Source of the DNA: Pseudomonas phage BRkr
DNA: 64,000 bases
Sequence record: LC765218.1
Strand: one strand, 5' to 3'
Positions 1 through 64,000 of the stretch are shown here, piece by piece. The notes under the pieces are model-generated. The model was not told the DNA's origin. It did no database searches and worked only from the letters and a program-made list of their open reading frames with translations. The stretch's first letter is position 1; every line of letters begins with the position of its first letter. The position numbers were made by a program, and so were the translations under genes.

Positions 1-380
1 TACCTCTTCCAACTACTAATGAAGTCAAATTTTTGTTGACTCCGTTCAACAATTATAAACTGACTGTACCGCCGTCTCGTGGTCACTACTTCATCGGGTT
101 GACTGAAGTCACTGCTTACATTAACCCAGGTAACATGGGTATCATCGTACCCAGTTGCGATCACCTGATGGGTATCTCTCGCACTAGCAATAGTTCAGGC
201 GATTACACTGAAGTTCAATACATGGCAACTGATGAACTTGTTCCGAACGGTGCTCGTGTGTGGGTTGATGGCGGTAGTATCCATTATGAATCTGATGGTG
301 ATGACGCCCGTGCCGAATCTGGTATCATTCTCCAAGTAACTGCAAAGTTCCTAAAGGTAGTTGAAGATGACAATCTCTGA
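1..380 (+). CDS. hypothetical protein, 5' truncated (reading frame open from window start)
   Basis: ORF frame 3 has no stop from nt 3; first listed start is TTG at 33. Confidence 0.45.
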   Translation, partial: PLPTTNEVKFLLTPFNNYKLTVPPSRGHYFIGLTEVTAYINPGNMGIIVPSCDHLMGISRTSNSSGDYTEVQYMATDELVPNGARVWVDGGSIHYESDGDDARAESGIILQVTAKFLKVVEDDNL

Positions 381-705
381 AATCGTAAGTCGTAACCTAC
401 TGCAATCCACTGGTGCTTGGGCAGTCGTCCATAACCGTGCTACCATGAACTTCATTGCTATCGGTCATGACCGTAAGGTTATTAAAGGTATCAGTCTGGG
501 TTATCCGGTGAATGTTGGTGATGTCGATTTCAGTCATGTCGTGGATGTCCCTATGACCTTCGAAATCAGTTATCAAAATGATCCTCATCTGGGTCATCCT
601 ACTGGTAATATGGAAGCTCTTCTGAAAGCTATTGAAGAAACTACCCATAAAACTCTAGGTCTTCCTAGCAAGTTGACCGTAGCTTCTAACGATGGAGGTG
701 TTTAA
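367..705 (+). CDS. hypothetical protein
   Basis: ATG at 367 (track start 361 is TTG); stop overlaps td start (TAATG). Confidence 0.5.
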   Translation: MTISEIVSRNLLQSTGAWAVVHNRATMNFIAIGHDRKVIKGISLGYPVNVGDVDFSHVVDVPMTFEISYQNDPHLGHPTGNMEALLKAIEETTHKTLGLPSKLTVASNDGGV

Positions 706-2048
706 TGCATCAGTATCTACAACTACTTGAAGATACCCAGAAGTACGGTGTATTTAAAGGTGACCGTACTGGTACGGGTACTACCTCTTTGTTCGGTAGA
801 CAGTTCCGCTATGATCTTCGTAACGGTAACCTCCCTGTAGTGACCACCAAGAAGATTCATCTTCCGTCGGTTGAAGAAGAACTCAACTGGATGAAGTCTG
901 GTGACACTCGCCTTGAGTATCTCCTGAGCAAGAACGTTACCATTTGGAATGAATGGGTTAAACCAGGTACTGAAGTATTTGAAATTGTTTCTGATGAGTG
1001 GTTAACCACGGCTGTTCAGAAAAAGTTCAAAAACGTTCCATTTGAAATGCACTTCAGTAATGAGATCGGTGATGTTGATTGGAAGTGGCTTGAACCCGAG
1101 CAGGGTACCCCAGCTAAACTTCTGATTAATCTGAAGACGTGGGCCGATACGGAACGCTTTGGTCCTGGTCCTAGTGCTTATGATTATTACGGCATGGCTC
1201 TACGTGTTTATCGCATCACTATTGGCGATGCAAAGATCGTAGTCAAAGACAAAGATGGTTCTCTTGTTGCTTACCGTTTAATCGGTGGTGACCTTGGTCC
1301 TGTCTACGGCAAGACATGGCGTGATATCGATGACGTTCGAATTGTCCCCAAAGTCGACTGGGTTAACTACGAGAAACGTGGTTTTAAATTCGTGGTAGAC
1401 GTACCTGGTGAAGACTATACTAAAGACGAGTGTGTTATTCGTCGACATGTGGATCAGGTTCAGGAACTCTTGTATCAGTTGGAGCATAATCCGGATAGTC
1501 GTCGTCTGATTATCTGCGCTTGGGATCCTCGGTTGGTTGAAGATCAAGCACTACCTCCATGCCACGCATTTATTCAGTTCTGGACTCGTGAGCTGACTCT
1601 AGAAGAACGTTATGAATGGGCGCAGGAAAATGATCCAGAATCACAGAACATTTATCTAGAGGATCAGCAACCTGAAACTGGACACGAGCTATGGGATAAA
1701 CTCGGGGTTCCGAAACGAGCTATCAGTTGCCAACTCTATCAAAGATCGGCGGACGAATTTTTGGGCGTGCCCTTTAACATCATGTTCTATTCGCTGATGA
1801 CCCATCAATTGGCGAACCAGTTTAACATGGTAGCAGAAGAGTTCATCTGGACTGGTGGTGACTGTCACATCTACAGTAACCATGAGGAACAGGTTACTCT
1901 GCAACGTTCGCGGAATACTTATCCTACTCCTACCATCCGCTTCAAGCCTGAGGCCAAAGGTAAACCTTTCCTTGATATCACTCGGGAAGATTACGAGATT
2001 CTGGATTATCAGTTCCATCCGCACATTGCTGGTAAAGTTGCTGTTTAA
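705..2048 (+). CDS. td: thymidylate synthase with two large insertions (447 aa)
   Basis: Motifs FGRQFRYDL, DLGPVYGKTWR, RRLIICAWDP, PPCHAFIQF, CQLYQRSADEFLGVPFNI; RBS GGAGG; ~110 aa and ~40 aa insertions relative to canonical ThyA. Confidence 0.9.
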   Translation: MHQYLQLLEDTQKYGVFKGDRTGTGTTSLFGRQFRYDLRNGNLPVVTTKKIHLPSVEEELNWMKSGDTRLEYLLSKNVTIWNEWVKPGTEVFEIVSDEWLTTAVQKKFKNVPFEMHFSNEIGDVDWKWLEPEQGTPAKLLINLKTWADTERFGPGPSAYDYYGMALRVYRITIGDAKIVVKDKDGSLVAYRLIGGDLGPVYGKTWRDIDDVRIVPKVDWVNYEKRGFKFVVDVPGEDYTKDECVIRRHVDQVQELLYQLEHNPDSRRLIICAWDPRLVEDQALPPCHAFIQFWTRELTLEERYEWAQENDPESQNIYLEDQQPETGHELWDKLGVPKRAISCQLYQRSADEFLGVPFNIMFYSLMTHQLANQFNMVAEEFIWTGGDCHIYSNHEEQVTLQRSRNTYPTPTIRFKPEAKGKPFLDITREDYEILDYQFHPHIAGKVAV

Positions 2049-2055
2049 CATAAAC

Positions 2056-2081
2056 GCCTCCCTTCGGGGAGGCTTTATTTT
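2056..2081 (+). terminator. rho-independent terminator hairpin GCCTCCC-TTCG-GGGAGGC + T-run
   Basis: perfect 7 bp stem, UUCG loop, TTTATTTT. Confidence 0.7.
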
Positions 2082-2101
2082 CCTTTGGAGGTATACTTCT
2101 T

Positions 2102-2509
2102 ATGAACAATATCGAACTTAAACATCAGCTTGAACTCGCCGTAGAACTGATGGGTGTAGACCCTGCTCCACTTAAAATCGGTATCGCTGGTGATCGAGTT
2201 GATACTGCAACACGATGCGGTATTTTCAATGGGAAAGATCCGGGTAGAGAATTCAGTATCGGTCTTGGAATTGTTAGCCGAAAGCAATGGCTTGAACTCA
2301 CTGATGATTCCCTGATTCTCAATAAACCAAATAAAGATCCGGTTGTCATTCCCTATGACGCTATCTATGAGTTGAACATTCCTCTGGAATATGGCGAACA
2401 AGCAGAAAAAGAAGGTTGGATGTATTACAACCTTCTCGGGGAATCGATGTTCATGTATTTGGATACCGGTAAAGAAGAGAAACTTCAACTAGCTAAGGTA
2501 GAAGCCTGA
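2102..2509 (+). CDS. hypothetical protein
   Basis: ATG with RBS GGAGG; ATGA overlap with next gene. Confidence 0.6.
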   Translation: MNNIELKHQLELAVELMGVDPAPLKIGIAGDRVDTATRCGIFNGKDPGREFSIGLGIVSRKQWLELTDDSLILNKPNKDPVVIPYDAIYELNIPLEYGEQAEKEGWMYYNLLGESMFMYLDTGKEEKLQLAKVEA

Positions 2510-3333
2510 TGGATCCACGACACCCAGTTAGCGATGAAATGCGCGCAACGGTAAACGCTGAACTTGACCGAATTGAGAGGAAGTACGGTGTAAAGATTAT
2601 TTACGCTTGTGAGTCTGGTAGTCGTGGTTGGGGTTTTGCTTCTACTAACAGTGACTATGATGTTCGTTTCATCTACGTTAACCATCCGAGTCATTACGTT
2701 CGTGTAGATAACGAAGGTCGTGACACTATCGAGGAGATGGTATCGAAAGAACTCGATCTAGCTGGTTGGAATATCACCAAGACTCTACAGTTGGCTTATA
2801 AGTCCAACCCAACTCTGTTGGAATGGCTAAACTCTCCGATCGTCTATCGGAAGAATCAATGGGACTACGATCTGATTCGTTCCTATGCCATCAAGCACTT
2901 CATTCCTGAATCGAGCTTCATGCATTATATCTCCATGGCCAAACAAACCAAGATGCGATGGCTGTCGGATGATAAGGTTCGAATGAAGAAATACTTCTAT
3001 GCTTTGCGTCCTCTACTTGCAGCATTGTGGGTAGAGACCAGTCGTGAACATCCACCCATGGTGTTCCATGAACTGTTGCCTATTCTGTCTGATCCTACTC
3101 TGTACAAGCGTATCCAAGAATTGGTTAACGCTAAGGTTGGAGCTACTGAGCAGGATCTCGTTGACCGTTGCCCAGTTCTTGATCGGTTCATTGATTTCCA
3201 TCTGGCTAAAGAGAAACCAAACTTCGGCGAATACGAACGTCCGGATATCTACAGGCTCAGTGAACTCGCTTGGCACTTCGTTGATCAATACAAGTTCGAC
3301 ACGTTCCAGTTACTACATGGTACTGAAAAATGA
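2509..3333 (+). CDS. nucleotidyltransferase-domain protein (Pol-beta superfamily-like)
   Basis: Motif ACESGSRGWGFASTNSDYDVRFIY typical of predicted nucleotidyltransferases (YcgL/COG3541-like). Confidence 0.55.
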   Translation: MDPRHPVSDEMRATVNAELDRIERKYGVKIIYACESGSRGWGFASTNSDYDVRFIYVNHPSHYVRVDNEGRDTIEEMVSKELDLAGWNITKTLQLAYKSNPTLLEWLNSPIVYRKNQWDYDLIRSYAIKHFIPESSFMHYISMAKQTKMRWLSDDKVRMKKYFYALRPLLAALWVETSREHPPMVFHELLPILSDPTLYKRIQELVNAKVGATEQDLVDRCPVLDRFIDFHLAKEKPNFGEYERPDIYRLSELAWHFVDQYKFDTFQLLHGTEK

Positions 3334-3920
3334 ACGGCGGATTAGAGATGGCTATTATAAATGCAGCAGCGGCACGTTCCCCACACGGTTACAGTGAATC
3401 CATCGGCTGTAAGATAACTACCCGTAAGGAACCGTACGTGCCTATTTCCAAATGGGTTAAATTACGGTGTGTCGTATTGTATCTACTCTGTCTGTTATTC
3501 TTGAGTGGCGCAATCTACAACAGCTTGTATTCGGAATACGTAACCAAACGTAAGACGGAGGTGATTCTAACTTGGAAGTGGGAGGAATCTTACAAGTACA
3601 AGAATGGCGTTTATACCGAACTAATGAGTCGTTGGGAAGGGAAGATGAAAGGAAAACCTTTCGTCTATGAAACCAAGCTGGATAATTACACCTATCACCA
3701 TGTTCCCGTAGGTACAAATTATGTCCTCGATATCGCCCCGCGCGATGTTGATGAAAGTAATAGCCTATGGATTATCATGAGCTTGGTATGGGCAGCTTTA
3801 GCTGCCATCTTGGGTGGACCTGCAATGTGGTTCAGTGTGAGACCATGGTTTGTTGATGTAGAACTCCGGAGGAAAGAGAAAGAATGTGCTATGAAAGAAG
3901 AATCATCCCACTCGCAATAA
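3330..3920 (+). CDS. membrane protein (2 predicted TM segments)
   Basis: ATGA overlap; hydrophobic segments VVLYLLCLLFLSGAIY and WIIMSLVWAALAAILGG. Confidence 0.5.
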   Translation: MNGGLEMAIINAAAARSPHGYSESIGCKITTRKEPYVPISKWVKLRCVVLYLLCLLFLSGAIYNSLYSEYVTKRKTEVILTWKWEESYKYKNGVYTELMSRWEGKMKGKPFVYETKLDNYTYHHVPVGTNYVLDIAPRDVDESNSLWIIMSLVWAALAAILGGPAMWFSVRPWFVDVELRRKEKECAMKEESSHSQ

Positions 3921-4270
3921 ACTCTTATCCTCTTCCAGCGTTCTTATGGAATGAGCGGTGCCTTCGGGCACCAAAGCCCTTCATGATCGATGGCTACTAT
4001 CACATACCTCCCTATCGTAGGGTAAGACCGGGATTTATAGTTGTTCCTACTGGCTTCACGACAACGCCTAGTACCGTAAGAGATGTAGTTGAGCCTCTAC
4101 GCGGTCGAGTGCGTAATACCAATAAGGCTATTGACAATTTACTCAAAAGTCTTATCTAATACGGACATGCATGACATTACTCTACATGTCCTTGGAATTC
4201 TGCGATCCCGACCTTGGCACAACGTTAAATCGTTGAATTCCTAAACCTTAAAACATCCGGAGCGTCTACA

Positions 4271-5524
4271 ATGACTACTCAAAATTACGTTATGCTGAAC
4301 GAACAAAATGAATTCCCAATCAAAGGCTGGGTTAAGGGCGTACCGGTTGAAGCCGATGCTAAGCGTCAGCTGAAAAACATTGCGGGACTCCCGTTCATTT
4401 ACAAGCATTTGGCAGTAATGCCTGATGTCCATCTTGGGACCGGTGCTACCATCGGTTCTGTTATCGCTACTCGGGGTGCAATCATTCCGTCTGCGGTAGG
4501 GGTCGATATTGGGTGCGGAATGGCCTGCCAGCTGACTGATCTGACAGCTAACGACATGACTCGTGGCCTACAACATCTTCGATATAGAATCGAGTCCCGT
4601 ATCCCCCATGGTCGTACTGACAATGGCGGACCTAACGACCGTGGTGCATGGAGTGACTTCAACCTCGTTTACAAGAAACTCGAACCAGAACTCCAAGTTC
4701 AGGTTAAGAAGCTTGAAGAGGAACTGAAGCTCATTGTAGCTAAACACCCCAAACTGGGTAAAGCAGCTAACCGTGCGTTCAACCATGCTGGTACCCTCGG
4801 CACTGGTAACCACTTCGTCGAAATCTGTCTGGATGAACAAGATCGAGTTTGGATCATGCTCCATTCGGGTTCTCGTGGGATCGGTAACGCTATTGGTCGG
4901 TACTTCATCGAGAAAGCAAAAGAGGAGATGCGGCTCTACCACATCAACCTGCCTGATCAGGACCTCGCTTATCTGCCGGAAGGTACCAAGTACTACAACG
5001 ATTACATCGAAGCTGTACATTGGGCTCAGCGTTATGCAGCACTCAACCGTACCATCATGATGCGGGCGACCATTGAGGCTGTAGCTGATTACATGGGTCG
5101 TCCAATCAATACCAGTCTCACTGCGGTCAACTGCCACCACAACTACGTGTCGTTCGAGAATCACTTCGGTGCGAAAGTATCCGTTACTCGTAAAGGCGCT
5201 GTACGGGCAGATGAAGGCATGTATGGTATTATCCCTGGATCGATGGGTGCAAAGAGCTTCATCGTGAAAGGTAAAGGGAACCGCGAGTCCTTCTGTTCGT
5301 GTTCGCACGGAGCAGGACGTGTCATGTCCCGAACCCAAGCCGCTAAGACTTTCACTCTTGAAGATCATGCTCGTGATACTGCCGGTATAGAATGCCGGAA
5401 AGACATTGACGTAATCGACGAGACTCCAAAGGCTTATAAGAACATCGAAGACGTAATGGCTGCTCAGGATGACCTCATTGAGATCGTCCACACCCTGCGT
5501 CAAATTGTTTGCGTCAAGGGCTAA
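4271..5524 (+). CDS. rtcB: RtcB RNA-splicing ligase (3'-phosphate/5'-OH RNA ligase)
   Basis: Motifs MPDVHLGTGATIGSV, GVDIGCGM, NHAGTLGTGNHFVEI, SCSHGAGR; RBS GGAG. Confidence 0.9.
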   Translation: MTTQNYVMLNEQNEFPIKGWVKGVPVEADAKRQLKNIAGLPFIYKHLAVMPDVHLGTGATIGSVIATRGAIIPSAVGVDIGCGMACQLTDLTANDMTRGLQHLRYRIESRIPHGRTDNGGPNDRGAWSDFNLVYKKLEPELQVQVKKLEEELKLIVAKHPKLGKAANRAFNHAGTLGTGNHFVEICLDEQDRVWIMLHSGSRGIGNAIGRYFIEKAKEEMRLYHINLPDQDLAYLPEGTKYYNDYIEAVHWAQRYAALNRTIMMRATIEAVADYMGRPINTSLTAVNCHHNYVSFENHFGAKVSVTRKGAVRADEGMYGIIPGSMGAKSFIVKGKGNRESFCSCSHGAGRVMSRTQAAKTFTLEDHARDTAGIECRKDIDVIDETPKAYKNIEDVMAAQDDLIEIVHTLRQIVCVKG

Positions 5525-5531
5525 CCCGAAC

Positions 5532-5547
5532 GGGGACTTCGGTCCCC
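5532..5547 (+). terminator. hairpin GGGGAC-TTCG-GTCCCC
   Basis: 6 bp stem, UUCG loop, weak T tract. Confidence 0.5.
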
Positions 5548-5571
5548 ATAACTTTCCTAAAGGAAAAATAA

Positions 5572-6459
5572 ATGATTCGAATTACTCAGCTTCACGGTAA
5601 CGGCCTGGCAGATCACTACGATTGTCAGCCCTTTAAATTCCCTGGCGGTGAGATCGGTATCAAGATCCCTCTGAAAGATCACAGAAAGAAAGGTGAACAA
5701 TTCATAGTCAATGCTTGGCTTCGTAATAGCGATGACATCATGGAACTGTTCCTGGTGTTCGATGCTATTCGTCGTCAACGTATTCGTCCTGAAATGCACC
5801 TGGTTATTGGTTATCTGCCGTATGCACGACAAGATCGTGTTTGCGATGAAGGTGAACCTTTGTCGATCAGTGTGATGACTAGCTTGATCAACGCATTGGA
5901 TGCTACATCCGTGTGTTTGTACGATCCGCACAGCAATGTGTCGCTACCGCTCATCAACAACTGTCGTGAAATCACCCAAGCTGATATTATCAAGAGCTGG
6001 GTATGTGTAGAAGGACAACTTCTGGAAACTCCACAAGAATGGTGGTTGGTTGCCCCTGATGAAGGTGCACGTAAAAAGATCGAAGCCATTGCAAAAGAGA
6101 TTGGCGCTGCTGGCGTACTCTACGCTTGCAAGAACCGTGAACTGTCGACTGGTAAGATCACCCATACGTCTTTGTTGAATGCCCATGATGTTCCTCGGTT
6201 AGCAAAGCTGTTGGTTATCGATGACATCTGTGATGGTGGCCGCACGTTCATTGAACTTGCTAAGGTTATCCACGAACAGTGCATCGTAGATCAACTGGGT
6301 CTGTTTGTAACCCATGGTATTTTCTCCAAGGGTTTCGACGAGCTGAACGAATACTACGACTATATCCAGACCACTAACACCTATCATCCTAACGCCGTAA
6401 ATGATTATCGGCATGATGGTGTACGTGACCCGAAATTCTTCTCCCATTCTGTTTTCTAA
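5572..6459 (+). CDS. ribose-phosphate pyrophosphokinase (PRPP synthetase) family protein; candidate ADP-ribose pyrophosphokinase
   Basis: Motifs GYLPYARQDR, LYDPHS (DLHA equivalent), LLVIDDICDGGRTF PRTase loop; RBS AAGGA. Confidence 0.85.
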   Translation: MIRITQLHGNGLADHYDCQPFKFPGGEIGIKIPLKDHRKKGEQFIVNAWLRNSDDIMELFLVFDAIRRQRIRPEMHLVIGYLPYARQDRVCDEGEPLSISVMTSLINALDATSVCLYDPHSNVSLPLINNCREITQADIIKSWVCVEGQLLETPQEWWLVAPDEGARKKIEAIAKEIGAAGVLYACKNRELSTGKITHTSLLNAHDVPRLAKLLVIDDICDGGRTFIELAKVIHEQCIVDQLGLFVTHGIFSKGFDELNEYYDYIQTTNTYHPNAVNDYRHDGVRDPKFFSHSVF

Positions 6460-6475
6460 TCCGAGGATCAAAAAT

Positions 6476-8242
6476 ATGTCTAATGCTCTCTATGCTGCAA
6501 CTGCTACTGACTGCTACAAACCCGGTCATGGTGCTCTGTACCCGAAAGGTACTGAACGTAAATATGCTAACTTCACCCCGCGCTCTGCTAAGCAGTTCCT
6601 GCGGTCGAAGTCTTGCTCTGCGTTCTACGATAACAAAGTCGTTAACTTCGGGTTGCAAGGTACCTGGCACGAACTGGTAGAACTGTGGGATCGCACCTTC
6701 TTCAATCTGCCTCGTGAAATTGCCGTCAAACGTGCACAACGTCGTTTCGACAACATGTGCGGTAAAGGCGTAATCAAACATGAGTGTCTGTACAAACTAC
6801 ATGAACTGGGTTATCTGCCTCTGACTGTACTGGCTATTGATGAAGGTGAACGTGTTAACATTGGTGTTCCAACTTTCGTAGTTTACAACAGTCTGGATGA
6901 CGATGATCATTACTGGCTGGTGAACTATCTGGAAACCATCGTTAGTTCGTACAACTGGAAAATGATTTGCAACGCAACCATCGCTGCTGAATACCAACGT
7001 GTATTGAACCATTATGCTGACCGTACTTGCGATAACCGTGAGCACGTTAAGTTCCAAGCACATGATTTCAGCTTCCGTGGTATGAGTGGCCCTGAAGATG
7101 CAATGCGTTCTGGCTCGGCTCACCTGACTAGCTTCGCTGGTACTGATACCATCCCGGCACTTGATTACGCTGAGATGTATTACGGTGCTAATAGCGATAC
7201 TGAACTGTTGGGTGCTTCGGTTACTGCAACCGAACACGCTGTAGCCACTACCAACATCCTGTACCGTTTGCAAATGAAGATCAACTTCCTCAAAGAGGAA
7301 GGTACTGTGATCACGCCGGAACTGCATGACAAACTGCGACTGGAAGCTGAACGTGACTACATTCTGGAGATCATTCTTCAGAAAGTTCCGGAAGGCATCA
7401 TCTCGCTGGTCTGTGATTCCTTCGACTTCTGGGGTGTTATCTCTGATGTTCTCCCGAGCATCCGTGCAGAAATCGAAAGTCGTCTGAAGAATGAACTTGG
7501 CCTTGCCAGGGTTGTTGTTCGTCCTGACTCCGGTGATCCGGTTAAAGTTATTACTGGCTACATGGCTTACCCGACTGAGTTTGCAGATCGCGCTGATTTC
7601 GAGAAGCACATCGGTGAACTGGGGTCCATTGAGTTCAGTGGCTACGAAGTTGTACGTATCGCAGGCGAATACTACGAGATCAATCACATTGCTTCGTTGC
7701 TCTCCGATTTCCTGTCTGAAAAGACTATCCCGGAAGTTGAAGTACGTGGTGCGATTGAAGTCCTGTGGGATTCCTTTGGCGGTACTGTTAACGGTAAAGG
7801 CTTCAAATGCCTGAACGAATATGTTGGCCTGATCTATGGCGATTCGATTACTGTAGAACGTACCGAGCAGATCATGTCTCGCTTGGAACGTAAAGGCTAC
7901 GCCTCTAGTAACGTCGTTCTCGGTATTGGTAGCTACACCTATCAGTACAACACTCGCGATACGTTCGGTATGGCCGTTAAAGCCACTGCTGTTCAGATCG
8001 AAGAGGAATTCGTAGAGCTGTATAAAGATCCAAAAGCTGCATCTAGTAAGAAGTCTGCAAAAGGTTTCCTTCGTGTAATTAAAGATGAAGAAGGTAACTT
8101 CGTTCTTGAACAAGAAGCCGACATGTCTTGGGCGACTCTGGAGACAGAATCCGGCGAATTGAAGCTGTTCTTTAAGAATGGTGAATTCTACAAGAACGAC
8201 ACGATGGCAAAAATCCGGGAACGGATTGCGACCTCTCTGTAA
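6476..8242 (+). CDS. nicotinamide phosphoribosyltransferase (NAMPT/NadV) family protein
   Basis: Motif HDFSFRGMSGPEDAMRSGSAHLTSFAGTDT matches NAMPT active-site region; RBS AGGAT; ATG at 6476 (track start 6401 lies inside previous gene). Confidence 0.9.
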   Translation: MSNALYAATATDCYKPGHGALYPKGTERKYANFTPRSAKQFLRSKSCSAFYDNKVVNFGLQGTWHELVELWDRTFFNLPREIAVKRAQRRFDNMCGKGVIKHECLYKLHELGYLPLTVLAIDEGERVNIGVPTFVVYNSLDDDDHYWLVNYLETIVSSYNWKMICNATIAAEYQRVLNHYADRTCDNREHVKFQAHDFSFRGMSGPEDAMRSGSAHLTSFAGTDTIPALDYAEMYYGANSDTELLGASVTATEHAVATTNILYRLQMKINFLKEEGTVITPELHDKLRLEAERDYILEIILQKVPEGIISLVCDSFDFWGVISDVLPSIRAEIESRLKNELGLARVVVRPDSGDPVKVITGYMAYPTEFADRADFEKHIGELGSIEFSGYEVVRIAGEYYEINHIASLLSDFLSEKTIPEVEVRGAIEVLWDSFGGTVNGKGFKCLNEYVGLIYGDSITVERTEQIMSRLERKGYASSNVVLGIGSYTYQYNTRDTFGMAVKATAVQIEEEFVELYKDPKAASSKKSAKGFLRVIKDEEGNFVLEQEADMSWATLETESGELKLFFKNGEFYKNDTMAKIRERIATSL

Positions 8243-8250
8243 TAGACATG

Positions 8251-8273
8251 GGGAGCTTCGGCTCCCCTTTATG
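8251..8273 (+). terminator. hairpin GGGGAGC-TTCG-GCTCCCC + TTTAT
   Basis: perfect stem, UUCG loop. Confidence 0.7.
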
Positions 8274-8293
8274 TCATAAAAAAGATTTCAAAT

Positions 8294-8302
8294 CTATATT
8301 AC
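8294..8302 (+). promoter_or_regulatory. conserved intergenic motif CTATATTAC (candidate phage promoter), about 30 nt upstream of ATG 8332
   Basis: same 9-mer recurs at 7 intergenic sites, always after a terminator and before a start codon. Confidence 0.45.
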
Positions 8303-8331
8303 TCTCTTGTATCCACAACGAGGTAACTGCA

Positions 8332-8730
8332 ATGTCGAATAAAGACCGTTTAGATGAAAAGAAAGAATGGCAAGAATCGAACCCAGTTCTCAATGAGTTC
8401 TGCTGGACTATAAGTCGTACCATGGGCGACGTAGCACGTACCAGTGACGACCGTACTCCCATTGTCGATATCCCTGCTGGAAAGACTTATGAAATCACTA
8501 CCAACCAGGAGAACGATATTTATAATGTCGGTCTTGAAACTGGTATGGTGAACTTCGTTGATCACCTACGCGAGAATGGTTACAAGATCATCTCGCCGGT
8601 AAGTGGGCATCCTGTCCCATTTGAGCAAGCTGTAACCTTGGTAAATAGCACAGAGCAGGTCGTACAAGAACTACCTGGTAAGTCTTTCGTTGAAACCTTC
8701 TATGATTATAACTGGGGTGTGAATACATGA
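8332..8730 (+). CDS. hypothetical protein (C-terminus ...NWGVNT)
   Basis: ATG with RBS GAGGT; ATGA overlap with next ORF. Confidence 0.6.
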   Translation: MSNKDRLDEKKEWQESNPVLNEFCWTISRTMGDVARTSDDRTPIVDIPAGKTYEITTNQENDIYNVGLETGMVNFVDHLRENGYKIISPVSGHPVPFEQAVTLVNSTEQVVQELPGKSFVETFYDYNWGVNT

Positions 8731-8933
8731 TCGCAGCGCCGCCGACACCGGGTAAAGTAACGATAGATGGTTTACGTCGAACGTTGTCAGATCAGATTGA
8801 AGCTGAAATTTCATTGGCTTGTCGTGAAATTGAACTGACAGACATTCGTTATGTAGATCAAAAAGAAATACTCGAAATAGTGCGGCGGTTCCGTAATGAC
8901 GTTCGCACAACCATCACTGATAAAGGTAAATAA
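8727..8933 (+). CDS. hypothetical small protein
   Basis: ATGA coupling upstream; stop 1 nt before ligase start. Confidence 0.5.
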   Translation: MIAAPPTPGKVTIDGLRRTLSDQIEAEISLACREIELTDIRYVDQKEILEIVRRFRNDVRTTITDKGK

Positions 8934-8934
8934 A

Positions 8935-10290
8935 ATGACGATTGAAATGGATGAATTGAAACCGATCCGCGAAGGTTTTGGTGTAGTAGAAGAAACTCGT
9001 AAGCTTGCACGCATTGTTGAGATCGATGATGTTGTGAAACACCCTAATGCCGATGCTCTGGAATTGGCTATTGTTGGTGGTTGGCAACTTTGTGTAAAGA
9101 TGGGCGAATATAAGAAAGGTGATCGCGCTATTTACTGCGAGATTGATTCTCTTCTTCCTCTGGATAACGTTAAGCTCTTCGGTTTTCTTGAGAGCCGTCG
9201 GTCCGACAATCGACGTGTAGACGGTAAAAACTATCATCGTTTGAAAACTATCAAGCTTCGTAAAGAGCTCTCTCAAGGACTACTGGTTCCGATTCCCGAT
9301 GAGTTCAAAGATGAACCCGTTGATACTAACCTGACCCTGAAGCTGGGTATCCTTAAGTACGAGTCTGCTCCTCCGATGGTATCGAAGGCTCATGCAGCAC
9401 GTAACGCTCCGTGGATCGTTAAGCTTGGTGCCAAGCTGATTGGTAATCTGGGTGGCGCTCTGAAACCGTGGCCTGAGATGCTAACTAAGTCCGATCAAGA
9501 CCGCATTCAGAATAAGACCGTTGCGTTTTATAACCTGAAAGAAGACGGTGATGACATGGAAGTTACCTATAAGCTGGATGGTAGCTCCATGACCGTATTC
9601 TGTGTCGATGACAAAGGTATTCGTACTGGCGTTTGTTCGCGGAACTACGAACTCGGAATGGGTGGTGAGAAGTGGGGATTCATCCAGCAGCTTCGGTATT
9701 GGGTTGGTAACTTCCTTATCCGTAACCGTAATCTGTTCCGTAAGAAGACCTGGGTTACTCCAGAAGGTAAACTTCGTAATGGTATTATTCTGCCCCTTTG
9801 GACGAAAGGTACCGCTATCGAAGACAATAACTTCGTACGTGTAACTAACCAACAACAGATCATCGAACGTCTTCTCAAGTTCCACAAGAACACCGGTCGC
9901 TTCATTTCTGTACAAGGGGAACTGATTGGACCATCTATTCAAGATAACTTTGAAGAAGTGGCTGATTACGATTATTACATCTTCAACGTATATGAGGATG
10001 GTAATCGTGAACTCCTGCCGGCCGAAGCACGAGCTGTTGTAAAAGACCTTGGTCTGAATTATGTTCCCGTACTTGACCCGTGCTGGAAACCTTCTAAGGA
10101 AATGTCTGTTAAAGATGTTCTCGCTATGGCTGAAGGTCCATCTGCATTTAAGAACAAGCGCGGATACCGGGAAGGTCTGGTATTTAAGTCCAACCAACGT
10201 GTTCTGTCGTGGAAAGCCATTTCGACTAATTATCTCTTGAAGAAAGAGAAAGAAGAAGAGAAAGCAGCTGCTAAAGAAGACGCTGTATAA
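8935..10290 (+). CDS. ATP-dependent RNA ligase with N-terminal tRNA-binding-like OB domain
   Basis: Nucleotidyltransferase motif I TYKLDGSS (KxDG); N-terminal VKHPNADALELAIVGGWQLCV resembles the hpnADkL tRNA-binding OB fold; lysine-rich C-terminus. Confidence 0.8.
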   Translation: MTIEMDELKPIREGFGVVEETRKLARIVEIDDVVKHPNADALELAIVGGWQLCVKMGEYKKGDRAIYCEIDSLLPLDNVKLFGFLESRRSDNRRVDGKNYHRLKTIKLRKELSQGLLVPIPDEFKDEPVDTNLTLKLGILKYESAPPMVSKAHAARNAPWIVKLGAKLIGNLGGALKPWPEMLTKSDQDRIQNKTVAFYNLKEDGDDMEVTYKLDGSSMTVFCVDDKGIRTGVCSRNYELGMGGEKWGFIQQLRYWVGNFLIRNRNLFRKKTWVTPEGKLRNGIILPLWTKGTAIEDNNFVRVTNQQQIIERLLKFHKNTGRFISVQGELIGPSIQDNFEEVADYDYYIFNVYEDGNRELLPAEARAVVKDLGLNYVPVLDPCWKPSKEMSVKDVLAMAEGPSAFKNKRGYREGLVFKSNQRVLSWKAISTNYLLKKEKEEEKAAAKEDAV

Positions 10291-10299
10291 CGACATAAA

Positions 10300-10327
10300 G
10301 GGAGCTCTAGCTCCCTTTTTATTTTTG
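10300..10327 (+). terminator. hairpin GGGAGC-TCTA-GCTCCC + T-run
   Basis: stem plus TTTTTATTTTT. Confidence 0.7.
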
Positions 10328-10343
10328 TCAAGAAGGTGAATAT

Positions 10344-10730
10344 ATGTCACAAGCTCTAAAATTCCTGACTCGTAATTTGGATAGTGAAGAACTATACCTG
10401 ATATTGAACTGGAAGACCGATAAGGTTCTCTCTCCTATTCTTCAGACAGTTGGTATCCTATCTGAAGAAATGGGTGAAGAAGGGCGACGCGTCTACTATA
10501 AGTTCGATAACGCCATTTGGAAACTTTGTCGACTTATCCGGGCCGAACATAATCTTCCAGAGTTCCAAGAAGATCTCATCAGTGTTGTTCGCAACTACTT
10601 TAAGTTTATCTGGCGTGACGATGGATTCAATATTGTTATCTTTGAAGAACCTGGATATGCTCGTGTCGAGTATAGTACTACCATTGACGTAATGGACATC
10701 TTCCATGAAGGTAAACCTCGTCGGCTCTAA
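10344..10730 (+). CDS. hypothetical protein
   Basis: ATG with RBS AAGGTG. Confidence 0.6.
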   Translation: MSQALKFLTRNLDSEELYLILNWKTDKVLSPILQTVGILSEEMGEEGRRVYYKFDNAIWKLCRLIRAEHNLPEFQEDLISVVRNYFKFIWRDDGFNIVIFEEPGYARVEYSTTIDVMDIFHEGKPRRL

Positions 10731-10986
10731 GAAAACCATAACTGCATTGCTGTATAACAACAATGTATATTCGTTTGCTTTCTTTGCTGAGACAATCAGG
10801 AAAGCTATTGAAGCGTATGACCCAAATCAGCGCTTCACCATCAGCTATCGTCGTTATATGCCACTATGGCAGAAAATCCGGATGACGATATTCCGCCAAT
10901 ACTCGGATCAGATGTATGTCAATCAAATAAGGATCCAGCTTCAGACGGACAAAACCTGGGAAACTATTCTTGACGTAGAGGGATAA
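10705..10986 (+). CDS. hypothetical protein
   Basis: ATG at 10705, overlaps previous ORF by 26 nt. Confidence 0.4.
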   Translation: MKVNLVGSKKTITALLYNNNVYSFAFFAETIRKAIEAYDPNQRFTISYRRYMPLWQKIRMTIFRQYSDQMYVNQIRIQLQTDKTWETILDVEG

Positions 10987-10988
10987 AC

Positions 10989-11438
10989 ATGTCAATATTT
11001 TACCGTTACGCTAGTCAACCTAAAACAGAAATTGTTTGGTGGAATCCCATTAGTTGGATTAAACGTGGTTGGCAAGAACTCACCACAGCTAATGCATCTG
11101 ATGGACACACGTTCTTTACAGCGTTATATTTCTGTTCTCTCCTTCTGTCAATGTGGTTGATCCATATTCTATTCGTGGGTTGGTTCCGTTGTCTGTTTAT
11201 ACCTCGGTGTTGGATTGGTCGAGTTGATCAGCTGAAGGAAGGTTACATTTATGATTGGGGTACTTACACGAAAGAGGCTAGAGAATGTATTCTAGCTAAT
11301 TCTGATAGCCCTCACGCAATTGTAAAAATCGTTGAACGAGTTAATCCAATCTTCATGGCAGATGAAGGTTTCTGTAGTATATACTCACCTAACTACAAAT
11401 GGAAACGAAGCTGGCGTGAACTTTTTTCTCGGAATTAG
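10989..11438 (+). CDS. hypothetical protein with one TM segment
   Basis: RBS GAGGGA; hydrophobic ALYFCSLLLSMWLIHILFVGWF. Confidence 0.55.
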   Translation: MSIFYRYASQPKTEIVWWNPISWIKRGWQELTTANASDGHTFFTALYFCSLLLSMWLIHILFVGWFRCLFIPRCWIGRVDQLKEGYIYDWGTYTKEARECILANSDSPHAIVKIVERVNPIFMADEGFCSIYSPNYKWKRSWRELFSRN

Positions 11439-11490
11439 AAAATACCGAGTTAACTGATAATGTGTTATTAACTATAAACAGGAAACGAAA

Positions 11491-12048
11491 ATGTCTCAAG
11501 AAATCGATTTGACTGTATCTCCGCTGGAACCTCGTAAAGAGACTCCCCTACAACCGACTGACGTTTTTGACATCGTCCGTAAGTGTGGTCTTACTGAAGA
11601 CTTTAAACGTCTCTGCTATGAAGATGCCACTCCAGAAGAACTCGATTTTAATCCTGACGTAGTTACTGTCTACCGTCATGATCTCGGATTGAAATTCCTT
11701 CGTGGTAAAAATCTGCCGACTACGCTGGAAGATCTGAAGGATCGAACTGAAGTTCTGTTTGAAACCATGACTGCTGGTAAGATTGACTATAAAGCCGGTG
11801 AAATGATTGTTCTTTTCCCTCGCCCTGTTTATAGTGGTAGCGATCTTAAAAATAACATGGTCATTGCCATTGTTAAAGAAGACTTTAAGTTCGAATCTGA
11901 CGTAGATCTTAACTGTGGCGGCGAAGAGAATTTCGAAATTGCGATGCGCCCCTATGTAGAAGGTGGACAACTGGAACTGGTTACTAATCCTGGTCTTCGT
12001 GTGTATAGCGCGTATGAACGTTGGACTTTCCTGGAACGGTTTAAATGA
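11491..12048 (+). CDS. hypothetical protein
   Basis: RBS GGAAA; ATGA overlap with next gene. Confidence 0.6.
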   Translation: MSQEIDLTVSPLEPRKETPLQPTDVFDIVRKCGLTEDFKRLCYEDATPEELDFNPDVVTVYRHDLGLKFLRGKNLPTTLEDLKDRTEVLFETMTAGKIDYKAGEMIVLFPRPVYSGSDLKNNMVIAIVKEDFKFESDVDLNCGGEENFEIAMRPYVEGGQLELVTNPGLRVYSAYERWTFLERFK

Positions 12049-12614
12049 AAATTCTTGAACAACTGACACAAAAAGGTCTGCTTGACGAATTCATTTCTGA
12101 ATTTTGTACGACCTCTGCTCTCGGTCCACAAGTTATTTCAGATCGTCTTCCCGATGCCAAGAAATGGTTGGAAAGTCATTCTATCACATTTGAGTCGAAG
12201 GGGAGCATCGAAAGAACCCCTCGGCTCATTGCAGAATCTGATTTCCGTATTGATCAATGGATGCGTGTTGTAAACAATAAGCTGGACTATCTTGAGACAG
12301 CTTATGATAAAGCAATTGAACAAGGGGTTAGTCTAAATAACAGCTTCTTCAATTACGATATCAGTGTCCTGTATACTCTTGATAAAAAGCGTCTAGATGC
12401 TTACCCAATAACTGTCGCTCGGGTTAGAGCCTTTGCAGAGAAGATCGGTGCGCAACCTTATCGTCTTCTTAATGGCGATATTAATACGAGGATAGCTTAT
12501 GAGGAAGAATACTACGCCGCGTACGTCAAGGAACCATATAAGGCGATCATGGGAAACCCCGACTACTACAAGGAAACCATCGAAGCCGCGAATGAATGCT
12601 ACGGACGTCCGTGA
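12045..12614 (+). CDS. hypothetical protein
   Basis: ATGA-coupled ORF. Confidence 0.6.
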   Translation: MKILEQLTQKGLLDEFISEFCTTSALGPQVISDRLPDAKKWLESHSITFESKGSIERTPRLIAESDFRIDQWMRVVNNKLDYLETAYDKAIEQGVSLNNSFFNYDISVLYTLDKKRLDAYPITVARVRAFAEKIGAQPYRLLNGDINTRIAYEEEYYAAYVKEPYKAIMGNPDYYKETIEAANECYGRP

Positions 12615-12870
12615 TATTTATCGCGACATCGAATCGTTAGTTCCTGTCCCACCTCCATTGAAAGAACCAATTCCAGTGAGTGTCGATCCAGTCTATTCGA
12701 CGATAGACATAGATTGGAATGAGAAGAAATCTGGTGTCAAGTTTGTACCCAGAGAACGATTCAATCTGTTTGACGGTATATCGCCGTGGACATGGTTCTG
12801 CATCGCCTTTCTCTCTGGATGTTGGATTGGTATCGAAATCATTAGCGCTTACTTAACGAGGTCATTATGA
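12592..12870 (+). CDS. hypothetical small protein with C-terminal TM segment
   Basis: ATG at 12592 within alternative-frame ORF 12499..12870; ATGA overlap with next gene. Confidence 0.4.
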   Translation: MNATDVRDIYRDIESLVPVPPPLKEPIPVSVDPVYSTIDIDWNEKKSGVKFVPRERFNLFDGISPWTWFCIAFLSGCWIGIEIISAYLTRSL

Positions 12871-13178
12871 GTCTGCTCCTTTCTGCTTGTCAACGACTGC
12901 ATGCTATCGCCACTGTTGGTTTCCCCAACTATCTAAAAGATCGAGCTACTTTTGTTGGAGATAAGGAGTATATTCTCCAGGTAATTGCACATTTCGAAAA
13001 GTATCACTGGACTGAACAGTTGAGTGAAGCTATCAATGATTATGTACGCAGTCGTAAGAAAGCGCGTACATGGACAGTCACCGTTGTACCTTCGATTCTT
13101 CAACCTGGTACAGCTCTGTTTAAGTTCAAAGGTGACGATGGTAGTACTCTTTCTATTCGCATTAGGAAAGCTCTATGA
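12867..13178 (+). CDS. hypothetical protein
   Basis: RBS GAGGT. Confidence 0.55.
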   Translation: MSLLLSACQRLHAIATVGFPNYLKDRATFVGDKEYILQVIAHFEKYHWTEQLSEAINDYVRSRKKARTWTVTVVPSILQPGTALFKFKGDDGSTLSIRIRKAL

Positions 13179-13238
13179 GAGACGATTATGAAGGTTTCTG
13201 ATTCTTGGGAAGACTACATCTTCTCTTAACGTCATATA

Positions 13239-13258
13239 AGCCCGGCGTTAGCTGGGCT
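13239..13258 (+). terminator. hairpin AGCCCGGC-GTTA-GCTGGGCT + TTTAT
   Basis: 8 bp stem with one G-U pair. Confidence 0.5.
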
Positions 13259-13280
13259 TTATATCGATTAGGGTATTCCG

Positions 13281-13748
13281 ATGTCAGCAAAAAATAAAAT
13301 CAACATAGATCTATACGAAGTGTATCTCCGCTTCATTTATTTGAATCAGGCGATAAAACTTCCACGTACTGAATTCGAGCAATTCAAAAAAGAGTTTGTC
13401 AGAAAGGTACGCTATTTTTATAAAAACGTAACCAGAGCTCCTCTCATCTGGAACAATAGTCATTATCTCGTTCAACTTTACAGAGTAATGGTTGAAGAAG
13501 ATAAAGAAGCTATTCAAAAAGAAATTCAAACCGAACTCGATTGGCTGTTCGATATTTGTCGTATTTGGATCGACTCTCCTAATTGGAATGGAGTCGGTGT
13601 AGATGAGTATGTTTACCGAACAGATCTATTCCATATCGAATCTTATTACAGATGGGTTTGGAATAGAAGGGCAGAAATTGTTTATCCTCCCTTCTCAGAA
13701 ATCAAAGAAATCTACATCGCCATCGAAAAAGAACTTGAAGGAAAATAA
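13281..13748 (+). CDS. hypothetical protein
   Basis: ATG after terminator. Confidence 0.55.
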   Translation: MSAKNKINIDLYEVYLRFIYLNQAIKLPRTEFEQFKKEFVRKVRYFYKNVTRAPLIWNNSHYLVQLYRVMVEEDKEAIQKEIQTELDWLFDICRIWIDSPNWNGVGVDEYVYRTDLFHIESYYRWVWNRRAEIVYPPFSEIKEIYIAIEKELEGK

Positions 13749-13749
13749 A

Positions 13750-14310
13750 ATGCAATCCAACAGTATCCGTAATCAAATCCTCGTTATGACCGATGACCCT
13801 GCTACCAGCCTGGCTATTCGCAATGTGCTTTCTAATGGGTTGACATCTCTTGGTCTTAACCACGAAGTAATGCACACCGGTCGTGAAGACTATGATAATC
13901 TCGATCCCGCTGTAATCTTGGGTAAGTTCAAAGAAGACAAGTATCATCTCACTGTCAGTGAACATGCTATTCATCCATGTGGAACCAAAGTGTCTCCACC
14001 GGTGAATAATGCAATTAACCCACTTTGGAGTAAAGAACTCCGCATTGCTGTTCTTGGTGGTACTCATCGTGGTAAATTAATTCTGTGTAGCGCCATTTAC
14101 CACATTCTGGTAGAACACCTGAAACTGGTTGATGCTAACAAGTTCACTCTACGTGATATCGATGGTCCTCGTTTCGCCATCGAGTGTCCTCTTGGTACAG
14201 AGCATTGGCCTGCTGCGGCTGAAGCCATTAGTCGTTGGGGTATCGATCTGCGTTCGGTGTTCCTGGAATCTACCCAGAGTCTCGATCCGATTCTGCGTCG
14301 CTCCATCTGA
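13750..14310 (+). CDS. hypothetical protein
   Basis: ATG 1 nt after upstream stop (track ORF 13603 starts inside previous gene). Confidence 0.55.
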   Translation: MQSNSIRNQILVMTDDPATSLAIRNVLSNGLTSLGLNHEVMHTGREDYDNLDPAVILGKFKEDKYHLTVSEHAIHPCGTKVSPPVNNAINPLWSKELRIAVLGGTHRGKLILCSAIYHILVEHLKLVDANKFTLRDIDGPRFAIECPLGTEHWPAAAEAISRWGIDLRSVFLESTQSLDPILRRSI

Positions 14311-14315
14311 ATCAC

Positions 14316-14350
14316 GGGGAGCTTCGGCTCCCCTTTGTTCTTTTCTTTTT
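14316..14350 (+). terminator. hairpin GGGGAGC-TTCG-GCTCCCC + T-rich tract
   Basis: identical stem to 8251 hairpin. Confidence 0.7.
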
Positions 14351-14373
14351 TTGCATTTAAATACATTAAAAAC

Positions 14374-14382
14374 CTATATTAC
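14374..14382 (+). promoter_or_regulatory. CTATATTAC motif followed by TTTGATATT (extended -10-like)
   Basis: recurrent intergenic motif. Confidence 0.45.
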
Positions 14383-14454
14383 CAATTTGATATTCGTAAA
14401 GATATCATTCAAATACGTAAAGAAGATCATCGATAGTCCATAGAGGAATGTTCC

Positions 14455-14859
14455 ATGAACACCGAAATCCAAACCAGCGTACATATCACCATTCTGCAAC
14501 GCATTGCAGAAGCTGTATTCGTTTACTATAATAACGCTTTCCGTCGTGAAGCTGCTAATGCCCTCCCCACTGTTGAGGTTGGTGACGCTACTGTTACCTT
14601 CCATCATCGCTCCGTTGATCGTCGCCTGAGCTATGTCGTTGCTGAAGTAAAGGTATCTGATCGTCTGTGGAACGTCGTACAGGAATATAGCTATGGCGTC
14701 CCTGGTGGCATTGACTTCCAACTAGTTGGAGGTACAGTTTCTGATGACATCATTTCGGATATGGAAGAAGTGAACAGTTTGTTTACAGAGGCAGTTGCAT
14801 ACTGTTCCTCTAACTTCGATCAATACGGTAAACCTATCACGGTTAAAACTAAAGTCTAA
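14455..14859 (+). CDS. hypothetical protein
   Basis: RBS AGAGGAA. Confidence 0.6.
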   Translation: MNTEIQTSVHITILQRIAEAVFVYYNNAFRREAANALPTVEVGDATVTFHHRSVDRRLSYVVAEVKVSDRLWNVVQEYSYGVPGGIDFQLVGGTVSDDIISDMEEVNSLFTEAVAYCSSNFDQYGKPITVKTKV

Positions 14860-14895
14860 CTGTTTCTTCTAACCCACATTGCAAGGATTTAATTT

Positions 14896-15234
14896 ATGGA
14901 TACCGATAAGCGTTATCAAGAGCTGTGGAAGAAAACAATAGTCATGGTTGTCACCGATACGGTCATGTCGCATCCAAGTTGCTTGGATAAAGAGCATGTA
15001 CATTTCTGCGATGGGACACAGGTGATAATCGGTGATACCAGTTTTGATCCGGAAGTAAAAACCTGGACAATCGCCGTAGGTACCGGTCCTGGTATCCTTC
15101 ACTTCGATGTGACCGTTCATGACGGTGGCGTAATAATTAATGACTACGCTAGTCGCGGTTGTATCGAATCTGCTGAGCTATACCGTGACTGTGCGCAGGT
15201 TCTTGTGAAATGGGCCGAGTATGTAACTCGATAA
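14896..15234 (+). CDS. hypothetical protein
   Basis: RBS AAGGA. Confidence 0.55.
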   Translation: MDTDKRYQELWKKTIVMVVTDTVMSHPSCLDKEHVHFCDGTQVIIGDTSFDPEVKTWTIAVGTGPGILHFDVTVHDGGVIINDYASRGCIESAELYRDCAQVLVKWAEYVTR

Positions 15235-15244
15235 GGAAAAAGTA

Positions 15245-15637
15245 ATGGATCAAGAATTCCATCGCCTTCGTCGTAATGAACTTTATATCCTTGAACACGA
15301 TGCAATCTCAATGGCATTGTTCAGGTTCATTCTCGATAAAGTTACACCAGAGAAGCTTCCATATATCCTCAACAACATCACTGGTCCAGATAACCACTCG
15401 GTTGATGTGAGGATTGATTGGAAATCTGAAGCACCAGAACGTTTCATCGTTCATATCACGGCAACTCGTGACAAAGAGACATCTTGGATCGAATATGAAT
15501 TCGACATAGACTGCATGAACCATTTGACGATCTTTAAGAAATATCGTCAAGGAAGTCGCTCCGAGGGTTGGATGAGAAGTCTTCTTCATGAAGTGCTTCG
15601 CTACGTAGCCCAGAACTGCGATGCATTAAAAGCTTAA
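15245..15637 (+). CDS. hypothetical protein
   Basis: RBS AAGGAAAAA. Confidence 0.55.
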   Translation: MDQEFHRLRRNELYILEHDAISMALFRFILDKVTPEKLPYILNNITGPDNHSVDVRIDWKSEAPERFIVHITATRDKETSWIEYEFDIDCMNHLTIFKKYRQGSRSEGWMRSLLHEVLRYVAQNCDALKA

Positions 15638-15658
15638 GGTGCATAAAGCCCTCTCCTT

Positions 15659-15678
15659 CGGGAGAGGGTACTCTATCT
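15659..15678 (+). terminator. hairpin CCCTCTCC-TTCG-GGAGAGGG
   Basis: perfect 8 bp stem, UUCG loop. Confidence 0.65.
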
Positions 15679-15752
15679 TTTTCTTTACCGTTAAAGATTA
15701 TCTCAGATCTACATCATGTAGATGATCATGAACTCATTACTAGGAGGTGTCC

Positions 15753-16232
15753 ATGATAGAACTACATCCTATTTTGGAGGCGGTTGTACTTACAGCCATC
15801 CGTTCTTCTACCATGGCATGCGGTAGAGCGGACGAGCTTGAAGAGGAATATAGGGCATTCTTTGCCGAGCCTCAATTTAAGCGCCGGATTCCAATTAAAG
15901 ATAAGAAACATTGGTTCACAGTTGAAAGTGGTCAACAATTCCTTTATCGTGAACACGTGCTTGATTTAATGAGCGGTGTGGACGATGAGGATGATGACGA
16001 CGAAGACCTCGATGATACCCTAGACGAAGAGGATATGTCCAAACTTCGATTCTATCAATTGCAGATTGAAGATGGTCCGATCTATTATGGTTCATTCGAT
16101 CCGCTTGATCTAATCGATCTTGAAGATGCATATGAAACGGGTATTCTCCAAACTAAAACTTGGATGGACGTAATTCTCGTTAATTGTGGATTCTTTGTTG
16201 ATCCTAACGAGAAGATCCTTTTTCCTCAATAG
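15753..16232 (+). CDS. hypothetical acidic protein (DDEDDDDEDLDD tract)
   Basis: ATG at 15753 with RBS AGGAGG (track start 15747 is GTG). Confidence 0.6.
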   Translation: MIELHPILEAVVLTAIRSSTMACGRADELEEEYRAFFAEPQFKRRIPIKDKKHWFTVESGQQFLYREHVLDLMSGVDDEDDDDEDLDDTLDEEDMSKLRFYQLQIEDGPIYYGSFDPLDLIDLEDAYETGILQTKTWMDVILVNCGFFVDPNEKILFPQ

Positions 16233-16255
16233 TACTAACGCTTAACGTGGAGTAA

Positions 16256-16864
16256 ATGATGGATATTGTAGCAGAAGCATATCAGCAAGTTAAAGCTATC
16301 TTGGATACTCGCATCCCGGCGAACGTGCTTCCGCTATGGAAAGGGCATCACACAGTAGAGTTAGCAGCAGCTATTGGTGTAGGTTATACGATCGGTTCTG
16401 GTGAACGACGTAAAGGTTCTGGGCTACCGGTATGGACACATTTGCACAATGCAGCATCCATCGGTAAAATGTTTGGACTTGGTCCTGGCGAACAGGCTGC
16501 CTTGTGGTTACATGACATCGTCGAAGATAGTAGCTGGACTCTCGATGACGTTCTAACTCATTTCACGCCGTATATCACCAAACTTGTACAAGGTTTAACG
16601 CAGCCGAATTTTGATGCTCCTCGGAAAGTTCGAATCGATGCGTATCATCGGCAATTAGAAGAATGTTGTGACGTTACACAGACGTGCAAACTTATTGAAT
16701 CTCTCACCAACGTGTATGTCATCGTTGATGATGCTCCTAAGTTTGCGCCCGTCTTCCTCAAAGAGAAATTGGACCTCTATAATCGAATGACTAAAGCTCA
16801 TCCGGTAGTAAGAGATGTATTCAAGATTTTCTTAGACGAGGCATTTGCTAAACTGGAGGCTTAA
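16256..16864 (+). CDS. HD-domain phosphohydrolase (small alarmone hydrolase-like)
   Basis: His...Asp motifs HTVELAAAIGV and AALWLHDIVEDS resemble the RelA/SpoT/Mesh1 hydrolase HD domain. Confidence 0.65.
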   Translation: MMDIVAEAYQQVKAILDTRIPANVLPLWKGHHTVELAAAIGVGYTIGSGERRKGSGLPVWTHLHNAASIGKMFGLGPGEQAALWLHDIVEDSSWTLDDVLTHFTPYITKLVQGLTQPNFDAPRKVRIDAYHRQLEECCDVTQTCKLIESLTNVYVIVDDAPKFAPVFLKEKLDLYNRMTKAHPVVRDVFKIFLDEAFAKLEA

Positions 16865-17136
16865 TGTCATACTACCTTGCTTTTATAGTTGGTATAGTAA
16901 CCGCCTATATCTCTGCTTATCATGAGAGTGTAGCGATAGTTATGTTCATAGGTACATCCATCTGGTTCTACCTTTATATACAACTGGAAGCACGTGGTAT
17001 TTGGAAAGATATTTTCAAATGGTCACCCGTGTGGTATAAACGTTGGGTAATTGGACATAACTTTTTGATGCCATGCGTATTCGCTATATGGATTGGCTAT
17101 CTGGTCGGTCCAATTGTAGAGTCGTATGCTATCTAA
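16864..17136 (+). CDS. small membrane protein (about 3 TM segments)
   Basis: TAATG coupling; hydrophobic throughout. Confidence 0.55.
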   Translation: MSYYLAFIVGIVTAYISAYHESVAIVMFIGTSIWFYLYIQLEARGIWKDIFKWSPVWYKRWVIGHNFLMPCVFAIWIGYLVGPIVESYAI

Positions 17137-17141
17137 ACATA

Positions 17142-17161
17142 GTCCTCCCTTCGGGGAGGAC
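17142..17161 (+). terminator. hairpin GTCCTCCC-TTCG-GGGAGGAC
   Basis: perfect stem. Confidence 0.65.
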
Positions 17162-17243
17162 TTTATGTTGGATGGATATTACATTTAAAACATTTGAATC
17201 ACTACATAACAAACTTGACATATACTCAAAAGAGGTTAAGGAG

Positions 17244-17600
17244 ATGAAACGCTATATAATCGCTTTTCTGATCATGATGTTTACTGGTTGCCAACCATCG
17301 TTCGCTGAACGTGATCAACAGATAACCGAAAAATCCTGTAAGATCGCTGTATCTATGTCCCGCGATGTTATCAAGATCTTTCGGAATGGCGGTGACCAGT
17401 TCCAAGCAATGTCCTATTTGAATAAGCGCATGGGCGACACTGATAACGATGACATTCGTACTGGTGCCATCTATGCACAAGTTCTTGTAATAGATATTAA
17501 ACGCAACATAACTAAACGTTTTCCTGATAAAGATATTATTCAGGCCGTAATCGAAAGTTGTGAAGCTAACATGGGTTACAAATTCGCAGGGAGTAAATGA
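17244..17600 (+). CDS. lipoprotein (signal peptide with lipobox FTGC)
   Basis: RBS AAGGAG; N-terminus MKRYIIAFLIMMFTGC. Confidence 0.6.
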   Translation: MKRYIIAFLIMMFTGCQPSFAERDQQITEKSCKIAVSMSRDVIKIFRNGGDQFQAMSYLNKRMGDTDNDDIRTGAIYAQVLVIDIKRNITKRFPDKDIIQAVIESCEANMGYKFAGSK

Positions 17601-18052
17601 ATATGTTCGTTCGTCTTATTGTAGGTTTTGTAATGATAGCGGTAATGAGCGTGGCCAATGCAGCGCCGGTACCTAAAGGTTTCATGCGGGATATCCGGAT
17701 GGTTGACACTGAGCTCTGCGAAAAAGTCGAGATTATCGCGACTGCTCTTGCCATCGATAACATGCAGAGTTCTGTGGGTGCACGGGATCTTTCTCAACAA
17801 GTAGTTACTGCTCTTCTTAATAACGAGAGCAAAGACCCAACCAGTTGGGCAACATTCCATTTCATTTCGGTCTATTCGCCAACGTTGCACGGTAACCTCT
17901 ACAGTAAAACCTACCGGCTTAGCTGGCTTAATCTGAAAGGTAATCTCAGCCAATACCCTGATTTTATTGGCGGTGCAGCTTACCTCGATTGCAAAAAAGC
18001 AATCGGCACTAAGTTCGAATACCTTCGTCCTATTGTAGGTCGCGCCCTTTAA
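17597..18052 (+). CDS. secreted protein (signal peptide)
   Basis: ATGA coupling; N-terminus MNMFVRLIVGFVMIAVMSVANA. Confidence 0.55.
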   Translation: MNMFVRLIVGFVMIAVMSVANAAPVPKGFMRDIRMVDTELCEKVEIIATALAIDNMQSSVGARDLSQQVVTALLNNESKDPTSWATFHFISVYSPTLHGNLYSKTYRLSWLNLKGNLSQYPDFIGGAAYLDCKKAIGTKFEYLRPIVGRAL

Positions 18053-18066
18053 ACTGAGGATATTTC

Positions 18067-18516
18067 ATGAAACATGTAGCAGCTCTATTTCTTCTCGTCT
18101 TGTCCTTTGCAGTCAATGCGAATAATTATCTCGTGTTGAACGATGACGTATGTGCGCTGGTTTATCAAACCAGCATCGTTGTCGGTAATCAGATTGAGGA
18201 GAAGAACGCTAATTCTGATCAAGCTTCGATTGCTGTTCAGAATGCGTATTGGACTCTATGGAATAAAGTGAAAGACATGCCGAAATCCATGGAGTACGAA
18301 ATCACTGCAAACCTTACGGCTCTGTGGTATATCAAAGACAAGATCGTTAACTTCCATGTTGACATTACGCGATACAGGAAACAGTTTGGTCCAAATGGTT
18401 TTAATGGGATGACTGCGACCGATCGTGCGGCTGAAAGATTGTTTTCTGCATGTCGGATGAGTAAGAGTTTCGATCCTAAACCTTTTACGGTGCCTAACCC
18501 AGCCGATAAGAAATAA
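18067..18516 (+). CDS. secreted protein (signal peptide)
   Basis: RBS GAGGA; N-terminus MKHVAALFLLVLSFAVNA. Confidence 0.6.
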   Translation: MKHVAALFLLVLSFAVNANNYLVLNDDVCALVYQTSIVVGNQIEEKNANSDQASIAVQNAYWTLWNKVKDMPKSMEYEITANLTALWYIKDKIVNFHVDITRYRKQFGPNGFNGMTATDRAAERLFSACRMSKSFDPKPFTVPNPADKK

Positions 18517-18524
18517 ATGCATAT

Positions 18525-18546
18525 GCCCTCTCCTTCGGGAGAGGGC
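18525..18546 (+). terminator. hairpin GCCCTCTCC-TTCG-GGAGAGGGC
   Basis: perfect 9 bp stem. Confidence 0.65.
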
Positions 18547-18572
18547 TGTATGTACTAAAATTTTTTTCAAAT

Positions 18573-18581
18573 CTATATTAC
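18573..18581 (+). promoter_or_regulatory. CTATATTAC motif about 30 nt upstream of ATG 18612
   Basis: recurrent motif. Confidence 0.45.
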
Positions 18582-18611
18582 GTATTTGCTGAATCCATAA
18601 GGACTTTACAA

Positions 18612-18782
18612 ATGACGTATAAGAGGAAACAGTCTATCTGGTTAATGATAATTGGACTAATCGTCTTTGTCATTATTGCCTGTATCTACACGAAGAAACA
18701 CGCTGAACGTCAAGTTGAGCAATGTAAAAAATATCCCCTTTCTTGTCAAGAGGTAGTTACACATGTCCAGTCGTTCCGCTGA
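18612..18782 (+). CDS. small membrane protein (56 aa, 1 TM)
   Basis: ATG after promoter motif; hydrophobic WLMIIGLIVFVIIACIY. Confidence 0.4.
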   Translation: MTYKRKQSIWLMIIGLIVFVIIACIYTKKHAERQVEQCKKYPLSCQEVVTHVQSFR

Positions 18783-18957
18783 TCGTCTTCAAGTACTTGT
18801 AAATGGTGGTAAATCGGTTATCGCTACAAACCCAGATATCGCAAAACGTATCGCCAGTCTTGAGATAGGTTGGGAAGAACGTTCTGGTGAATTACTTCCC
18901 ACTGTAAAAATTACATTCCGAGATCCAGAACCTTTGAGGGGTGGTGTAATTGGCTAA
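18763..18957 (+). CDS. hypothetical small protein
   Basis: RBS AGAGGT. Confidence 0.45.
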   Translation: MSSRSADRLQVLVNGGKSVIATNPDIAKRIASLEIGWEERSGELLPTVKITFRDPEPLRGGVIG

Positions 18958-19444
18958 CAAGATCGCAATAATCCACGGTACATGGATGCCTGATCCAGAT
19001 AATGAGACCGGCTGGGAACTCGCTGTCGTTCCGCTTGTTCAGACGTATTGCAATTCAAATTGTACTCGTTATATCCCTGGTGGTCAATTCAGTCTGATTA
19101 ATCTGACTGATGATACTGTTCTCGATAAGGCTATTAATAACTCAATGTCATTTACGCATGACATTGAAACTTTTATCAAGGTAACAAATAAACCAGGTAT
19201 TCATCGAATGACACCTGTTCCTAAAACAGGTAGTATCACCATGCATAATCTCGGCCAGTTGGACGATGAAGGTGAAGAGTATGATGTTTACCTGATGATC
19301 CCAAGTAATATTAATGCCGCTCTTAAAGACCGGTGTTTTGAATGGGATGGAATGTACTTACTGAGAGACATCGAGGTTGAAGAAGATGAGCTGTTGGAAT
19401 TGGCTACCTTGGAACTTCTCAAGCAAGTCCGCTTCGGTGAATGA
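18950..19444 (+). CDS. hypothetical protein (TTG start; next ATG at 18986)
   Basis: track start is TTG preceded by GGTGGTG. Confidence 0.5.
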   Translation: MANKIAIIHGTWMPDPDNETGWELAVVPLVQTYCNSNCTRYIPGGQFSLINLTDDTVLDKAINNSMSFTHDIETFIKVTNKPGIHRMTPVPKTGSITMHNLGQLDDEGEEYDVYLMIPSNINAALKDRCFEWDGMYLLRDIEVEEDELLELATLELLKQVRFGE

Positions 19445-19484
19445 CTCAAATGTCACGTCACTAAATAAAAAAGAGTTATCTTTT

Positions 19485-19832
19485 ATGCTTCGAGATAGAA
19501 CCATTGTCATAGATTCTAAAGAAGAGTTCTATGACAAATATGTTCGCTACATGACAACTCAAATTCTTCGGGATATCCGTTCTGAAATGGAATTGGATGA
19601 TTATGGTGGAAATTACGCGAACGTAAAATATGATTCGTCTGGAGCAGCCTGGTTCGAAATACATGTATCCCACATACTCACAAAAGAGTTAAAACTCTCT
19701 CTAAGAGAAGCAATGGGTAAGCATGGTTGGTCAATTGAAATCATTGATGAGGCTAGCCCTACTAATGAAACAGGTGAGTCAATTGTGACCCGTATTAAAA
19801 TCTATCTCACTCATGGAGAGCTTGTCCGATGA
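19485..19832 (+). CDS. hypothetical protein
   Basis: first ATG downstream of previous stop (track ORF 19377 overlaps previous gene). Confidence 0.5.
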   Translation: MLRDRTIVIDSKEEFYDKYVRYMTTQILRDIRSEMELDDYGGNYANVKYDSSGAAWFEIHVSHILTKELKLSLREAMGKHGWSIEIIDEASPTNETGESIVTRIKIYLTHGELVR

Positions 19833-20173
19833 CCCTTGGTATTTCAAAATCGCTTCTGGAAGATGCAATCAAAACTCTCCGGATGGAAACCGACAATTGT
19901 TCTATTCCGACAAAAAGTGAAGTTATTGCGATGCTGGTAGAACGCCAGGCTAATGAAGTCTGTGCAAGCATCCGTAAAAAGATCCTTGAAGATCTACCTG
20001 GTTTCAATAACTTCCATTATGTCAGAAACTATGAGATTGTTGTCGAACATAAAGACGACATTGCTTTGTCTGTAAAGAAAGTTGTTAAAGCGCGGTTGAA
20101 AGAAGCAGGATGGACGAAGGTAGAGTTCTGCGAACATAGTTGCGGTATTACAAAGATCAGGATCAAGCTATGA
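19829..20173 (+). CDS. hypothetical protein
   Basis: ATGA coupling. Confidence 0.55.
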   Translation: MTLGISKSLLEDAIKTLRMETDNCSIPTKSEVIAMLVERQANEVCASIRKKILEDLPGFNNFHYVRNYEIVVEHKDDIALSVKKVVKARLKEAGWTKVEFCEHSCGITKIRIKL

Positions 20174-20592
20174 AAAACACCCGTTTAGTAGAAGTGGCTA
20201 AACATGCCTATTGTTTAATCGGTGGTCTGCCTGAGCCAGAAGACCTTGATGAAAATGAAAAAGAATACTGGGCGACTATACCGAGTGAAGACATCAAACT
20301 TGCTTCGCATTGGAAACTCGTATCTACCGGTCCTCTTTACGACCTCCTGATGAAGTTTAGTAAAATAGACCACGATCGAGTTAACCCTTATCCGGGTGGT
20401 CCCACTCTTAACACCGATGAACTTGAAACATTCAGGATTCCAGGTGAAGATGAGGGTGCTTTGATTTGGCGTGATGTCTGTATCACGTGGTACAAACGAC
20501 CAGGGCGTTGCATGTGTGCTTCAAGGGATCTCACCGATGAAGAACTCGTGCAACTAGAACAAGAACTCAACAAAGCGATCGAAAAACCATGA
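20170..20592 (+). CDS. hypothetical protein
   Basis: ATGA coupling at 20170. Confidence 0.55.
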   Translation: MKNTRLVEVAKHAYCLIGGLPEPEDLDENEKEYWATIPSEDIKLASHWKLVSTGPLYDLLMKFSKIDHDRVNPYPGGPTLNTDELETFRIPGEDEGALIWRDVCITWYKRPGRCMCASRDLTDEELVQLEQELNKAIEKP

Positions 20593-20957
20593 CCGTATAT
20601 TTCGAAGGCACTGGTGAACCGCGCGCAGCCACGTTCAGTGAAGTACGTGATCTGTTTATAGACGCGGTAAATAGTAAACGAGATGAAATTCTCGCTGAAG
20701 CTGAACAAGGTAAGTATGAGGCATATGTCAATCCGAATGCTGCCATGGCGGATGATATTGTCTCTGGTGTACTCGGTGTGATTGAAGGTAACCATCCCGA
20801 CTGTCCCGGTTTTTCACTCATTCCTAAGGTGGGTGAAGAAGAAAAAGCCGAAGCTATTGAAGCAGGTGGAAACTGGATTCCATTCGCATCTGAAGATGTG
20901 GAAGCAATCGATATTTCCGATGGGGTAGTTGATTATTTCAAATTGGTAAACAGCTAA
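20589..20957 (+). CDS. hypothetical acidic protein (C-terminus ...KLVNS)
   Basis: ATGA coupling. Confidence 0.55.
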   Translation: MTVYFEGTGEPRAATFSEVRDLFIDAVNSKRDEILAEAEQGKYEAYVNPNAAMADDIVSGVLGVIEGNHPDCPGFSLIPKVGEEEKAEAIEAGGNWIPFASEDVEAIDISDGVVDYFKLVNS

Positions 20958-21457
20958 TGAACTACAGTATCATCGAAGCTCCCATTCTTGTGAAGATGTC
21001 CCTACGTTCGATCATAGAGAACAAACTTTACGAACAATCCGGTTCACTCTGTCGTTATATCAAAACCATTCTGAAAAATGGTACCGTGAGACGTTACCGT
21101 GTGGTAATGGCGATCGATGATACTGATGGTGCACTGGTTGGTTATATCTTGCACAATACTGGCCGTCGTAATCTCTGTATGTTCTACGTTAAACCCGAAT
21201 TCCGGCGAAAAGGCGTCGGTTCAGGTATGGTGAAAGAACTACGACGATTGACTGGTTCAAAACTTCTACGTGGTTATTATGGTTTCCATGGATACCAACA
21301 TTTCTACGAGAAGCATTACATCTACCAAGTCGATGCTGACTTCACGACTGAAGAAACTAAACGCATTCTGAGGGGTGAAGTTAAAGCATCATCCATTCTG
21401 AAATACCGGCAACACAAACTACGTCTTAAAACCAAACAACTTGTAGGAGAAGCTTAA
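20957..21457 (+). CDS. GNAT-family N-acetyltransferase
   Basis: Acetyl-CoA binding motif FYVKPEFRRKGVGSGMV (R/Q-x-x-G-x-G/A). Confidence 0.65.
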   Translation: MNYSIIEAPILVKMSLRSIIENKLYEQSGSLCRYIKTILKNGTVRRYRVVMAIDDTDGALVGYILHNTGRRNLCMFYVKPEFRRKGVGSGMVKELRRLTGSKLLRGYYGFHGYQHFYEKHYIYQVDADFTTEETKRILRGEVKASSILKYRQHKLRLKTKQLVGEA

Positions 21458-21747
21458 TGGCTACTCAACTGATTGGCGCTGCTGTAGAAGTACGTACTGA
21501 GGCAATTGAACTGTTCAAGAACAAAGTTCGTGAACTCAGTAAAGATGACACCAACGACGGCAATGATGTTCTTTGCGGGGCAGCTGCTGCCGCTATTGAC
21601 TATGCGGTGGGTGGTGTTCTCGACGCTGTTGAAAACCATTACGAGGATATCATCACTGGGTCTACCGACCACGATGAAGACCCTGGTGTGAATCTCACTT
21701 GTGTCTCCGGGCTCTCGGAAACCTACTTCGAGTCCGTGAATACCTGA
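21457..21747 (+). CDS. hypothetical small acidic protein (C-terminus ...FESVNT)
   Basis: RBS AGGAGAAG. Confidence 0.55.
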   Translation: MATQLIGAAVEVRTEAIELFKNKVRELSKDDTNDGNDVLCGAAAAAIDYAVGGVLDAVENHYEDIITGSTDHDEDPGVNLTCVSGLSETYFESVNT

Positions 21748-22088
21748 TGAAGGTTCCTTCGTTAGATTGGAACGATCCAGACCTTGACTCCTTGCTCCGA
21801 GTGAGTGGGGAGTTTTCTGCCGTTGTTATCGACCTTGAGAAATCCATTATCAATGTCGGTGTTGCAATGTTAAATGATCTTCTGGATAAAGCAACGGTTG
21901 ACGTGGTTGACAAGACGGGTATAGCTGAAGGACCTGTCCGTGAATGGCTAACTGACTTTGCTTACAAGCTCGGTGACATTAACCTCTCCGCTGTGAAAAT
22001 GGTGGAGAACCATTCTCTGGATACTTCAGCTGCTAGTCACGTTGTGGGTTCCATCTACTCCTATCACTACGACAGGGTTAACACATGA
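21747..22088 (+). CDS. hypothetical small protein (C-terminus ...DRVNT)
   Basis: TGATGA stop-start overlap. Confidence 0.5.
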   Translation: MKVPSLDWNDPDLDSLLRVSGEFSAVVIDLEKSIINVGVAMLNDLLDKATVDVVDKTGIAEGPVREWLTDFAYKLGDINLSAVKMVENHSLDTSAASHVVGSIYSYHYDRVNT

Positions 22089-22300
22089 GTGATCCGGCTA
22101 ACGCTCTTATCGAGTATTACGCATCTCGTGGTCTTAGTGGCGTAATGGCTACACATGAACTACATACACAGATCAACGGCGATCACATCATCTTCGGTGG
22201 TGGTTGGACCGAGACAACAGAGAAAGCAGCATCATCGCTAAGGCGGCGAATGAAGCGTAGTTCCATAACCGAGGTGAATGTATGGAAGAAGCGAAAGTAG
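22085..22300 (+). CDS. hypothetical small protein
   Basis: ATGA coupling. Confidence 0.45.
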   Translation: MSDPANALIEYYASRGLSGVMATHELHTQINGDHIIFGGGWTETTEKAASSLRRRMKRSSITEVNVWKKRK

Positions 22301-22617
22301 AATACCCCTACCATGATAACGAATTTCAGAGCGGGAAAACAAAATTCCTACAAGATGAAATTCGCGAACGGGTAGATGGCATCATCAATGAAGGTTTCGC
22401 TGATATTTCATATAACGGCGAAGGACGAATGATGTCTAAACTCTTCACTGATACTGCAAGAAAAGCTGCTTTGGCTACTATCGATGCTATTCAGACTCAT
22501 GGTCAAATCATGATCGTCGGTAGTGATGTGTACGATGAAGAGGGTAAAATCCGCCTCACTAGTACGCCGTGGTATCCTGATCTCACGCAATCTCTTTTTG
22601 AGGGAGTTAACACGTGA
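22282..22617 (+). CDS. hypothetical small protein (C-terminus ...EGVNT)
   Basis: RBS GAGGTG. Confidence 0.5.
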   Translation: MEEAKVEYPYHDNEFQSGKTKFLQDEIRERVDGIINEGFADISYNGEGRMMSKLFTDTARKAALATIDAIQTHGQIMIVGSDVYDEEGKIRLTSTPWYPDLTQSLFEGVNT

Positions 22618-22958
22618 CTGATACGAAAGATGATTGTCCCTTTAAACCTACAAAAGAGTGGTTAAGAGCAAATGACTTATTCCTCCAAGAGTTTTCAGAA
22701 ACTCATGAAACGTTCAGCCGAGAAAATGTGCTCCGTTACACGGACGCTGCACAACAAGACGCGTTCGATGAAGGAATTAAAGAAGGTATCCTTCTGGCCC
22801 TTCGGTTCCTGAGTTCAGGTAACTATCGTTGCTCCAGGGATTATGACTCTAAGCTCAAGCGGAGTAAATCTGTAACTGATCGCGCTGTTGGTGTTAGGCT
22901 TATTTCTGATAATAACAATACCTTAGCAGATCAATATTTCAAACACGTTAATCAATGA
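22614..22958 (+). CDS. hypothetical small protein (GTG start; C-terminus ...KHVNQ)
   Basis: GTGA overlap preceded by GAGGGAG. Confidence 0.45.
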   Translation: MTDTKDDCPFKPTKEWLRANDLFLQEFSETHETFSRENVLRYTDAAQQDAFDEGIKEGILLALRFLSSGNYRCSRDYDSKLKRSKSVTDRAVGVRLISDNNNTLADQYFKHVNQ

Positions 22959-22965
22959 GGTAAGT

Positions 22966-23316
22966 ATGCATAATCTAAACATCGTTATTATTGGTAGTCC
23001 ATTCCTCTATGGAATCCTCACACTGATTTCGATTGGTCTGGCGGGATGGATTCTGTTCTCTAAAAAGAACTGGGTAAAACAACTTGGTTTTGCAAAACGC
23101 TTCCTCATCGCTTTGGTCATCGTAATCTTCTTCCAGTTGTCGCTGCTTCAAATTACCACTCCGGTGAAACAATCAGCGGTAACTCGATTCGATGCACCGC
23201 TGGTTGATCAATCAACTATCCCGGAAAAAGTTACCAAACCCCAAGATAATGTGTCGAAAGCTCAATCTTCTTTTGACGAACAACTCAAGAAATCTAAACA
23301 GGAAAACGCGCAATGA
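22966..23316 (+). CDS. membrane protein (2 TM segments)
   Basis: RBS GAGGTAAG; ATGA-coupled to downstream SPFH gene. Confidence 0.55.
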   Translation: MHNLNIVIIGSPFLYGILTLISIGLAGWILFSKKNWVKQLGFAKRFLIALVIVIFFQLSLLQITTPVKQSAVTRFDAPLVDQSTIPEKVTKPQDNVSKAQSSFDEQLKKSKQENAQ

Positions 23317-24179
23317 AAAAGTATATCCAATTTGTTTTTGCAATTCTGATCGCTCTCGCAGTTACCGGTTGTTCGTTTGAGGTTATTCCTCCGGCGCACA
23401 AAGGTAAGCTACTCACTGTTAACGGCTATTCCCCGGAAGTTCTCGAACCCGGTAAACTCACTGTCTATGGACGTGATCAACTCATCCTGCTGGATGGTTC
23501 GGTACAGACCAAAAACGAACAACTGACTGTAAAAATGGCAGATAAACTCGATCTGACTTTTACCGTTAGCTTCCGGACTCGCGTTGCTGGTAACGAACAA
23601 GTTATCAACGCCATGTTCAACTCGATCACCGTTGTTGACAACATCGTTACCCTGGATCAAGTTTACAGTATCTACGGGCGTGATGTAGTTAGCTCGGTTT
23701 CTCGTTCTGTGCTCGGCAAATATAAAGTCGAAGAAGTTCCTGCAAACTTCGATAAGATCACTGCTGATCTTCTGGCCAAACTCCAAGAAGCAATGAAAAA
23801 TTCTCCGCTTGAAGTATCTAACGTTACTCTCGGTAGTCTGAAGTATCCGAGTGTTATTACTGAAGCTATTGAGAAACAAGCTGAGCGTGAACTTGCTATT
23901 CAGACCGAGAATAACCAGCAAGCGATTGAAATGACCAAACGCACTAACGCCTTGAAACTGGCCGAAGCTGATCGTGAGGTTGAGCTGACTAAAGCACGTA
24001 CCCTGCGTGATCAGAACCAAATCGTTGCTGCGGGTATCAGCGAGAAGCTTCTGCAATATCGTGCTCTGGAAGTCCAAGAGAAAATGGCTAACAGTCTGGG
24101 TAACTCCGGCTCGTCCATCTTCGTTCCGTATGAAGCACTGAACAGCACTGGCATGAGCAATCGTGTATTCAGCAAGTAA
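23313..24179 (+). CDS. SPFH/band-7 domain lipoprotein
   Basis: lipobox AVTGC; C-terminal Ala/Glu-rich coiled region EKQAERELAIQTENNQQAIEMTKRTNALKLAEADREVELTKAR typical of HflC/stomatin-like proteins. Confidence 0.6.
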   Translation: MKKYIQFVFAILIALAVTGCSFEVIPPAHKGKLLTVNGYSPEVLEPGKLTVYGRDQLILLDGSVQTKNEQLTVKMADKLDLTFTVSFRTRVAGNEQVINAMFNSITVVDNIVTLDQVYSIYGRDVVSSVSRSVLGKYKVEEVPANFDKITADLLAKLQEAMKNSPLEVSNVTLGSLKYPSVITEAIEKQAERELAIQTENNQQAIEMTKRTNALKLAEADREVELTKARTLRDQNQIVAAGISEKLLQYRALEVQEKMANSLGNSGSSIFVPYEALNSTGMSNRVFSK

Positions 24180-24232
24180 TCTAAGCTGCGCATCTTAGGG
24201 TGCGCAGCTATACCTTCTCTCTAATTAAGGAT

Positions 24233-24550
24233 ATGAAAATGGAACATGTAGAAAACGTAATTGAACAACATGCGTCTCTGACCAATGCTGGTGCTTCTGT
24301 ACTGAAGTATTGCGAGGATCTTAAAGCAGATCTTCTTAAAGGTCTCGATATTGAAGCTGAAGCAGTCAAGGTGCATTCGACGTTTATCGATCGAGCTATC
24401 GCTGGTACCATGGCTGGTATCCAGAATGATTTCCATCTGGTACCAAAGTTCATCGTTAATGAGAGTGGTGAATCTCAGACTGTTGAAGTCGCTCCTAATA
24501 CTCTGGAGATTGATCTGGCAGCATCCTACTGGGCCACTGTCAACAACTGA
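24233..24550 (+). CDS. hypothetical protein
   Basis: ATG after hairpin 24184..24209; RBS AAGGA. Confidence 0.5.
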   Translation: MKMEHVENVIEQHASLTNAGASVLKYCEDLKADLLKGLDIEAEAVKVHSTFIDRAIAGTMAGIQNDFHLVPKFIVNESGESQTVEVAPNTLEIDLAASYWATVNN

Positions 24551-24561
24551 TCTGACATAAG

Positions 24562-24587
24562 GCTGTCCCTACGGGGACAGCTTTTTT
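24562..24587 (+). terminator. hairpin GCTGTCCC-TACG-GGGACAGC + TTTTTT
   Basis: perfect stem plus T-run. Confidence 0.75.
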
Positions 24588-24612
24588 GACGTTTAATTTT
24601 TAGGTGAAAGGT

Positions 24613-25035
24613 ATGCCATTTACTATACCGACATCAGCTATTATTCTTTTAATTCTAGCTGGTTTAATTTGGTTAACATTGCCATCTGAAACAAGTAAGA
24701 AAGAGAAACCAAAAAAGAAAGAAAAGCGACGTGTCATTATTGGTAGTATGACACACTACGTTGGTAGTAATCTTATTGCTTATTCAGACTTCCGTCGAAT
24801 GTATCTAGACTTTCCAGATACCCAAGGCACTGTGTTTCTTTGCTGTCAGGATAGAACAATTGAAGTATACCAATCTCTTGAATCGGCATACCGAATGGCA
24901 GGGGAAGATACGCATTCTATTCTAGAAGTTACTTTGGTTGGCGATCCTGAATGGAGTGTTAAAGTAGAGCAGGTTACAGAGGGGCAAACCGGTGTACGGA
25001 CTGAACTTGGCTTTGGTATTATCGCTATGAAGTGA
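24613..25035 (+). CDS. membrane protein (N-terminal TM, KKEKPKKKEKRR tract)
   Basis: RBS AGGTGAAAGG. Confidence 0.5.
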   Translation: MPFTIPTSAIILLILAGLIWLTLPSETSKKEKPKKKEKRRVIIGSMTHYVGSNLIAYSDFRRMYLDFPDTQGTVFLCCQDRTIEVYQSLESAYRMAGEDTHSILEVTLVGDPEWSVKVEQVTEGQTGVRTELGFGIIAMK

Positions 25036-25086
25036 CCGATGTTATGTACAGCAATACCGCTGTTCATGACTATGGAGAATCACCCA

Positions 25087-25494
25087 ATGGCGATTTATTC
25101 CCTGGACGAAGCCGGCAAGGCTATGTCCGATGCTGAGATTGCTCAGTACGAAGATGCTATCAACGAATATCTGTCTCTTCCTGGGACTGTTGATTTCCTT
25201 AACGATCCGGAACAAGCTGTCCATTTCGTTCACCGTCATTTCCGTAATGTCACCATTGCTGAAACTTCCGTTGCTGCTCTAAAGAAAGCGATTGAAGATG
25301 CCGGTTGGAAATCCGTTTCCGTTGAAATCAAGAATGGAAATGAGATGTTCGTTAGCTTCTATGTTGAAGAACAACCGGAAGCTCCGGTAGAACCTGAACC
25401 TGGTGAAGGCGGCGATAACGAAGGTGAGAATGGTGGCACTGGCGGTACTCCTCCGGAGACTGGCGGCGAAACCGAACCCGACGTTGGTGAGTAA
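25087..25494 (+). CDS. hypothetical protein with Gly/Glu/Thr-rich acidic C-terminal tail
   Basis: ATG with RBS GGAGAA; earlier in-frame ATGs are possible. Confidence 0.5.
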   Translation: MAIYSLDEAGKAMSDAEIAQYEDAINEYLSLPGTVDFLNDPEQAVHFVHRHFRNVTIAETSVAALKKAIEDAGWKSVSVEIKNGNEMFVSFYVEEQPEAPVEPEPGEGGDNEGENGGTGGTPPETGGETEPDVGE

Positions 25495-25502
25495 ACATAA
25501 TT

Positions 25503-25522
25503 GCCTCTCCTTCGGGAGAGGC
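25503..25522 (+). terminator. hairpin GCCTCTCC-TTCG-GGAGAGGC
   Basis: perfect stem; T-rich downstream. Confidence 0.65.
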
Positions 25523-25564
25523 GTTATGTCCTTTTTTTCTTTTATATTTAAACGCATTAAAAGC

Positions 25565-25573
25565 CTATATTAC
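25565..25573 (+). promoter_or_regulatory. CTATATTAC motif followed by TGTGATAAT (extended -10-like), copy 1
   Basis: tandem pair with 25605. Confidence 0.45.
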
Positions 25574-25604
25574 AACTGTGATAATAGAAGGTTATATTTA
25601 AACC

Positions 25605-25613
25605 TTTTAAATC
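25605..25613 (+). promoter_or_regulatory. CTATATTAC motif followed by TGTGATATT, copy 2
   Basis: about 45 nt upstream of ATG 25660. Confidence 0.45.
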
Positions 25614-25659
25614 CCTATATTACAAATGTGATATTCCACCATGTAAAAAGGATAGTACA

Positions 25660-26265
25660 ATGAAACAATTGCGAAAAGAAATTCTGAGTAATACCATCGA
25701 CGGTATTCCGTCTGCATGTGAGCTTCACCTGTACGTTGATTTCATTTTTAACGTACCTGTGTTCATCGTCCATAATCAACTAGCTAAAGATTTCGATGTA
25801 GACGATGTTCGTCGTTACGGTGCTGTGTTCGTGGATTTCTATTCCGCGATGAATTTCATGCAACTCGCTAAAGCTACCTGGTATGGTAACACCGAGATCG
25901 AACTCGGGCGGGTACAAGGGTGCATCAAATACCATGAGCTTTATGAGCTACTGGAAGACAAAAACGGTGATGATGAACTTATCATCGAGATCTCGGCTGG
26001 GAACAAATTTGTGTTTCTCACTGTTGGAGATGATCCCAATTCTCTTCACTTCACATCGGATATCAGCAAGGCATGTAACTTCAATAATCTTGGACATGCT
26101 GACATGATTATCGCTCGCCTTGGACTCGCGTGCGAGATGGCGTCCGTAACCGAAATCATCAAAACTGGAGTTTTCAACGATCATGATGTCGTTAACTTCA
26201 GTGTTCTCCGAAAAACCGCAGAGCGTACACATAGTGTCGTTCGCCACTACACCACTAATATTTAA
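25660..26265 (+). CDS. hypothetical protein
   Basis: RBS AAAGGA. Confidence 0.6.
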   Translation: MKQLRKEILSNTIDGIPSACELHLYVDFIFNVPVFIVHNQLAKDFDVDDVRRYGAVFVDFYSAMNFMQLAKATWYGNTEIELGRVQGCIKYHELYELLEDKNGDDELIIEISAGNKFVFLTVGDDPNSLHFTSDISKACNFNNLGHADMIIARLGLACEMASVTEIIKTGVFNDHDVVNFSVLRKTAERTHSVVRHYTTNI

Positions 26266-26279
26266 AAGGAAAATTCAAA

Positions 26280-26516
26280 ATGCTGACTTACAACATCCTG
26301 AACGATATGGTTACCATCATCCATCTGGATCCGGTTACCATGACTCCCGAGCGCTTCCAGGCTTACAACATGCATGTGGCTGGTAAACTCGGACATGATG
26401 CACGTGCTTTCATGAAGAAAGATGGGCACGGCTACGACGTGATCGAATGCTGGGGTTCCAGCGTAGAAGCCAAAGAAAAACTGATTCAAGCACTGCGCGA
26501 GGTTGATTCCAAATGA
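26280..26516 (+). CDS. hypothetical small protein
   Basis: RBS AAAGGAAAA; ATGA coupling downstream. Confidence 0.55.
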   Translation: MLTYNILNDMVTIIHLDPVTMTPERFQAYNMHVAGKLGHDARAFMKKDGHGYDVIECWGSSVEAKEKLIQALREVDSK

Positions 26517-26905
26517 GTATCGTATCTGTAAAGGTTACTCGTAAGCGTAAAGGCGTTATCCATGTTCCTCGTGGTGTTGGGTGTGCCGTTAATCCCGGTA
26601 CCAATCTGATCAGTATCGAATACAACCGTGCTGATAATTACGGTATCGCTGACGGTGTCAATGTCTTCGAGATTGATGGATTCGATAATCCCATCAATAG
26701 CCGTAATGCAGAGCTCGTCGAATGGGTAAAAGCCTGTAATGGCGAAAATATCGTTGTCCATTGTGAAATGGGCATGAAGCGTTCCAAGCAAGTAGCTCTG
26801 TGGATCATCGAACACTTCGGTTACCACATGATGGATACCATTGAATTCCAGCGGCCGGGTGATGGAAACTGGGTTCGTTACAACCGCTATCGCTCGGGAG
26901 AATAA
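26513..26905 (+). CDS. Cys-based phosphatase (CX5R; dual-specificity/RNA phosphatase-like)
   Basis: P-loop signature VHCEMGMKRS (HCxxGxxRS). Confidence 0.65.
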   Translation: MSIVSVKVTRKRKGVIHVPRGVGCAVNPGTNLISIEYNRADNYGIADGVNVFEIDGFDNPINSRNAELVEWVKACNGENIVVHCEMGMKRSKQVALWIIEHFGYHMMDTIEFQRPGDGNWVRYNRYRSGE

Positions 26906-26906
26906 C

Positions 26907-27437
26907 ATGTTCGAACTCAAATTCGCTGAAAAGGAAAGTTTCCCTGGTCGTGGTCCATGCATTGAACTCTATGGTGACTATGTCACCGAGCGTGTATGGG
27001 AAGCTGTTCATCGGGTTGTTACATGTAACCTGATGTCCTCTCCGTTCTATCAAGCAAAACAAGGTTTCAGTGTATTCTTCCAAGGCGGTCATAATGACCC
27101 ACGTGGAAAATGGATCCTTCTGGAATTCTGGGTTGATGACATCGAGAAAACCAACGAATTCGTCCGACTCTTGTCGATTGAAGTTGATAAGGTTCTGATG
27201 AAGCGTAATACCCAGATCTGCGTTAACCCGTACAAAATGGGTTACGATGATGGCAGTGGTTCTTATACCGCTCTCAGTGAAATCCATAAAGAAACTGGCT
27301 GTCGTGTTGACTGGGGTTGTTCGATGAGCCCCATCACATTCCATCCAGAAAATAACCTGGAACATCGTGCAGTAACTAAACTCTGTGAGATGTTCCAACT
27401 TCCTGTAACTCGCTGGAAAGACACCTGGGAAGTCTAA
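26907..27437 (+). CDS. hypothetical protein
   Basis: ATG 2 nt after previous stop. Confidence 0.55.
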   Translation: MFELKFAEKESFPGRGPCIELYGDYVTERVWEAVHRVVTCNLMSSPFYQAKQGFSVFFQGGHNDPRGKWILLEFWVDDIEKTNEFVRLLSIEVDKVLMKRNTQICVNPYKMGYDDGSGSYTALSEIHKETGCRVDWGCSMSPITFHPENNLEHRAVTKLCEMFQLPVTRWKDTWEV

Positions 27438-27479
27438 CCCGGAATCCCAATCTACTGATTAACTAAAAAGGAAAATGTA

Positions 27480-27953
27480 ATGTTCGGTTCTAATAATACT
27501 GCTGATCGCCGCCTCGCTTCCACTCTGGCTCAAGAAAACAAAATCGAGATCGTGGGTGGTAATATCGTCCTGTCGGATCTGTATCGTGCAACTCCTCTGA
27601 TGGACGACAAGCTGTTGTTCAACGTGGAGGCTCTTCCGGAATTCATGCCCCACCTACTGACCTTCGCTCCGGTGGAAGTCGAACGCAAAAATCTGATCCT
27701 GGGCGATGAGCGGGTGTTCCAGCTGATCGAGAACTACATCGAAAATATGACCGATGAGGAAGCGCTGGTTATTCGTAACCAAATCGATCGCATCAATGTC
27801 GTTTATGGCATTCGTTCCATCGAGTGTTACAAAGACAGCTTCATCGTGCACTTCAACATGGGCAAGAAACCCATGAGCGCGATCATCGCTGTGTTCAACA
27901 TGGTTGATGGTGTCGATACCTTCGAGTACGCTCATCGCACTTCTCTGAACTAA
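27480..27953 (+). CDS. hypothetical protein
   Basis: RBS AAAGGAAAA. Confidence 0.6.
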   Translation: MFGSNNTADRRLASTLAQENKIEIVGGNIVLSDLYRATPLMDDKLLFNVEALPEFMPHLLTFAPVEVERKNLILGDERVFQLIENYIENMTDEEALVIRNQIDRINVVYGIRSIECYKDSFIVHFNMGKKPMSAIIAVFNMVDGVDTFEYAHRTSLN

Positions 27954-27959
27954 TGACAG

Positions 27960-27980
27960 GGGACCTTCGGGTCCCCTTTC
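27960..27980 (+). terminator. hairpin GGGGACC-TTCG-GGTCCCC + TTT
   Basis: perfect stem. Confidence 0.65.
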
Positions 27981-28007
27981 TATACATTTTTCTTTAGGGT
28001 CTTGAAA

Positions 28008-28358
28008 ATGCAAGTTAAACAAGGTTGGGGTTCACTCCCCGAGTCGTTGTCTCTCTTCGACAACACGAGTAAGGCTTCTGAAGCATTCCGTAAGGTACGC
28101 GAAGCTAATCCAGAAATGTTCAATGTTGTTGATCAAACGCGCATTATTATTCGGTCTGGTGTATTGGAACCGGAGAACTGGAAACTCGATGACCACACTA
28201 AAGGTCTGGTCTATCGCGTCAGTATGGGTAGTATGCCGTGGAACATGGCAGACTATCAAGAACTCCGGCAATGGCTTTTCCGTTTGGGTTATGTCAACCC
28301 TTACATCGAATACAACCCTGAAAAATCTATGGTCACCATTCAATTTGAGATGCCATAA
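28008..28358 (+). CDS. hypothetical protein
   Basis: ATG at 28008 with RBS AGGGT (track start is TTG). Confidence 0.55.
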   Translation: MQVKQGWGSLPESLSLFDNTSKASEAFRKVREANPEMFNVVDQTRIIIRSGVLEPENWKLDDHTKGLVYRVSMGSMPWNMADYQELRQWLFRLGYVNPYIEYNPEKSMVTIQFEMP

Positions 28359-28780
28359 TGACTGAACTCGACGAAAAGATAAAGAAGTTATTGGACTGGA
28401 GTTGGCGTGTAGAGATAGAGCCTCGCCATTATAATGGAAAGGCCACTCTGACACAAATGCTATGTGGCCGTAGTTGCTATTATGGATCCTTCATCGATGC
28501 CAATAAACTCTTGGTGTCTGATGAAGACAAGAAGACTATGTTTGAATCCGCTAAGGCTACGAAGCAATTCGTATCACTTAGCATCGAGCTTACCTACAAA
28601 GAACCTAAAAAGTACTCGTGGGAAAAACAAACATATCGAACTAAAACCTTGTGCATCTGGGCCGATACCATTAGCAAAGCTGTGCAGATAGCTTATCTCT
28701 ATTTAGATGAACATACGACTAATGAGACACATGACAATGGTCAGTCTGTTTATAAGGTCGTAAAATTACCCGGAGAATAG
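28358..28780 (+). CDS. hypothetical protein
   Basis: TAATGA coupling. Confidence 0.55.
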   Translation: MTELDEKIKKLLDWSWRVEIEPRHYNGKATLTQMLCGRSCYYGSFIDANKLLVSDEDKKTMFESAKATKQFVSLSIELTYKEPKKYSWEKQTYRTKTLCIWADTISKAVQIAYLYLDEHTTNETHDNGQSVYKVVKLPGE

Positions 28781-28782
28781 AC

Positions 28783-29043
28783 ATGAATTCTAACATCAAA
28801 CTGGTAAAAAACGAAGGCGAATGGCTGGTACAGAAAATGGAAACTCAAAACAAGTTTACGTTTTCGCTGGATGATGATACCAGTTGGGTGTCACTAGGAA
28901 TTCATCCTGACTCGGGTCTTCGTTTCGAATGTAATATGAGTGGTGTTCTAGAACGGGTTTATCGAGTGAAAGACAACATTGATCTTGATGTGGTTGAAAT
29001 CCCATCTAACCATGGTCTTGCACGCCAACTTAATATTCAATGA
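28783..29043 (+). CDS. hypothetical small protein
   Basis: RBS GGAGAA. Confidence 0.5.
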   Translation: MNSNIKLVKNEGEWLVQKMETQNKFTFSLDDDTSWVSLGIHPDSGLRFECNMSGVLERVYRVKDNIDLDVVEIPSNHGLARQLNIQ

Positions 29044-29051
29044 GGTTATCA

Positions 29052-29444
29052 ATGTTTATTGAAACACTGGTTAACTTATGCATCATAGTTGCGGTAATTG
29101 CACTTGCTTATACAGTCGTTCGTTTTGTATTTAGGATCAGGAAACATTTCGTCGTAAATGTACTACATGTCCGAGGTGCAGTGAGTCGCAAAATACCAAT
29201 TAAAAATAAAGGTAATTGCTATGGGCTGCGTGATGGTAGGAACCAGTTCTATGTTGTAGTTAGAAATGGTGAAGTGACCTACCACAAAAACCTTACCAAT
29301 CTGGAGATAGATTTAATCTCCAACGATGCTGATACCCTGTACTTCAAATATCACCAAGTCTGGTTAAGAGGCGGTGGTGCTTATAAATTCGAGGAATTCG
29401 ATTTGAAGGGTAACAATAACGTTATTGATTGGAGGACAATCTAA
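29052..29444 (+). CDS. membrane protein (N-terminal TM)
   Basis: ATG with RBS TGAGGT (alternative ATGA-coupled start at 29040). Confidence 0.5.
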   Translation: MFIETLVNLCIIVAVIALAYTVVRFVFRIRKHFVVNVLHVRGAVSRKIPIKNKGNCYGLRDGRNQFYVVVRNGEVTYHKNLTNLEIDLISNDADTLYFKYHQVWLRGGGAYKFEEFDLKGNNNVIDWRTI

Positions 29445-29458
29445 CACGGAGATTCCGT

Positions 29459-29836
29459 ATGGATAAAACTCTCATTGAGTTATCTTTTCTATTATTCATG
29501 ACTGCATTACTACTAACTTGGGTAATGATTATTATTCATCGTCCTCTTGTAGTGAATAATAAGCGCGTGAATATAGAAGTAGTAGGATACTCACATGACG
29601 GTATAAAAACGACTCCGGTCTGTTCGAATCCTGTTGTGGTCGATAGCTTAGATTCGACATTTTATGTCTATCTTTCTAATGACATGGTTATACTAGATCA
29701 ACGCTATAGGGAAGATTTGATATATCAGTCCTCGTTCTATTATGTCATTGAAACTTCATTGAATGAATTTGTTCGAGTCATTAGAACGCGATCTGATAAA
29801 CCCATTAGCTTCAATTTCAAATTTGGAGAATACTGA
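29459..29836 (+). CDS. membrane protein (N-terminal TM)
   Basis: ATG with RBS GGAG (track start 29429 is TTG). Confidence 0.5.
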   Translation: MDKTLIELSFLLFMTALLLTWVMIIIHRPLVVNNKRVNIEVVGYSHDGIKTTPVCSNPVVVDSLDSTFYVYLSNDMVILDQRYREDLIYQSSFYYVIETSLNEFVRVIRTRSDKPISFNFKFGEY

Positions 29837-30276
29837 TGACTGAGAAAGTCTCTAGTTCTATCCGTGTACCGCTTTACCAAATGGGTAAGAGCGATAAGCA
29901 CTTCGCACAACATCTACGTATGCCTGTTTATCGGGTTGATATAGAAGGTGTTGGTTCGGTTCTGTCTAGTTATGTGAAGGTGGATTCCACGTTCAATATC
30001 TTTGCACTCTGCGGTGGTGATGAAGACATTCGTAAACTGAAGATTGAAGAAGTCGCCTACGTTGATTCGGGTGATAATATTCTATTCCACAAAGTCACCG
30101 AACACGATCCTATCGAAATTCGTCGCGATGGTCTTTTCCGTTTTGGTATGGTATCCAAGATGGATGGACTGCGGTGGGGAACTACCTTCGAAGTCGATGG
30201 TGTTACTGGTCATGCTGTGATCAAGATCGATCGGGAATCTCCGATTATCGGAGTTAAGTTCTCTCTGGTAGCTTAA
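29836..30276 (+). CDS. hypothetical protein
   Basis: ATGA-style coupling; RBS GGAGAA. Confidence 0.55.
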   Translation: MTEKVSSSIRVPLYQMGKSDKHFAQHLRMPVYRVDIEGVGSVLSSYVKVDSTFNIFALCGGDEDIRKLKIEEVAYVDSGDNILFHKVTEHDPIEIRRDGLFRFGMVSKMDGLRWGTTFEVDGVTGHAVIKIDRESPIIGVKFSLVA

Positions 30277-30282
30277 CATAGA

Positions 30283-30302
30283 GCTCTCCCTTCGGGGAGA
30301 GC
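30283..30302 (+). terminator. hairpin GCTCTCCC-TTCG-GGGAGAGC
   Basis: perfect stem. Confidence 0.65.
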
Positions 30303-30334
30303 ATTATGTCGTTACATTCAATTGTTTTAAAAGC

Positions 30335-30343
30335 CTATATTAC
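30335..30343 (+). promoter_or_regulatory. CTATATTAC motif about 27 nt upstream of ATG 30370
   Basis: recurrent motif. Confidence 0.45.
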
Positions 30344-30369
30344 AAGCTTGGTCAACCGGGGAACATGTA

Positions 30370-30726
30370 ATGAAAGATATACTGATCCGTGAATCACGTA
30401 ATGCGGCTGTAACTAGCGTCATGCGTATTTATTACGATCAACAACATAAGGCTGGTGTAACGACTGAAGCTGCAACGAATGCTATCGTTGATGCTTTCAA
30501 CAATCGTTTCGACTTCAAAGCTGAACTGAGGGATAACGCAAACGATGAACGTCTGTTTGTTGTAAACTGTATCTTCGAGGGACGGGATCGCCGTTACCTC
30601 ACTGTTTGGGTTGATCGTTCCACGGGTGAGATCAATGCACATGCAAATCACACTCTGAATTGGCCCGATGCAAATCGTTTCCAACGTGAACTAATCTCTG
30701 TCGCTGTAATTGCTTCAACGGTGTAA
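30370..30726 (+). CDS. hypothetical protein
   Basis: ATG after promoter motif. Confidence 0.55.
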   Translation: MKDILIRESRNAAVTSVMRIYYDQQHKAGVTTEAATNAIVDAFNNRFDFKAELRDNANDERLFVVNCIFEGRDRRYLTVWVDRSTGEINAHANHTLNWPDANRFQRELISVAVIASTV

Positions 30727-30727
30727 A

Positions 30728-30843
30728 ATGCAACAAGTTACAACAAGTAAACAAAAATATATCATCAACACGATACTCGACCAAAAATGGAGAGAGCGTA
30801 AAGATGTAGTGACAGATAAAGCGAAAGGTAAAAAGAAATGAAC
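30728..30843 (+). CDS. hypothetical very small basic protein (38 aa)
   Basis: ATG 2 nt after previous stop; ATGA coupling into next gene; below the 60 aa track cutoff. Confidence 0.3.
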
Positions 30844-31137
30844 TTCAGTACTCTCATTAGTGATACAATGAAACTTAGTGCTAACCTGGCAAAGAACGAT
30901 GTCGTTAAAGGCATGGTATTGCAGGCGGCCAGGGATATCTTTATTACCCGTACTGATAGAGAAAAAGGTTATACCGAAACAAAGTATGCCAATGAAGGTG
31001 ATGACCTTGAAATCATTTGTGAGGATGTAGATAATCCAGCTGGTGGTTTCCGGGTAATCAACCATGATAATTTCAATCAGATTGAAACCATCCCATTTAG
31101 TGAGATGGAAGATACATTCAACGACTATGGTAAATAA
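30838..31137 (+). CDS. hypothetical protein
   Basis: RBS AAAGGTAAAAAG. Confidence 0.55.
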   Translation: MNFSTLISDTMKLSANLAKNDVVKGMVLQAARDIFITRTDREKGYTETKYANEGDDLEIICEDVDNPAGGFRVINHDNFNQIETIPFSEMEDTFNDYGK

Positions 31138-31168
31138 ACATAGTTATCTCGATCAAGAGGAATAAACC

Positions 31169-31366
31169 ATGAGTGTTAAAGCTACTGCTCTGGAAAACAT
31201 CACTGCCAACGTTAGTGATAGTGGGCCTGGTTTAATAATGGCAAATAAAGGTGATGAACTCAAGATCATTCGTAAGGTAAGCGGGGACACTTACGAGGTT
31301 GTTCTATCGAGTGATCCTGAAGCTGTATCGTTCTATGCCTCCCGTAGTCAGATTGTCATTCATTAA
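31169..31366 (+). CDS. hypothetical small protein
   Basis: RBS AAGAGGAA. Confidence 0.5.
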   Translation: MSVKATALENITANVSDSGPGLIMANKGDELKIIRKVSGDTYEVVLSSDPEAVSFYASRSQIVIH

Positions 31367-31380
31367 TAGAGGATTCGAAA

Positions 31381-31905
31381 ATGAAAGTAGGTGATCAGTT
31401 CTATACAACCACCACACTGCGCACGCAGGATAATCCGAATGTAACCTATCATCCTGGCTGGGTACTTACCCTCGAAAAAGAAATGGAAGGCACTACACTG
31501 TTTATCGGTGTAGATAGCTGCGGACGTCGATTCGTGGTCGGACCTCATAATGGGGTAGCCACTGATATCCCAGTCGATCCTGAACTTTTCCGCCGTGCTG
31601 TTGCACGAGGATATGATGGTAGCCCCGAGTTCTTCCGCAAAGGTTACAACCGTATCCTCGAAATGCAATTGAAGGTGGCGATGGAAGGTCGTCAGATCTT
31701 TATGATTTCTGACGAGGCATTGGACAAAGCCATTCAACTCGACTCCGAAATGGAATCTATTGGTGTATTCGATCCTATGTATGAGCAACATAAAGCTAGC
31801 CGAGATGCGTATCTCAACATGGCTGAGATTCTCAGTAAGCTGGAATCGCTTGTTGTTACATATCGAGAAGAATCCCGTCTACTCTTCCCAGAATACCACA
31901 AGTAA
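31381..31905 (+). CDS. hypothetical protein
   Basis: RBS AGAGGA. Confidence 0.6.
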   Translation: MKVGDQFYTTTTLRTQDNPNVTYHPGWVLTLEKEMEGTTLFIGVDSCGRRFVVGPHNGVATDIPVDPELFRRAVARGYDGSPEFFRKGYNRILEMQLKVAMEGRQIFMISDEALDKAIQLDSEMESIGVFDPMYEQHKASRDAYLNMAEILSKLESLVVTYREESRLLFPEYHK

Positions 31906-31949
31906 TACTGGGCTGCTAAATGTAATAGTCATTTAGCAAGGATTTTGAA

Positions 31950-32309
31950 ATGCAACAGGCATTCCATGGTGAAACCCAATACAACAAATGGTCTTCGACT
32001 ATCTGGGGTAGGGGGAAACGTAAAGATGTTGTAACGAATGGGTTGTACTGCATTGTCCATCTTGGGACCGGTAAGTTCGTCATGGGGCGAAGTAAAACAG
32101 TCTCTAAAGATGTAGACCAATTGATCGCACGCATTAAAGGACAAGCTAGCCCTTGGCCTAAGATGAATCGATTGATGGAAGGTGATCCAGAAAACAGTGA
32201 TCTGGAATTGTTGGAGTTTCCTGCAAGTCAAGCAGAAGCCAAACAAATCGAAGGTCGCATTCGGATCGCCCTAAAAGAAACGCAGTATAGCTATCTGTTA
32301 CTCAATTGA
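31950..32309 (+). CDS. hypothetical protein, possibly a GIY-YIG-like fold
   Basis: segment GLYCIVHLGTGKFVMGRSKT loosely resembles GIY...GK.YIGSS; weak. Confidence 0.5.
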   Translation: MQQAFHGETQYNKWSSTIWGRGKRKDVVTNGLYCIVHLGTGKFVMGRSKTVSKDVDQLIARIKGQASPWPKMNRLMEGDPENSDLELLEFPASQAEAKQIEGRIRIALKETQYSYLLLN

Positions 32310-32328
32310 GGACCTTCGGGTCCTCTTT
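32308..32328 (+). terminator. hairpin GAGGACC-TTCG-GGTCCTC + TTTAT
   Basis: perfect stem. Confidence 0.6.
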
Positions 32329-32346
32329 ATTCCCTTAGGAGCGAAC

Positions 32347-32991
32347 ATGTCTAATGTAGTTGATGTTGCAGGAACTGTATCTGGTATGGCCATTCAACCG
32401 AACAACCCTGTATTCGAGATGTCGCATGTACTCGAACAAAAGGTAGCAGATATCCAGAAGGCGATTGTTAATCAATTCGAAGGTAATGACTACGTTATTT
32501 ATACGCGTCGTGCTGACGAACTGCCGCAAGCACGTTTCACCATTGGTCTTGGTCGAACCGGGTTACCTGAATTTGTTACCATGGGTCTTACTGAAAAAGA
32601 TTACGTGCGTGACATTTTCCGTGCAGCTGCTGTAGCCGCAGATACTGTTGATATTGAGGAACGGGATCTGTACAACGCTGGAGACTGGGCAGACTATCTG
32701 AACGAAAAGCTGTTGTCGACCAAAAATCTTCGCTACTACTATCGGTTCATTCCTATTGACTCCGAACAGTTCATGCATGGAGTTGGTTTGAACTGCGGCC
32801 GTTTTTATGGACAGAACTCCGACCGTGTACGTGTAGTGCAATTGATTTACTCCCTGGATGGGTATTTCCCTGATGAAGAAGGTTATCCTTCTAATCTCAT
32901 CGATCAACCTATCCTCCCGCAAATCCCTTACGGTTACCCGCATCGTGCATCTACACGTTTCGCTGGTACCGATAACCGTTGGTTGAATTGA
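32347..32991 (+). CDS. hypothetical protein
   Basis: RBS TAGGAG. Confidence 0.6.
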   Translation: MSNVVDVAGTVSGMAIQPNNPVFEMSHVLEQKVADIQKAIVNQFEGNDYVIYTRRADELPQARFTIGLGRTGLPEFVTMGLTEKDYVRDIFRAAAVAADTVDIEERDLYNAGDWADYLNEKLLSTKNLRYYYRFIPIDSEQFMHGVGLNCGRFYGQNSDRVRVVQLIYSLDGYFPDEEGYPSNLIDQPILPQIPYGYPHRASTRFAGTDNRWLN

Positions 32992-32998
32992 GGTAAAC

Positions 32999-33229
32999 AT
33001 GGAAAAGAAATTCAAATGTGGTACGTTCATTCTCACCAATAATCAGGTAAAGAATGCCAAAGGTGAGATCTATATGGAAGCAGATCAACCGGGTCGAATC
33101 ATGGTAGTCGATCCGGCAAAAGCTCCATTGATGTATGGTATTCGTCGAGATGAAACCACCATCAATTACGTGTATGTCACTGAAACTGATATCCGTGTAA
33201 ATCCGGCGTTCCCTCTACCAAGTCTGTGA
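32999..33229 (+). CDS. hypothetical small protein
   Basis: RBS TGAGGTAAAC. Confidence 0.5.
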   Translation: MEKKFKCGTFILTNNQVKNAKGEIYMEADQPGRIMVVDPAKAPLMYGIRRDETTINYVYVTETDIRVNPAFPLPSL

Positions 33230-33236
33230 GGTAAGC

Positions 33237-33596
33237 ATGGTATTTAACTGGGATACATCGGGAGCGAATAATATTCGTAACCTGATGCTCCCCGTTCAAT
33301 CGCCGTACTACATGAAGGTCTCGACCGAAGATGGTCGGGATCTTTTGTGGTTCGTTCGAAAGCGCGGTGAGAAGATTGCTGAATGGATCACTTCTTATGT
33401 TAATGAGGAGTTGGTCCGGTGGAAAGACTTCAAAACAGCTCAGCTTATGCTGGCACATGTAACCACTCAACCTGACCTACCTAAGTTGATCCTGGCAATG
33501 GGTGAAACTCCGGGTAATTACAAAGTTAAACTTGTGTATCTCCGCGATCATGAGATTGCGGCAAGTACAACTATCTCAATCGCTAAAGAGGAATAA
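33237..33596 (+). CDS. hypothetical protein
   Basis: RBS TGAGGTAAGC (same upstream context as 32999). Confidence 0.55.
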   Translation: MVFNWDTSGANNIRNLMLPVQSPYYMKVSTEDGRDLLWFVRKRGEKIAEWITSYVNEELVRWKDFKTAQLMLAHVTTQPDLPKLILAMGETPGNYKVKLVYLRDHEIAASTTISIAKEE

Positions 33597-33599
33597 GTC

Positions 33600-34079
33600 A
33601 TGGCCTATAGCCTGGGTATCGCTGTACGTGATAGTTCGGTATTGATCGTCACCAACGATTTCAAATACGAGAACATTGTTCTGTTTAAACCTATCAATGG
33701 CATGAAGATCGAAGGTGCTTCTGTTCATCTGGTATGCATCTGCTTCGGTGACAAAGAGAAGCGTTCTCTGGTTCACGAGATCATGACCAACAACGAACGG
33801 ACCGACTACAGTCGTGAAGACATTCTGGCCATGATGACCGAGCATGGTGTGGAACTTCGCGTTATCGCCGACAAAGTGGTCCATGTATTCCAGAACATCC
33901 GGGATGTGGCTACACACGGGATCATCGATTCCAATACCACTACCTTCTGGTTTGGCGATACGGAGCATCGTAAACTGTTCTTCCCGTATTGTGGTAAAGA
34001 AGGTAAACCTTTCCGTCAAGCTTATCGTGACGAAGAACTCTGTCGTGTATTCGAGTTCGTAACCGTTATCAACCTGTAA
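33600..34079 (+). CDS. hypothetical protein
   Basis: RBS AAGAGGAA. Confidence 0.6.
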   Translation: MAYSLGIAVRDSSVLIVTNDFKYENIVLFKPINGMKIEGASVHLVCICFGDKEKRSLVHEIMTNNERTDYSREDILAMMTEHGVELRVIADKVVHVFQNIRDVATHGIIDSNTTTFWFGDTEHRKLFFPYCGKEGKPFRQAYRDEELCRVFEFVTVINL

Positions 34080-34089
34080 CAACATAATT

Positions 34090-34107
34090 GCCCTCCTTCG
34101 GGAGGGC
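34090..34107 (+). terminator. hairpin GCCCTCC-TTCG-GGAGGGC
   Basis: perfect stem. Confidence 0.6.
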
Positions 34108-34135
34108 TTCTATTTCGTAAAGAGGAAAATCAAAA

Positions 34136-34516
34136 ATGAAACGTAAACTCGTAGATGTACAAGGTCTTCCCCGGCTTATCGTCGAACGTATCTCCAAACA
34201 TCGCATGCATCACCATAAGGATCGTGGTTGCAGTCCGCTGATTGTATTCGAACTGAATACCGCCCTCACTCGCATGGAAGTTCTTCTAGAGGCATTGTCT
34301 AAGATTGATTTCTATGACATGTCTCTTGTTCATGATCAGATCTTGTTTGACACAGAAGATGGCGATAACATCATCGCTATCTTCACTTCTTTCCAACGTC
34401 AGTTCATTGGACGCAATCCAACGACTGTTCTGCTTTTCGATGCAATTATCGACCTGTGCACTACTCTCCACATTCGCGACGAAGAATGGTGGGTTGAATA
34501 TAGCCGTTTCAATTAA
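34136..34516 (+). CDS. hypothetical protein
   Basis: RBS AGAGGAAAA. Confidence 0.55.
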   Translation: MKRKLVDVQGLPRLIVERISKHRMHHHKDRGCSPLIVFELNTALTRMEVLLEALSKIDFYDMSLVHDQILFDTEDGDNIIAIFTSFQRQFIGRNPTTVLLFDAIIDLCTTLHIRDEEWWVEYSRFN

Positions 34517-34533
34517 CCAAAAGGAATATACAA

Positions 34534-35049
34534 ATGAAACATATCGTAGTTTATGGTAAGCAGGGTGTAATCATCGCACGTGATAAAGCCAATGAAGATA
34601 CGGACATCCGTTTCGATTGGGGTATGCGGCGAGAAGGCGAGGAAGATCTTGTAACCTATCGCGGTGAAACCGCGAAGCTTTTGGTTATCCAGTCTGGCGA
34701 TTGGGCAGCAAATGAACTTGTCCGTAATCGTCTAAAAATTCTTGACTTTGGTGGAAATATCATCGATGTCGATATCATCGATGCTCTTACCGATGAACTG
34801 GGGAATCATAAAGGCGATATCTGTGTCGCTCTTTTTACTGACCATTCGGTAACCACATTCACCCGAGATTACTCTGACAACAGTACTAGGGTCATCACAG
34901 ATATCTATCCCGAAACTGGTATGAGTTTCGTTAAGTCTCCTGACGTTGATCTCGATGGACTGGAGGACGCCGATACCCTCGATGAATTCTCCCAGTTGTT
35001 CTGGAAGGATCTTGATCTGATCATTAACGGATGGTACGAATTCAAATGA
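34534..35049 (+). CDS. hypothetical acidic protein
   Basis: RBS AAGGAA. Confidence 0.6.
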   Translation: MKHIVVYGKQGVIIARDKANEDTDIRFDWGMRREGEEDLVTYRGETAKLLVIQSGDWAANELVRNRLKILDFGGNIIDVDIIDALTDELGNHKGDICVALFTDHSVTTFTRDYSDNSTRVITDIYPETGMSFVKSPDVDLDGLEDADTLDEFSQLFWKDLDLIINGWYEFK

Positions 35050-35489
35050 GTGCTTTCATTCCTCAATGGCGTCGTGACACCAATAACATCGACCATAAAT
35101 ACGGCTTCGAACTGGCTGCATACGGTAACACCAACGGTTCCGGTATCTATGCTTTCATCGAACGTCACGTCAAATACGTAAACAAGAAAAAGAAACAGGA
35201 ACATGATGAAGTTATTCAAGTAATTCATCTTGGTAAACCGTATATCCGTAACTGGGTACATTACCCGGTAATCAATTCTACTGATCTCGGTTTGTTGTTC
35301 GGTCATGATGATGACATGCTTGACGATGCTTACAACCGTATTCAAACTGCGGAGTACGTATCGGTAGAGTTGATGGAATCTATTTCAAAAGAATATCAGG
35401 TCTATATCACAGCTGTGATTGACGATATCAAATACGTGTTCAGTCCTGAACGCACATTCAAGTCTGATGAGGGTTATGAAAATGGCTAA
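35046..35489 (+). CDS. hypothetical protein
   Basis: ATGA-coupled ATG at 35046 (alternative ATG at 35031). Confidence 0.5.
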   Translation: MSAFIPQWRRDTNNIDHKYGFELAAYGNTNGSGIYAFIERHVKYVNKKKKQEHDEVIQVIHLGKPYIRNWVHYPVINSTDLGLLFGHDDDMLDDAYNRIQTAEYVSVELMESISKEYQVYITAVIDDIKYVFSPERTFKSDEGYENG

Positions 35490-36000
35490 GTCTAAGGAAC
35501 AGAAGAAAGCAGAAGCATTGGAACGTGCTCGTCATGCGTATCTGCGTGACAATCTTTACACCTTCTGCGGTTATATGCCTGGCGGTTCTCACTGGATTAT
35601 TGACGGTGATCCGAACGAACAACTTGAAGGGATGTTGGTCCAATGCAAATTGGTGATGGATAAGGTGAAAGAGCTCAAGCTCGAAAATCTGACTGCCAAC
35701 AAATCCATGTGGACCACCATGACAAGTTGGGATCCGCTGCATGTATTTACGTTCCTGATTGGACGTAAAGAAAATTTGTTGGAGTTGATCCGACAAATGC
35801 ATGATGCCCACTGCGCTGAAATGCCCGAGGGTGATCCGTGCCGCCGTGATCTTTACGGTAATGGTTTCGTTCGGGAAGAAGAACTGAATAAGTTCGTTAA
35901 ATGGTTGAAAGTAAGTCATCCGAAGTTCTTCACCACCTACAACTGGATGTCCTATAACGAAATTATCAAACCCGTCCAACCTAAAGTTACAACTGCTTAA
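35482..36000 (+). CDS. hypothetical protein (N-terminus MAKSKEQKKAEALE)
   Basis: RBS GAGGGT. Confidence 0.55.
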   Translation: MAKSKEQKKAEALERARHAYLRDNLYTFCGYMPGGSHWIIDGDPNEQLEGMLVQCKLVMDKVKELKLENLTANKSMWTTMTSWDPLHVFTFLIGRKENLLELIRQMHDAHCAEMPEGDPCRRDLYGNGFVREEELNKFVKWLKVSHPKFFTTYNWMSYNEIIKPVQPKVTTA

Positions 36001-36026
36001 TTCCATCAAGCCCTGAGGAAATAGAA

Positions 36027-36482
36027 ATGCCTAAAGTTAATTCCATGCTCGAAAACAAACTCCGTGATCTGGCCAAGGACGAGCGTTACTACGCTGTGCT
36101 GACCGAACTGTTCCCGGCCATGATGCGTACCATGCCGTCTGGTCTGAACTACAAACCTGGTCGTGAAGGTGTTGTCGAGTTCCATCATCGCCTGGCTGAA
36201 CTGAATGACATCGTTCGTGAGATTGATGTCAGTTGGGGTGGTATGCCGATTGAAGACGAACCTTTCGTTAAATTGGCTACCATCGATTCTCTGGTGGTTC
36301 TTTCCACTCCGGCTGGTGTCCGTAAGTATGTTCACCAATGGCGTGATATCTGTAAAGCGCTGGAACTACCGGCAGACTCCGATGTATGGCGTGCACGTCA
36401 ACCTGAAGGGGTTGATATGAAATCTGTCTGGGCTGAGTTCCAGGAGGAACTCATTGCTTATCTACGCGAGGTAGTAGTCTAA
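36027..36482 (+). CDS. hypothetical protein, tandem paralog A
   Basis: RBS TGAGGAAA; similar to the next ORF. Confidence 0.55.
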   Translation: MPKVNSMLENKLRDLAKDERYYAVLTELFPAMMRTMPSGLNYKPGREGVVEFHHRLAELNDIVREIDVSWGGMPIEDEPFVKLATIDSLVVLSTPAGVRKYVHQWRDICKALELPADSDVWRARQPEGVDMKSVWAEFQEELIAYLREVVV

Positions 36483-36943
36483 TGGCTAAAGCAACCACCA
36501 ACCCCATTATCCAGGAAAAACTGAACGAACTGCGATACGATAGCGACTGGCTTTACTACATGTCTATCCAATTTCCGAGTTGGATGTCCATGACGCCCGG
36601 AGCATCGAACTATAAAAACAGCATGACTCCAGATGAGTATTACGCACATATCCAAGCCTGGCGTTCGATGACGGATGATCTGATTCGTGTTCGTGAGGTT
36701 CTTGGTATCAGCATGAGCGGAATGACCAGTGAAACTCTGGTTCATTTGGATGTTAATGAAGTTATGCGTGAGTTCAGTCTGTCGGCTACACTGCGTAACC
36801 ATCGGAACCAATGGAAAGCTAATATGCTTTACCTAGGTCTTGATTGCGGCGACCACCTCTGGCGTCCAAAAGAAAGAGAGCTGGTAGTTGGTCAAACTGA
36901 GTGGGCTCGTTTCCGCGAGGCCATCATCAATGGCGTTTACTAA
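36482..36943 (+). CDS. hypothetical protein, tandem paralog B
   Basis: TAATG coupling; shares the pattern NKLRDLAKDERYYAVLTELFPAMMRTMPSGLNYK vs EKLNELRYDSDWLYYMSIQFPSWMSMTPGASNYK. Confidence 0.55.
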   Translation: MAKATTNPIIQEKLNELRYDSDWLYYMSIQFPSWMSMTPGASNYKNSMTPDEYYAHIQAWRSMTDDLIRVREVLGISMSGMTSETLVHLDVNEVMREFSLSATLRNHRNQWKANMLYLGLDCGDHLWRPKERELVVGQTEWARFREAIINGVY

Positions 36944-36952
36944 GGAACTAAA

Positions 36953-37546
36953 ATGAAAAAGCTTACTCTGGAAGCCCTCCGAGGCAAACTACATGCAATG
37001 GCTTTTCTGCGGGTCAACTATCATGGTTGGATCATTCAACGTAATCGTGCAGCTGGCTACGATTTGATTAATATCGTTTATGACGATACCACTATCCTGG
37101 TAGGTACAGACGATCCCAAGCGGATTGGTTCTTTCAACAAATGGATGTCGGGTGTAGAGAAAGGTTATCTCGAACCGGTTAATGCCACCATTCGAAAGAT
37201 GTATTTGTCTCCTGAAGCTTTAGTCATGAATGGTGATTCCGAGGGTATGGATCTGGATGATCACCTCGGTTTCATCGGAGACGTACTTGGTAAGAATATC
37301 CAGGTCATAAAAGATGCTCGTCGTGAAAACAGTTTTGGTCATTATGTTCTAAAAGATGACAAGCTGTGGTACGTACACTACATGCCAAGTATCTACAAAG
37401 TCAATACGGGTGAAATGTTGTTCACCTGTTTTGAAGGTGAATACAAAAGTATTCCAGAATATCCGCAAACTTACGCTCCGGTAAGAATGCAGTTCAAGGT
37501 CGAATATAACCTTTCTGGTCGAGTGGAGCATCATGATGGAGACTAA
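36953..37546 (+). CDS. hypothetical protein
   Basis: RBS TAAGGAA. Confidence 0.6.
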   Translation: MKKLTLEALRGKLHAMAFLRVNYHGWIIQRNRAAGYDLINIVYDDTTILVGTDDPKRIGSFNKWMSGVEKGYLEPVNATIRKMYLSPEALVMNGDSEGMDLDDHLGFIGDVLGKNIQVIKDARRENSFGHYVLKDDKLWYVHYMPSIYKVNTGEMLFTCFEGEYKSIPEYPQTYAPVRMQFKVEYNLSGRVEHHDGD

Positions 37547-38042
37547 AAAATCGACAAAGACACGTCGTCAAATCGCTGCATTTAAAAGAGCATTCGAATC
37601 ATGGATGGTGACGATTCGTAAGTTTCATTCTTACTCTGGTAAAGGTACACCAGATGTCAGTGTGATGACCGATCTCCTTCATTGCCATAGGAATCTTCTA
37701 TGTGTAGCGAAAGAAAACGGTATCTACATGGACGTGATGGGAGTAGATCCTGCTAACCACACTGTCTATGAACATGCGAGTTGGTTGCTTTCGTATTCCT
37801 ATTGGGACACGATCGTACATCTGAACTTTCAACTACCAAAGAACAAGTTTAAAATCTGGTCAGAACATCCCGTTAGCGAGAGACGTGCTTTCGGGAAAGC
37901 ACTTAATGTTCTTGCACTGGCTTTCAAACATTACGATGAACACAAAGAACTCCTCCGTGAGTTTAGGGATATTGAAAATGGCAAAAACGCAAAAGCAGAA
38001 AGCGCTGGAAGCAGCAACCCGGAAGCTGATCAAGTTCTATAG
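37533..38042 (+). CDS. hypothetical protein
   Basis: RBS GGAG; overlaps previous gene by 14 nt. Confidence 0.5.
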   Translation: MMETKKSTKTRRQIAAFKRAFESWMVTIRKFHSYSGKGTPDVSVMTDLLHCHRNLLCVAKENGIYMDVMGVDPANHTVYEHASWLLSYSYWDTIVHLNFQLPKNKFKIWSEHPVSERRAFGKALNVLALAFKHYDEHKELLREFRDIENGKNAKAESAGSSNPEADQVL

Positions 38043-38424
38043 TGATACGTTTCCGATGTTGATCGTAGCTATCGAAATGTGCGAGGGTGATGGTTCCGAC
38101 CATCGCCTTCGTGCGGTATTCGATGCCTATAAAAAGACCTGTAAGATGGCAGAAGAGGCAGGAGTTGATCTTAGCCTCTATGGGGTCAAGCTAACTGACG
38201 TTGATACATTCACTAGTTTCCGCTGGTTCATCGAAGGTGACTATATTTGGGACATGATCAAGAAGCTCAATAAGGCGAAATATGATCAGGTTTCAGATCT
38301 TCCTCGCCTGACCGAATGGAGTGAGTTAGACGGCCATCAAAAACTTCAGTTCGCTCAAGGTCGTAATTACATCATCGATCGGCTTAAAGAAAAAGCCACT
38401 TGCGACCGATTCAAAAACTATTAA
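37978..38424 (+). CDS. hypothetical protein (N-terminus MAKTQKQKALEAA)
   Basis: RBS AGGGA; overlaps previous ORF by 65 nt. Confidence 0.5.
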   Translation: MAKTQKQKALEAATRKLIKFYSDTFPMLIVAIEMCEGDGSDHRLRAVFDAYKKTCKMAEEAGVDLSLYGVKLTDVDTFTSFRWFIEGDYIWDMIKKLNKAKYDQVSDLPRLTEWSELDGHQKLQFAQGRNYIIDRLKEKATCDRFKNY

Positions 38425-38437
38425 AAGGAGATTGAAA

Positions 38438-38953
38438 ATGACTAAGACTCTTCATGTCGTACGTGTCCGGGACGGTATCGTCGATAGCCTCAATAACGAG
38501 GGTTTGTGGATCGACAAACATGTAAACTGTCTTGAAGACAAATGGGAAGCTTACAAGCAGACCGTTCAGTTTCAAAACATGAACTGGGGTACTCTGTACT
38601 TCGTTAGCGAGGTCGATCCGAGCACTGGTGGTGACCTTACTCCTTATCGTTATCATGAGGTATGGATCTGTCAGCGAGGTGTTGTACAGAAGCTGGATCT
38701 GGTCGGTGATCTCGAAACTGGTATGATTGGTCCTGACCATGTCGTTGCGATTGTAACCACAAACGACGGTATAGAATATGGTTTCGTAAACAGTGTCTGG
38801 GGTGATCGTCTGGATCACAGCCATTACTACGGAGATGCTATTATGCTCCCGTGTGAAAATGCACAAGAGGCAGCAGCAGTAAATCGTATTCTGGAGAAAC
38901 TCTCGAATGGGATTACTCTGTCGGTTCCTCTTGTAATGAAACGGATTAAATAA
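38438..38953 (+). CDS. hypothetical protein
   Basis: ATG with RBS AAGGAG (track start is TTG). Confidence 0.55.
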   Translation: MTKTLHVVRVRDGIVDSLNNEGLWIDKHVNCLEDKWEAYKQTVQFQNMNWGTLYFVSEVDPSTGGDLTPYRYHEVWICQRGVVQKLDLVGDLETGMIGPDHVVAIVTTNDGIEYGFVNSVWGDRLDHSHYYGDAIMLPCENAQEAAAVNRILEKLSNGITLSVPLVMKRIK

Positions 38954-38966
38954 CGGAGTACTTCCC

Positions 38967-39326
38967 ATGGACTACAAATGGCACGGTAAGATCGTTGTAG
39001 AGATTCACGGTAGTGGTTGCAGCAATGGATCCGGTGTAAGTTATCTGGTACGGGAGGGTTCCAAAAAGCATGATCAACGAGACTATGCTATTATTTCCCG
39101 TATCGGATTCCAAGATACCTTGTTACTCGATGAGCATGAGGTCGAAGACTATCTGAATAACGTAGCTCCTTCGATCGCTCATGCCATTTGGGAGTCCGAA
39201 GGGCGGCCGAGTGATAATCGCATGAATATCCGTGCTCTACGTGTAGACATGGACAGTCTGTTCAATAGGTTCCAGATTTATTCTGGAAGTCCTATCGATA
39301 TGGACGATAGCTACAAGGCCGTGTAA
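38967..39326 (+). CDS. hypothetical protein
   Basis: RBS CGGAG. Confidence 0.55.
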   Translation: MDYKWHGKIVVEIHGSGCSNGSGVSYLVREGSKKHDQRDYAIISRIGFQDTLLLDEHEVEDYLNNVAPSIAHAIWESEGRPSDNRMNIRALRVDMDSLFNRFQIYSGSPIDMDDSYKAV

Positions 39327-39335
39327 GGCTCATAG

Positions 39336-39370
39336 ACGATGGATGTTGTAAAAGGCATCCATCGTATGAG
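39336..39370 (+). terminator. hairpin ACGATGGATG...CATCCATCGT
   Basis: 10 bp inverted repeat after the gene. Confidence 0.45.
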
Positions 39371-39390
39371 TTTATCAAGAGAAACGCATC

Positions 39391-39906
39391 ATGGACAAAC
39401 CAGAGCTGTTGTATCATGGCTCTCTCTACAAACAGAAGGAACTCATGCCAGGCTTTAAAAGGTCCGGTAAGTTAACAGTGTGGGATGGGGTTGAGTCTAA
39501 CCTAAATCTTTACGCTACCTCTGTCAAACGAGAAGCTGAACTACTTGGAATAGGTAGCGCTGTAGAAAAAGAGTTTAACTCTGATCGCTTCGTTGAGATC
39601 AATGGCGACATATGGATCTTCTCCGATCGATTAATCACACTTGAAGAATTCCTCAAGTTGACGATCTATGTTTACACTATTCCCTTCCGCGATTCAGATG
39701 GATGGCAGAAGAATAATAATCCGTATAACAACATTGATACTGAATGGACTACTCGGAAGACTATCCACAATGTCACAGTTGAAGAGGTAGACCTTCGTGA
39801 AGTTATGAAGGGTAAAGTTGTTACTTCGACTACTGCGCCCATGGATACAGATTTCAAGGTTCTTCTGCGTCGATATCCGAAAGACGTATTGATGTATAAA
39901 TTCTGA
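39391..39906 (+). CDS. hypothetical protein
   Basis: ATG after hairpin. Confidence 0.55.
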   Translation: MDKPELLYHGSLYKQKELMPGFKRSGKLTVWDGVESNLNLYATSVKREAELLGIGSAVEKEFNSDRFVEINGDIWIFSDRLITLEEFLKLTIYVYTIPFRDSDGWQKNNNPYNNIDTEWTTRKTIHNVTVEEVDLREVMKGKVVTSTTAPMDTDFKVLLRRYPKDVLMYKF

Positions 39907-39930
39907 GAGCTCTTCGGAGCTCTCTTTATT
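39906..39930 (+). terminator. hairpin GAGAGCTC-TTCG-GAGCTCTC + TTTATTT
   Basis: perfect stem. Confidence 0.65.
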
Positions 39931-39947
39931 TCCTCACGAGGTTTGAT

Positions 39948-40184
39948 ATGCTGACAGTTATCTTTAAGAGACATGACAAGCGTCATGAGCTCTGTATTGG
40001 CAATCCTGAAGATCTTATCGCTCTGTTGATTGTATTGCAGAATAGCGATGAGGTCAGTGAATATAAAGTTATTAACTCCGATTCAGGTGTAGTTAAAGAC
40101 TTTAAGATTTCTTTTGGTTGGGGTAATGAGTTCTTTAGTAAGAATGCTCCTGATGGTTTCACCTGGAGCAATAACCTTATCTAA
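39948..40184 (+). CDS. hypothetical small protein
   Basis: RBS CGAGGT. Confidence 0.5.
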   Translation: MLTVIFKRHDKRHELCIGNPEDLIALLIVLQNSDEVSEYKVINSDSGVVKDFKISFGWGNEFFSKNAPDGFTWSNNLI

Positions 40185-40225
40185 AAAAAGTTAAGGAATT
40201 TTATACTGGATCACCTTGATCTAAT

Positions 40226-40258
40226 GAGGGGGAGATTACCCCTCTTTATTCTTCTTTT
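40226..40258 (+). terminator. hairpin GAGGGG-GAGATTA-CCCCTC + T-rich tract
   Basis: stem plus TTTATTCTTCTTTT. Confidence 0.6.
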
Positions 40259-40426
40259 AATATACACTACCTTTAGGTACATCCGAAATGAGTATTAAAC
40301 TCCCAATACAATCCAGCATAATAGTTCCTCGGATAGCAGCTACCTCAAGAGTAGCTGTACCGAGTAAGAATACACTCCCCACCCCCGTTGTATGTAATTA
40401 CTTTAACCAAAAGAGGAAAATGCGAC

Positions 40427-41224
40427 ATGGCTAAATTCATTGGTATCTACGACCGTTTCGATATGGAGAAGGTCAAACAGGTTTTCAAGCTAACTGAACT
40501 TGACGATCTGGAAATCATTCCCTGTAATGGAGAGAACTTGCTGACTGGTGTAGTCGCTTACACTGGTGGTAACATCAGTCGTTATATGGAAGAGCAGCTT
40601 CATCAGGCTAAACTGATTCTGAATGGCCTCGGTATCTATTGCGAACACAATGAAGTCGACGTAGAAGATTCCAGCGCCACTAAGGTATACCTTGGACCGC
40701 ATGGTGATCTGTATCTGCTTTGTAAGAGCCATGTAGACTTCTTCGGAATGTCCCGTGAAGAAACCTGTTCACTGGGTATTGGTGATGGGTTCGCTCGTCC
40801 TGTTCAAATCCGTACCGACAACAACGAACACCTGTTCATTCGTGAGTTCTACTTCATGGGTGAACATAACGCACTGCGAAATGCGCGCCGCTATTTGCAG
40901 CACATCGTTCGCCGGAGTCGTCTCCTGAAAGAATCGGATATGGAGGAGATTTCTCGTCGAGCTGCTGGTAAGGTTACCATCATCGGAATTACTAGCCACG
41001 GTGTTGTCTACGATCTGGTTTCTCCGAAAGCGATCAAACAAATCCACAACATTCAATGGCGTCTGGATCCGATTGCTGAGCGTGTGGCTGGTTACACGAT
41101 CTATCAGGTTACCAGTAAATGCCGTGAACTTCCAGTAGCAACTAAATGGTCTCTGTTGGCTCTGGCTGATCGTGACTATCGTGATGCTATTAACCAATTC
41201 CTCCCGGAACAAGGTACCGAATAA
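40427..41224 (+). CDS. hypothetical protein
   Basis: ATG with RBS AAGAGGAAAA (track start is TTG). Confidence 0.6.
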   Translation: MAKFIGIYDRFDMEKVKQVFKLTELDDLEIIPCNGENLLTGVVAYTGGNISRYMEEQLHQAKLILNGLGIYCEHNEVDVEDSSATKVYLGPHGDLYLLCKSHVDFFGMSREETCSLGIGDGFARPVQIRTDNNEHLFIREFYFMGEHNALRNARRYLQHIVRRSRLLKESDMEEISRRAAGKVTIIGITSHGVVYDLVSPKAIKQIHNIQWRLDPIAERVAGYTIYQVTSKCRELPVATKWSLLALADRDYRDAINQFLPEQGTE

Positions 41225-41433
41225 TGTACTCTATCGCCTGGAATCAACTCGTTGACGATATTCTCAGTAAAGGCGTACTGCCTGTAACCATGAAAGCTAA
41301 AGCTGAGATGCCTACTCGGGCAAGACCACAGGTGATAACTGCATACGCGGACGGGATCTTCCCCGTCCGTGATATGTCGTGTCTTCCACATTCTCGTAAA
41401 TCGGTTTATTACAAACAAGGAAATGAAGTATGA
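41224..41433 (+). CDS. hypothetical small protein
   Basis: TAATG coupling. Confidence 0.45.
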   Translation: MYSIAWNQLVDDILSKGVLPVTMKAKAEMPTRARPQVITAYADGIFPVRDMSCLPHSRKSVYYKQGNEV

Positions 41434-41771
41434 ACGCTATCGAACAAGTAAACGCTGTTGAACATGATGAGTACGTCGATCTGGTTTTCCCGTACATGAT
41501 CGAAGATTTGGCTAACGCTGTCGATGGTGTTAACATCGCTGCATTGGAAGGTTTGGATTATCACATCGATAAGGCCCGCCAATACAAGGAAGAATGGGAG
41601 CAGGCTGGTCTGAGTTTCAACCGTGCCTCTCTGATCTACCTTCTCACCTTCATGCGTGTATTCATTCAGGATACCCCGAAGCACGAATCCTGTCAGTGGG
41701 TCATCAACAACTACAAGACTTATCTGCCGTTCTTGGAACGCGGTGAAGCCATCCATATTTTGGAGGAGTGA
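41430..41771 (+). CDS. hypothetical protein
   Basis: ATGA coupling; RBS AAGGAAA. Confidence 0.55.
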   Translation: MNAIEQVNAVEHDEYVDLVFPYMIEDLANAVDGVNIAALEGLDYHIDKARQYKEEWEQAGLSFNRASLIYLLTFMRVFIQDTPKHESCQWVINNYKTYLPFLERGEAIHILEE

Positions 41772-41773
41772 AT

Positions 41774-42334
41774 ATGAAAGGACAAATGCATTTCGCCCAG
41801 GCAGTTTTTGCCGATCAGGTTGTTTTCTTCGGTCGTAAGGATTGCGGTTTCAATACCCATGTCGTTCGCTTCCATGAAAATAACGACAACACTTACCATC
41901 CCCCGCAGGAAGAACGCAAACAGAAAATCAAGTGTATCATCATTGGTGGTGAAGATACTCTGGTTCGTCGTATTCGTGATCTGCTTTGGGATGATGATGT
42001 TGGCCGGTTTTACGATAGCTTTACTTCCGGCCATCTGAGTGAGATCCGCGCGTTGATCCAAGAAACCCATCACGATAACGGCGCTCAAGGTAACTGTCTG
42101 TTCATTAATGAACATCATCACGTTTATGATGTGTTCTGCGGTTATACCTATAATACTTCGATTCCGTTGACGCAGTGGTATCCGGACACTGCTATTGCGA
42201 AATCGTTGTATCATGGGATGGAAACCGGAGAATTGAAGACCGTCAAACTGTCGGGCTATGTGCTTGCAATGGAGCGTGTCGGTTTGCTCGCTGCGTGCGG
42301 GTATGATCGTTGGCGTGTAATTGACTTTGAGTGA
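41774..42334 (+). CDS. hypothetical protein
   Basis: ATG with RBS GGAGGAG (track start is GTG). Confidence 0.55.
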   Translation: MKGQMHFAQAVFADQVVFFGRKDCGFNTHVVRFHENNDNTYHPPQEERKQKIKCIIIGGEDTLVRRIRDLLWDDDVGRFYDSFTSGHLSEIRALIQETHHDNGAQGNCLFINEHHHVYDVFCGYTYNTSIPLTQWYPDTAIAKSLYHGMETGELKTVKLSGYVLAMERVGLLAACGYDRWRVIDFE

Positions 42335-42339
42335 ATGAA

Positions 42340-42543
42340 ATGACTTATCGTGTTACTGTTCGTGCTAGTGAACGAATTGAAGCTTCAGCCTTGAAAGGGC
42401 GGACTTCTTATCTCTGTGCAGAAAAGGATGAACCCCTAACTCTGCTCGGTCAGATTCCTGGGACTGATCAATTTGTGGTCAGTGTTCAGGATCGTGCACG
42501 TCCTCTGGTATTCAAAGCCAGGGAACATGAACTGAAGTTCTAG
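42340..42543 (+). CDS. hypothetical small protein
   Basis: first ATG in ORF (track start is GTG). Confidence 0.4.
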   Translation: MTYRVTVRASERIEASALKGRTSYLCAEKDEPLTLLGQIPGTDQFVVSVQDRARPLVFKAREHELKF

Positions 42544-42550
42544 AAAAAGT

Positions 42551-42580
42551 AGACCTCTATTCTAACCGTTTAGAGGTCTA
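42551..42580 (+). terminator. hairpin AGACCTCTA...TAGAGGTCT overlapping a promoter motif
   Basis: 9 bp inverted repeat. Confidence 0.45.
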
Positions 42581-42586
42581 TATTAC
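42578..42586 (+). promoter_or_regulatory. CTATATTAC motif about 37 nt upstream of ATG 42623
   Basis: recurrent motif. Confidence 0.45.
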
Positions 42587-42622
42587 TTTTATGCCGTTAA
42601 GCTTAACCAAAAGGAAAATGCA

Positions 42623-43450
42623 ATGAACTTCAATGAAAGTGTCACAGCTGTCATGAACATTTACGTTGATGATCGTGAAAATAAATATGCGAAATATGTA
42701 GCGCGAGCTGCGCGTGAGGAAATTAAGTCATTCAATCTGAGTGAACTCACCAAGAACCATCGGATGCGTATTTCCGATAACGTGGAACCACATCTTCTTC
42801 GTTTTCATTTGCCGGGAGAACAAACGCAAAAGCTTTACCCGTATCATCAACTGATGCGTCGTCTGGCATATATCGAAGATTTCACCCTTAATGGCGACGT
42901 TAAGGTGGATGTAAAAATCGCACGTAATGTGTATCGTCCACCACACGTCGTAAACTTCACTGAAGGATTCTGGTTCGGTCCTGAAGTTCAGTCGTACAAA
43001 ATTTACAAGAATGCCCGAGGGAGAAAGGCTGAGTTCCGTCCCGGTTACGACGATTTGATCGAAGAAATCTATGTCGTCGGTGAAGGATCCTGGGCACAGA
43101 AATGTGCAGGTGAGCTTCGTCGTATTTCCCGTGAAGGTGGTAAAGAATACCGGTTCCCTATTGAGAAAATTAAAAAGCAGCAATGGCGTTATAAGTTCCT
43201 CCGCGGACAATGCTTTATCATCTTCAAGTGTTATACTGGTCTATTCATTGTGACCTATGAGCAACCTTTGTATCAACGTCACATTGGCGATGAAGAAAGG
43301 AAGAACCACGGTTACATGATCGGTGGGGAATATATTCCCGCACTCACTGAAAACATGCTTTCGATGGCCAACCATGAGATTATCGAGAAGCATCCGATCC
43401 AAAATACATACACTCGTGGAAACTTCAGCTACGTGAGGGAAAAGAAATGA
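42623..43450 (+). CDS. hypothetical protein, translationally coupled to the downstream AAA ATPase
   Basis: RBS AAAGGAAAA; ATGA overlap with 43447. Confidence 0.6.
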   Translation: MNFNESVTAVMNIYVDDRENKYAKYVARAAREEIKSFNLSELTKNHRMRISDNVEPHLLRFHLPGEQTQKLYPYHQLMRRLAYIEDFTLNGDVKVDVKIARNVYRPPHVVNFTEGFWFGPEVQSYKIYKNARGRKAEFRPGYDDLIEEIYVVGEGSWAQKCAGELRRISREGGKEYRFPIEKIKKQQWRYKFLRGQCFIIFKCYTGLFIVTYEQPLYQRHIGDEERKNHGYMIGGEYIPALTENMLSMANHEIIEKHPIQNTYTRGNFSYVREKK

Positions 43451-44961
43451 TTCAGGAGTTTATGTCCTGGTACAAAGAGATCATGTCGATCAATCCGACA
43501 TTCGCATCTTTAGTCGGTGTTGGTTTGGGTGGCTGGGTGCTTATGATGGCGCGAAGTTTACCTAAGAAAATGTTCAACGCAATTCGGAATCAGGTTGTCA
43601 CATCCCTGATAATGAACAATGGTGGACATGGCCCTAATGAAGAACAGTGTATCGCCTTCATGAAGTGGTTCAAACAACAACCTATTGCCAGGTTCAGTCG
43701 GAAGCTATCGTTGAACTCTATGTGGAATGGTAGTCCCTCTCCTAGCACTGATATCGGTGCTGGTTTTGGTACCCATTTCTTCTTCTACAAAGGGCGCTTC
43801 TTCTGGTTCAATCGCTCTAAGCTGGATAGCTCTGGTACTCATATGGAAAAATTCCAGATTGAGATCCACGGCTTGACTAGGAACACTCAACTACTGTTAG
43901 ATCTTGTAGAGGAATTCCGTGTTAAGGGAGATGATAAAGAAGTCTGCGTCATTCCATGGGAAGGCTTGCGTTGGGGTGATTCTATCCCGATTACTAAACG
44001 CGCGCTGAACACAGTTATCATGAACCGCAAACAAAAAGCGGAGATCATTGGTAAGATTGAAGAGTTCTTCTCTGGACGGGAGTGGTATGAGTCCCGTGGC
44101 ATGCCGTACAAAATGTGCGCTATGCTTTCAGGTCCCCCTGGCACTGGTAAGACATCTATCGGTAAGGCAATCGCTTCGGCGTTTAATAAGAATATTTATT
44201 GGTTGTCTTTAGCCAGTATCTCAGATGAACTGCTTCGTAAAGCTGTTACGTCTATGCCTTCTGGTAGTGTTCTGATGATCGAGGACTTCGATACCAATAA
44301 GGCAGTCCAGAATCGTTCGCTTAAGAAACTGACAGCTGGCGAGGAAGATGAGTTGGATAGCCTTATCACTCAGATGGGGTTGACTAACTATCGAGTGATA
44401 GATAATGGCGGCGGACCCATGTGTATATGGGATATACCCGGTGAAGATTTCAGTGTTGGGTATCAGCAACACAACCCAACTGAATCGCGTCAATACCGAG
44501 ATGTCATTGGAAACAGCTTTGATGCACCGGTGCCGGAAGAACCCCTTTCTAAATACATTGCCGATGACCCAATTATGCTTCGCATATGGGAACTTCATAA
44601 CCGTCGTGCGAATGGAGGTGAAGAAGATACTCGCATGGGTGGCCTAACACTCTCTGGCCTGTTGAATGCCCTTGATGGGGTTGTTCCGTTGGATGGATCG
44701 CTGATTCTTCTAACTACCAACCATCCAGAGCACCTTGATCCAGCATTGGTTCGTAAGGGCCGTGTTGATCATCAATGGGAGATCGGTCTGCTGGAGGATG
44801 CAGAAGTTCGTGATTATATCGAGCTGATGTTCCCGTCTACTCAAGTGGATAAAGGCATTGTGTTCCGTTCAATTGCCGGTTGTGATCTGCAAGCTCTGTT
44901 TGCAGAAAACCGCAATGACGTTAAAGCCTTCATCGAGTCTATCCCGAAAGATATCGTTTGA
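43447..44961 (+). CDS. BCS1-like AAA+ ATPase with N-terminal membrane anchor
   Basis: Walker A LSGPPGTGKTS, Walker B VLMIEDFD, TLSGLLNALDGVV...LILLTTNHPEHLDPALVRKGRVD matches BCS1 family; N-terminal TM; about 115 aa insertion after Walker B. Confidence 0.8.
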   Translation: MIQEFMSWYKEIMSINPTFASLVGVGLGGWVLMMARSLPKKMFNAIRNQVVTSLIMNNGGHGPNEEQCIAFMKWFKQQPIARFSRKLSLNSMWNGSPSPSTDIGAGFGTHFFFYKGRFFWFNRSKLDSSGTHMEKFQIEIHGLTRNTQLLLDLVEEFRVKGDDKEVCVIPWEGLRWGDSIPITKRALNTVIMNRKQKAEIIGKIEEFFSGREWYESRGMPYKMCAMLSGPPGTGKTSIGKAIASAFNKNIYWLSLASISDELLRKAVTSMPSGSVLMIEDFDTNKAVQNRSLKKLTAGEEDELDSLITQMGLTNYRVIDNGGGPMCIWDIPGEDFSVGYQQHNPTESRQYRDVIGNSFDAPVPEEPLSKYIADDPIMLRIWELHNRRANGGEEDTRMGGLTLSGLLNALDGVVPLDGSLILLTTNHPEHLDPALVRKGRVDHQWEIGLLEDAEVRDYIELMFPSTQVDKGIVFRSIAGCDLQALFAENRNDVKAFIESIPKDIV

Positions 44962-45036
44962 CGATATATTGCGGTGGGGAAAACCCACCGCTTTTCTCAA
45001 TTAAATAGAAAATACAAATTCTAAGAGGAGTACCTG

Positions 45037-45726
45037 ATGTACACTAATGATTCCAAGACCGCAGCGTACGAGAATACTCGCCACCTGATCATGAAATACA
45101 TGGCCGACTTCACCAATACCTCAACCCCACCTAAAGTTAAAAAGGGTTGGTATGCTTTGGTCACCCGCGATACTGGGGACGTATGGCTTGCGGAGTCTCC
45201 GTCATTTTCTGCTGTAATGCAACGCTTCCGTTCTGGAAGTATGGCAAACATGCCGGTTGCTATTGATGAAGCAGTAAAGGCTGGTCAAAAACTGGATCTT
45301 TGGTTCTGTACTAAACCGGAGATCAATGTGGAACAACTGCGAGAAGAGTTGGATCAAAGGGATCAACTTCTGCAACGAACTGCGCCACGTAAATCTTCCA
45401 ATGGTAGGGTGTTCGTCATCCGCCATGATAAGTCGGCGGATTATTTCCTGACGAAAACCCGTAATAATAATACCACGGAATATGAAGTACTGACCAAGTT
45501 CATGTACTACATTGGTAAGATCGAACACTCTCACCATTTCCGTTCGAACAAGCTTCTTCAGAGCTTCGTTACTGAACAAGCTGAAGATATCCTGAAATGT
45601 CGGGGTTTCACTATCACCGAGGTAGCTGAGTTCAAGTCGATTGATGAAGCAATCGAGATCATGGAAAACTTCACCATCGATTCCCCTATGGGTCGATGCT
45701 TGAATCAAAGCTTCACTCGTCATTAA
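45037..45726 (+). CDS. hypothetical protein
   Basis: RBS AAGAGGAG. Confidence 0.6.
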   Translation: MYTNDSKTAAYENTRHLIMKYMADFTNTSTPPKVKKGWYALVTRDTGDVWLAESPSFSAVMQRFRSGSMANMPVAIDEAVKAGQKLDLWFCTKPEINVEQLREELDQRDQLLQRTAPRKSSNGRVFVIRHDKSADYFLTKTRNNNTTEYEVLTKFMYYIGKIEHSHHFRSNKLLQSFVTEQAEDILKCRGFTITEVAEFKSIDEAIEIMENFTIDSPMGRCLNQSFTRH

Positions 45727-45734
45727 AATGTACT

Positions 45735-45770
45735 GAGGCTACATAATCTAGTGAGTGCTTATGTAGCCTC
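45735..45770 (+). terminator. long hairpin GAGGCTACAT...ATGTAGCCTC
   Basis: 10 bp+ inverted repeat after the gene. Confidence 0.5.
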
Positions 45771-45803
45771 TAATCTCTTTTAAGAATTAATAGGAATAGC
45801 TCC

Positions 45804-46505
45804 ATGTCGACAAAGATCATCAATCTTCCCTTCGTACAACTGGTCCTGAAACGCATCAGTGATTATACGTTGAATCATCAGTCTGGTTTGGATGATGTAC
45901 CGCATCTGTGCGTAAAGGTAAAACATAACAACGGTTATGCCTGGTTTGGCGTTAACATTCTCAACCACGAAACTCGGGCATGGTCCAGTTTCGAGGTCGA
46001 TGAAATGAAAGCTCGTTTCCTCGAAGCAATCAACAAACTGTGCGATGTAATCGAGATCGTTACAGATGTATCACGACTGATGGAATCTATCCAAGATGTT
46101 GTAACTGGTCGTAAGCGTCCCACCTTCTTTGGTGGTCATGGAAACGACATGATCCAAATGCACACGATCAATAACGTGCAGTTGGATGTATATCGCGAAG
46201 ACATCAATTCAGACACCATGTCTTACGGAGGCTTTGCAGCTGAAGTTCGAATCAATGGTCAGGACTATCCTCTGTTCCTGTATCATCGTGGCGTTATTCT
46301 CTATCACTACATCAATGAGGTAGATGCCAAACGACTGATCGTAGATTCGTTGACCAACAACTTTGGTGAATTGTTTGAGAATTATGAAGTTGATGAACAA
46401 CATGTAAATGTATTCCGTGTAGTTGAACGCACGCGGAATAAAAATCGTAATGAGGCGGACAGTAGAACCATCCGTTCTCTGACCGATAGCCGACGGAGCG
46501 CATAA
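45804..46505 (+). CDS. hypothetical protein
   Basis: RBS TAGGAATAG. Confidence 0.6.
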   Translation: MSTKIINLPFVQLVLKRISDYTLNHQSGLDDVPHLCVKVKHNNGYAWFGVNILNHETRAWSSFEVDEMKARFLEAINKLCDVIEIVTDVSRLMESIQDVVTGRKRPTFFGGHGNDMIQMHTINNVQLDVYREDINSDTMSYGGFAAEVRINGQDYPLFLYHRGVILYHYINEVDAKRLIVDSLTNNFGELFENYEVDEQHVNVFRVVERTRNKNRNEADSRTIRSLTDSRRSA

Positions 46506-46927
46506 TGGCTTCTCAACTCATTGTTGTCGATCTCACTAAAGGTGGGCAAAAAGTCGACTTCAGTGAGTTGACTAGAGAGCCCACTGATAGTCTAATGTTC
46601 TATGTTGGAGAGGAACATGAGGCGGCCCATCTACATCAATTCTCCTATAACCCAGAATTCAGTAACTGGCAGAAACTAGAGTTCTGTATTTTCTGGGATC
46701 GTCAACATCGTCCTACAGCGGAAGATCCTCGTGTTGAAACTGACACTGAGTTATACATCCGTAAATTATGTAGACAATACGAAGTTGCCATCGATGGGTA
46801 CATGTTAGGTGTTAAGCACTTTGGACAACGTACTATCGTTGAGTTCAAAATGAAGGAAGAGATAGCTACTCCTCTAACTTTAGATTGGACAAAGGTCGAA
46901 CCTCCACCTAGGGAGGTAATCGTTTAG
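46505..46927 (+). CDS. hypothetical protein
   Basis: TAATG coupling. Confidence 0.55.
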   Translation: MASQLIVVDLTKGGQKVDFSELTREPTDSLMFYVGEEHEAAHLHQFSYNPEFSNWQKLEFCIFWDRQHRPTAEDPRVETDTELYIRKLCRQYEVAIDGYMLGVKHFGQRTIVEFKMKEEIATPLTLDWTKVEPPPREVIV

Positions 46928-47099
46928 TTAAAGGTTACGCACTATCATATGCGTTTCCTGATCCTTTACGATAGCTCTTTTACAATTTGGTTAAGCTGGG
47001 CTGAAATCCAGCGATCGACACGATGGGTTAGAGTCCCATCACCTTTAGGGGTCTTCCATCGGCTGATCCCTGTGACTAGTGTCACAACCAACCTTGAGC

Positions 47100-47131
47100 T
47101 CCCTCCCCTTGATCGGGGGAGGGGTTTATTT
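47100..47131 (+). terminator. hairpin CCCTCCCC-TTGATC-GGGGGAGGG + TTTATTTT
   Basis: GC-rich stem and T-run. Confidence 0.65.
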
Positions 47132-47157
47132 TGTCTCTCGTCAATAGGAACCTTCAA

Positions 47158-47625
47158 ATGGCAGTAACTCTTAAATTCCCTTTTATGCCGTCTCTTGAGC
47201 CAGCTGAGCTTACGGCTGTCATTCGCGATATCTATCTTGATCAATGCGCGGAGAAAGGCACGACTCCTCATCCCGAAGCATTTGAGCATCAGCCGGTTGT
47301 CCATGTAACGAATATGGTACATGGCGAGGGAGAAGATGTTCACTGGGCAGAAGATAGCGATAGTGAGAATCTACATATCTGCTTTACCTGCCCGCTGACT
47401 GGCGCACTTGCTAAGGTCGTCCAGCCTCTCAATTACACTGCCCCTATGAACAAGGTGTGTGTACGTCTCTGGATTGAGCATATGCTGCTCACCATGTTGG
47501 AACTTTTGCTGTTTACTCAAATGCAAGAACAAATTACAATAATGTCCAATGCAGCAAGCGAACGACGTACTATCATAACCAAATCCATCCATGCAAAGAA
47601 GGAGCAACTCGATGCAGCTCAGTGA
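47158..47625 (+). CDS. hypothetical protein
   Basis: ATG with RBS TAGGAA (track start is TTG). Confidence 0.55.
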   Translation: MAVTLKFPFMPSLEPAELTAVIRDIYLDQCAEKGTTPHPEAFEHQPVVHVTNMVHGEGEDVHWAEDSDSENLHICFTCPLTGALAKVVQPLNYTAPMNKVCVRLWIEHMLLTMLELLLFTQMQEQITIMSNAASERRTIITKSIHAKKEQLDAAQ

Positions 47626-48142
47626 TCTACGTATCCCCACTGAGATCATTCCTATTGGTCTGTGCTGTCTTTGGGCGCGCGAACAATACGTTGATCCAAA
47701 TGGCAATTATCTATTCACTACCAAAGAGGTTATTAGAGGTATCCATCTGGATAAGATGGTGGAAGAGTTTAATAAAGCTATGCGTGAACATTTCTATCAT
47801 AGCAACCACATCGAGATCACTCTCCATGGTATCGAAATCAAAGATAACAAAGTCCATTACTTTCATCAAGAACCTGCTGTTGAGTTCTATGATAAAGTGA
47901 AAGCACAGTATTGCAACGTTGAGCTGGCTCGTTATGATGCTGACGTAATGGACAAAGACCTGTTCTTTGATATGGTGTCGAAAGAAATCGCTGACCTGAG
48001 TAAGATGATCATGCAGCATATCTACTTTAAGTTTGACCGAGTACAAGCGGAGACCTGGTCTCGTTACCTGCTAGCACGTGGATCTAATAAAAGAAACGGG
48101 GCTGGTCTTGAGTCAGTTGACGTAGAAGTTAAACTCTCGTAA
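47612..48142 (+). CDS. hypothetical protein
   Basis: ATG with RBS AAGGAG; overlaps previous gene by 14 nt. Confidence 0.55.
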   Translation: MQLSDLRIPTEIIPIGLCCLWAREQYVDPNGNYLFTTKEVIRGIHLDKMVEEFNKAMREHFYHSNHIEITLHGIEIKDNKVHYFHQEPAVEFYDKVKAQYCNVELARYDADVMDKDLFFDMVSKEIADLSKMIMQHIYFKFDRVQAETWSRYLLARGSNKRNGAGLESVDVEVKLS

Positions 48143-48510
48143 AAGAATACTTGAGTTGTAATGATATACGAGGACTAATGTCCCAACAGAACAGAGGTCA
48201 CCCGGATCATCTCCCCTAAGGCTCCCCGTCGCCATATTAGGGTGCCGCAGTGACCTCACCTTATTCCCACTAGCTTTCGGTGTAAGTGGGCTCTCTCCGC
48301 ATAAGATCGGAGAGACTAACAGCGATCCATGCCAAAGGATCAAGCCGAAGCAGGTATATTGACTTGGCCGTCTTTATATCTGAAGTTACGACGGTTACTA
48401 CCTCCAGTTGAGAGGGGTATCCCCGAGTGGCGTTACCTAACCAGATGGGTGCCGACCCGTAATCGGTGCCTTAGCTGGCCAGCTTTCTGGTAAGGTAATC
48501 TAACGAATAG
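48143..48510 (+). ncRNA. candidate structured non-coding RNA (GC-rich, no ORF, ends in a terminator)
   Basis: about 370 nt without an ORF of 60 aa or more on either strand in a densely coded genome; GC-rich helical segments; followed by terminator 48511..48538. Confidence 0.35.
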
Positions 48511-48538
48511 CCCGCTCCGTTGAGGAGCGGGTTTTATT
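48511..48538 (+). terminator. hairpin CCCGCTCC-GTTGAG-GAGCGGG + TTTTATT
   Basis: perfect stem plus T-run. Confidence 0.7.
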
Positions 48539-48571
48539 CCGTCTCAGCTTGTAAACAGGAGAATATAAAGA

Positions 48572-49249
48572 ATGACTATTGTCATATGGGATGGTAAGGA
48601 TCTTTTGGTTGATCGAGTTACTACGATCACCCAGAGCGATATCACTGGAGAGGATGGTACACCACAACCATACTACGTGGAACTGGACAAGTCCAAGATC
48701 TATCTTGCTTCTGAGAACAAATGGGAAGCTAAAGTCTGGGGTCGAGCTATAAAAGCATTTACAATGGTTGGTGATACGGAACATCGTCATTGCTGGCTGA
48801 ATTTCTTGGAGACAGGAGATGATGTACATAGTCTAGCAGAGACCGCAAAGAATTTCCAACACCTGCTTACGCCTAATGCCGAATACATCCTCATCGATGA
48901 AGATAATGTTCTTCATGTGTTCGAATCAACCCATGACATGTTTAGGAGCAATTATTATTCCACGCCTGCACGTAAACCAATCATCTTTGGATGCGCTGTA
49001 GCAGTTGAACTGCTGAATAATGTATTCACTTCATCTGAGAACAAACTGAGTCCGTTGGAATGTATGGTTCTAGCGCAAGCGCATTATCCCGTTTTGGGTA
49101 GGCGGTTTGACCACTGGAATGCTGAATCTAATATACTCACACGTGACAACGACCTTAGTGATCGTGCACGTCATTGGGTTGCTAGTCGTGCGGTGAAAAA
49201 GATTTCGGTTAACTCTAAACCACGCCCAGTTAATATCGTAAATAGGTAA
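48572..49249 (+). CDS. hypothetical protein
   Basis: RBS CAGGAGAA. Confidence 0.6.
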   Translation: MTIVIWDGKDLLVDRVTTITQSDITGEDGTPQPYYVELDKSKIYLASENKWEAKVWGRAIKAFTMVGDTEHRHCWLNFLETGDDVHSLAETAKNFQHLLTPNAEYILIDEDNVLHVFESTHDMFRSNYYSTPARKPIIFGCAVAVELLNNVFTSSENKLSPLECMVLAQAHYPVLGRRFDHWNAESNILTRDNDLSDRARHWVASRAVKKISVNSKPRPVNIVNR

Positions 49250-49254
49250 ATATA

Positions 49255-49383
49255 ATGCGCAACCTCCCTGAAGAACGGCTTAAACGTCGTCAACGTGATA
49301 TGCGTAAAGATAAGCTACAACGTGGATTGATGTGGTCGTTCATCAGTGTCGTTGTCGTTGTATCTATTATCCAACTCTTTTAA
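49255..49383 (+). CDS. hypothetical small basic protein with C-terminal TM (42 aa)
   Basis: RBS ATAGGTAAA; below the 60 aa track cutoff. Confidence 0.35.
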   Translation: MRNLPEERLKRRQRDMRKDKLQRGLMWSFISVVVVVSIIQLF

Positions 49384-49396
49384 AAGGTAATTGAAA

Positions 49397-49930
49397 ATGT
49401 CCCAACATGAAATCGCTATTGCAAAAGAACTCTTCACCTTCAAAACTTTCGTTGAACGTATGGTCCACGCCGCAAAGCTTCTTGGTATGACCTGGCAGGT
49501 TAAAAGACGTAATGCTACCGGTGATATCGTTCACACTGAAGTAACTGGTAACGAAGGTGGTCTTGCTATCGTAGCTGACCATGAAATCGCAATACCGATC
49601 TACGGCGAACAACTCCTTCTAAATGAAGGTGAAACGCCATGGCTGATCGATGAAAAAGATCCTGCATTCATTGAGGTCAATCGCATACTGACTGAATACA
49701 ACCGTGTCATCACTGCGCCGCTGTATAAGTCGATGCGGGATATCCTCCCATTCTCCAAGCTTCTTGTTGATCGTTTTCCAATCTACAATGACCATCCCCA
49801 ATTTGCTACTTACCTGGCGGTAAATCCTCTCAATGAGACCGACGGTTATCGTATCAATAAAGATGGTAAATTCGCTTGGTGGACTGGTAGCGGTAAACAT
49901 CGTATTTACGATGTGATTGAATTCAATTAA
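49397..49930 (+). CDS. hypothetical protein
   Basis: ATG with RBS AAAAGGTAA (track start is TTG). Confidence 0.6.
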   Translation: MSQHEIAIAKELFTFKTFVERMVHAAKLLGMTWQVKRRNATGDIVHTEVTGNEGGLAIVADHEIAIPIYGEQLLLNEGETPWLIDEKDPAFIEVNRILTEYNRVITAPLYKSMRDILPFSKLLVDRFPIYNDHPQFATYLAVNPLNETDGYRINKDGKFAWWTGSGKHRIYDVIEFN

Positions 49931-49939
49931 CAGCATAAT

Positions 49940-49982
49940 GTCCTCTCCTTCGGGAGAGGACTTATGTCTTATTTTTTTTTAT
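49940..49982. terminator. bidirectional terminator at the strand switch: hairpin GTCCTCTCC-TTCG-GGAGAGGAC + T-run
   Basis: lies between the convergent + gene (ends 49930) and - gene (ends 49979). Confidence 0.7.
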
Positions 49983-51139
49983 TCCATCAGCTTCCAGCAG
50001 ATATCGATATTAGATAGTAACCAGTGGTCATACCAAAGAATAGTAGCTCCAGTGGTATTCTGCCTAACGTACTTAGATGCTTTGTTATTAGATAGTGCCA
50101 CAGCTGTATACGCATCTTTCTTATTTATCATGTCGTATTTAACTTGTAAGTTAGATGCCGTACGTAAAAGTTTATTGTTGTTCATAGGTGTAAATAAGTT
50201 ATCAAACATCCATTGATCCATAATGAATGGTCGATAGGTATGCCCTTGATAAACAATATCACGACCTTGTTCAACTAAGCCTTTAAACCTACTATCACTT
50301 TTAATTTGCGGTGTTATATAAGTACCATCGAGCGTACCTGTAACAGCTGAAAAACCTGGATCAAAATCATTATTACCGAGAACGGTTACATACTCTTCAC
50401 TAGATAAGTTATTCTCATCGAGAGCACTTGCAAATAAACGGCGATATAAGTAATTATATTCACTGTCTGTAATTACGCGTACTACATACTCGTAACCATC
50501 TTTTGTTAATCGTGCTTTCCCTTGTGGGTATTCACCTAGATGGCTCGCTGTCTCTGGTGTATTTGTATTAACTAAGTCGTTAGCATACGCAGCACCTGCT
50601 ATGTAGAGATCTCTAAAGGATGCCCGTACAAGAGGTCTAGTTGGAACAAGTAGTACTTTGTTATTGTAGATACATTTCTCTAAGCGACCATTTGTTTTAT
50701 CACTTGGCACTATTCCATTATCCGCTCCACCCATAGCACTGACAATTTCATCAGTCCAGAAAGGTGGTGTATCAAATGTACCGTAGCGTCCTTGTAGAGA
50801 GTCTCCACGAATAACAAAATCAGGGAAACCTGGTTTAATTTCTAGACCAGTATTCCTTCGAGCTGATGTGGGGTATAGGGAACTGTATCTTGTTGTTCCA
50901 CGATACTCTAAACCAACCATGTAATACACTAGTCGATCATCATCTACTGTATCATCTCTGAAAGATAATGTGCCACGAAATACAGTAATCAAAGGTTCAG
51001 GTAAATTGTATTCTGTGAACCTATTATAACTTCGATAAATATTGATCGTATAATTTTCACCCATCGGGAGATTATTATAGTCAGCTAGATTGATAATAAT
51101 CATTGTGTGTCTAAGCCACCGTAAGTTAAGATTGGCCAA
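49979..51139 (-). CDS. hypothetical structural-region protein (paralog-like N-terminus NLNLRW; TTG start at 51139, ATG at 51103)
   Basis: N-terminal M-x-N-L-N-L-R-W mirrors the upstream gene's M-I-N-I-N-L-R-W only if the TTG start is used. Confidence 0.6.
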   Translation of the reverse strand: MANLNLRWLRHTMIIINLADYNNLPMGENYTINIYRSYNRFTEYNLPEPLITVFRGTLSFRDDTVDDDRLVYYMVGLEYRGTTRYSSLYPTSARRNTGLEIKPGFPDFVIRGDSLQGRYGTFDTPPFWTDEIVSAMGGADNGIVPSDKTNGRLEKCIYNNKVLLVPTRPLVRASFRDLYIAGAAYANDLVNTNTPETASHLGEYPQGKARLTKDGYEYVVRVITDSEYNYLYRRLFASALDENNLSSEEYVTVLGNNDFDPGFSAVTGTLDGTYITPQIKSDSRFKGLVEQGRDIVYQGHTYRPFIMDQWMFDNLFTPMNNNKLLRTASNLQVKYDMINKKDAYTAVALSNNKASKYVRQNTTGATILWYDHWLLSNIDICWKLME

Positions 51140-52080
51140 ATCAAAGCATGATTAACAGCTGTCTCTAATTCAGGTTCTTCCGATCTGTACGTTACCGGCA
51201 TTATTAAGTTAGCCGGATCAGTCGGGGAATCAGGAATATTTTTCGTCCAGTGTAATAGAGTTCTATCACTGTATTGTTGACCAGGACCAATTGATGGGAT
51301 GGATGTAAGTATAGTCCCGCTCAGTTCCCCTTGTGTGAAATGTGCAACGTTGCTATAGAAAGAGAACTTACCCGTTTTATTCGGGTTTATTTTCTGCCCT
51401 GTTACGTTACCATAAACCGTATCGATAACTCGACCGTACATTTCAGAAATAACATCGATCATATTTGCCAATGGAATAAATGTTCCATCTTTCATGTCAA
51501 GGGCTTGAGGGAATTGAACAATCCATCTATGACCACCTTTATTAACAGCTATCCAGCCTCCGTCTAGTAATGTCTTATAATTTTCATTCTCTTTATCAAC
51601 TTCATTATTATACGCTATCGGATATTCTAAGATATATTTAGATATACCGCGAATTCTATATTTATGCAAGTTGATGTTAGGCGGTGTTACTGGTGCAGGA
51701 ACAGTTATTCCGATCGCACTCCGAAGATCATCCAACGTAGGAATAATAGTCGATGAAATTTCATTGTGAGTACAATAGCCAAAATGTGCGTCACCAAACA
51801 CAGTTCTACCTAGACCAGGACCTGTGTCATTTTCACCTGAGAAACTAAATATCTTTGACCATGCTTCTTTATGATTATCCAAGGTAGTTTTAAGTCTATA
51901 TGTGTAAGTAGTAGACTCATCTAGCCCTTGATCTTGATAGCGTTCATCCGATGTTGGAACGGTAGCAATTAGAATACCTTCCCATTCGGCTAATGGTGCA
52001 TTACCTTCCGCTCTGTAGATACTTGTAAACGTTGGTTTATCCGGTAATGGATCCACCCAACGTAAATTGATGTTAATCAT
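51100..52080 (-). CDS. hypothetical structural-region protein (N-terminus MININLRW)
   Basis: ATGA coupling at both ends. Confidence 0.65.
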   Translation of the reverse strand: MININLRWVDPLPDKPTFTSIYRAEGNAPLAEWEGILIATVPTSDERYQDQGLDESTTYTYRLKTTLDNHKEAWSKIFSFSGENDTGPGLGRTVFGDAHFGYCTHNEISSTIIPTLDDLRSAIGITVPAPVTPPNINLHKYRIRGISKYILEYPIAYNNEVDKENENYKTLLDGGWIAVNKGGHRWIVQFPQALDMKDGTFIPLANMIDVISEMYGRVIDTVYGNVTGQKINPNKTGKFSFYSNVAHFTQGELSGTILTSIPSIGPGQQYSDRTLLHWTKNIPDSPTDPANLIMPVTYRSEEPELETAVNHALIWPILTYGGLDTQ

Positions 52081-52226
52081 TGCTCTTCCTCAACGTCTGC
52101 TCGGTCAGCAGGTAATACGGTTGTAAAAGATAAGGCAATTGGGATAATACCATCTGTCTCATTAAACAGATCAGTTATCGGAAGTAGTATTTCTCTACCG
52201 TCGATTGTTAATAATGCTTCAAACAT
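52077..52226 (-). CDS. small 49-aa protein carrying only the MFEALL N-terminal motif shared with the Kelch proteins
   Basis: ATG...ATGA coupled to the downstream gene; below the track cutoff; MFEALLTIDGREILLP... Confidence 0.45.
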   Translation of the reverse strand: MFEALLTIDGREILLPITDLFNETDGIIPIALSFTTVLPADRADVEEEQ

Positions 52227-52333
52227 AAATATCTCACTATAGTTGACGGCATACACGAAGCCATTAAAATGACTCCGCGCATGCGTACTACATATCTACT
52301 GAGAAGATACACCTTCATATCATACCGGCATAA

Positions 52334-52356
52334 AGCCTTCCCCAACGGGAAGGCTT
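52334..52356 (-). terminator. hairpin AAGCCTTCCC-CAAC-GGGAAGGCTT
   Basis: lies after the end of the - strand gene 52362. Confidence 0.55.
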
Positions 52357-52361
52357 TTATG

Positions 52362-52538
52362 TTATTTATTTCTACGGGTTATCCGATAACCAAGTGCACC
52401 GAGATCAACTCTGAAAAACCCTTTACCTTTATTGAAACCACCACCAACTCTAACCATACGATCGCCTTTCGGCATCTCTATTTCAGTTAGTTTAAATGTA
52501 CGAGTGAAAGCTACATACTTGTGAACCAGTGTACTCAT
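52362..52538 (-). CDS. hypothetical small basic protein (58 aa)
   Basis: ATG at 52538 with RBS GAGGTG; avoids overlap with the upstream gene. Confidence 0.45.
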   Translation of the reverse strand: MSTLVHKYVAFTRTFKLTEIEMPKGDRMVRVGGGFNKGKGFFRVDLGALGYRITRRNK

Positions 52539-52545
52539 AATCACC

Positions 52546-52806
52546 TCAATGTAAAACGTTCGAACCGTCATGCTTATGGCAATCGCAGGTACAGAGTTCT
52601 TGCTCAATTCCACCTATGATTACAAACGTAGCCTTAGCTACAGGTACATCATGTTTCTTAGCATGCCATACAGCTAACTCATCTGTACGTTCTTTCTGAA
52701 CGATATCGTCTACAACGCCAAATATCTTTCTTAATACATCGATGTTAAAACTACCATCACGATTGATGTAGTTCATATAGACGGCATTACAACATGCGAA
52801 AGCCAT
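52546..52806 (-). CDS. hypothetical Cys-rich small protein
   Basis: TAATG coupling to the upstream gene. Confidence 0.5.
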   Translation of the reverse strand: MAFACCNAVYMNYINRDGSFNIDVLRKIFGVVDDIVQKERTDELAVWHAKKHDVPVAKATFVIIGGIEQELCTCDCHKHDGSNVLH

Positions 52807-53105
52807 TACTGTTTACTCCCTGTATAGAACAATGGACGCAAATCAGTTTGATAATACTCGTCCTTCACGTGTGTAAAGTTCTTATCAAAGCTTTCTGTTT
52901 TATAGGAAGTTCTCAATCCGTTAGGCCATACAACGAGCATATCACCAACTTCAAAGTCAGTGATCAGAGACTCGAATTCATTAGGGGTAATGGTATCACC
53001 GCCCGTCTTAACGAACCGACTAGCTATAAATCCACTCCCCCAATCAGAAGACATCCAGGCACCAGCTTCTGTGATAAGTTTTGCACGAACTAGAGTTTTA
53101 GTCAT
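52806..53105 (-). CDS. hypothetical protein
   Basis: coupled ORF. Confidence 0.5.
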   Translation of the reverse strand: MTKTLVRAKLITEAGAWMSSDWGSGFIASRFVKTGGDTITPNEFESLITDFEVGDMLVVWPNGLRTSYKTESFDKNFTHVKDEYYQTDLRPLFYTGSKQ

Positions 53106-53283
53106 ATTTGTTTCCCCAGTTTACTGTTTTGTTGAGAAGAGTAGCACTTGGCTTTCTATTCCGAATTTGTCTTTTAATAGATTCGTTTAGCTCTTCCATT
53201 GTTTCTCGAACTTTAGCCAATCGTTCCTTTTGTTCATTTGTAGGAACACTACTAGCTATACCCTGCAAAGCTTTTAGTGACAC
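53098..53283 (-). CDS. hypothetical small protein
   Basis: 8 nt overlap with the downstream gene. Confidence 0.45.
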   Translation of the reverse strand: MSLKALQGIASSVPTNEQKERLAKVRETMEELNESIKRQIRNRKPSATLLNKTVNWGNKYD

Positions 53284-53336
53284 GTCTTTACCCTAGATAA
53301 TGTTTAACCATAGGATCTGGTCTTTCAGTATATTCA

Positions 53337-53900
53337 TCATTGTATTTGGATTGAAGTCTCATAACCGCCAGACGTCTTGTACGACCTGAATCTTTTTGGA
53401 ACTGGTATATCGTAACGACGGCACCATTTTCTAACAGCGTTATCTGATACGCCGTATTTCTTCCCAATTTTAGTTAATGGTAAAATATGTAGATCGGCAA
53501 TGAGCTGATCTTTATCGGGTCGCTCCACTTTACGATTACCTTTACCCGTGCATTCAAGGCTACAATAATATTCTTGCTCTGTACTAAGTACAGAACCACA
53601 ACATCTACAAAGTTTAGTGGGGTACTTAGTTGGATCTATACCCATCCTCCGCATCCATGCATGTAATTTAACATGCATTGCATCGGGAAGGATTAGTAGA
53701 TTTTCTGGGTGATTATTGGACCTGTTCTCATCCAAGTGATGTACAACTTCATCGTCATATAAAGGACGACCCAATACTTCCTCGGCTACGACTCGATGTT
53801 CATAAACCCACCCCCACATATTCTTATTCTTCTTAGCTTCTGGGTGATCCGGCCTATAAAGCAAAATATATCCGTTCAGTTCTCTCGAACGCTCTTCCAT
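53337..53900 (-). CDS. HNH homing endonuclease (paralog 1)
   Basis: HNH motif HHLDENRSNNHPENL; C-terminal Cys4 plus HTH-like KYGVSDNAVRKWCRRY; closely related to 61604..62161. Confidence 0.85.
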   Translation of the reverse strand: MEERSRELNGYILLYRPDHPEAKKNKNMWGWVYEHRVVAEEVLGRPLYDDEVVHHLDENRSNNHPENLLILPDAMHVKLHAWMRRMGIDPTKYPTKLCRCCGSVLSTEQEYYCSLECTGKGNRKVERPDKDQLIADLHILPLTKIGKKYGVSDNAVRKWCRRYDIPVPKRFRSYKTSGGYETSIQIQ

Positions 53901-53975
53901 AATTCATTGCTCCAGGTTCAATCAATTATACAGCATATTGCAACTGGACCCAACCAGTTGCAATACATTAGAGAC

Positions 53976-54056
<81 letters not shown>

Positions 54057-54119
54057 ATTTGAATTGAGTACTGGAATCTACATCACTGAATACTCTCGTA
54101 TACTATTAGACACGAAGTA

Positions 54120-55700
54120 TTATTTTATTTCGTATTCGACTACGGGTGTTGTTTTAGATACATCACCACCAAATCGATAGACTCCATCGGATACAACTAA
54201 CATCTCTTCATACGAAGAAATAGCTGGGAAGGTATCTCCGATTAGTTCTGGCTCTTTATTAAGTTGCACCAAAGCTAATCGTGTTCCGGAGTTATTCGTC
54301 ACATAGATGTTATTACCGAATATGATTCCTCTATACGTCGAATATTTGTTGGCAGGCGCATTCAAAGGAATGACTTCAGTTGTACTAAAATCAGAACTAA
54401 TCTTTACGTAGTCCGTTGGCGAGATGTTTGTCCCACCTATTGTTAATCTACCTTGAGATGCAACGATAACTAATTCACCATTATCGTTAAATCCTAAATT
54501 ATGATGCCATAATTCAATTGGTAGAACATCAGCAATCATGCCGATTTCATATGTCGTAAGGTTAACTGTTATAATGTTCTTATGGATTTTATCACTGCGT
54601 CCAGAGAAACCACCAACAATGTACAGTATATCGTCTTTAACTATACTAGCTGTACGTTCGATGTAATATGCATCGACTAAACCTGGAATAGCAGCTAGCT
54701 TTTTAGTTTCCCATGTGTCGGTAGCTATCGTGTAAATATAAATAGTCGGACCAGTAGACAATGGGTTACCATGCAAAATCAACTTACCATTATTGTAAAC
54801 CATATTGGTTGTAGTTGTCTCGCCTTGGAACGGAACTGTAGATGGTAACTTGGTCCATGTTTTAGTATCTCGGTCTAACCGATGTAAGTCGGACATGAAC
54901 GTAGTAGGTCCTGTTGTATATCCACAGGCCATGTAAATATCGTTGTTATCCGAATCATACGCGAGTACTGGCATCCCACGTTGCGGCGGTGGATTTACAG
55001 TCGACAATACAGAGGTAATACCTTTAAGTTCCTTTGGCGGAATATATTCAAGTACCGGTCGCCATCCACGATAACTAGTAGCTTCTGTTGGCGGATGACC
55101 ATCGTAAATATAAAGGCCATTCTTTGCCTGAGGATGAGTTGTCGATGGTGAAAACTGTAGGTAATTACCATTGGTATTTCTATTAGCCGCCCAGTTATAA
55201 CTTCCGTTTCCGGCGCCTATAAGTTGTTCATCTGTGTACTTTGCCCAACTTCCTTTAGTTGTAACATTGCCAAAAATATCCCACAATTCAGAACCTTCAT
55301 TACCTTGAGTAGCGATATCCGAATAAGGATTTACTCCAGCATTCATTAGACGAACTTTAAACATGTTCCCATCGATTACAATAACTTTACTACCATCTAT
55401 TAAACCAGCCTCGTCAAGTTGGTTTGGACTAATGGAATGGAGAATAGCTGTCTTCGAATAATAAAGAATAACATTATTTCTAGATACTTTAATCCAACCA
55501 GCATCTGTATTTATAGTACCAATGGAGTCAAGCTCAACAAGTGTTCTTAACTGAGGGTAAGTTATAAACTTGTCGCTTGTCAACTCACCATACAGACCAA
55601 GTGTCGAATCACCTTGTTCAAAGGTAGATGGACCCGGTAGTTTATTTCCTGTAGCCTTAATGAGTGCAGACAATAATGATTCGAACATAATTTTATCCAT
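54120..55700 (-). CDS. Kelch-repeat beta-propeller protein 1 (candidate tail fibre/receptor-binding protein); N-terminus MDKIMFESLLSAL
   Basis: repeated hydrophobic-GG Kelch blades; MFExLL motif 4 codons after the first ATG. Confidence 0.75.
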   Translation of the reverse strand: MDKIMFESLLSALIKATGNKLPGPSTFEQGDSTLGLYGELTSDKFITYPQLRTLVELDSIGTINTDAGWIKVSRNNVILYYSKTAILHSISPNQLDEAGLIDGSKVIVIDGNMFKVRLMNAGVNPYSDIATQGNEGSELWDIFGNVTTKGSWAKYTDEQLIGAGNGSYNWAANRNTNGNYLQFSPSTTHPQAKNGLYIYDGHPPTEATSYRGWRPVLEYIPPKELKGITSVLSTVNPPPQRGMPVLAYDSDNNDIYMACGYTTGPTTFMSDLHRLDRDTKTWTKLPSTVPFQGETTTTNMVYNNGKLILHGNPLSTGPTIYIYTIATDTWETKKLAAIPGLVDAYYIERTASIVKDDILYIVGGFSGRSDKIHKNIITVNLTTYEIGMIADVLPIELWHHNLGFNDNGELVIVASQGRLTIGGTNISPTDYVKISSDFSTTEVIPLNAPANKYSTYRGIIFGNNIYVTNNSGTRLALVQLNKEPELIGDTFPAISSYEEMLVVSDGVYRFGGDVSKTTPVVEYEIK

Positions 55701-55823
55701 TGAAAAGTGACTGTTTACAGAGGGGTGGCTGTATAGAACTTCACGTTCCTACTCCCTTTCCGTCTAAGGCCTCCCCATTATAGGTACTTACCAAAAGACT
55801 AAATCATACAATTTGCAACATAA

Positions 55824-55844
55824 AGCCCGCCTTTCGGCAGGCCT
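55824..55844 (-). terminator. hairpin after tRNA-Leu
   Basis: AGCCCGCC-TTTC-GGCAGGCCT; one wobble/mismatch. Confidence 0.4.
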
Positions 55845-55852
55845 TATTAAAA

Positions 55853-55938
55853 TGGTAGGAGCAGAGGGACTCGAACCCACAGTGCCTTACGACGGCTGGA
55901 CCTAAACCAGCTGGCTATACCAATTCGCCTATGCTCCC
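55853..55938 (-). tRNA. tRNA-Leu (anticodon UAG), type II
   Basis: acceptor GGGAGCA/TGCTCCT with G1-U72, anticodon stem GCTGG/CCAGC, loop TTTAGGT, long variable arm, T-loop TTCGAGT, CCA encoded. Confidence 0.7.
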
Positions 55939-55996
55939 ATGTAAAATAGCGCTTAACGCTAATTCTTACATATAATCACTATACCAGTATTTCTTT

Positions 55997-56935
55997 TCAC
56001 GGGTTTTCTGGATCGTAAACCCACAGGTCATTATGATAGACACCATTTGTATAACCACCAGATAAATAAATCTTACCGTTATAAACTTCCATATTGGCGT
56101 AGAACCGAGTAGGCGGCATCTTACCAGGAGGAAGAATTATATTTGACCATGTGTCAGTTTCAATATCGTAAACACTGAAAATATGATCGTTATTAATAGT
56201 GTTAGGAGTAGAACTTGTACCAGATTGACCACCGAATACATAGATCTTATTGTTAAGAGCTACGGCAGAATGTCTGTTCCTATTTACAAGACCATTCTTG
56301 TGGGGTGTCCATGTATTGTTGTCGACATTATAACTTCTGAATGTGGCAACTGACGTATTAGCTGTTTCATAGCCACCTAACGTGTAGAGGCGTCGACCAT
56401 GACTTGTTAAAGTCGCATAACGAATTTGATAAGGTGGTGTCAAGTTAGCTACTGTGAAGTTATCGGTATTATAGCTCTTAAATTCATACATAATACCTTG
56501 TGCACCGTTACCACCAAATAGGTACACCTTATTATCAATAGCTGACATGCAATGACTGTTACGTACGGCCAATCCACCATTAGAGCGTGTTACAGGTGTA
56601 ATTGTCTCACCATCAATCGTAAACTCAATCATCGTGTTTGTATCAGCAGAACCAGTGTATCCACCGAATACATAAAACTTGTTATCAACTAAACCACCAG
56701 CTGCACGTAAATTAACGTTTGCTCCTGCCGGTAGTTCTTTCCATTCGTCTGTTAAGAAATCATAGACGGATACAGTATTGAACGCGTTAGTGGTAGCACG
56801 TCTACCACCGAAGATATAAAGTTTGTCTCCTACGACAACAGAGGTTGACTGGTTTCTTCCGACGTCGGGTCCCTGTAGCTGAACCCAACCTTGCTTACTT
56901 TTATATTCCCCAATTCCTAACAATGCTTCAAACAT
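55997..56935 (-). CDS. Kelch-repeat beta-propeller protein 2; N-terminus MFEALLGIGEY
   Basis: blades LYIFGG, FYVFGGYTG, VYLFGGNG, LYTLGGYE, IYVFGGQSG, IYLSGGYTNG. Confidence 0.8.
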   Translation of the reverse strand: MFEALLGIGEYKSKQGWVQLQGPDVGRNQSTSVVVGDKLYIFGGRRATTNAFNTVSVYDFLTDEWKELPAGANVNLRAAGGLVDNKFYVFGGYTGSADTNTMIEFTIDGETITPVTRSNGGLAVRNSHCMSAIDNKVYLFGGNGAQGIMYEFKSYNTDNFTVANLTPPYQIRYATLTSHGRRLYTLGGYETANTSVATFRSYNVDNNTWTPHKNGLVNRNRHSAVALNNKIYVFGGQSGTSSTPNTINNDHIFSVYDIETDTWSNIILPPGKMPPTRFYANMEVYNGKIYLSGGYTNGVYHNDLWVYDPENP

Positions 56936-56969
56936 AACGATTACCTTTCGTCAAAATCATAACATATAA

Positions 56970-56985
56970 CCTCCCCGAAGGGAGG
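56970..56985 (-). terminator. hairpin CCTCCC-TTCG-GGGAGG (minus-strand reading)
   Basis: embedded in ACATAA...TTATGT. Confidence 0.55.
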
Positions 56986-56995
56986 CTTTATGTTT

Positions 56996-57211
56996 TTAAT
57001 CTTGATTAGCTAACCATTCTTTAAGAAGAGCAACGAAATTGACAGGCTCTTTTACAATTTGACCATTTCGACAAACTGGTACTTTTTCAATATTCGGGTC
57101 ATCCATAATTGGTCGATACCATTCCTGGAATTTCTTATTCAGGTCCCGACTAAAAATTTCCGTAATGAGTGCGCCAAGTCCATCGTCTTGGAACGGAGCG
57201 GTTTCGTACAT
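56996..57211 (-). CDS. hypothetical small protein (start MYETAPFQ)
   Basis: ATG at 57211 with RBS AGAGGAA; overlaps the 3' end of the upstream ORF by 72 nt. Confidence 0.35.
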   Translation of the reverse strand: MYETAPFQDDGLGALITEIFSRDLNKKFQEWYRPIMDDPNIEKVPVCRNGQIVKEPVNFVALLKEWLANQD

Positions 57212-57498
57212 TTTTGTTCCTCTGTAGTTATAGCAAGTTTTACAAGGGCTAGCCGGTGGGTTACCCAAGCTGTAATGAAATCTCCACGTGTAGTACAATC
57301 GTAGCTTACATGTGCTTGATATTCAGGATGGTTAATATTGAATTTATCTATGACCTTAGACCGTAGATAGTCTTCGGCTGCTTTTGTTGACATCCCTTCT
57401 ATATTTGGGAATTCTTCAATAAGTAGCTCTGACAACATTTTATTTCTTGAAGCTAGGTCTATATCAGCCTCAGTATGACATGGCATGAAAGCTGTCAT
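57139..57498 (-). CDS. hypothetical protein
   Basis: strong RBS AAAGAGGTAACC before the ATG. Confidence 0.55.
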   Translation of the reverse strand: MTAFMPCHTEADIDLASRNKMLSELLIEEFPNIEGMSTKAAEDYLRSKVIDKFNINHPEYQAHVSYDCTTRGDFITAWVTHRLALVKLAITTEEQKCTKPLRSKTMDLAHSLRKFLVGT

Positions 57499-57500
57499 GG

Positions 57501-57692
57501 TTACCTCTTTACATCCTTTGACATACTGTTATATAGCCCAGTATAAAACGACATAAAACTCTCCTTATCGGAGAGTCGTATATCGGATATCAAAACCAGT
57601 CTCTTTTTGATCATGACATCCATCGTGAGGTGACAGTTAGTGGAACTGAAGAGACACCTTTCCGTATGGTCGGCCCAATCGACTTCCCTCAA
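57501..57692 (-). CDS. hypothetical small protein
   Basis: ORF ends 2 nt before the next start. Confidence 0.35.
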   Translation of the reverse strand: MREVDWADHTERCLFSSTNCHLTMDVMIKKRLVLISDIRLSDKESFMSFYTGLYNSMSKDVKR

Positions 57693-57849
57693 TCATCGGC
57701 TTACCACTATTAGCCTTTGGTTTCCAGGTGCTATAAATGGTCACATCGAAATACTACAGTCTACTGGGCCTAATGTGAGATGTTTCTACAGGCAGCTTTC
57801 GATGAAGTAACTTTGTTCGTTACATACTGTAACCAACAGAGTATTTTTT

Positions 57850-57996
57850 TTAATCTAACGTACAGAGTACACCGATTAAACGGAACGGGCAGGTCAAGAC
57901 CCACCAAATAGCTTCAAATACTGCACCAATTATTTCACCAACTACATTGAGGGCTTGTCGCCCTTTATGCTGTTTTTCTTTTTTGACATCGGTCAT
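57850..57996 (-). CDS. very small membrane protein (48 aa, 1 TM)
   Basis: TAATGA-coupled to the upstream small ORF; hydrophobic VVGEIIGAVFEAIWWVLTCPF; below track cutoff. Confidence 0.3.
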   Translation of the reverse strand: MTDVKKEKQHKGRQALNVVGEIIGAVFEAIWWVLTCPFRLIGVLCTLD

Positions 57997-57998
57997 TA

Positions 57999-58169
57999 TT
58001 AACAAACCATAATTGGTACTTCAAGACCATTGCGTTCACAATGTTCTTCAAGTTTACGTTGAGCTTGGTTGAACTTAGCTAGTTCTTCAAGAGTTTTCTT
58101 TTGGTTATCAGCAAGTTGTTCTGGACTCTGACAATCGCGAATTGCTTTTATAGAAAGATTAGGAATCAT
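57999..58169 (-). CDS. very small protein (56 aa)
   Basis: ATG with RBS GGGTGA 3 nt after the upstream gene's stop; below track cutoff. Confidence 0.3.
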   Translation of the reverse strand: MIPNLSIKAIRDCQSPEQLADNQKKTLEELAKFNQAQRKLEEHCERNGLEVPIMVC

Positions 58170-58172
58170 AGG

Positions 58173-58707
58173 TCACCCGAAAGATTTACGTGCATCTGCT
58201 TCATTATCAAACAAACGACAACCCCAGATATAAGCTGCATCCAGTTCACCCCGGAAACAGTCTTTAACTTCTTTACTAGCTGTCTTCATGTAGTTATCTA
58301 CTGCATCTAAGAAAGAGTAACCTTCAGCTTTACCTACAAAGCTAGCTATACTGGATTCACCAGTAGCTCGATGACCTTCTTGCCAAATCTCATACTCTTT
58401 CTTCTTAAGTACAGTACCACGTTGTTCTTCTAAGACTTTCATTACTTGATCAAAGTCTTCATAACCCATGCGACTGAGACGAGCAATGAGACTTTGCTGT
58501 GCTTTACCATCTAACAACGTCTCATGCATCTCTTTGGTGGCTTCTAGGTACACGCCGTTTTGGAGGAGGATCAAGAAGTCATTAAACTTCATATATTCAC
58601 CACCCTCGTTATCTAAGACCATCTTAGTCTCATTGACAGTGTCCTGTGGACTCAATAGAATCTTAGGCACTGCGGGCGACCAACGTTTAATCAAACTTAA
58701 TGCTGAC
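58173..58707 (-). CDS. hypothetical protein
   Basis: ATG at 58707 with RBS AAAGGAAA (the track's first ATG at 58736 abuts the terminator hairpin). Confidence 0.55.
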
Positions 58708-58739
58708 ATGTTATTTCCTTTTGTAATAGTTGACATAAA

Positions 58740-58759
58740 GCTCTCCCCGAAGGGAGAGC
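58740..58759 (-). terminator. hairpin GCTCTCCC-TTCG-GGGAGAGC (minus-strand reading) + TTTATGT
   Basis: just downstream of tRNA-Tyr. Confidence 0.6.
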
Positions 58760-58772
58760 ACTATGACGCATT

Positions 58773-58860
58773 GGTGGAGAGGACTGGACTCGAACCAGTA
58801 ATGCCCGATACGGACGGCTGATTTACAGTCAGCTGGGGTTACCAATTTTCCTATCTCTCC
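58773..58860 (-). tRNA. tRNA-Tyr (anticodon GUA), type II
   Basis: acceptor GGAGAGA/CCTCTCC (A7-C66 mismatch), anticodon stem GCTGA/TCAGC, loop CTGTAAA, long variable arm, T-stem ACTGG/CCAGT, CCA encoded. Confidence 0.75.
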
Positions 58861-58904
58861 GAAATCTGGTATAGTCTTACATAGTATTACTATACCAGTA
58901 TTTA

Positions 58905-60752
58905 TTAAATTCCAAGACGATAGAACTTGTCTGTAATTGTATTATTACTGGCTCCAGTTAGACCACCGCCAACATATGCTGTGCCATTAATAAATCCACC
59001 ATAGCCATCATTCACACCGTTTGGTAGTTCTGGTAGTTTACGCCAAGTTCTCGATTGGATATTATACGCATTGGCTTTTCTACGTTTGTCTTCGTCAACA
59101 CCGCCAATGTATATAATTTCTTCATCGTTAGTCAGCATTACACCGTAACTGTTAACACCTGGCCCATCGGTAGTCGGTAGAGACTCCCATGCAAATGTAT
59201 TCATATTCATTCGATCAAATCGACCGGATTGCGAACCATTTACAAATCCACCATAGACATACATGTACTCGCCGACAACAACCGCTCTATGTGAAGATCG
59301 TTGGATACCACCTTGCGCGACTCGTTTTGACCACATGTTAGATGCAATATCGTAGACGAACAACGCGTCAGATTCATTATTCCCGCCAAGCAAATAGAGC
59401 TTACCATTATAATGAACCATCGTAGCTTGTGTTCTAAATACTGGATTAGATGAACCCGGAGAAGCGGGTGTAATAGCCGTCCAATCATTGGTCGCTACGT
59501 TATAACGCCAGAAATCCGCTGATTGGTTAGATCCACTGAATAGGTACATATGTGTATCATTTGCAGCTGCACACATATTGGCACGTGCACTCGGACTTAA
59601 ACCAGATCCAGTGAATAGACCGTTCCATGTATTAGTCTCAGGATTATATTTATTAAACGCGCCTCTATATGCACCTGTACTTGTATACCCGCCGAACATA
59701 TACAGTTCATCATCTATTACAACCGCAGTGGAACCTCGACTATCATAAGGTGCGTTTGCCATTACTTCCCATTCAGTTTTACTTGGAGGGATAGGAATAG
59801 TGAATTTATAGATAGCTGCTTTCGTTCTTTCAGGGGTGTTAAAAAGGGCATCATCGATAACAATGTCCGAACCACCGATCAGATACAGATCGCCATTCGA
59901 TGGATTTAATGCGACTGATGTCCCATGGACCTCACCAATATTCGTCTCAGTAACAACAAATTGTTTTTCGGCGATATAATAACGAACACAATGAATCTTA
60001 CCATCTTTAACGATAGTGTAGTTAAAAGTCCCGTTCCAGTACTTACCACCTTGATGACCACCGTGGTAGTCTGTAGAGTATGAATGGTACAATGTCCATG
60101 TATTAATAGCACCGGTGTATTTATAAACATCTTGGTTAACAACCCAACTGCCAGAGATGTTCTTCCATCCACCCATCACATAGAAATTCCCTTTATGGCA
60201 GAATGCATACGCTCCAGATAGAATAACAGGGCACCGGGCACTCATTACTTCTCGAACGTTATTCGATAGTCTATAGCGAATCAAAAGATCTGTTGCATGT
60301 TCCAGTACCCAAATAAATTCACCGCCATCCCAATCGCCGATACTGTTATAAGTGGATGTATTCATCAACTGATTACTAATAAGATTATCATTAGGTACAG
60401 TTGGATTGATCATCGTGATGACGTTTTGTGTCCAAGAAGCGCCACGACGCCCACCGAACATGTAAAGTCTATCGGATGTTGGAACAAATACACCCGCCGT
60501 ATGACAAAGTGAATAACTATTTTGGACAGCTGTTTTACTGATTTGAGTACCAGTGCTATCAAAAATTCTGATGTTATTATCAGTTGTACTTCTTGATGGG
60601 GCACCACTATTAATATTTAATAAACCATTTCTGAAATAGGGTACCGATCCAACCAATCCAACATCCAGTTGTCCAAACAATGTTGGTTGGTTATACGGTA
60701 TCATTTCCACTGGCTTAGCTTGCCCAGCAGCTGATAACAATAATTCAAACAT
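58905..60752 (-). CDS. Kelch-repeat beta-propeller protein 3 (615 aa); N-terminus MFELLLSAAGQ
   Basis: at least 9 Kelch-like blades (LYMFGGRRG, FYVMGGW, LYLIGGSD, LYMFGGYTS, MYLFSGSN, LYLLGGNN, MYVYGGF, IYIGGVDED, AYVGGGLTG). Confidence 0.8.
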   Translation of the reverse strand: MFELLLSAAGQAKPVEMIPYNQPTLFGQLDVGLVGSVPYFRNGLLNINSGAPSRSTTDNNIRIFDSTGTQISKTAVQNSYSLCHTAGVFVPTSDRLYMFGGRRGASWTQNVITMINPTVPNDNLISNQLMNTSTYNSIGDWDGGEFIWVLEHATDLLIRYRLSNNVREVMSARCPVILSGAYAFCHKGNFYVMGGWKNISGSWVVNQDVYKYTGAINTWTLYHSYSTDYHGGHQGGKYWNGTFNYTIVKDGKIHCVRYYIAEKQFVVTETNIGEVHGTSVALNPSNGDLYLIGGSDIVIDDALFNTPERTKAAIYKFTIPIPPSKTEWEVMANAPYDSRGSTAVVIDDELYMFGGYTSTGAYRGAFNKYNPETNTWNGLFTGSGLSPSARANMCAAANDTHMYLFSGSNQSADFWRYNVATNDWTAITPASPGSSNPVFRTQATMVHYNGKLYLLGGNNESDALFVYDIASNMWSKRVAQGGIQRSSHRAVVVGEYMYVYGGFVNGSQSGRFDRMNMNTFAWESLPTTDGPGVNSYGVMLTNDEEIIYIGGVDEDKRRKANAYNIQSRTWRKLPELPNGVNDGYGGFINGTAYVGGGLTGASNNTITDKFYRLGI

Positions 60753-60820
60753 GAGTATGCTCTCAAGTAAACCATTTAGTTCATAAGATAATCAGTTTGA
60801 ATAAGTTGTAGGATGTATTG

Positions 60821-61477
60821 CTATTTCGTTATGGTTAACTCAACTTTTAAATACGCTCCGGGACTTGGAGGGTCATTAGGTTCAATAACCCGGAACGTTA
60901 TCGTATCCCCATATTTTTCTTTAATAGCCGATTCGAACGCATATATCGAAACATATTTATTATCTACAAAAATGTCGAAGGTTAGAACTGGTGGAATTGT
61001 CCTATATTCAGGGCTGGCCGGTGCCATATTTTCAGTTAAATAGATTAATGCTTCAGTTACACGTGTATCAATTTGGTATAGTAAATCATCTAACATTTCT
61101 ATATTGGTTAATCGTCCAACATTTCTATCATCCTTAATTATTTTATCGGCCAACTGTTTAGGTACAGGTGATAAAATAACATGTTTTCCTTTATATGCTT
61201 CAGCATGAGGTAATGGATCTTCTATTAAAAATACATTAATAAATCCAAATCCATCATACTCAATATCGTGTGTAGATGTATTTATGCCTAGTGACAGTAC
61301 TCCCTCACGTAACATATAGCCTTTAGCTAACACCTCATATGAATCAAGTGTTCTATGATATTTTGATCCATCTTCTATATGAGGACCACCATGGGTTCTA
61401 TGTCCTACAGCATTTATAACCTTAACTTCCATAAGGTTACTGTCATCTAAAAACAGGCCTTTTGATCTATTCAACAT
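60821..61477 (-). CDS. hypothetical protein
   Basis: RBS TAGGAGAT. Confidence 0.6.
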   Translation of the reverse strand: MLNRSKGLFLDDSNLMEVKVINAVGHRTHGGPHIEDGSKYHRTLDSYEVLAKGYMLREGVLSLGINTSTHDIEYDGFGFINVFLIEDPLPHAEAYKGKHVILSPVPKQLADKIIKDDRNVGRLTNIEMLDDLLYQIDTRVTEALIYLTENMAPASPEYRTIPPVLTFDIFVDNKYVSIYAFESAIKEKYGDTITFRVIEPNDPPSPGAYLKVELTITK

Positions 61478-61526
61478 TTTCAGTATCTCCTATAACTCCG
61501 ATATTGGAGTATAACATCACGGCATA

Positions 61527-61552
61527 AAAGAGTAGCCAATGGCTACTCTTTT
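61527..61552 (-). terminator. hairpin AAAAGAGTAGCC-AAT-GGCTACTCTTTT immediately 3' of the tRNA 3' fragment
   Basis: same repeat family as 62214..62237. Confidence 0.5.
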
Positions 61553-61557
61553 GAATT

Positions 61558-61590
61558 TGGCTCCGCGACCTGGACTCGAACCAGGGACCC
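61558..61590 (-). pseudogene. tRNA 3' half (T-arm CCTGG-TTCGAGT-CCAGG + acceptor 3' strand TCGCGGA-G-CCA)
   Basis: canonical T-arm and CCA end; acceptor strand is the exact complement of the 5' fragment at 62341..62374. Confidence 0.6.
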
Positions 61591-61603
61591 AGTATATTTT
61601 TTT

Positions 61604-62161
61604 TTATTGTGTGGGGACCAAGGTGCTAATACCCCCATTAGCACCGACCCTAATAAACCTAGCCGGAATATTGATCTTGTATGCTCGGCACCATTTACGA
61701 ATAGCGTTATCGGATACTCCATACTTCTCTCCTATTTTTACAAGTGATAGCAATGTAACATCGAGGGCAAGTTGTTCTTTGGATGGTCGATCCACCTTAC
61801 GACGACCTTTGGCTGAACACTCGGGGCTACAGAATGTTATCAGTCGGTGACTAATGACAATACCACAGCCAGCACAAAGCTTAGTTGGATAGTTCCTAGG
61901 ATCAATACCGAGCCGTTTCATCCAACCATGTAACTTCATGTGTTGTGACTGAGGGAGAATCAATAAGTTCTCTGGATGGTTGTTAAGCTTATTCTCATCC
62001 AGATGATGAACTTCCTCGTCATCGTAAAGTGGTCTACCTAATGTGTCTTCTCCAACCACTCGATGTTCGTAAACCCATCCAAACATTTTAGGGTTAGCTA
62101 TGGCTTGACGATGTTCGGGTAAATATAATGCCCTATAGCCGTTAATTATTTTCTCTTTCAT
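61604..62161 (-). CDS. HNH homing endonuclease (paralog 2)
   Basis: VHHLDENKLNNHPENL; about 70% identical to paralog 1 over the conserved core. Confidence 0.85.
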   Translation of the reverse strand: MKEKIINGYRALYLPEHRQAIANPKMFGWVYEHRVVGEDTLGRPLYDDEEVHHLDENKLNNHPENLLILPQSQHMKLHGWMKRLGIDPRNYPTKLCAGCGIVISHRLITFCSPECSAKGRRKVDRPSKEQLALDVTLLSLVKIGEKYGVSDNAIRKWCRAYKINIPARFIRVGANGGISTLVPTQ

Positions 62162-62213
62162 ATCGAACCTAGGATATATAAATAGATCGCTAGTTCGATC
62201 TATGTGACGGAAT

Positions 62214-62237
62214 AAAGAGTAGCCGGAGCTACTCTTT
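62214..62237 (-). terminator. hairpin AAAGAGTAGC-TCCG-GCTACTCTTT 3' of the nested tRNA
   Basis: repeat of the 61527 hairpin. Confidence 0.5.
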
Positions 62238-62242
62238 GAAAT

Positions 62243-62329
62243 TGGCTGGTAAGGTAGGATTCGAACCTACGATGGGCTTTCGCCAACGGATTAACAGTCC
62301 GCCCCCTGCTACCGCTCGGGTACTTACCA
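62243..62329 (-). tRNA. unusual tRNA: anticodon GUU (Asn-type anticodon arm identical to E. coli tRNA-Asn) with a long type-II-like variable arm
   Basis: perfect acceptor TGGTAAG/CTTACCA, D-arm CCC-GAGCGGTAGCA-GGG, anticodon stem GCGGA/TCCGT, loop CTGTTAA, 15-nt variable arm with GGC-GAAA-GCC hairpin, T-arm GTAGG-TTCGAAT-CCTAC, CCA encoded. Confidence 0.6.
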
Positions 62330-62340
62330 AGAAAACTATC

Positions 62341-62374
62341 CAGTCGCTTGCTCTACCGACTGAGCTATCGCGGA
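62341..62374 (-). pseudogene. tRNA 5' half (acceptor TCCGCGA + D-arm GCTCAGTCGGTAGAGC)
   Basis: canonical 5' tRNA half with no matching 3' partner nearby; complements the 3' fragment 760 nt downstream. Confidence 0.6.
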
Positions 62375-62470
62375 AGAATTATTAACAACTTCTTTCTTGT
62401 AGAAAAATCACAAGTAACTGAATTACAGTATTTCACTACATATTATTACAATCTGAGTTAGATAGTTATT

Positions 62471-63478
62471 TTAATCAATGGCTAATGGTGCTAGTTTTAC
62501 CTGATAGATACCTGATAACAATTGGCTTTTTAACATATATGCTCCACCACCAACTGGCATTTTAGATCCACCTGCAATGATCATGCTATTATCTGGTCCT
62601 TTGGCTATAGATGAAATATTAAGGAATCCAATACCTAGTTCAAATGGTTCAGCCCATTTCCGGCGCCTAATATTAAAACGCTGTGCAAACATTTTAGTTA
62701 CACCGCCGACATCAACTGCATTAAGGTAATTAAAATATTCCCCATCTACATAACCATTACCTTGCCATATTGTTGCTTTGTCAGCAGGTATTATTAGCCA
62801 TGGTGTTAGTTCCCATACAAGTGTAGTAACATTGTATCTATAGACTTCTAAGTTTGGTATGTTCTTAGTATTATCCCAGCCACCAAAATGGTAGAAATAA
62901 CCATTATAATAAAATAATTGTTGACCTGACCTAGGTCCACCGCTATAGTCTTGACCGCCGAGCCAGTTCTTAGTCGATGGTTTTAATCGCATGGCGTTTG
63001 TACCAACTGGATTAACACACATAATAAGATCATTGCCATCAGACGCTGACGCAGTTCCCCATAATGCACCAGGACCACTATAACGCTCAACGCGACTACC
63101 TGTGCTTATATCAAAATGTTGTATAAAGTTAGAAGTACCTGTACCCCCATCACCTGCTGCGTTCCATCCAGTAATACCACCATAAACAATAAAGTTATTT
63201 TTATGTAATGTACCAAATCCAAGTGATACACCCGGTAAAAATGTACCAGATGCTGTTGCGCTTATCTCTGTAAATGGGTTTATAGTGAACCGTCTGAAAA
63301 CAGTTGCTGCTGATTGTCCTTCCGTATGATGTCCGGATCCAACATATAACGTATTTCCATCTACGTACGACATCGTACCTGCCAATGCTACCGGTAGGTC
63401 ACCTAATTTTATAATTTCACTAAATCCAACCAAGGGTGTTTCATCGCCTAAACCTGATGATAATAGTAATTCAAACAT
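62471..63478 (-). CDS. Kelch-repeat beta-propeller protein 4; N-terminus MFELLLSSGLG
   Basis: blades LYVGSG, FIVYGG, YFYHFGGW; 5' UTR nearly identical to that of protein 3. Confidence 0.75.
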   Translation of the reverse strand: MFELLLSSGLGDETPLVGFSEIIKLGDLPVALAGTMSYVDGNTLYVGSGHHTEGQSAATVFRRFTINPFTEISATASGTFLPGVSLGFGTLHKNNFIVYGGITGWNAAGDGGTGTSNFIQHFDISTGSRVERYSGPGALWGTASASDGNDLIMCVNPVGTNAMRLKPSTKNWLGGQDYSGGPRSGQQLFYYNGYFYHFGGWDNTKNIPNLEVYRYNVTTLVWELTPWLIIPADKATIWQGNGYVDGEYFNYLNAVDVGGVTKMFAQRFNIRRRKWAEPFELGIGFLNISSIAKGPDNSMIIAGGSKMPVGGGAYMLKSQLLSGIYQVKLAPLAID

Positions 63479-63556
63479 GAGTGTGCTCTCAAGTAAATCA
63501 TTTTAGATCATAGGATAACCTTTGCGGCTCAGATATTTATTTTATTATAATAGACA

Positions 63557-63592
63557 GCATAATGCCTCCCTTAAATAGGGGAGGCATTATGC
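63557..63592 (-). terminator. long hairpin GCATAATGCCTCCC-TTAAATA-GGGGAGGCATTATGC 3' of the CAU tRNA
   Basis: 14 bp inverted repeat. Confidence 0.5.
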
Positions 63593-63602
63593 TTTATTAA
63601 TT

Positions 63603-63679
63603 TGGTGGGTCCAGCAGGACTTGAACCTGCGACCAAGCGATTATGAGTCGCCTGCTCTAACCAACTGAGCTATAGACCC
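63603..63679 (-). tRNA. tRNA with anticodon CAU; anticodon and T arms match the tRNA-Ile2 (lysidine) type
   Basis: 77 nt cloverleaf; GGCGA-CTCATAA-TCGCT-TGGTC-GCAGG-TTCAAGT-CCTGC nearly identical to E. coli ileX; CCA encoded. Confidence 0.8.
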
Positions 63680-63722
63680 TAATTCATTATCTACATATTA
63701 GTATACATAGGGCTCTTATGAC

Positions 63723-64000
63723 ATCATGGACGGTCAGTCCAGTGCTTGAAATAGTTACCATCATTAGGGCGGCCATGTTTGGTAAGAATATTTTTAAGTT
63801 CTTCGCCAGACAACTTAATTCTATCGCCTACTGGACTATCCAGTTCAGGACAGGGTTCAGTCTTACGTGTGATGATTAGATTGTCAGTTCCATCTTTGAA
63901 GATAAAGATAAACTGAGTTTCATTATCACTAATCTTTTTCTTAACGCAATGTTTTACTTCTGGATGTTTCTTGTGGATAGCTACAAAAGATTCAACAAGA
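63723..64000 (-). CDS. hypothetical protein, 5' truncated at window end (C-terminus ...NYFKHWTDRP)
   Basis: ORF open to the window edge; stop TGA at 63723-63725. Confidence 0.45.

Follow-up and report, generated by a model that had tools for sequence, protein, structure and literature searches.

The window analysed here, a 64,000-nucleotide stretch of Pseudomonas phage BRkr (LC765218.1), carries a tRNA gene with the anticodon GUU and a long variable arm. We consider it probable from the sequence that this gene encodes a phage tRNA for the codons AAC/AAU, most probably charged with Asn, that it belongs to a family of phage tRNAs, and that it is carried by a cassette which replaces the gene split by its own insertion. 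A long variable arm is the textbook hallmark of the identity and architecture of tRNA-Leu, tRNA-Ser, bacterial tRNA-Tyr and tRNA-Sec. The earlier note on this DNA regarded the feature as restricted to these classes, a rule that cells obey but phages do not, since phage contigs carry diverse long-arm Asn, Lys, Thr, Met, Ile, Gln and Cys tRNAs. The window belongs to a phiKZ-like Pseudomonas jumbo phage with 97-99% identity to PA1C/phiLBG22, and the gene and its variable region are located as follows:

62243..62329 (62329->62243), minus strand: long-arm tRNA(GUU), 87 nt (ARAGORN, Rfam, MFE fold, family model)
62271..62285, minus strand: variable region UGGCGAAAGCCCAUC, 15 nt, with the hairpin GGC-GAAA-GCC at 62284-62275 (Rfam and MFE folds)

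ARAGORN identified 62243..62329 as tRNA-Asn(gtt) on the minus strand. The Rfam tRNA model RF00005 matched the 87-nt gene with 54.2 bits (E=1.5e-9; gathering score 29), and the surplus nucleotides fell in the variable region of its alignment. The MFE fold of the RNA is exactly a cloverleaf with an additional variable-arm hairpin (-31.7 kcal/mol, z=-2.0), and our model of the long-arm family gave this tRNA 90.2 bits. These analyses upheld the cloverleaf with a perfect acceptor stem, T-arm and CCA that had been described earlier, and the 15-nt variable arm with its GGC-GAAA-GCC hairpin was seen in both the Infernal and the MFE folds. A competing fold in which the variable loop has the usual 4-5 nt was searched for with ARAGORN, Infernal, RNAfold and RNAalifold, and none of these tools gave one. 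The architecture had therefore been described correctly, the sole omission being the minus strand.

The RNA reads UGGUAAG UA CCCG AGCGGUAGC AGGG G GCGGA CUGUUAA UCCGU in its 5' part and UGGCGAAAGCCCAUC GUAGG UUCGAAU CCUAC CUUACCA G CCA in its 3' part. Seven Watson-Crick pairs, beginning with U1-A72, form the acceptor stem, followed by the discriminator G73 and an encoded CCA; the anticodon occupies RNA positions 35-37 (window 62295-62293). The 17-nt anticodon stem-loop GCGGACUGUUAAUCCGU, including G27-U43, has the same sequence as in asnT of E. coli K-12, as the first description had it. The loop CUGUUAA, G73 and U1-A72 are likewise shared with type-I tRNA-Asn (E. coli asnT and the 76-nt tRNA of phiKZ). 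Type-I tRNA-Asn, however, has a 5-nt variable region, a 4-bp D-stem and no extra D-loop base, whereas the window tRNA has 15 nt with a hairpin and a class-II-like D-arm, with a 3-bp stem plus G13-A22 and an enlarged loop that contains two surplus nucleotides after G19 relative to asnT. Neither its acceptor stem nor its T stem is related to the counterpart in the type-I tRNA-Asn of the same phage. With the class-II tRNA-Tyr(GUA) of E. coli (tyrV) it shares the D-arm layout (CCCGAGCGG....AGGG), the T-loop, G34, U35 and a variable arm of similar size, composed of a 3-bp stem and then 3-4 unpaired nucleotides. It differs from tRNA-Tyr by U36 instead of A36, by G73 instead of the essential A73, and by its first pair U1-A72.

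Long-arm tRNA-Asn genes constitute a large, almost phage-only family. The tRNA of the window is 95% identical to that of phiKZ and 100% identical to those of PA1C and phiHQ (95-100% conservation versus ~86% identity of the surrounding genome), and it is also kept in more distant phages. In the unrelated P. fluorescens phage Y1-MI (93 kb) it is 84% identical with the same acceptor and T arms, and further long-arm tRNA(GUU) genes were found in T5-like, Proteus, Erwinia and rV5-like phages. Judging from this conservation, the long-arm tRNA is far beyond a product of chance. In total, 459 phage records contain related genes. Among the first 120 matches listed in IMG/VR, 95 of the 128 pattern sites were long-arm tRNA(GUU) genes with 87 (about 90) distinct sequences, a sample that is biased by the GAAA loop demanded in the search pattern. 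The same pattern yielded 121 sites in the 185,579 bacterial and archaeal species genomes of GTDB; only three were long-arm tRNA(GUU) genes, all of them within dense tRNA arrays on MAG contigs, and a cellular origin was rejected on these grounds. In a sample unbiased for arm length, the long-arm form represented about 9/94 (roughly 9%) of phage tRNA-Asn.

Highly divergent members of the family have kept the 7-bp acceptor stem, G73, the loop CUGUUAA and the T-loop, and CCA is often encoded. All three pairs of the variable-arm hairpin covary among 53 distinct members (96.1% of cells paired), each with changes on both sides. Covariation was strong in all five helices, the extra arm included, with 98.7% of cells paired and observed values that were reached by 0/500 shuffles. 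D-arms are more of a mosaic, ranging from Asn-like through Leu-like to Tyr-like, and the Lys(CUU) tRNA of Xanthomonas phage X1 has the same variable-arm and T-arm module as the family. The nearest non-Asn relatives of the 5' half of the window tRNA were weak matches, with E. coli tyrV among the best. The family may have been derived from tRNA-Tyr, from tRNA-Ser, or from tRNA-Asn with an inserted hairpin. We found no description of long-arm tRNA-Asn of phages in the open-access full-text literature, which is not proof of absence; annotation pipelines give them the bare label 'tRNA-Asn', or on occasion 'Asx' or 'Lys', which renders the class invisible in databases.

The bacterial identity set for AsnRS and ND-AspRS consists of GUU (with A37) and G73 (PMC9976931), and bacterial GatCAB demands U1-A72 (PMC9976931, PMC2330236, PMC2811023). 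P. aeruginosa makes Asn-tRNA via ND-AspRS and GatCAB (PMC2330236). With G34, U35, U36 and G73, the window tRNA has the set for AsnRS/ND-AspRS, and it also has U1-A72. In Pseudomonas it would be charged by the non-discriminating AspRS and then processed by GatCAB, and we infer that it is expressed as a functional phage tRNA decoding AAC/AAU; Asn codons represent 5.9% of codons in long ORFs within the window.

We compared the discriminator, pairs 1-72 and 2-71 and arm geometry of 94 long-arm Asn tRNAs with those of 112 type-I Asn tRNAs and of Ser, Tyr and Leu tRNAs, all taken from the same phage contigs. The long-arm tRNAs presented G73 in 95% and U1-A72 in 64% (60/94), with a mixed pair 2-71, and the same statistics were seen at these three places in type-I phage tRNA-Asn (87%, 66% and mixed, respectively). 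U1-A72 was also present in 40 of the 53 distinct members of the family alignment. Phage tRNA-Ser(GCU), in contrast, had G1-C72 in 94% and G2-C71 in 100%, with a median arm of 18 nt and a 5-bp stem, whereas the long-arm Asn family had G1-C72 in 31%, G2-C71 in 37% and C2-G71 in 40%, with a median arm of 15 nt and a 3-bp stem that is Tyr-sized rather than Ser-sized. A73 was found in 58/59 phage tRNA-Tyr and in 33/35, 28/28 and 8/8 phage tRNA-Leu. Because the acceptor-end signature of the family (G73 and mostly U1-A72) is that of ordinary phage tRNA-Asn and not that of Ser, Tyr or Leu tRNAs, charging with Asn appears most likely.

The window tRNA does not conform to the bacterial rules for the class-II amino acids. 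LeuRS and TyrRS are both blocked by G73 (PMC9976931). The rule for tRNA-Tyr is A73 with G34 and U35 (anticodon GUA), from which the window tRNA departs by G73 and U36, and the rule for tRNA-Leu is A73 together with specific D/T tertiary elements, from which it departs by G73. The rule for tRNA-Ser comprises G73, C72 (G1-C72), G2-C71, R4-Y69, C11-G24, G30-C40 and a large variable arm (PMC9976931). G73, G2-C71, C11-G24, G30-C40 and the long arm are present in the window tRNA, which departs from the rule by A72, U-A at 4-69 and a 15-nt arm with a 3-bp stem. The window tRNA combines Asn-type G73 and U1-A72 with three pairs (G2-C71, C11-G24 and G30-C40) that are Ser determinants.

These three pairs belong to the case for a missense tRNA, deliberate or tolerated, which would insert Ser at AAC/AAU after charging by SerRS, or Asp after charging by ND-AspRS and rejection by GatCAB on account of the enlarged D-loop or the arm. 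The long arm and G73 are the chief Ser determinants (PMC9976931, PMC5389517), C35U alone in tRNA-Ser(GCU) would give GUU with G73, and the best non-Asn matches of the family model were phage tRNA-Ser(GCU) (71.7 and 70.5 bits). The extra D-loop base of tRNA-Asp and tRNA-Glu is an antideterminant for GatCAB (PMC9976931, PMC2811023), and the surplus D-loop bases of the window tRNA may act likewise. Moreover, class IIb synthetases and the GatB tail come in at the variable-loop/D-loop side of the tRNA, so aspartylation or transamidation could suffer from the enlarged D-loop. Nevertheless, the Ser determinants are not kept family-wide: G1-C72 and G2-C71 occur in about a third of members each, C2-G71, which is anti-SerRS, is found in 40%, and the arm lacks the size of Ser arms, while U1-A72 and G73 follow ordinary tRNA-Asn. 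In addition, the long-arm tRNA is the sole tRNA(GUU) of a broad tRNA cluster in the examined regions of a T5-like phage and of Proteus phage Stubb, and the only GUU tRNA remaining in the cluster of PA1C-type phages. We consequently regard missense decoding as unlikely, and the mischarging or recoding raised earlier is not favoured by a family that keeps G73 and U1-A72 instead of the Ser pairs.

Charging with Asn would also distinguish this tRNA from known cases that combine, as here, a long arm with the anticodon of a type-I amino acid, namely nematode nev-tRNAs, Candida tRNA-Ser(CAG) and bacterial allo-tRNAs. In nev-tRNAs and Candida tRNA-Ser(CAG), the body retains its identity for Leu or Ser and mistranslation results. 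Bacterial allo-tRNAs similarly keep the identity of their class-II body and mistranslate (PMC5389517). Unlike in these three cases, the acceptor-end identity of the window tRNA agrees with its anticodon (Asn), and the body appears to have been remodelled with the meaning unchanged.

The reason for which the arm is selected may lie in host defence. tRNA-Asn(GUU) is targeted by PARIS AriB, which cuts at 40|41, and by P2 OLD; U16C impairs AriB (PMC12409363, PMC12445682). The window tRNA has C16, and its anticodon stem retains the AriB-type UAAUC|C. If the rest of our interpretation holds, we tentatively suggest that the extra arm and C16 of the D-loop together would hinder cleavage of the tRNA by host defence nucleases whose targets are the anticodon stems of tRNA-Asn, tRNA-Lys and tRNA-Thr. 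Since the susceptible stem sequence is retained, any such resistance would be architectural. T5 tRNA-Lys, -Thr and -Asn facing PARIS AriB and phage tRNA-Thr facing P2 OLD are likewise phage copies of nuclease targets. Known escapes from AriB and OLD depend on an anticodon stem that is shortened or has substituted bases (PMC12409363, PMC12445682); unlike the T5 escape tRNAs, the window tRNA has a susceptible stem and differs in architecture, its resistance being hypothetical. Rescue data from PARIS on 'T5 tRNA-Asn' were rejected as functional evidence: T5's own gene is a 78-nt type-I tRNA, and among Tequintavirus the long-arm allele was found only in genomes other than T5.

The earlier note had also proposed a decoy for anticodon nucleases. 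Its nuclease idea is plausible, more as evasion than as a decoy. An untranslated role, either as a decoy or sponge for these enzymes or as a processing or punctuation element of the cassette transcript, seems quite unlikely to us. The PARIS authors suggest that overexpressed viral tRNAs may block AriB by non-productive binding (PMC12409363), and the retained UAAUC|C stem of E. coli tRNA-Asn is consistent with such binding; the tRNA also sits between a tRNA fragment and the HNH ORF, where its RNase P/RNase Z sites could process the transcript. However, all parts needed for translation are conserved across very divergent members, and Asn-type features at 1-72 and 73, matching those of ordinary tRNA-Asn, would be superfluous in a pure decoy.

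The surroundings of the tRNA in the window suggest how it arrived at this locus. The following features, all on the minus strand, were defined from the 5' to the 3' end of the split gene:

62341..62374, minus strand: 5' fragment of a type-I tRNA-Asn, nt 1-34, ending in the anticodon loop (blastn versus phiKZ type-I tRNA-Asn 94%, nhmmer, Bobae alignment)
61594..62340, minus strand: whole insert, 747 bp, made up of the spacer, the long-arm tRNA, hairpins, the HNH ORF and an A-rich tail (occupied versus empty sites)
62330..62340, minus strand: spacer of 11 nt from the type-I 5' fragment to the long-arm tRNA, left end of the insert (alignments)
62214..62237, minus strand: hairpin AAAGAGUAGC-UCCG-GCUACUCUUU directly 3' of the long-arm tRNA (read from the sequence)
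61604..62161, minus strand: HNH endonuclease ORF, 185 aa, second gene of the insert (Pfam HNH_3 PF13392)
61558..61593, minus strand: 3' fragment of the type-I tRNA-Asn, nt 41-76 including CCA (blastn 97%, alignment)
61526..61552, minus strand: trailer hairpin of the type-I tRNA-Asn, AAAAGAGUAGCC-AUU-GGCUACUCUUUU (read from the sequence)

Phage Bobae has an intact tRNA-Asn gene with identical flanks and represents the empty site relative to phiKZ 6B and the window, which places the insertion point in the anticodon loop of the type-I tRNA-Asn at about position 37/38. Near-identical phiKZ-type genomes are found with and without the cassette, and many lack window 61000-62466; presence or absence with a precise empty site is the pattern of a homing cassette. 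The ORF matched HNH_3 (PF13392) with E=1.3e-10 and 41.2 bits (cutoff 24.8), as a member of a homing family, and its protein is 99% identical in PA1C, 89% in phiKZ and 62% in a tRNA-linked homologue of a distant 310-kb IMG/VR phage, in which the pair of tRNA and HNH genes recurs. The hairpin at 62214..62237 is homologous to the trailer hairpin after the type-I tRNA-Asn, and the one at 61526..61552 to the trailer of the intact phiKZ tRNA-Asn. A consensus terminator scan missed the former and found a second hairpin at 62203-62182.

In this phage lineage, the long-arm tRNA and the gene of the predicted HNH endonuclease thus form a 0.75-kb cassette that was inserted at ~37/38 of an ordinary tRNA-Asn gene. 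The insertion destroyed the ordinary tRNA-Asn and probably supplied the long-arm tRNA, of the same anticodon, as its replacement. The earlier suggestion of an intermediate in a split-gene arrangement had the direction wrong, as the tRNA came in with the insert by which the ordinary gene was divided. In phiKZ, both type-I exons are complete at the cassette, whereas nt 35-40 are gone from the window (a ~30-nt deletion relative to phiKZ); by this comparison the split gene is further decayed in the window than in phiKZ. A second type-I tRNA-Asn with the same target sequence is intact in phiKZ, and the HNH enzyme is thus not obviously converting every copy. We also searched the tRNA-Thr beside a second HNH paralogue for a parallel split gene and found no fragments there.

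It is very improbable that the 747-nt insert is instead an intron (group I or other) with a homing endonuclease, removed by splicing of a split tRNA-Asn, and that it includes the 87-nt element as a structured part or an intermediate. An insertion at ~37/38 of the anticodon loop is at the classic intron position, the complete phiKZ exons would rejoin into a full tRNA-Asn, and the acceptor pair 5-68 differs compensatorily (C-G in the lineage of the window, U-A in phiKZ). Yet Rfam group I/II models gave no match in the 961-nt interval 61480-62440 at permissive thresholds (E<=10). Group I introns have a conserved P3-P9 core, a U at the 5' splice site and a terminal 3' G, and no G adjoins the 3' junction of the insert. 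Moreover, the deletion of nt 35-40 means that no tRNA could be rebuilt in the window, and the 87-nt element, complete as a tRNA, also stands alone in many other phages. A neutral passenger or decaying pseudogene, its arm an accident of tRNA-gene recombination, would fit the mosaic D-arms and the module shared with the Lys(CUU) tRNA of phage X1 but is barely credible in a widespread and diverse family with strong covariation in all five helices and with higher conservation than its surroundings.

Inserted replacement of this kind differs from related elements. T4 SegB and the T5 HNH enzymes hegA, hegC and hegD are encoded by free-standing homing endonuclease genes of phage tRNA clusters, and 'fractured genes' are split by endonuclease genes. 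The window likewise has an HNH-family gene in a tRNA cluster, variably present among close relatives and with a precise empty site; unlike in these systems, its insert sits inside a tRNA gene and brings a complete substitute tRNA of the same anticodon. We know of no described case of such an insert, and our literature search found no endonuclease insert delivering a same-anticodon substitute tRNA. The cassette would thus be a clean natural case of a homing-type element replacing the gene that it breaks.

A still more speculative extension is that the arm is an architectural anti-defence device against anticodon-stem nucleases such as PARIS AriB or Toprim enzymes of the OLD type and that the HNH cassette is a self-compensating mobile element. 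If so, a hairpin near the top of the anticodon stem and a remodelled D-loop would hide tRNAs for AAY codons from stem nucleases while charging and decoding are kept, and the same device might be found in the tRNAs of other phages for AAR, ACA and AUN codons. The cassette could then home into tRNA-Asn and destroy it without splicing, because it delivers a resistant replacement. This raises the question of whether tRNA architecture, beyond point mutations of the anticodon stem, serves as an escape from tRNA-cleaving immunity.

Diverse phage Asn tRNAs with a selected extra arm show that viruses routinely cross the tRNA class boundary, and scattered long-arm Lys, Thr, Met and Ile tRNAs occur at the same loci. 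Two natural allele pairs, phiKZ with and without the cassette and the T5 and T5-like alleles at the same site, constitute a cheap system to probe the tolerance of class IIb synthetases and GatCAB for a long arm. On other contigs, partial tRNA-Asn-like fragments adjoin long-arm genes.

The DNA at 62243-62329 (minus strand) encodes a tRNA that is sound in structure, bears Asn identity marks and has an extra hairpin under selection; together with an HNH gene, it sits in an insert that broke an ordinary tRNA-Asn gene. ARAGORN called it in the window as tRNA-Asn(gtt). The Rfam tRNA model matched 62246-62329 (54.2 bits, E=1.5e-9) and assigned 11 inserted nucleotides to the variable region, and both the minimum free energy and the centroid structures from RNAfold showed a fifth hairpin in addition to the cloverleaf (-31.7 kcal/mol for the 87-nt RNA relative to a shuffle mean of -25.3; z=-2.0). 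The 5' part reads UGGUAAG-UA-CCCG-AGCGGUAGC-AGGG-G-GCGGA-CUGUUAA-UCCGU, continuing into UGGCGAAAGCCCAUC, and the 3' part reads UGGCGAAAGCCCAUC-GUAGG-UUCGAAU-CCUAC-CUUACCA-G-CCA. An earlier note had proposed a tRNA with a GUU anticodon at this place, and the three tools concur that it is real. The parsed sequence bears out the features described there, namely a perfect acceptor stem (7 bp), a canonical T-arm, an encoded CCA, a variable region of 15 nt that contains GGC-GAAA-GCC and an anticodon stem-loop identical to that of E. coli K-12 asnT (17/17 nt, G27-U43 included). In none of the structures from the folding and tRNA tools applied was the variable loop short.

The 87-nt query matched 459 of 50,697 phage records using blastn. 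All full-length relatives in named phages carried GUU: they were found in phiKZ-type phages (95-100% identical), Proteus phage Stubb, many T5-like Tequintavirus genomes, Erwinia phage pEp_SNUABM_01, E. coli phage ESCO5 and the unrelated 93-kb P. fluorescens phage Y1-MI (locus L003, 2501-2588; 84% identical). Because the acceptor and T stems are the same in Y1-MI and in phiKZ-type phages although these phages are unrelated, this suggests that the gene moved horizontally between Pseudomonas phages. We then scanned the viral contigs of IMG/VR for TGTTAA-N8-12-GAAA-N7-13-GGTTCGA, a pattern with an obligatory GAAA loop that type-I tRNAs (the ordinary form with a short variable loop) cannot match. 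This yielded at least 95 tRNA-Asn(gtt) genes of 82-91 nt (ARAGORN; 95 of 128 sites among the matches listed) and at least 87 distinct long-arm tRNA(GUU) sequences, many from contigs of 100-600 kb. The same pattern had 121 sites in cellular genomes (185,579 bacterial and archaeal species, each represented by a single genome), just three of which were long-arm tRNA(GUU), all on MAG contigs and inside tRNA-gene arrays. These arrays comprise 18, 11 and 3 tRNA genes (L238, L246 and L151); one of the three contigs is alphaproteobacterial (1.03 Mb) and another, of 3 kb, was binned as Bathyarchaeota. The three cellular genes look as if they came from prophages or from wrongly binned phage DNA. Measured against chance matches, viral contigs are roughly hundred-fold enriched for long-arm tRNA(GUU), a big family that is almost confined to phages, with hosts assigned for the cultured phages only. 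From 120 stretches matched by a second pattern, neutral to arm length (CTGTTAA-N13-40-GGTTCGA), we identified 94 tRNA-Asn(gtt) genes, of which about nine (roughly 9%) had the long arm.

The extra arm is under selection across this family. RNAalifold predicted all five helices from 24 diverse members, and a covariance model built from their alignment was used to align the 57 best matches, of which 53 distinct sequences were scored. Standard pairs occupied 98.7% of cells in this alignment, which was fitted to the model, relative to 60% in shuffled sequences and 35-45% with slid partners, and 22 of 23 pairs presented changes on both sides. All three pairs of the variable arm showed GC, CG, AU and UA variants (96.1% paired). 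The IMG/VR pattern had required a GAAA loop; in the neutral sample, which is free of this requirement, GNRA loops were found on six of about nine long arms. The D-arms form a spectrum with Asn-like (pEp_SNUABM_01) and Tyr-like ends and Leu-like forms in between, and the family may have arisen when a Tyr or Ser body was recruited to Asn, or when a tRNA-Asn gained a hairpin. In Tequintavirus, the same Cys-Asn-Asp position holds a type-I tRNA-Asn of 78 nt in T5 (L006 5953-6030) and a long-arm allele of 83 nt in others, such as Salmonella phage GEC_vB_N3 (L005 2480-2562), which looks like an allelic replacement at one site. Since T5 carries the type-I allele, the published PARIS rescue by 'T5 tRNA-Asn' concerns the type-I form.

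We compared identity positions among phage tRNAs of the same contigs.

Identity positions and variable arms of phage tRNAs
Long-arm Asn (n=94): G73 95%; 1-72 U-A 64%, G-C 31%; 2-71 C-G 40%, G-C 37%; arm median 15 nt, 3-bp stem
Type-I Asn (n=112): G73 87%; 1-72 U-A 66%; 2-71 G-C 47%, C-G 41%; short loop
Ser(GCU) (n=34): G73 94%; 1-72 G-C 94%; 2-71 G-C 100%; arm median 18 nt, 5-bp stem
Tyr (n=59): A73 98%; 1-72 G-C 88%; 2-71 G-C 73%; arm median 14 nt, 3-bp stem
Leu (n=71): A73 in nearly all; 1-72 mixed; 2-71 mostly C-G; arm median 13 nt

The acceptor end of the family is therefore that of tRNA-Asn, with an arm of Tyr-like size. Asn identity in bacteria consists of GUU and G73, U1-A72 is required by GatCAB, and G73 acts against LeuRS and TyrRS as an antideterminant (PMC9976931). 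P. aeruginosa makes Asn-tRNA via ND-AspRS and GatCAB (PMC2330236), and the window tRNA presents the full set for this route (GUU, G73 and U1-A72). The earlier note had raised mischarging: G73 and U1-A72 fit Asn, but the retained G2-C71, together with C11-G24, G30-C40 and two additional D-loop nucleotides after G19, counts against a clean Asn assignment. Charging with Ser would agree with these three retained pairs, which belong to a Ser identity set of G73, C72, G2-C71, R4-Y69, C11-G24, G30-C40 and a large arm (PMC9976931), and unconverted Asp would agree with the enlarged D-loop, since GatCAB rejects tRNA-Asp and tRNA-Glu by an extra D-loop base (PMC2811023). However, the acceptor end across the family is that of tRNA-Asn, unlike that of Ser(GCU), and we regard either outcome as improbable. 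Weighing the Asn set against the Ser marks and the enlarged D-loop, we consider that the window tRNA is probably charged with Asn. Three enteric-phage lineages of the family have G1-C72, which is compatible with direct charging by AsnRS; this contrast is only suggestive because a single Pseudomonas lineage is compared with three enteric ones.

The long-arm tRNA lies between the halves of a type-I tRNA-Asn.

62374-62341, minus strand: nt 1-34 of an ordinary tRNA-Asn, 94% identical to the 76-nt tRNA-Asn of phiKZ, immediately 5' of the long-arm tRNA
62340-61594, minus strand: cassette in which an 11-nt spacer and the long-arm tRNA are followed by two hairpins and an ORF of 185 aa that has an HNH_3 domain
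61593-61558, minus strand: nt 41-76 of the same tRNA-Asn, 97% identical to that of phiKZ, downstream of the HNH ORF

The phiKZ-type phage 6B has the same layout with complete halves (...CUGUUA, insert, (U)AAUCACU...), and in the phiKZ-type phage Bobae the 76-nt tRNA-Asn at this place is unbroken, both flanks being identical. A cassette of ~0.8 kb was therefore inserted in the anticodon loop at about position 37/38, possibly with a 2-nt TA duplication. Among near-identical phiKZ-type genomes, it is present in phiKZ, 6B, Brmt, NK1 and others and missing from many (PA7, LC, Bobae, PA02 and others). In a 310-kb phage from IMG/VR, a long-arm tRNA, a hairpin and an HNH gene (62% amino-acid identity to the cassette enzyme) likewise stand together, outside any split gene. 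In the window lineage, about 30 nt were deleted at the right junction, tRNA nt 38-40 included.

The acceptor pair 5-68 of the split gene is C-G in the window and U-A in phiKZ (L002), such that the halves at 62341-62374 and 61558-61593, though separated, differ from phiKZ in a compensatory way. The most likely cause of this difference is that the insert entered, or that gene conversion involved, different resident alleles. Splicing of the halves, or their assembly in trans, is much less probable in phiKZ. A spliced, intron-containing gene was rejected, as the interval presented no Rfam group I or group II intron match and no terminal G, and we read it as an intron-less insertion. A second HNH_3 paralogue (53337-53900, minus strand), which shares 60% identity with the cassette enzyme, is located 76 nt downstream of tRNA-Thr (53976-54053, minus strand), and no flanking tRNA fragments were found there. 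Searching IMG/VR loci with nhmmer and a type-I tRNA-Asn profile detected partial tRNA-Asn-like fragments, without ARAGORN calls, near the long-arm tRNA-Asn genes of other phages (L082 612-670, L109 2367-2399, L269 2745-2785, L030 9488-9517 and L015 4308-4348/L087 7646-7686), which are possible additional cases of fractured or truncated tRNA-Asn genes.

The window belongs to a phiKZ-like jumbo phage of Pseudomonas aeruginosa (97-99% identity to PA1C and phiLBG22, about 86% to phiKZ), with 43% G+C and Asn at 5.9% of codons in long ORFs. ARAGORN called four further tRNAs (Thr, Leu, Tyr and Met). Because the split copy has decayed and the second type-I tRNA-Asn, which adjoins tRNA-Asp in phiKZ, is missing from this lineage, no GUU tRNA other than the long-arm one is present in the 64-kb window or in the neighbouring 5 kb of PA1C. 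Four paralogous Kelch-repeat ORFs on the minus strand (54120-55700, 55997-56935, 58905-60752 and 62471-63478), all begin MFE.LL, and on the coding strand a tRNA gene comes within about 45-100 nt after each: Thr, Leu, Tyr and, of the split type-I Asn, the 5' fragment. They form a repeated module of Kelch ORF and tRNA.

We propose that the long-arm tRNA would be transcribed and processed, with RNase P removing the preceding tRNA fragment and spacer, and that, once charged with Asn, it would supply AAY decoding for a phage rich in Asn codons. The cassette would spread by recombination stimulated by its putative HNH endonuclease, and its tRNA would make up for the tRNA-Asn gene that it disrupts. 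The arm itself may relate to host defence. PARIS AriB, whose targets include tRNA-Asn(GUU), makes its cut between nt 40 and 41 and in addition reads U16-U17 in the D-loop (PMC12409363), and P2 OLD cuts the anticodon stem of tRNA-Asn(GUU), one of its targets (PMC12445682). The point at which the extra arm exits the core is three to four nucleotides away from where AriB cuts, and the window tRNA has C16 in its D-loop. In contrast to known T5 escape alleles, it retains the susceptible stem sequence, and any protection by the arm would therefore be architectural. That the arm protects against nucleases cutting the anticodon stem is a tentative idea, which we hold to be somewhat doubtful.

Homing endonuclease genes are known in phage tRNA clusters (T4 SegB; T5 hegA, hegC and hegD). 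We found no description in the searchable literature of an insert inside a tRNA gene that bears a substitute with the same anticodon, nor any paper that discusses the long-arm tRNA-Asn class. The gene is already labelled plain tRNA-Asn in GenBank records. By architecture, the window tRNA falls outside type-I tRNA-Asn and, by identity elements, outside tRNA-Ser, tRNA-Tyr and tRNA-Leu. Judged by its identity elements, it appears to work like a tRNA-Asn, and in looks it resembles a bacterial tRNA-Tyr with U36 and G73; it differs from nev-tRNAs, allo-tRNAs and Candida tRNA-Ser(CAG), in which body identity disagrees with the anticodon.

On contigs with long-arm Asn, ARAGORN also called long arms on Lys, Thr(UGU), Met/fMet and Ile(UAU) tRNAs. 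Across all phage contigs analysed, a biased sample picked for tRNA-Asn of either kind and with isotypes from ARAGORN calls alone, long arms were present on 33/507 ANN-reading tRNAs (U36) relative to 23/849 others, an enrichment of about 2.5-fold (Fisher p=0.001). Normally type-I isotypes with long arms in phages include Gln(UUG), Lys(CUU), Lys(UUU), Thr(UGU), Met/fMet(CAU), Ile(UAU) and Cys, frequently with GAAA loops; they occur in Y1-MI (L003 709-793), Xanthomonas phage X1 (L007 383-471), Erwinia phage pEa_SNUABM_47 (L010 373-459) and at many IMG/VR loci. The Lys(CUU) tRNA of X1 and the window tRNA have the GGCGAAAGCCCAUCG arm and the T-arm in common.
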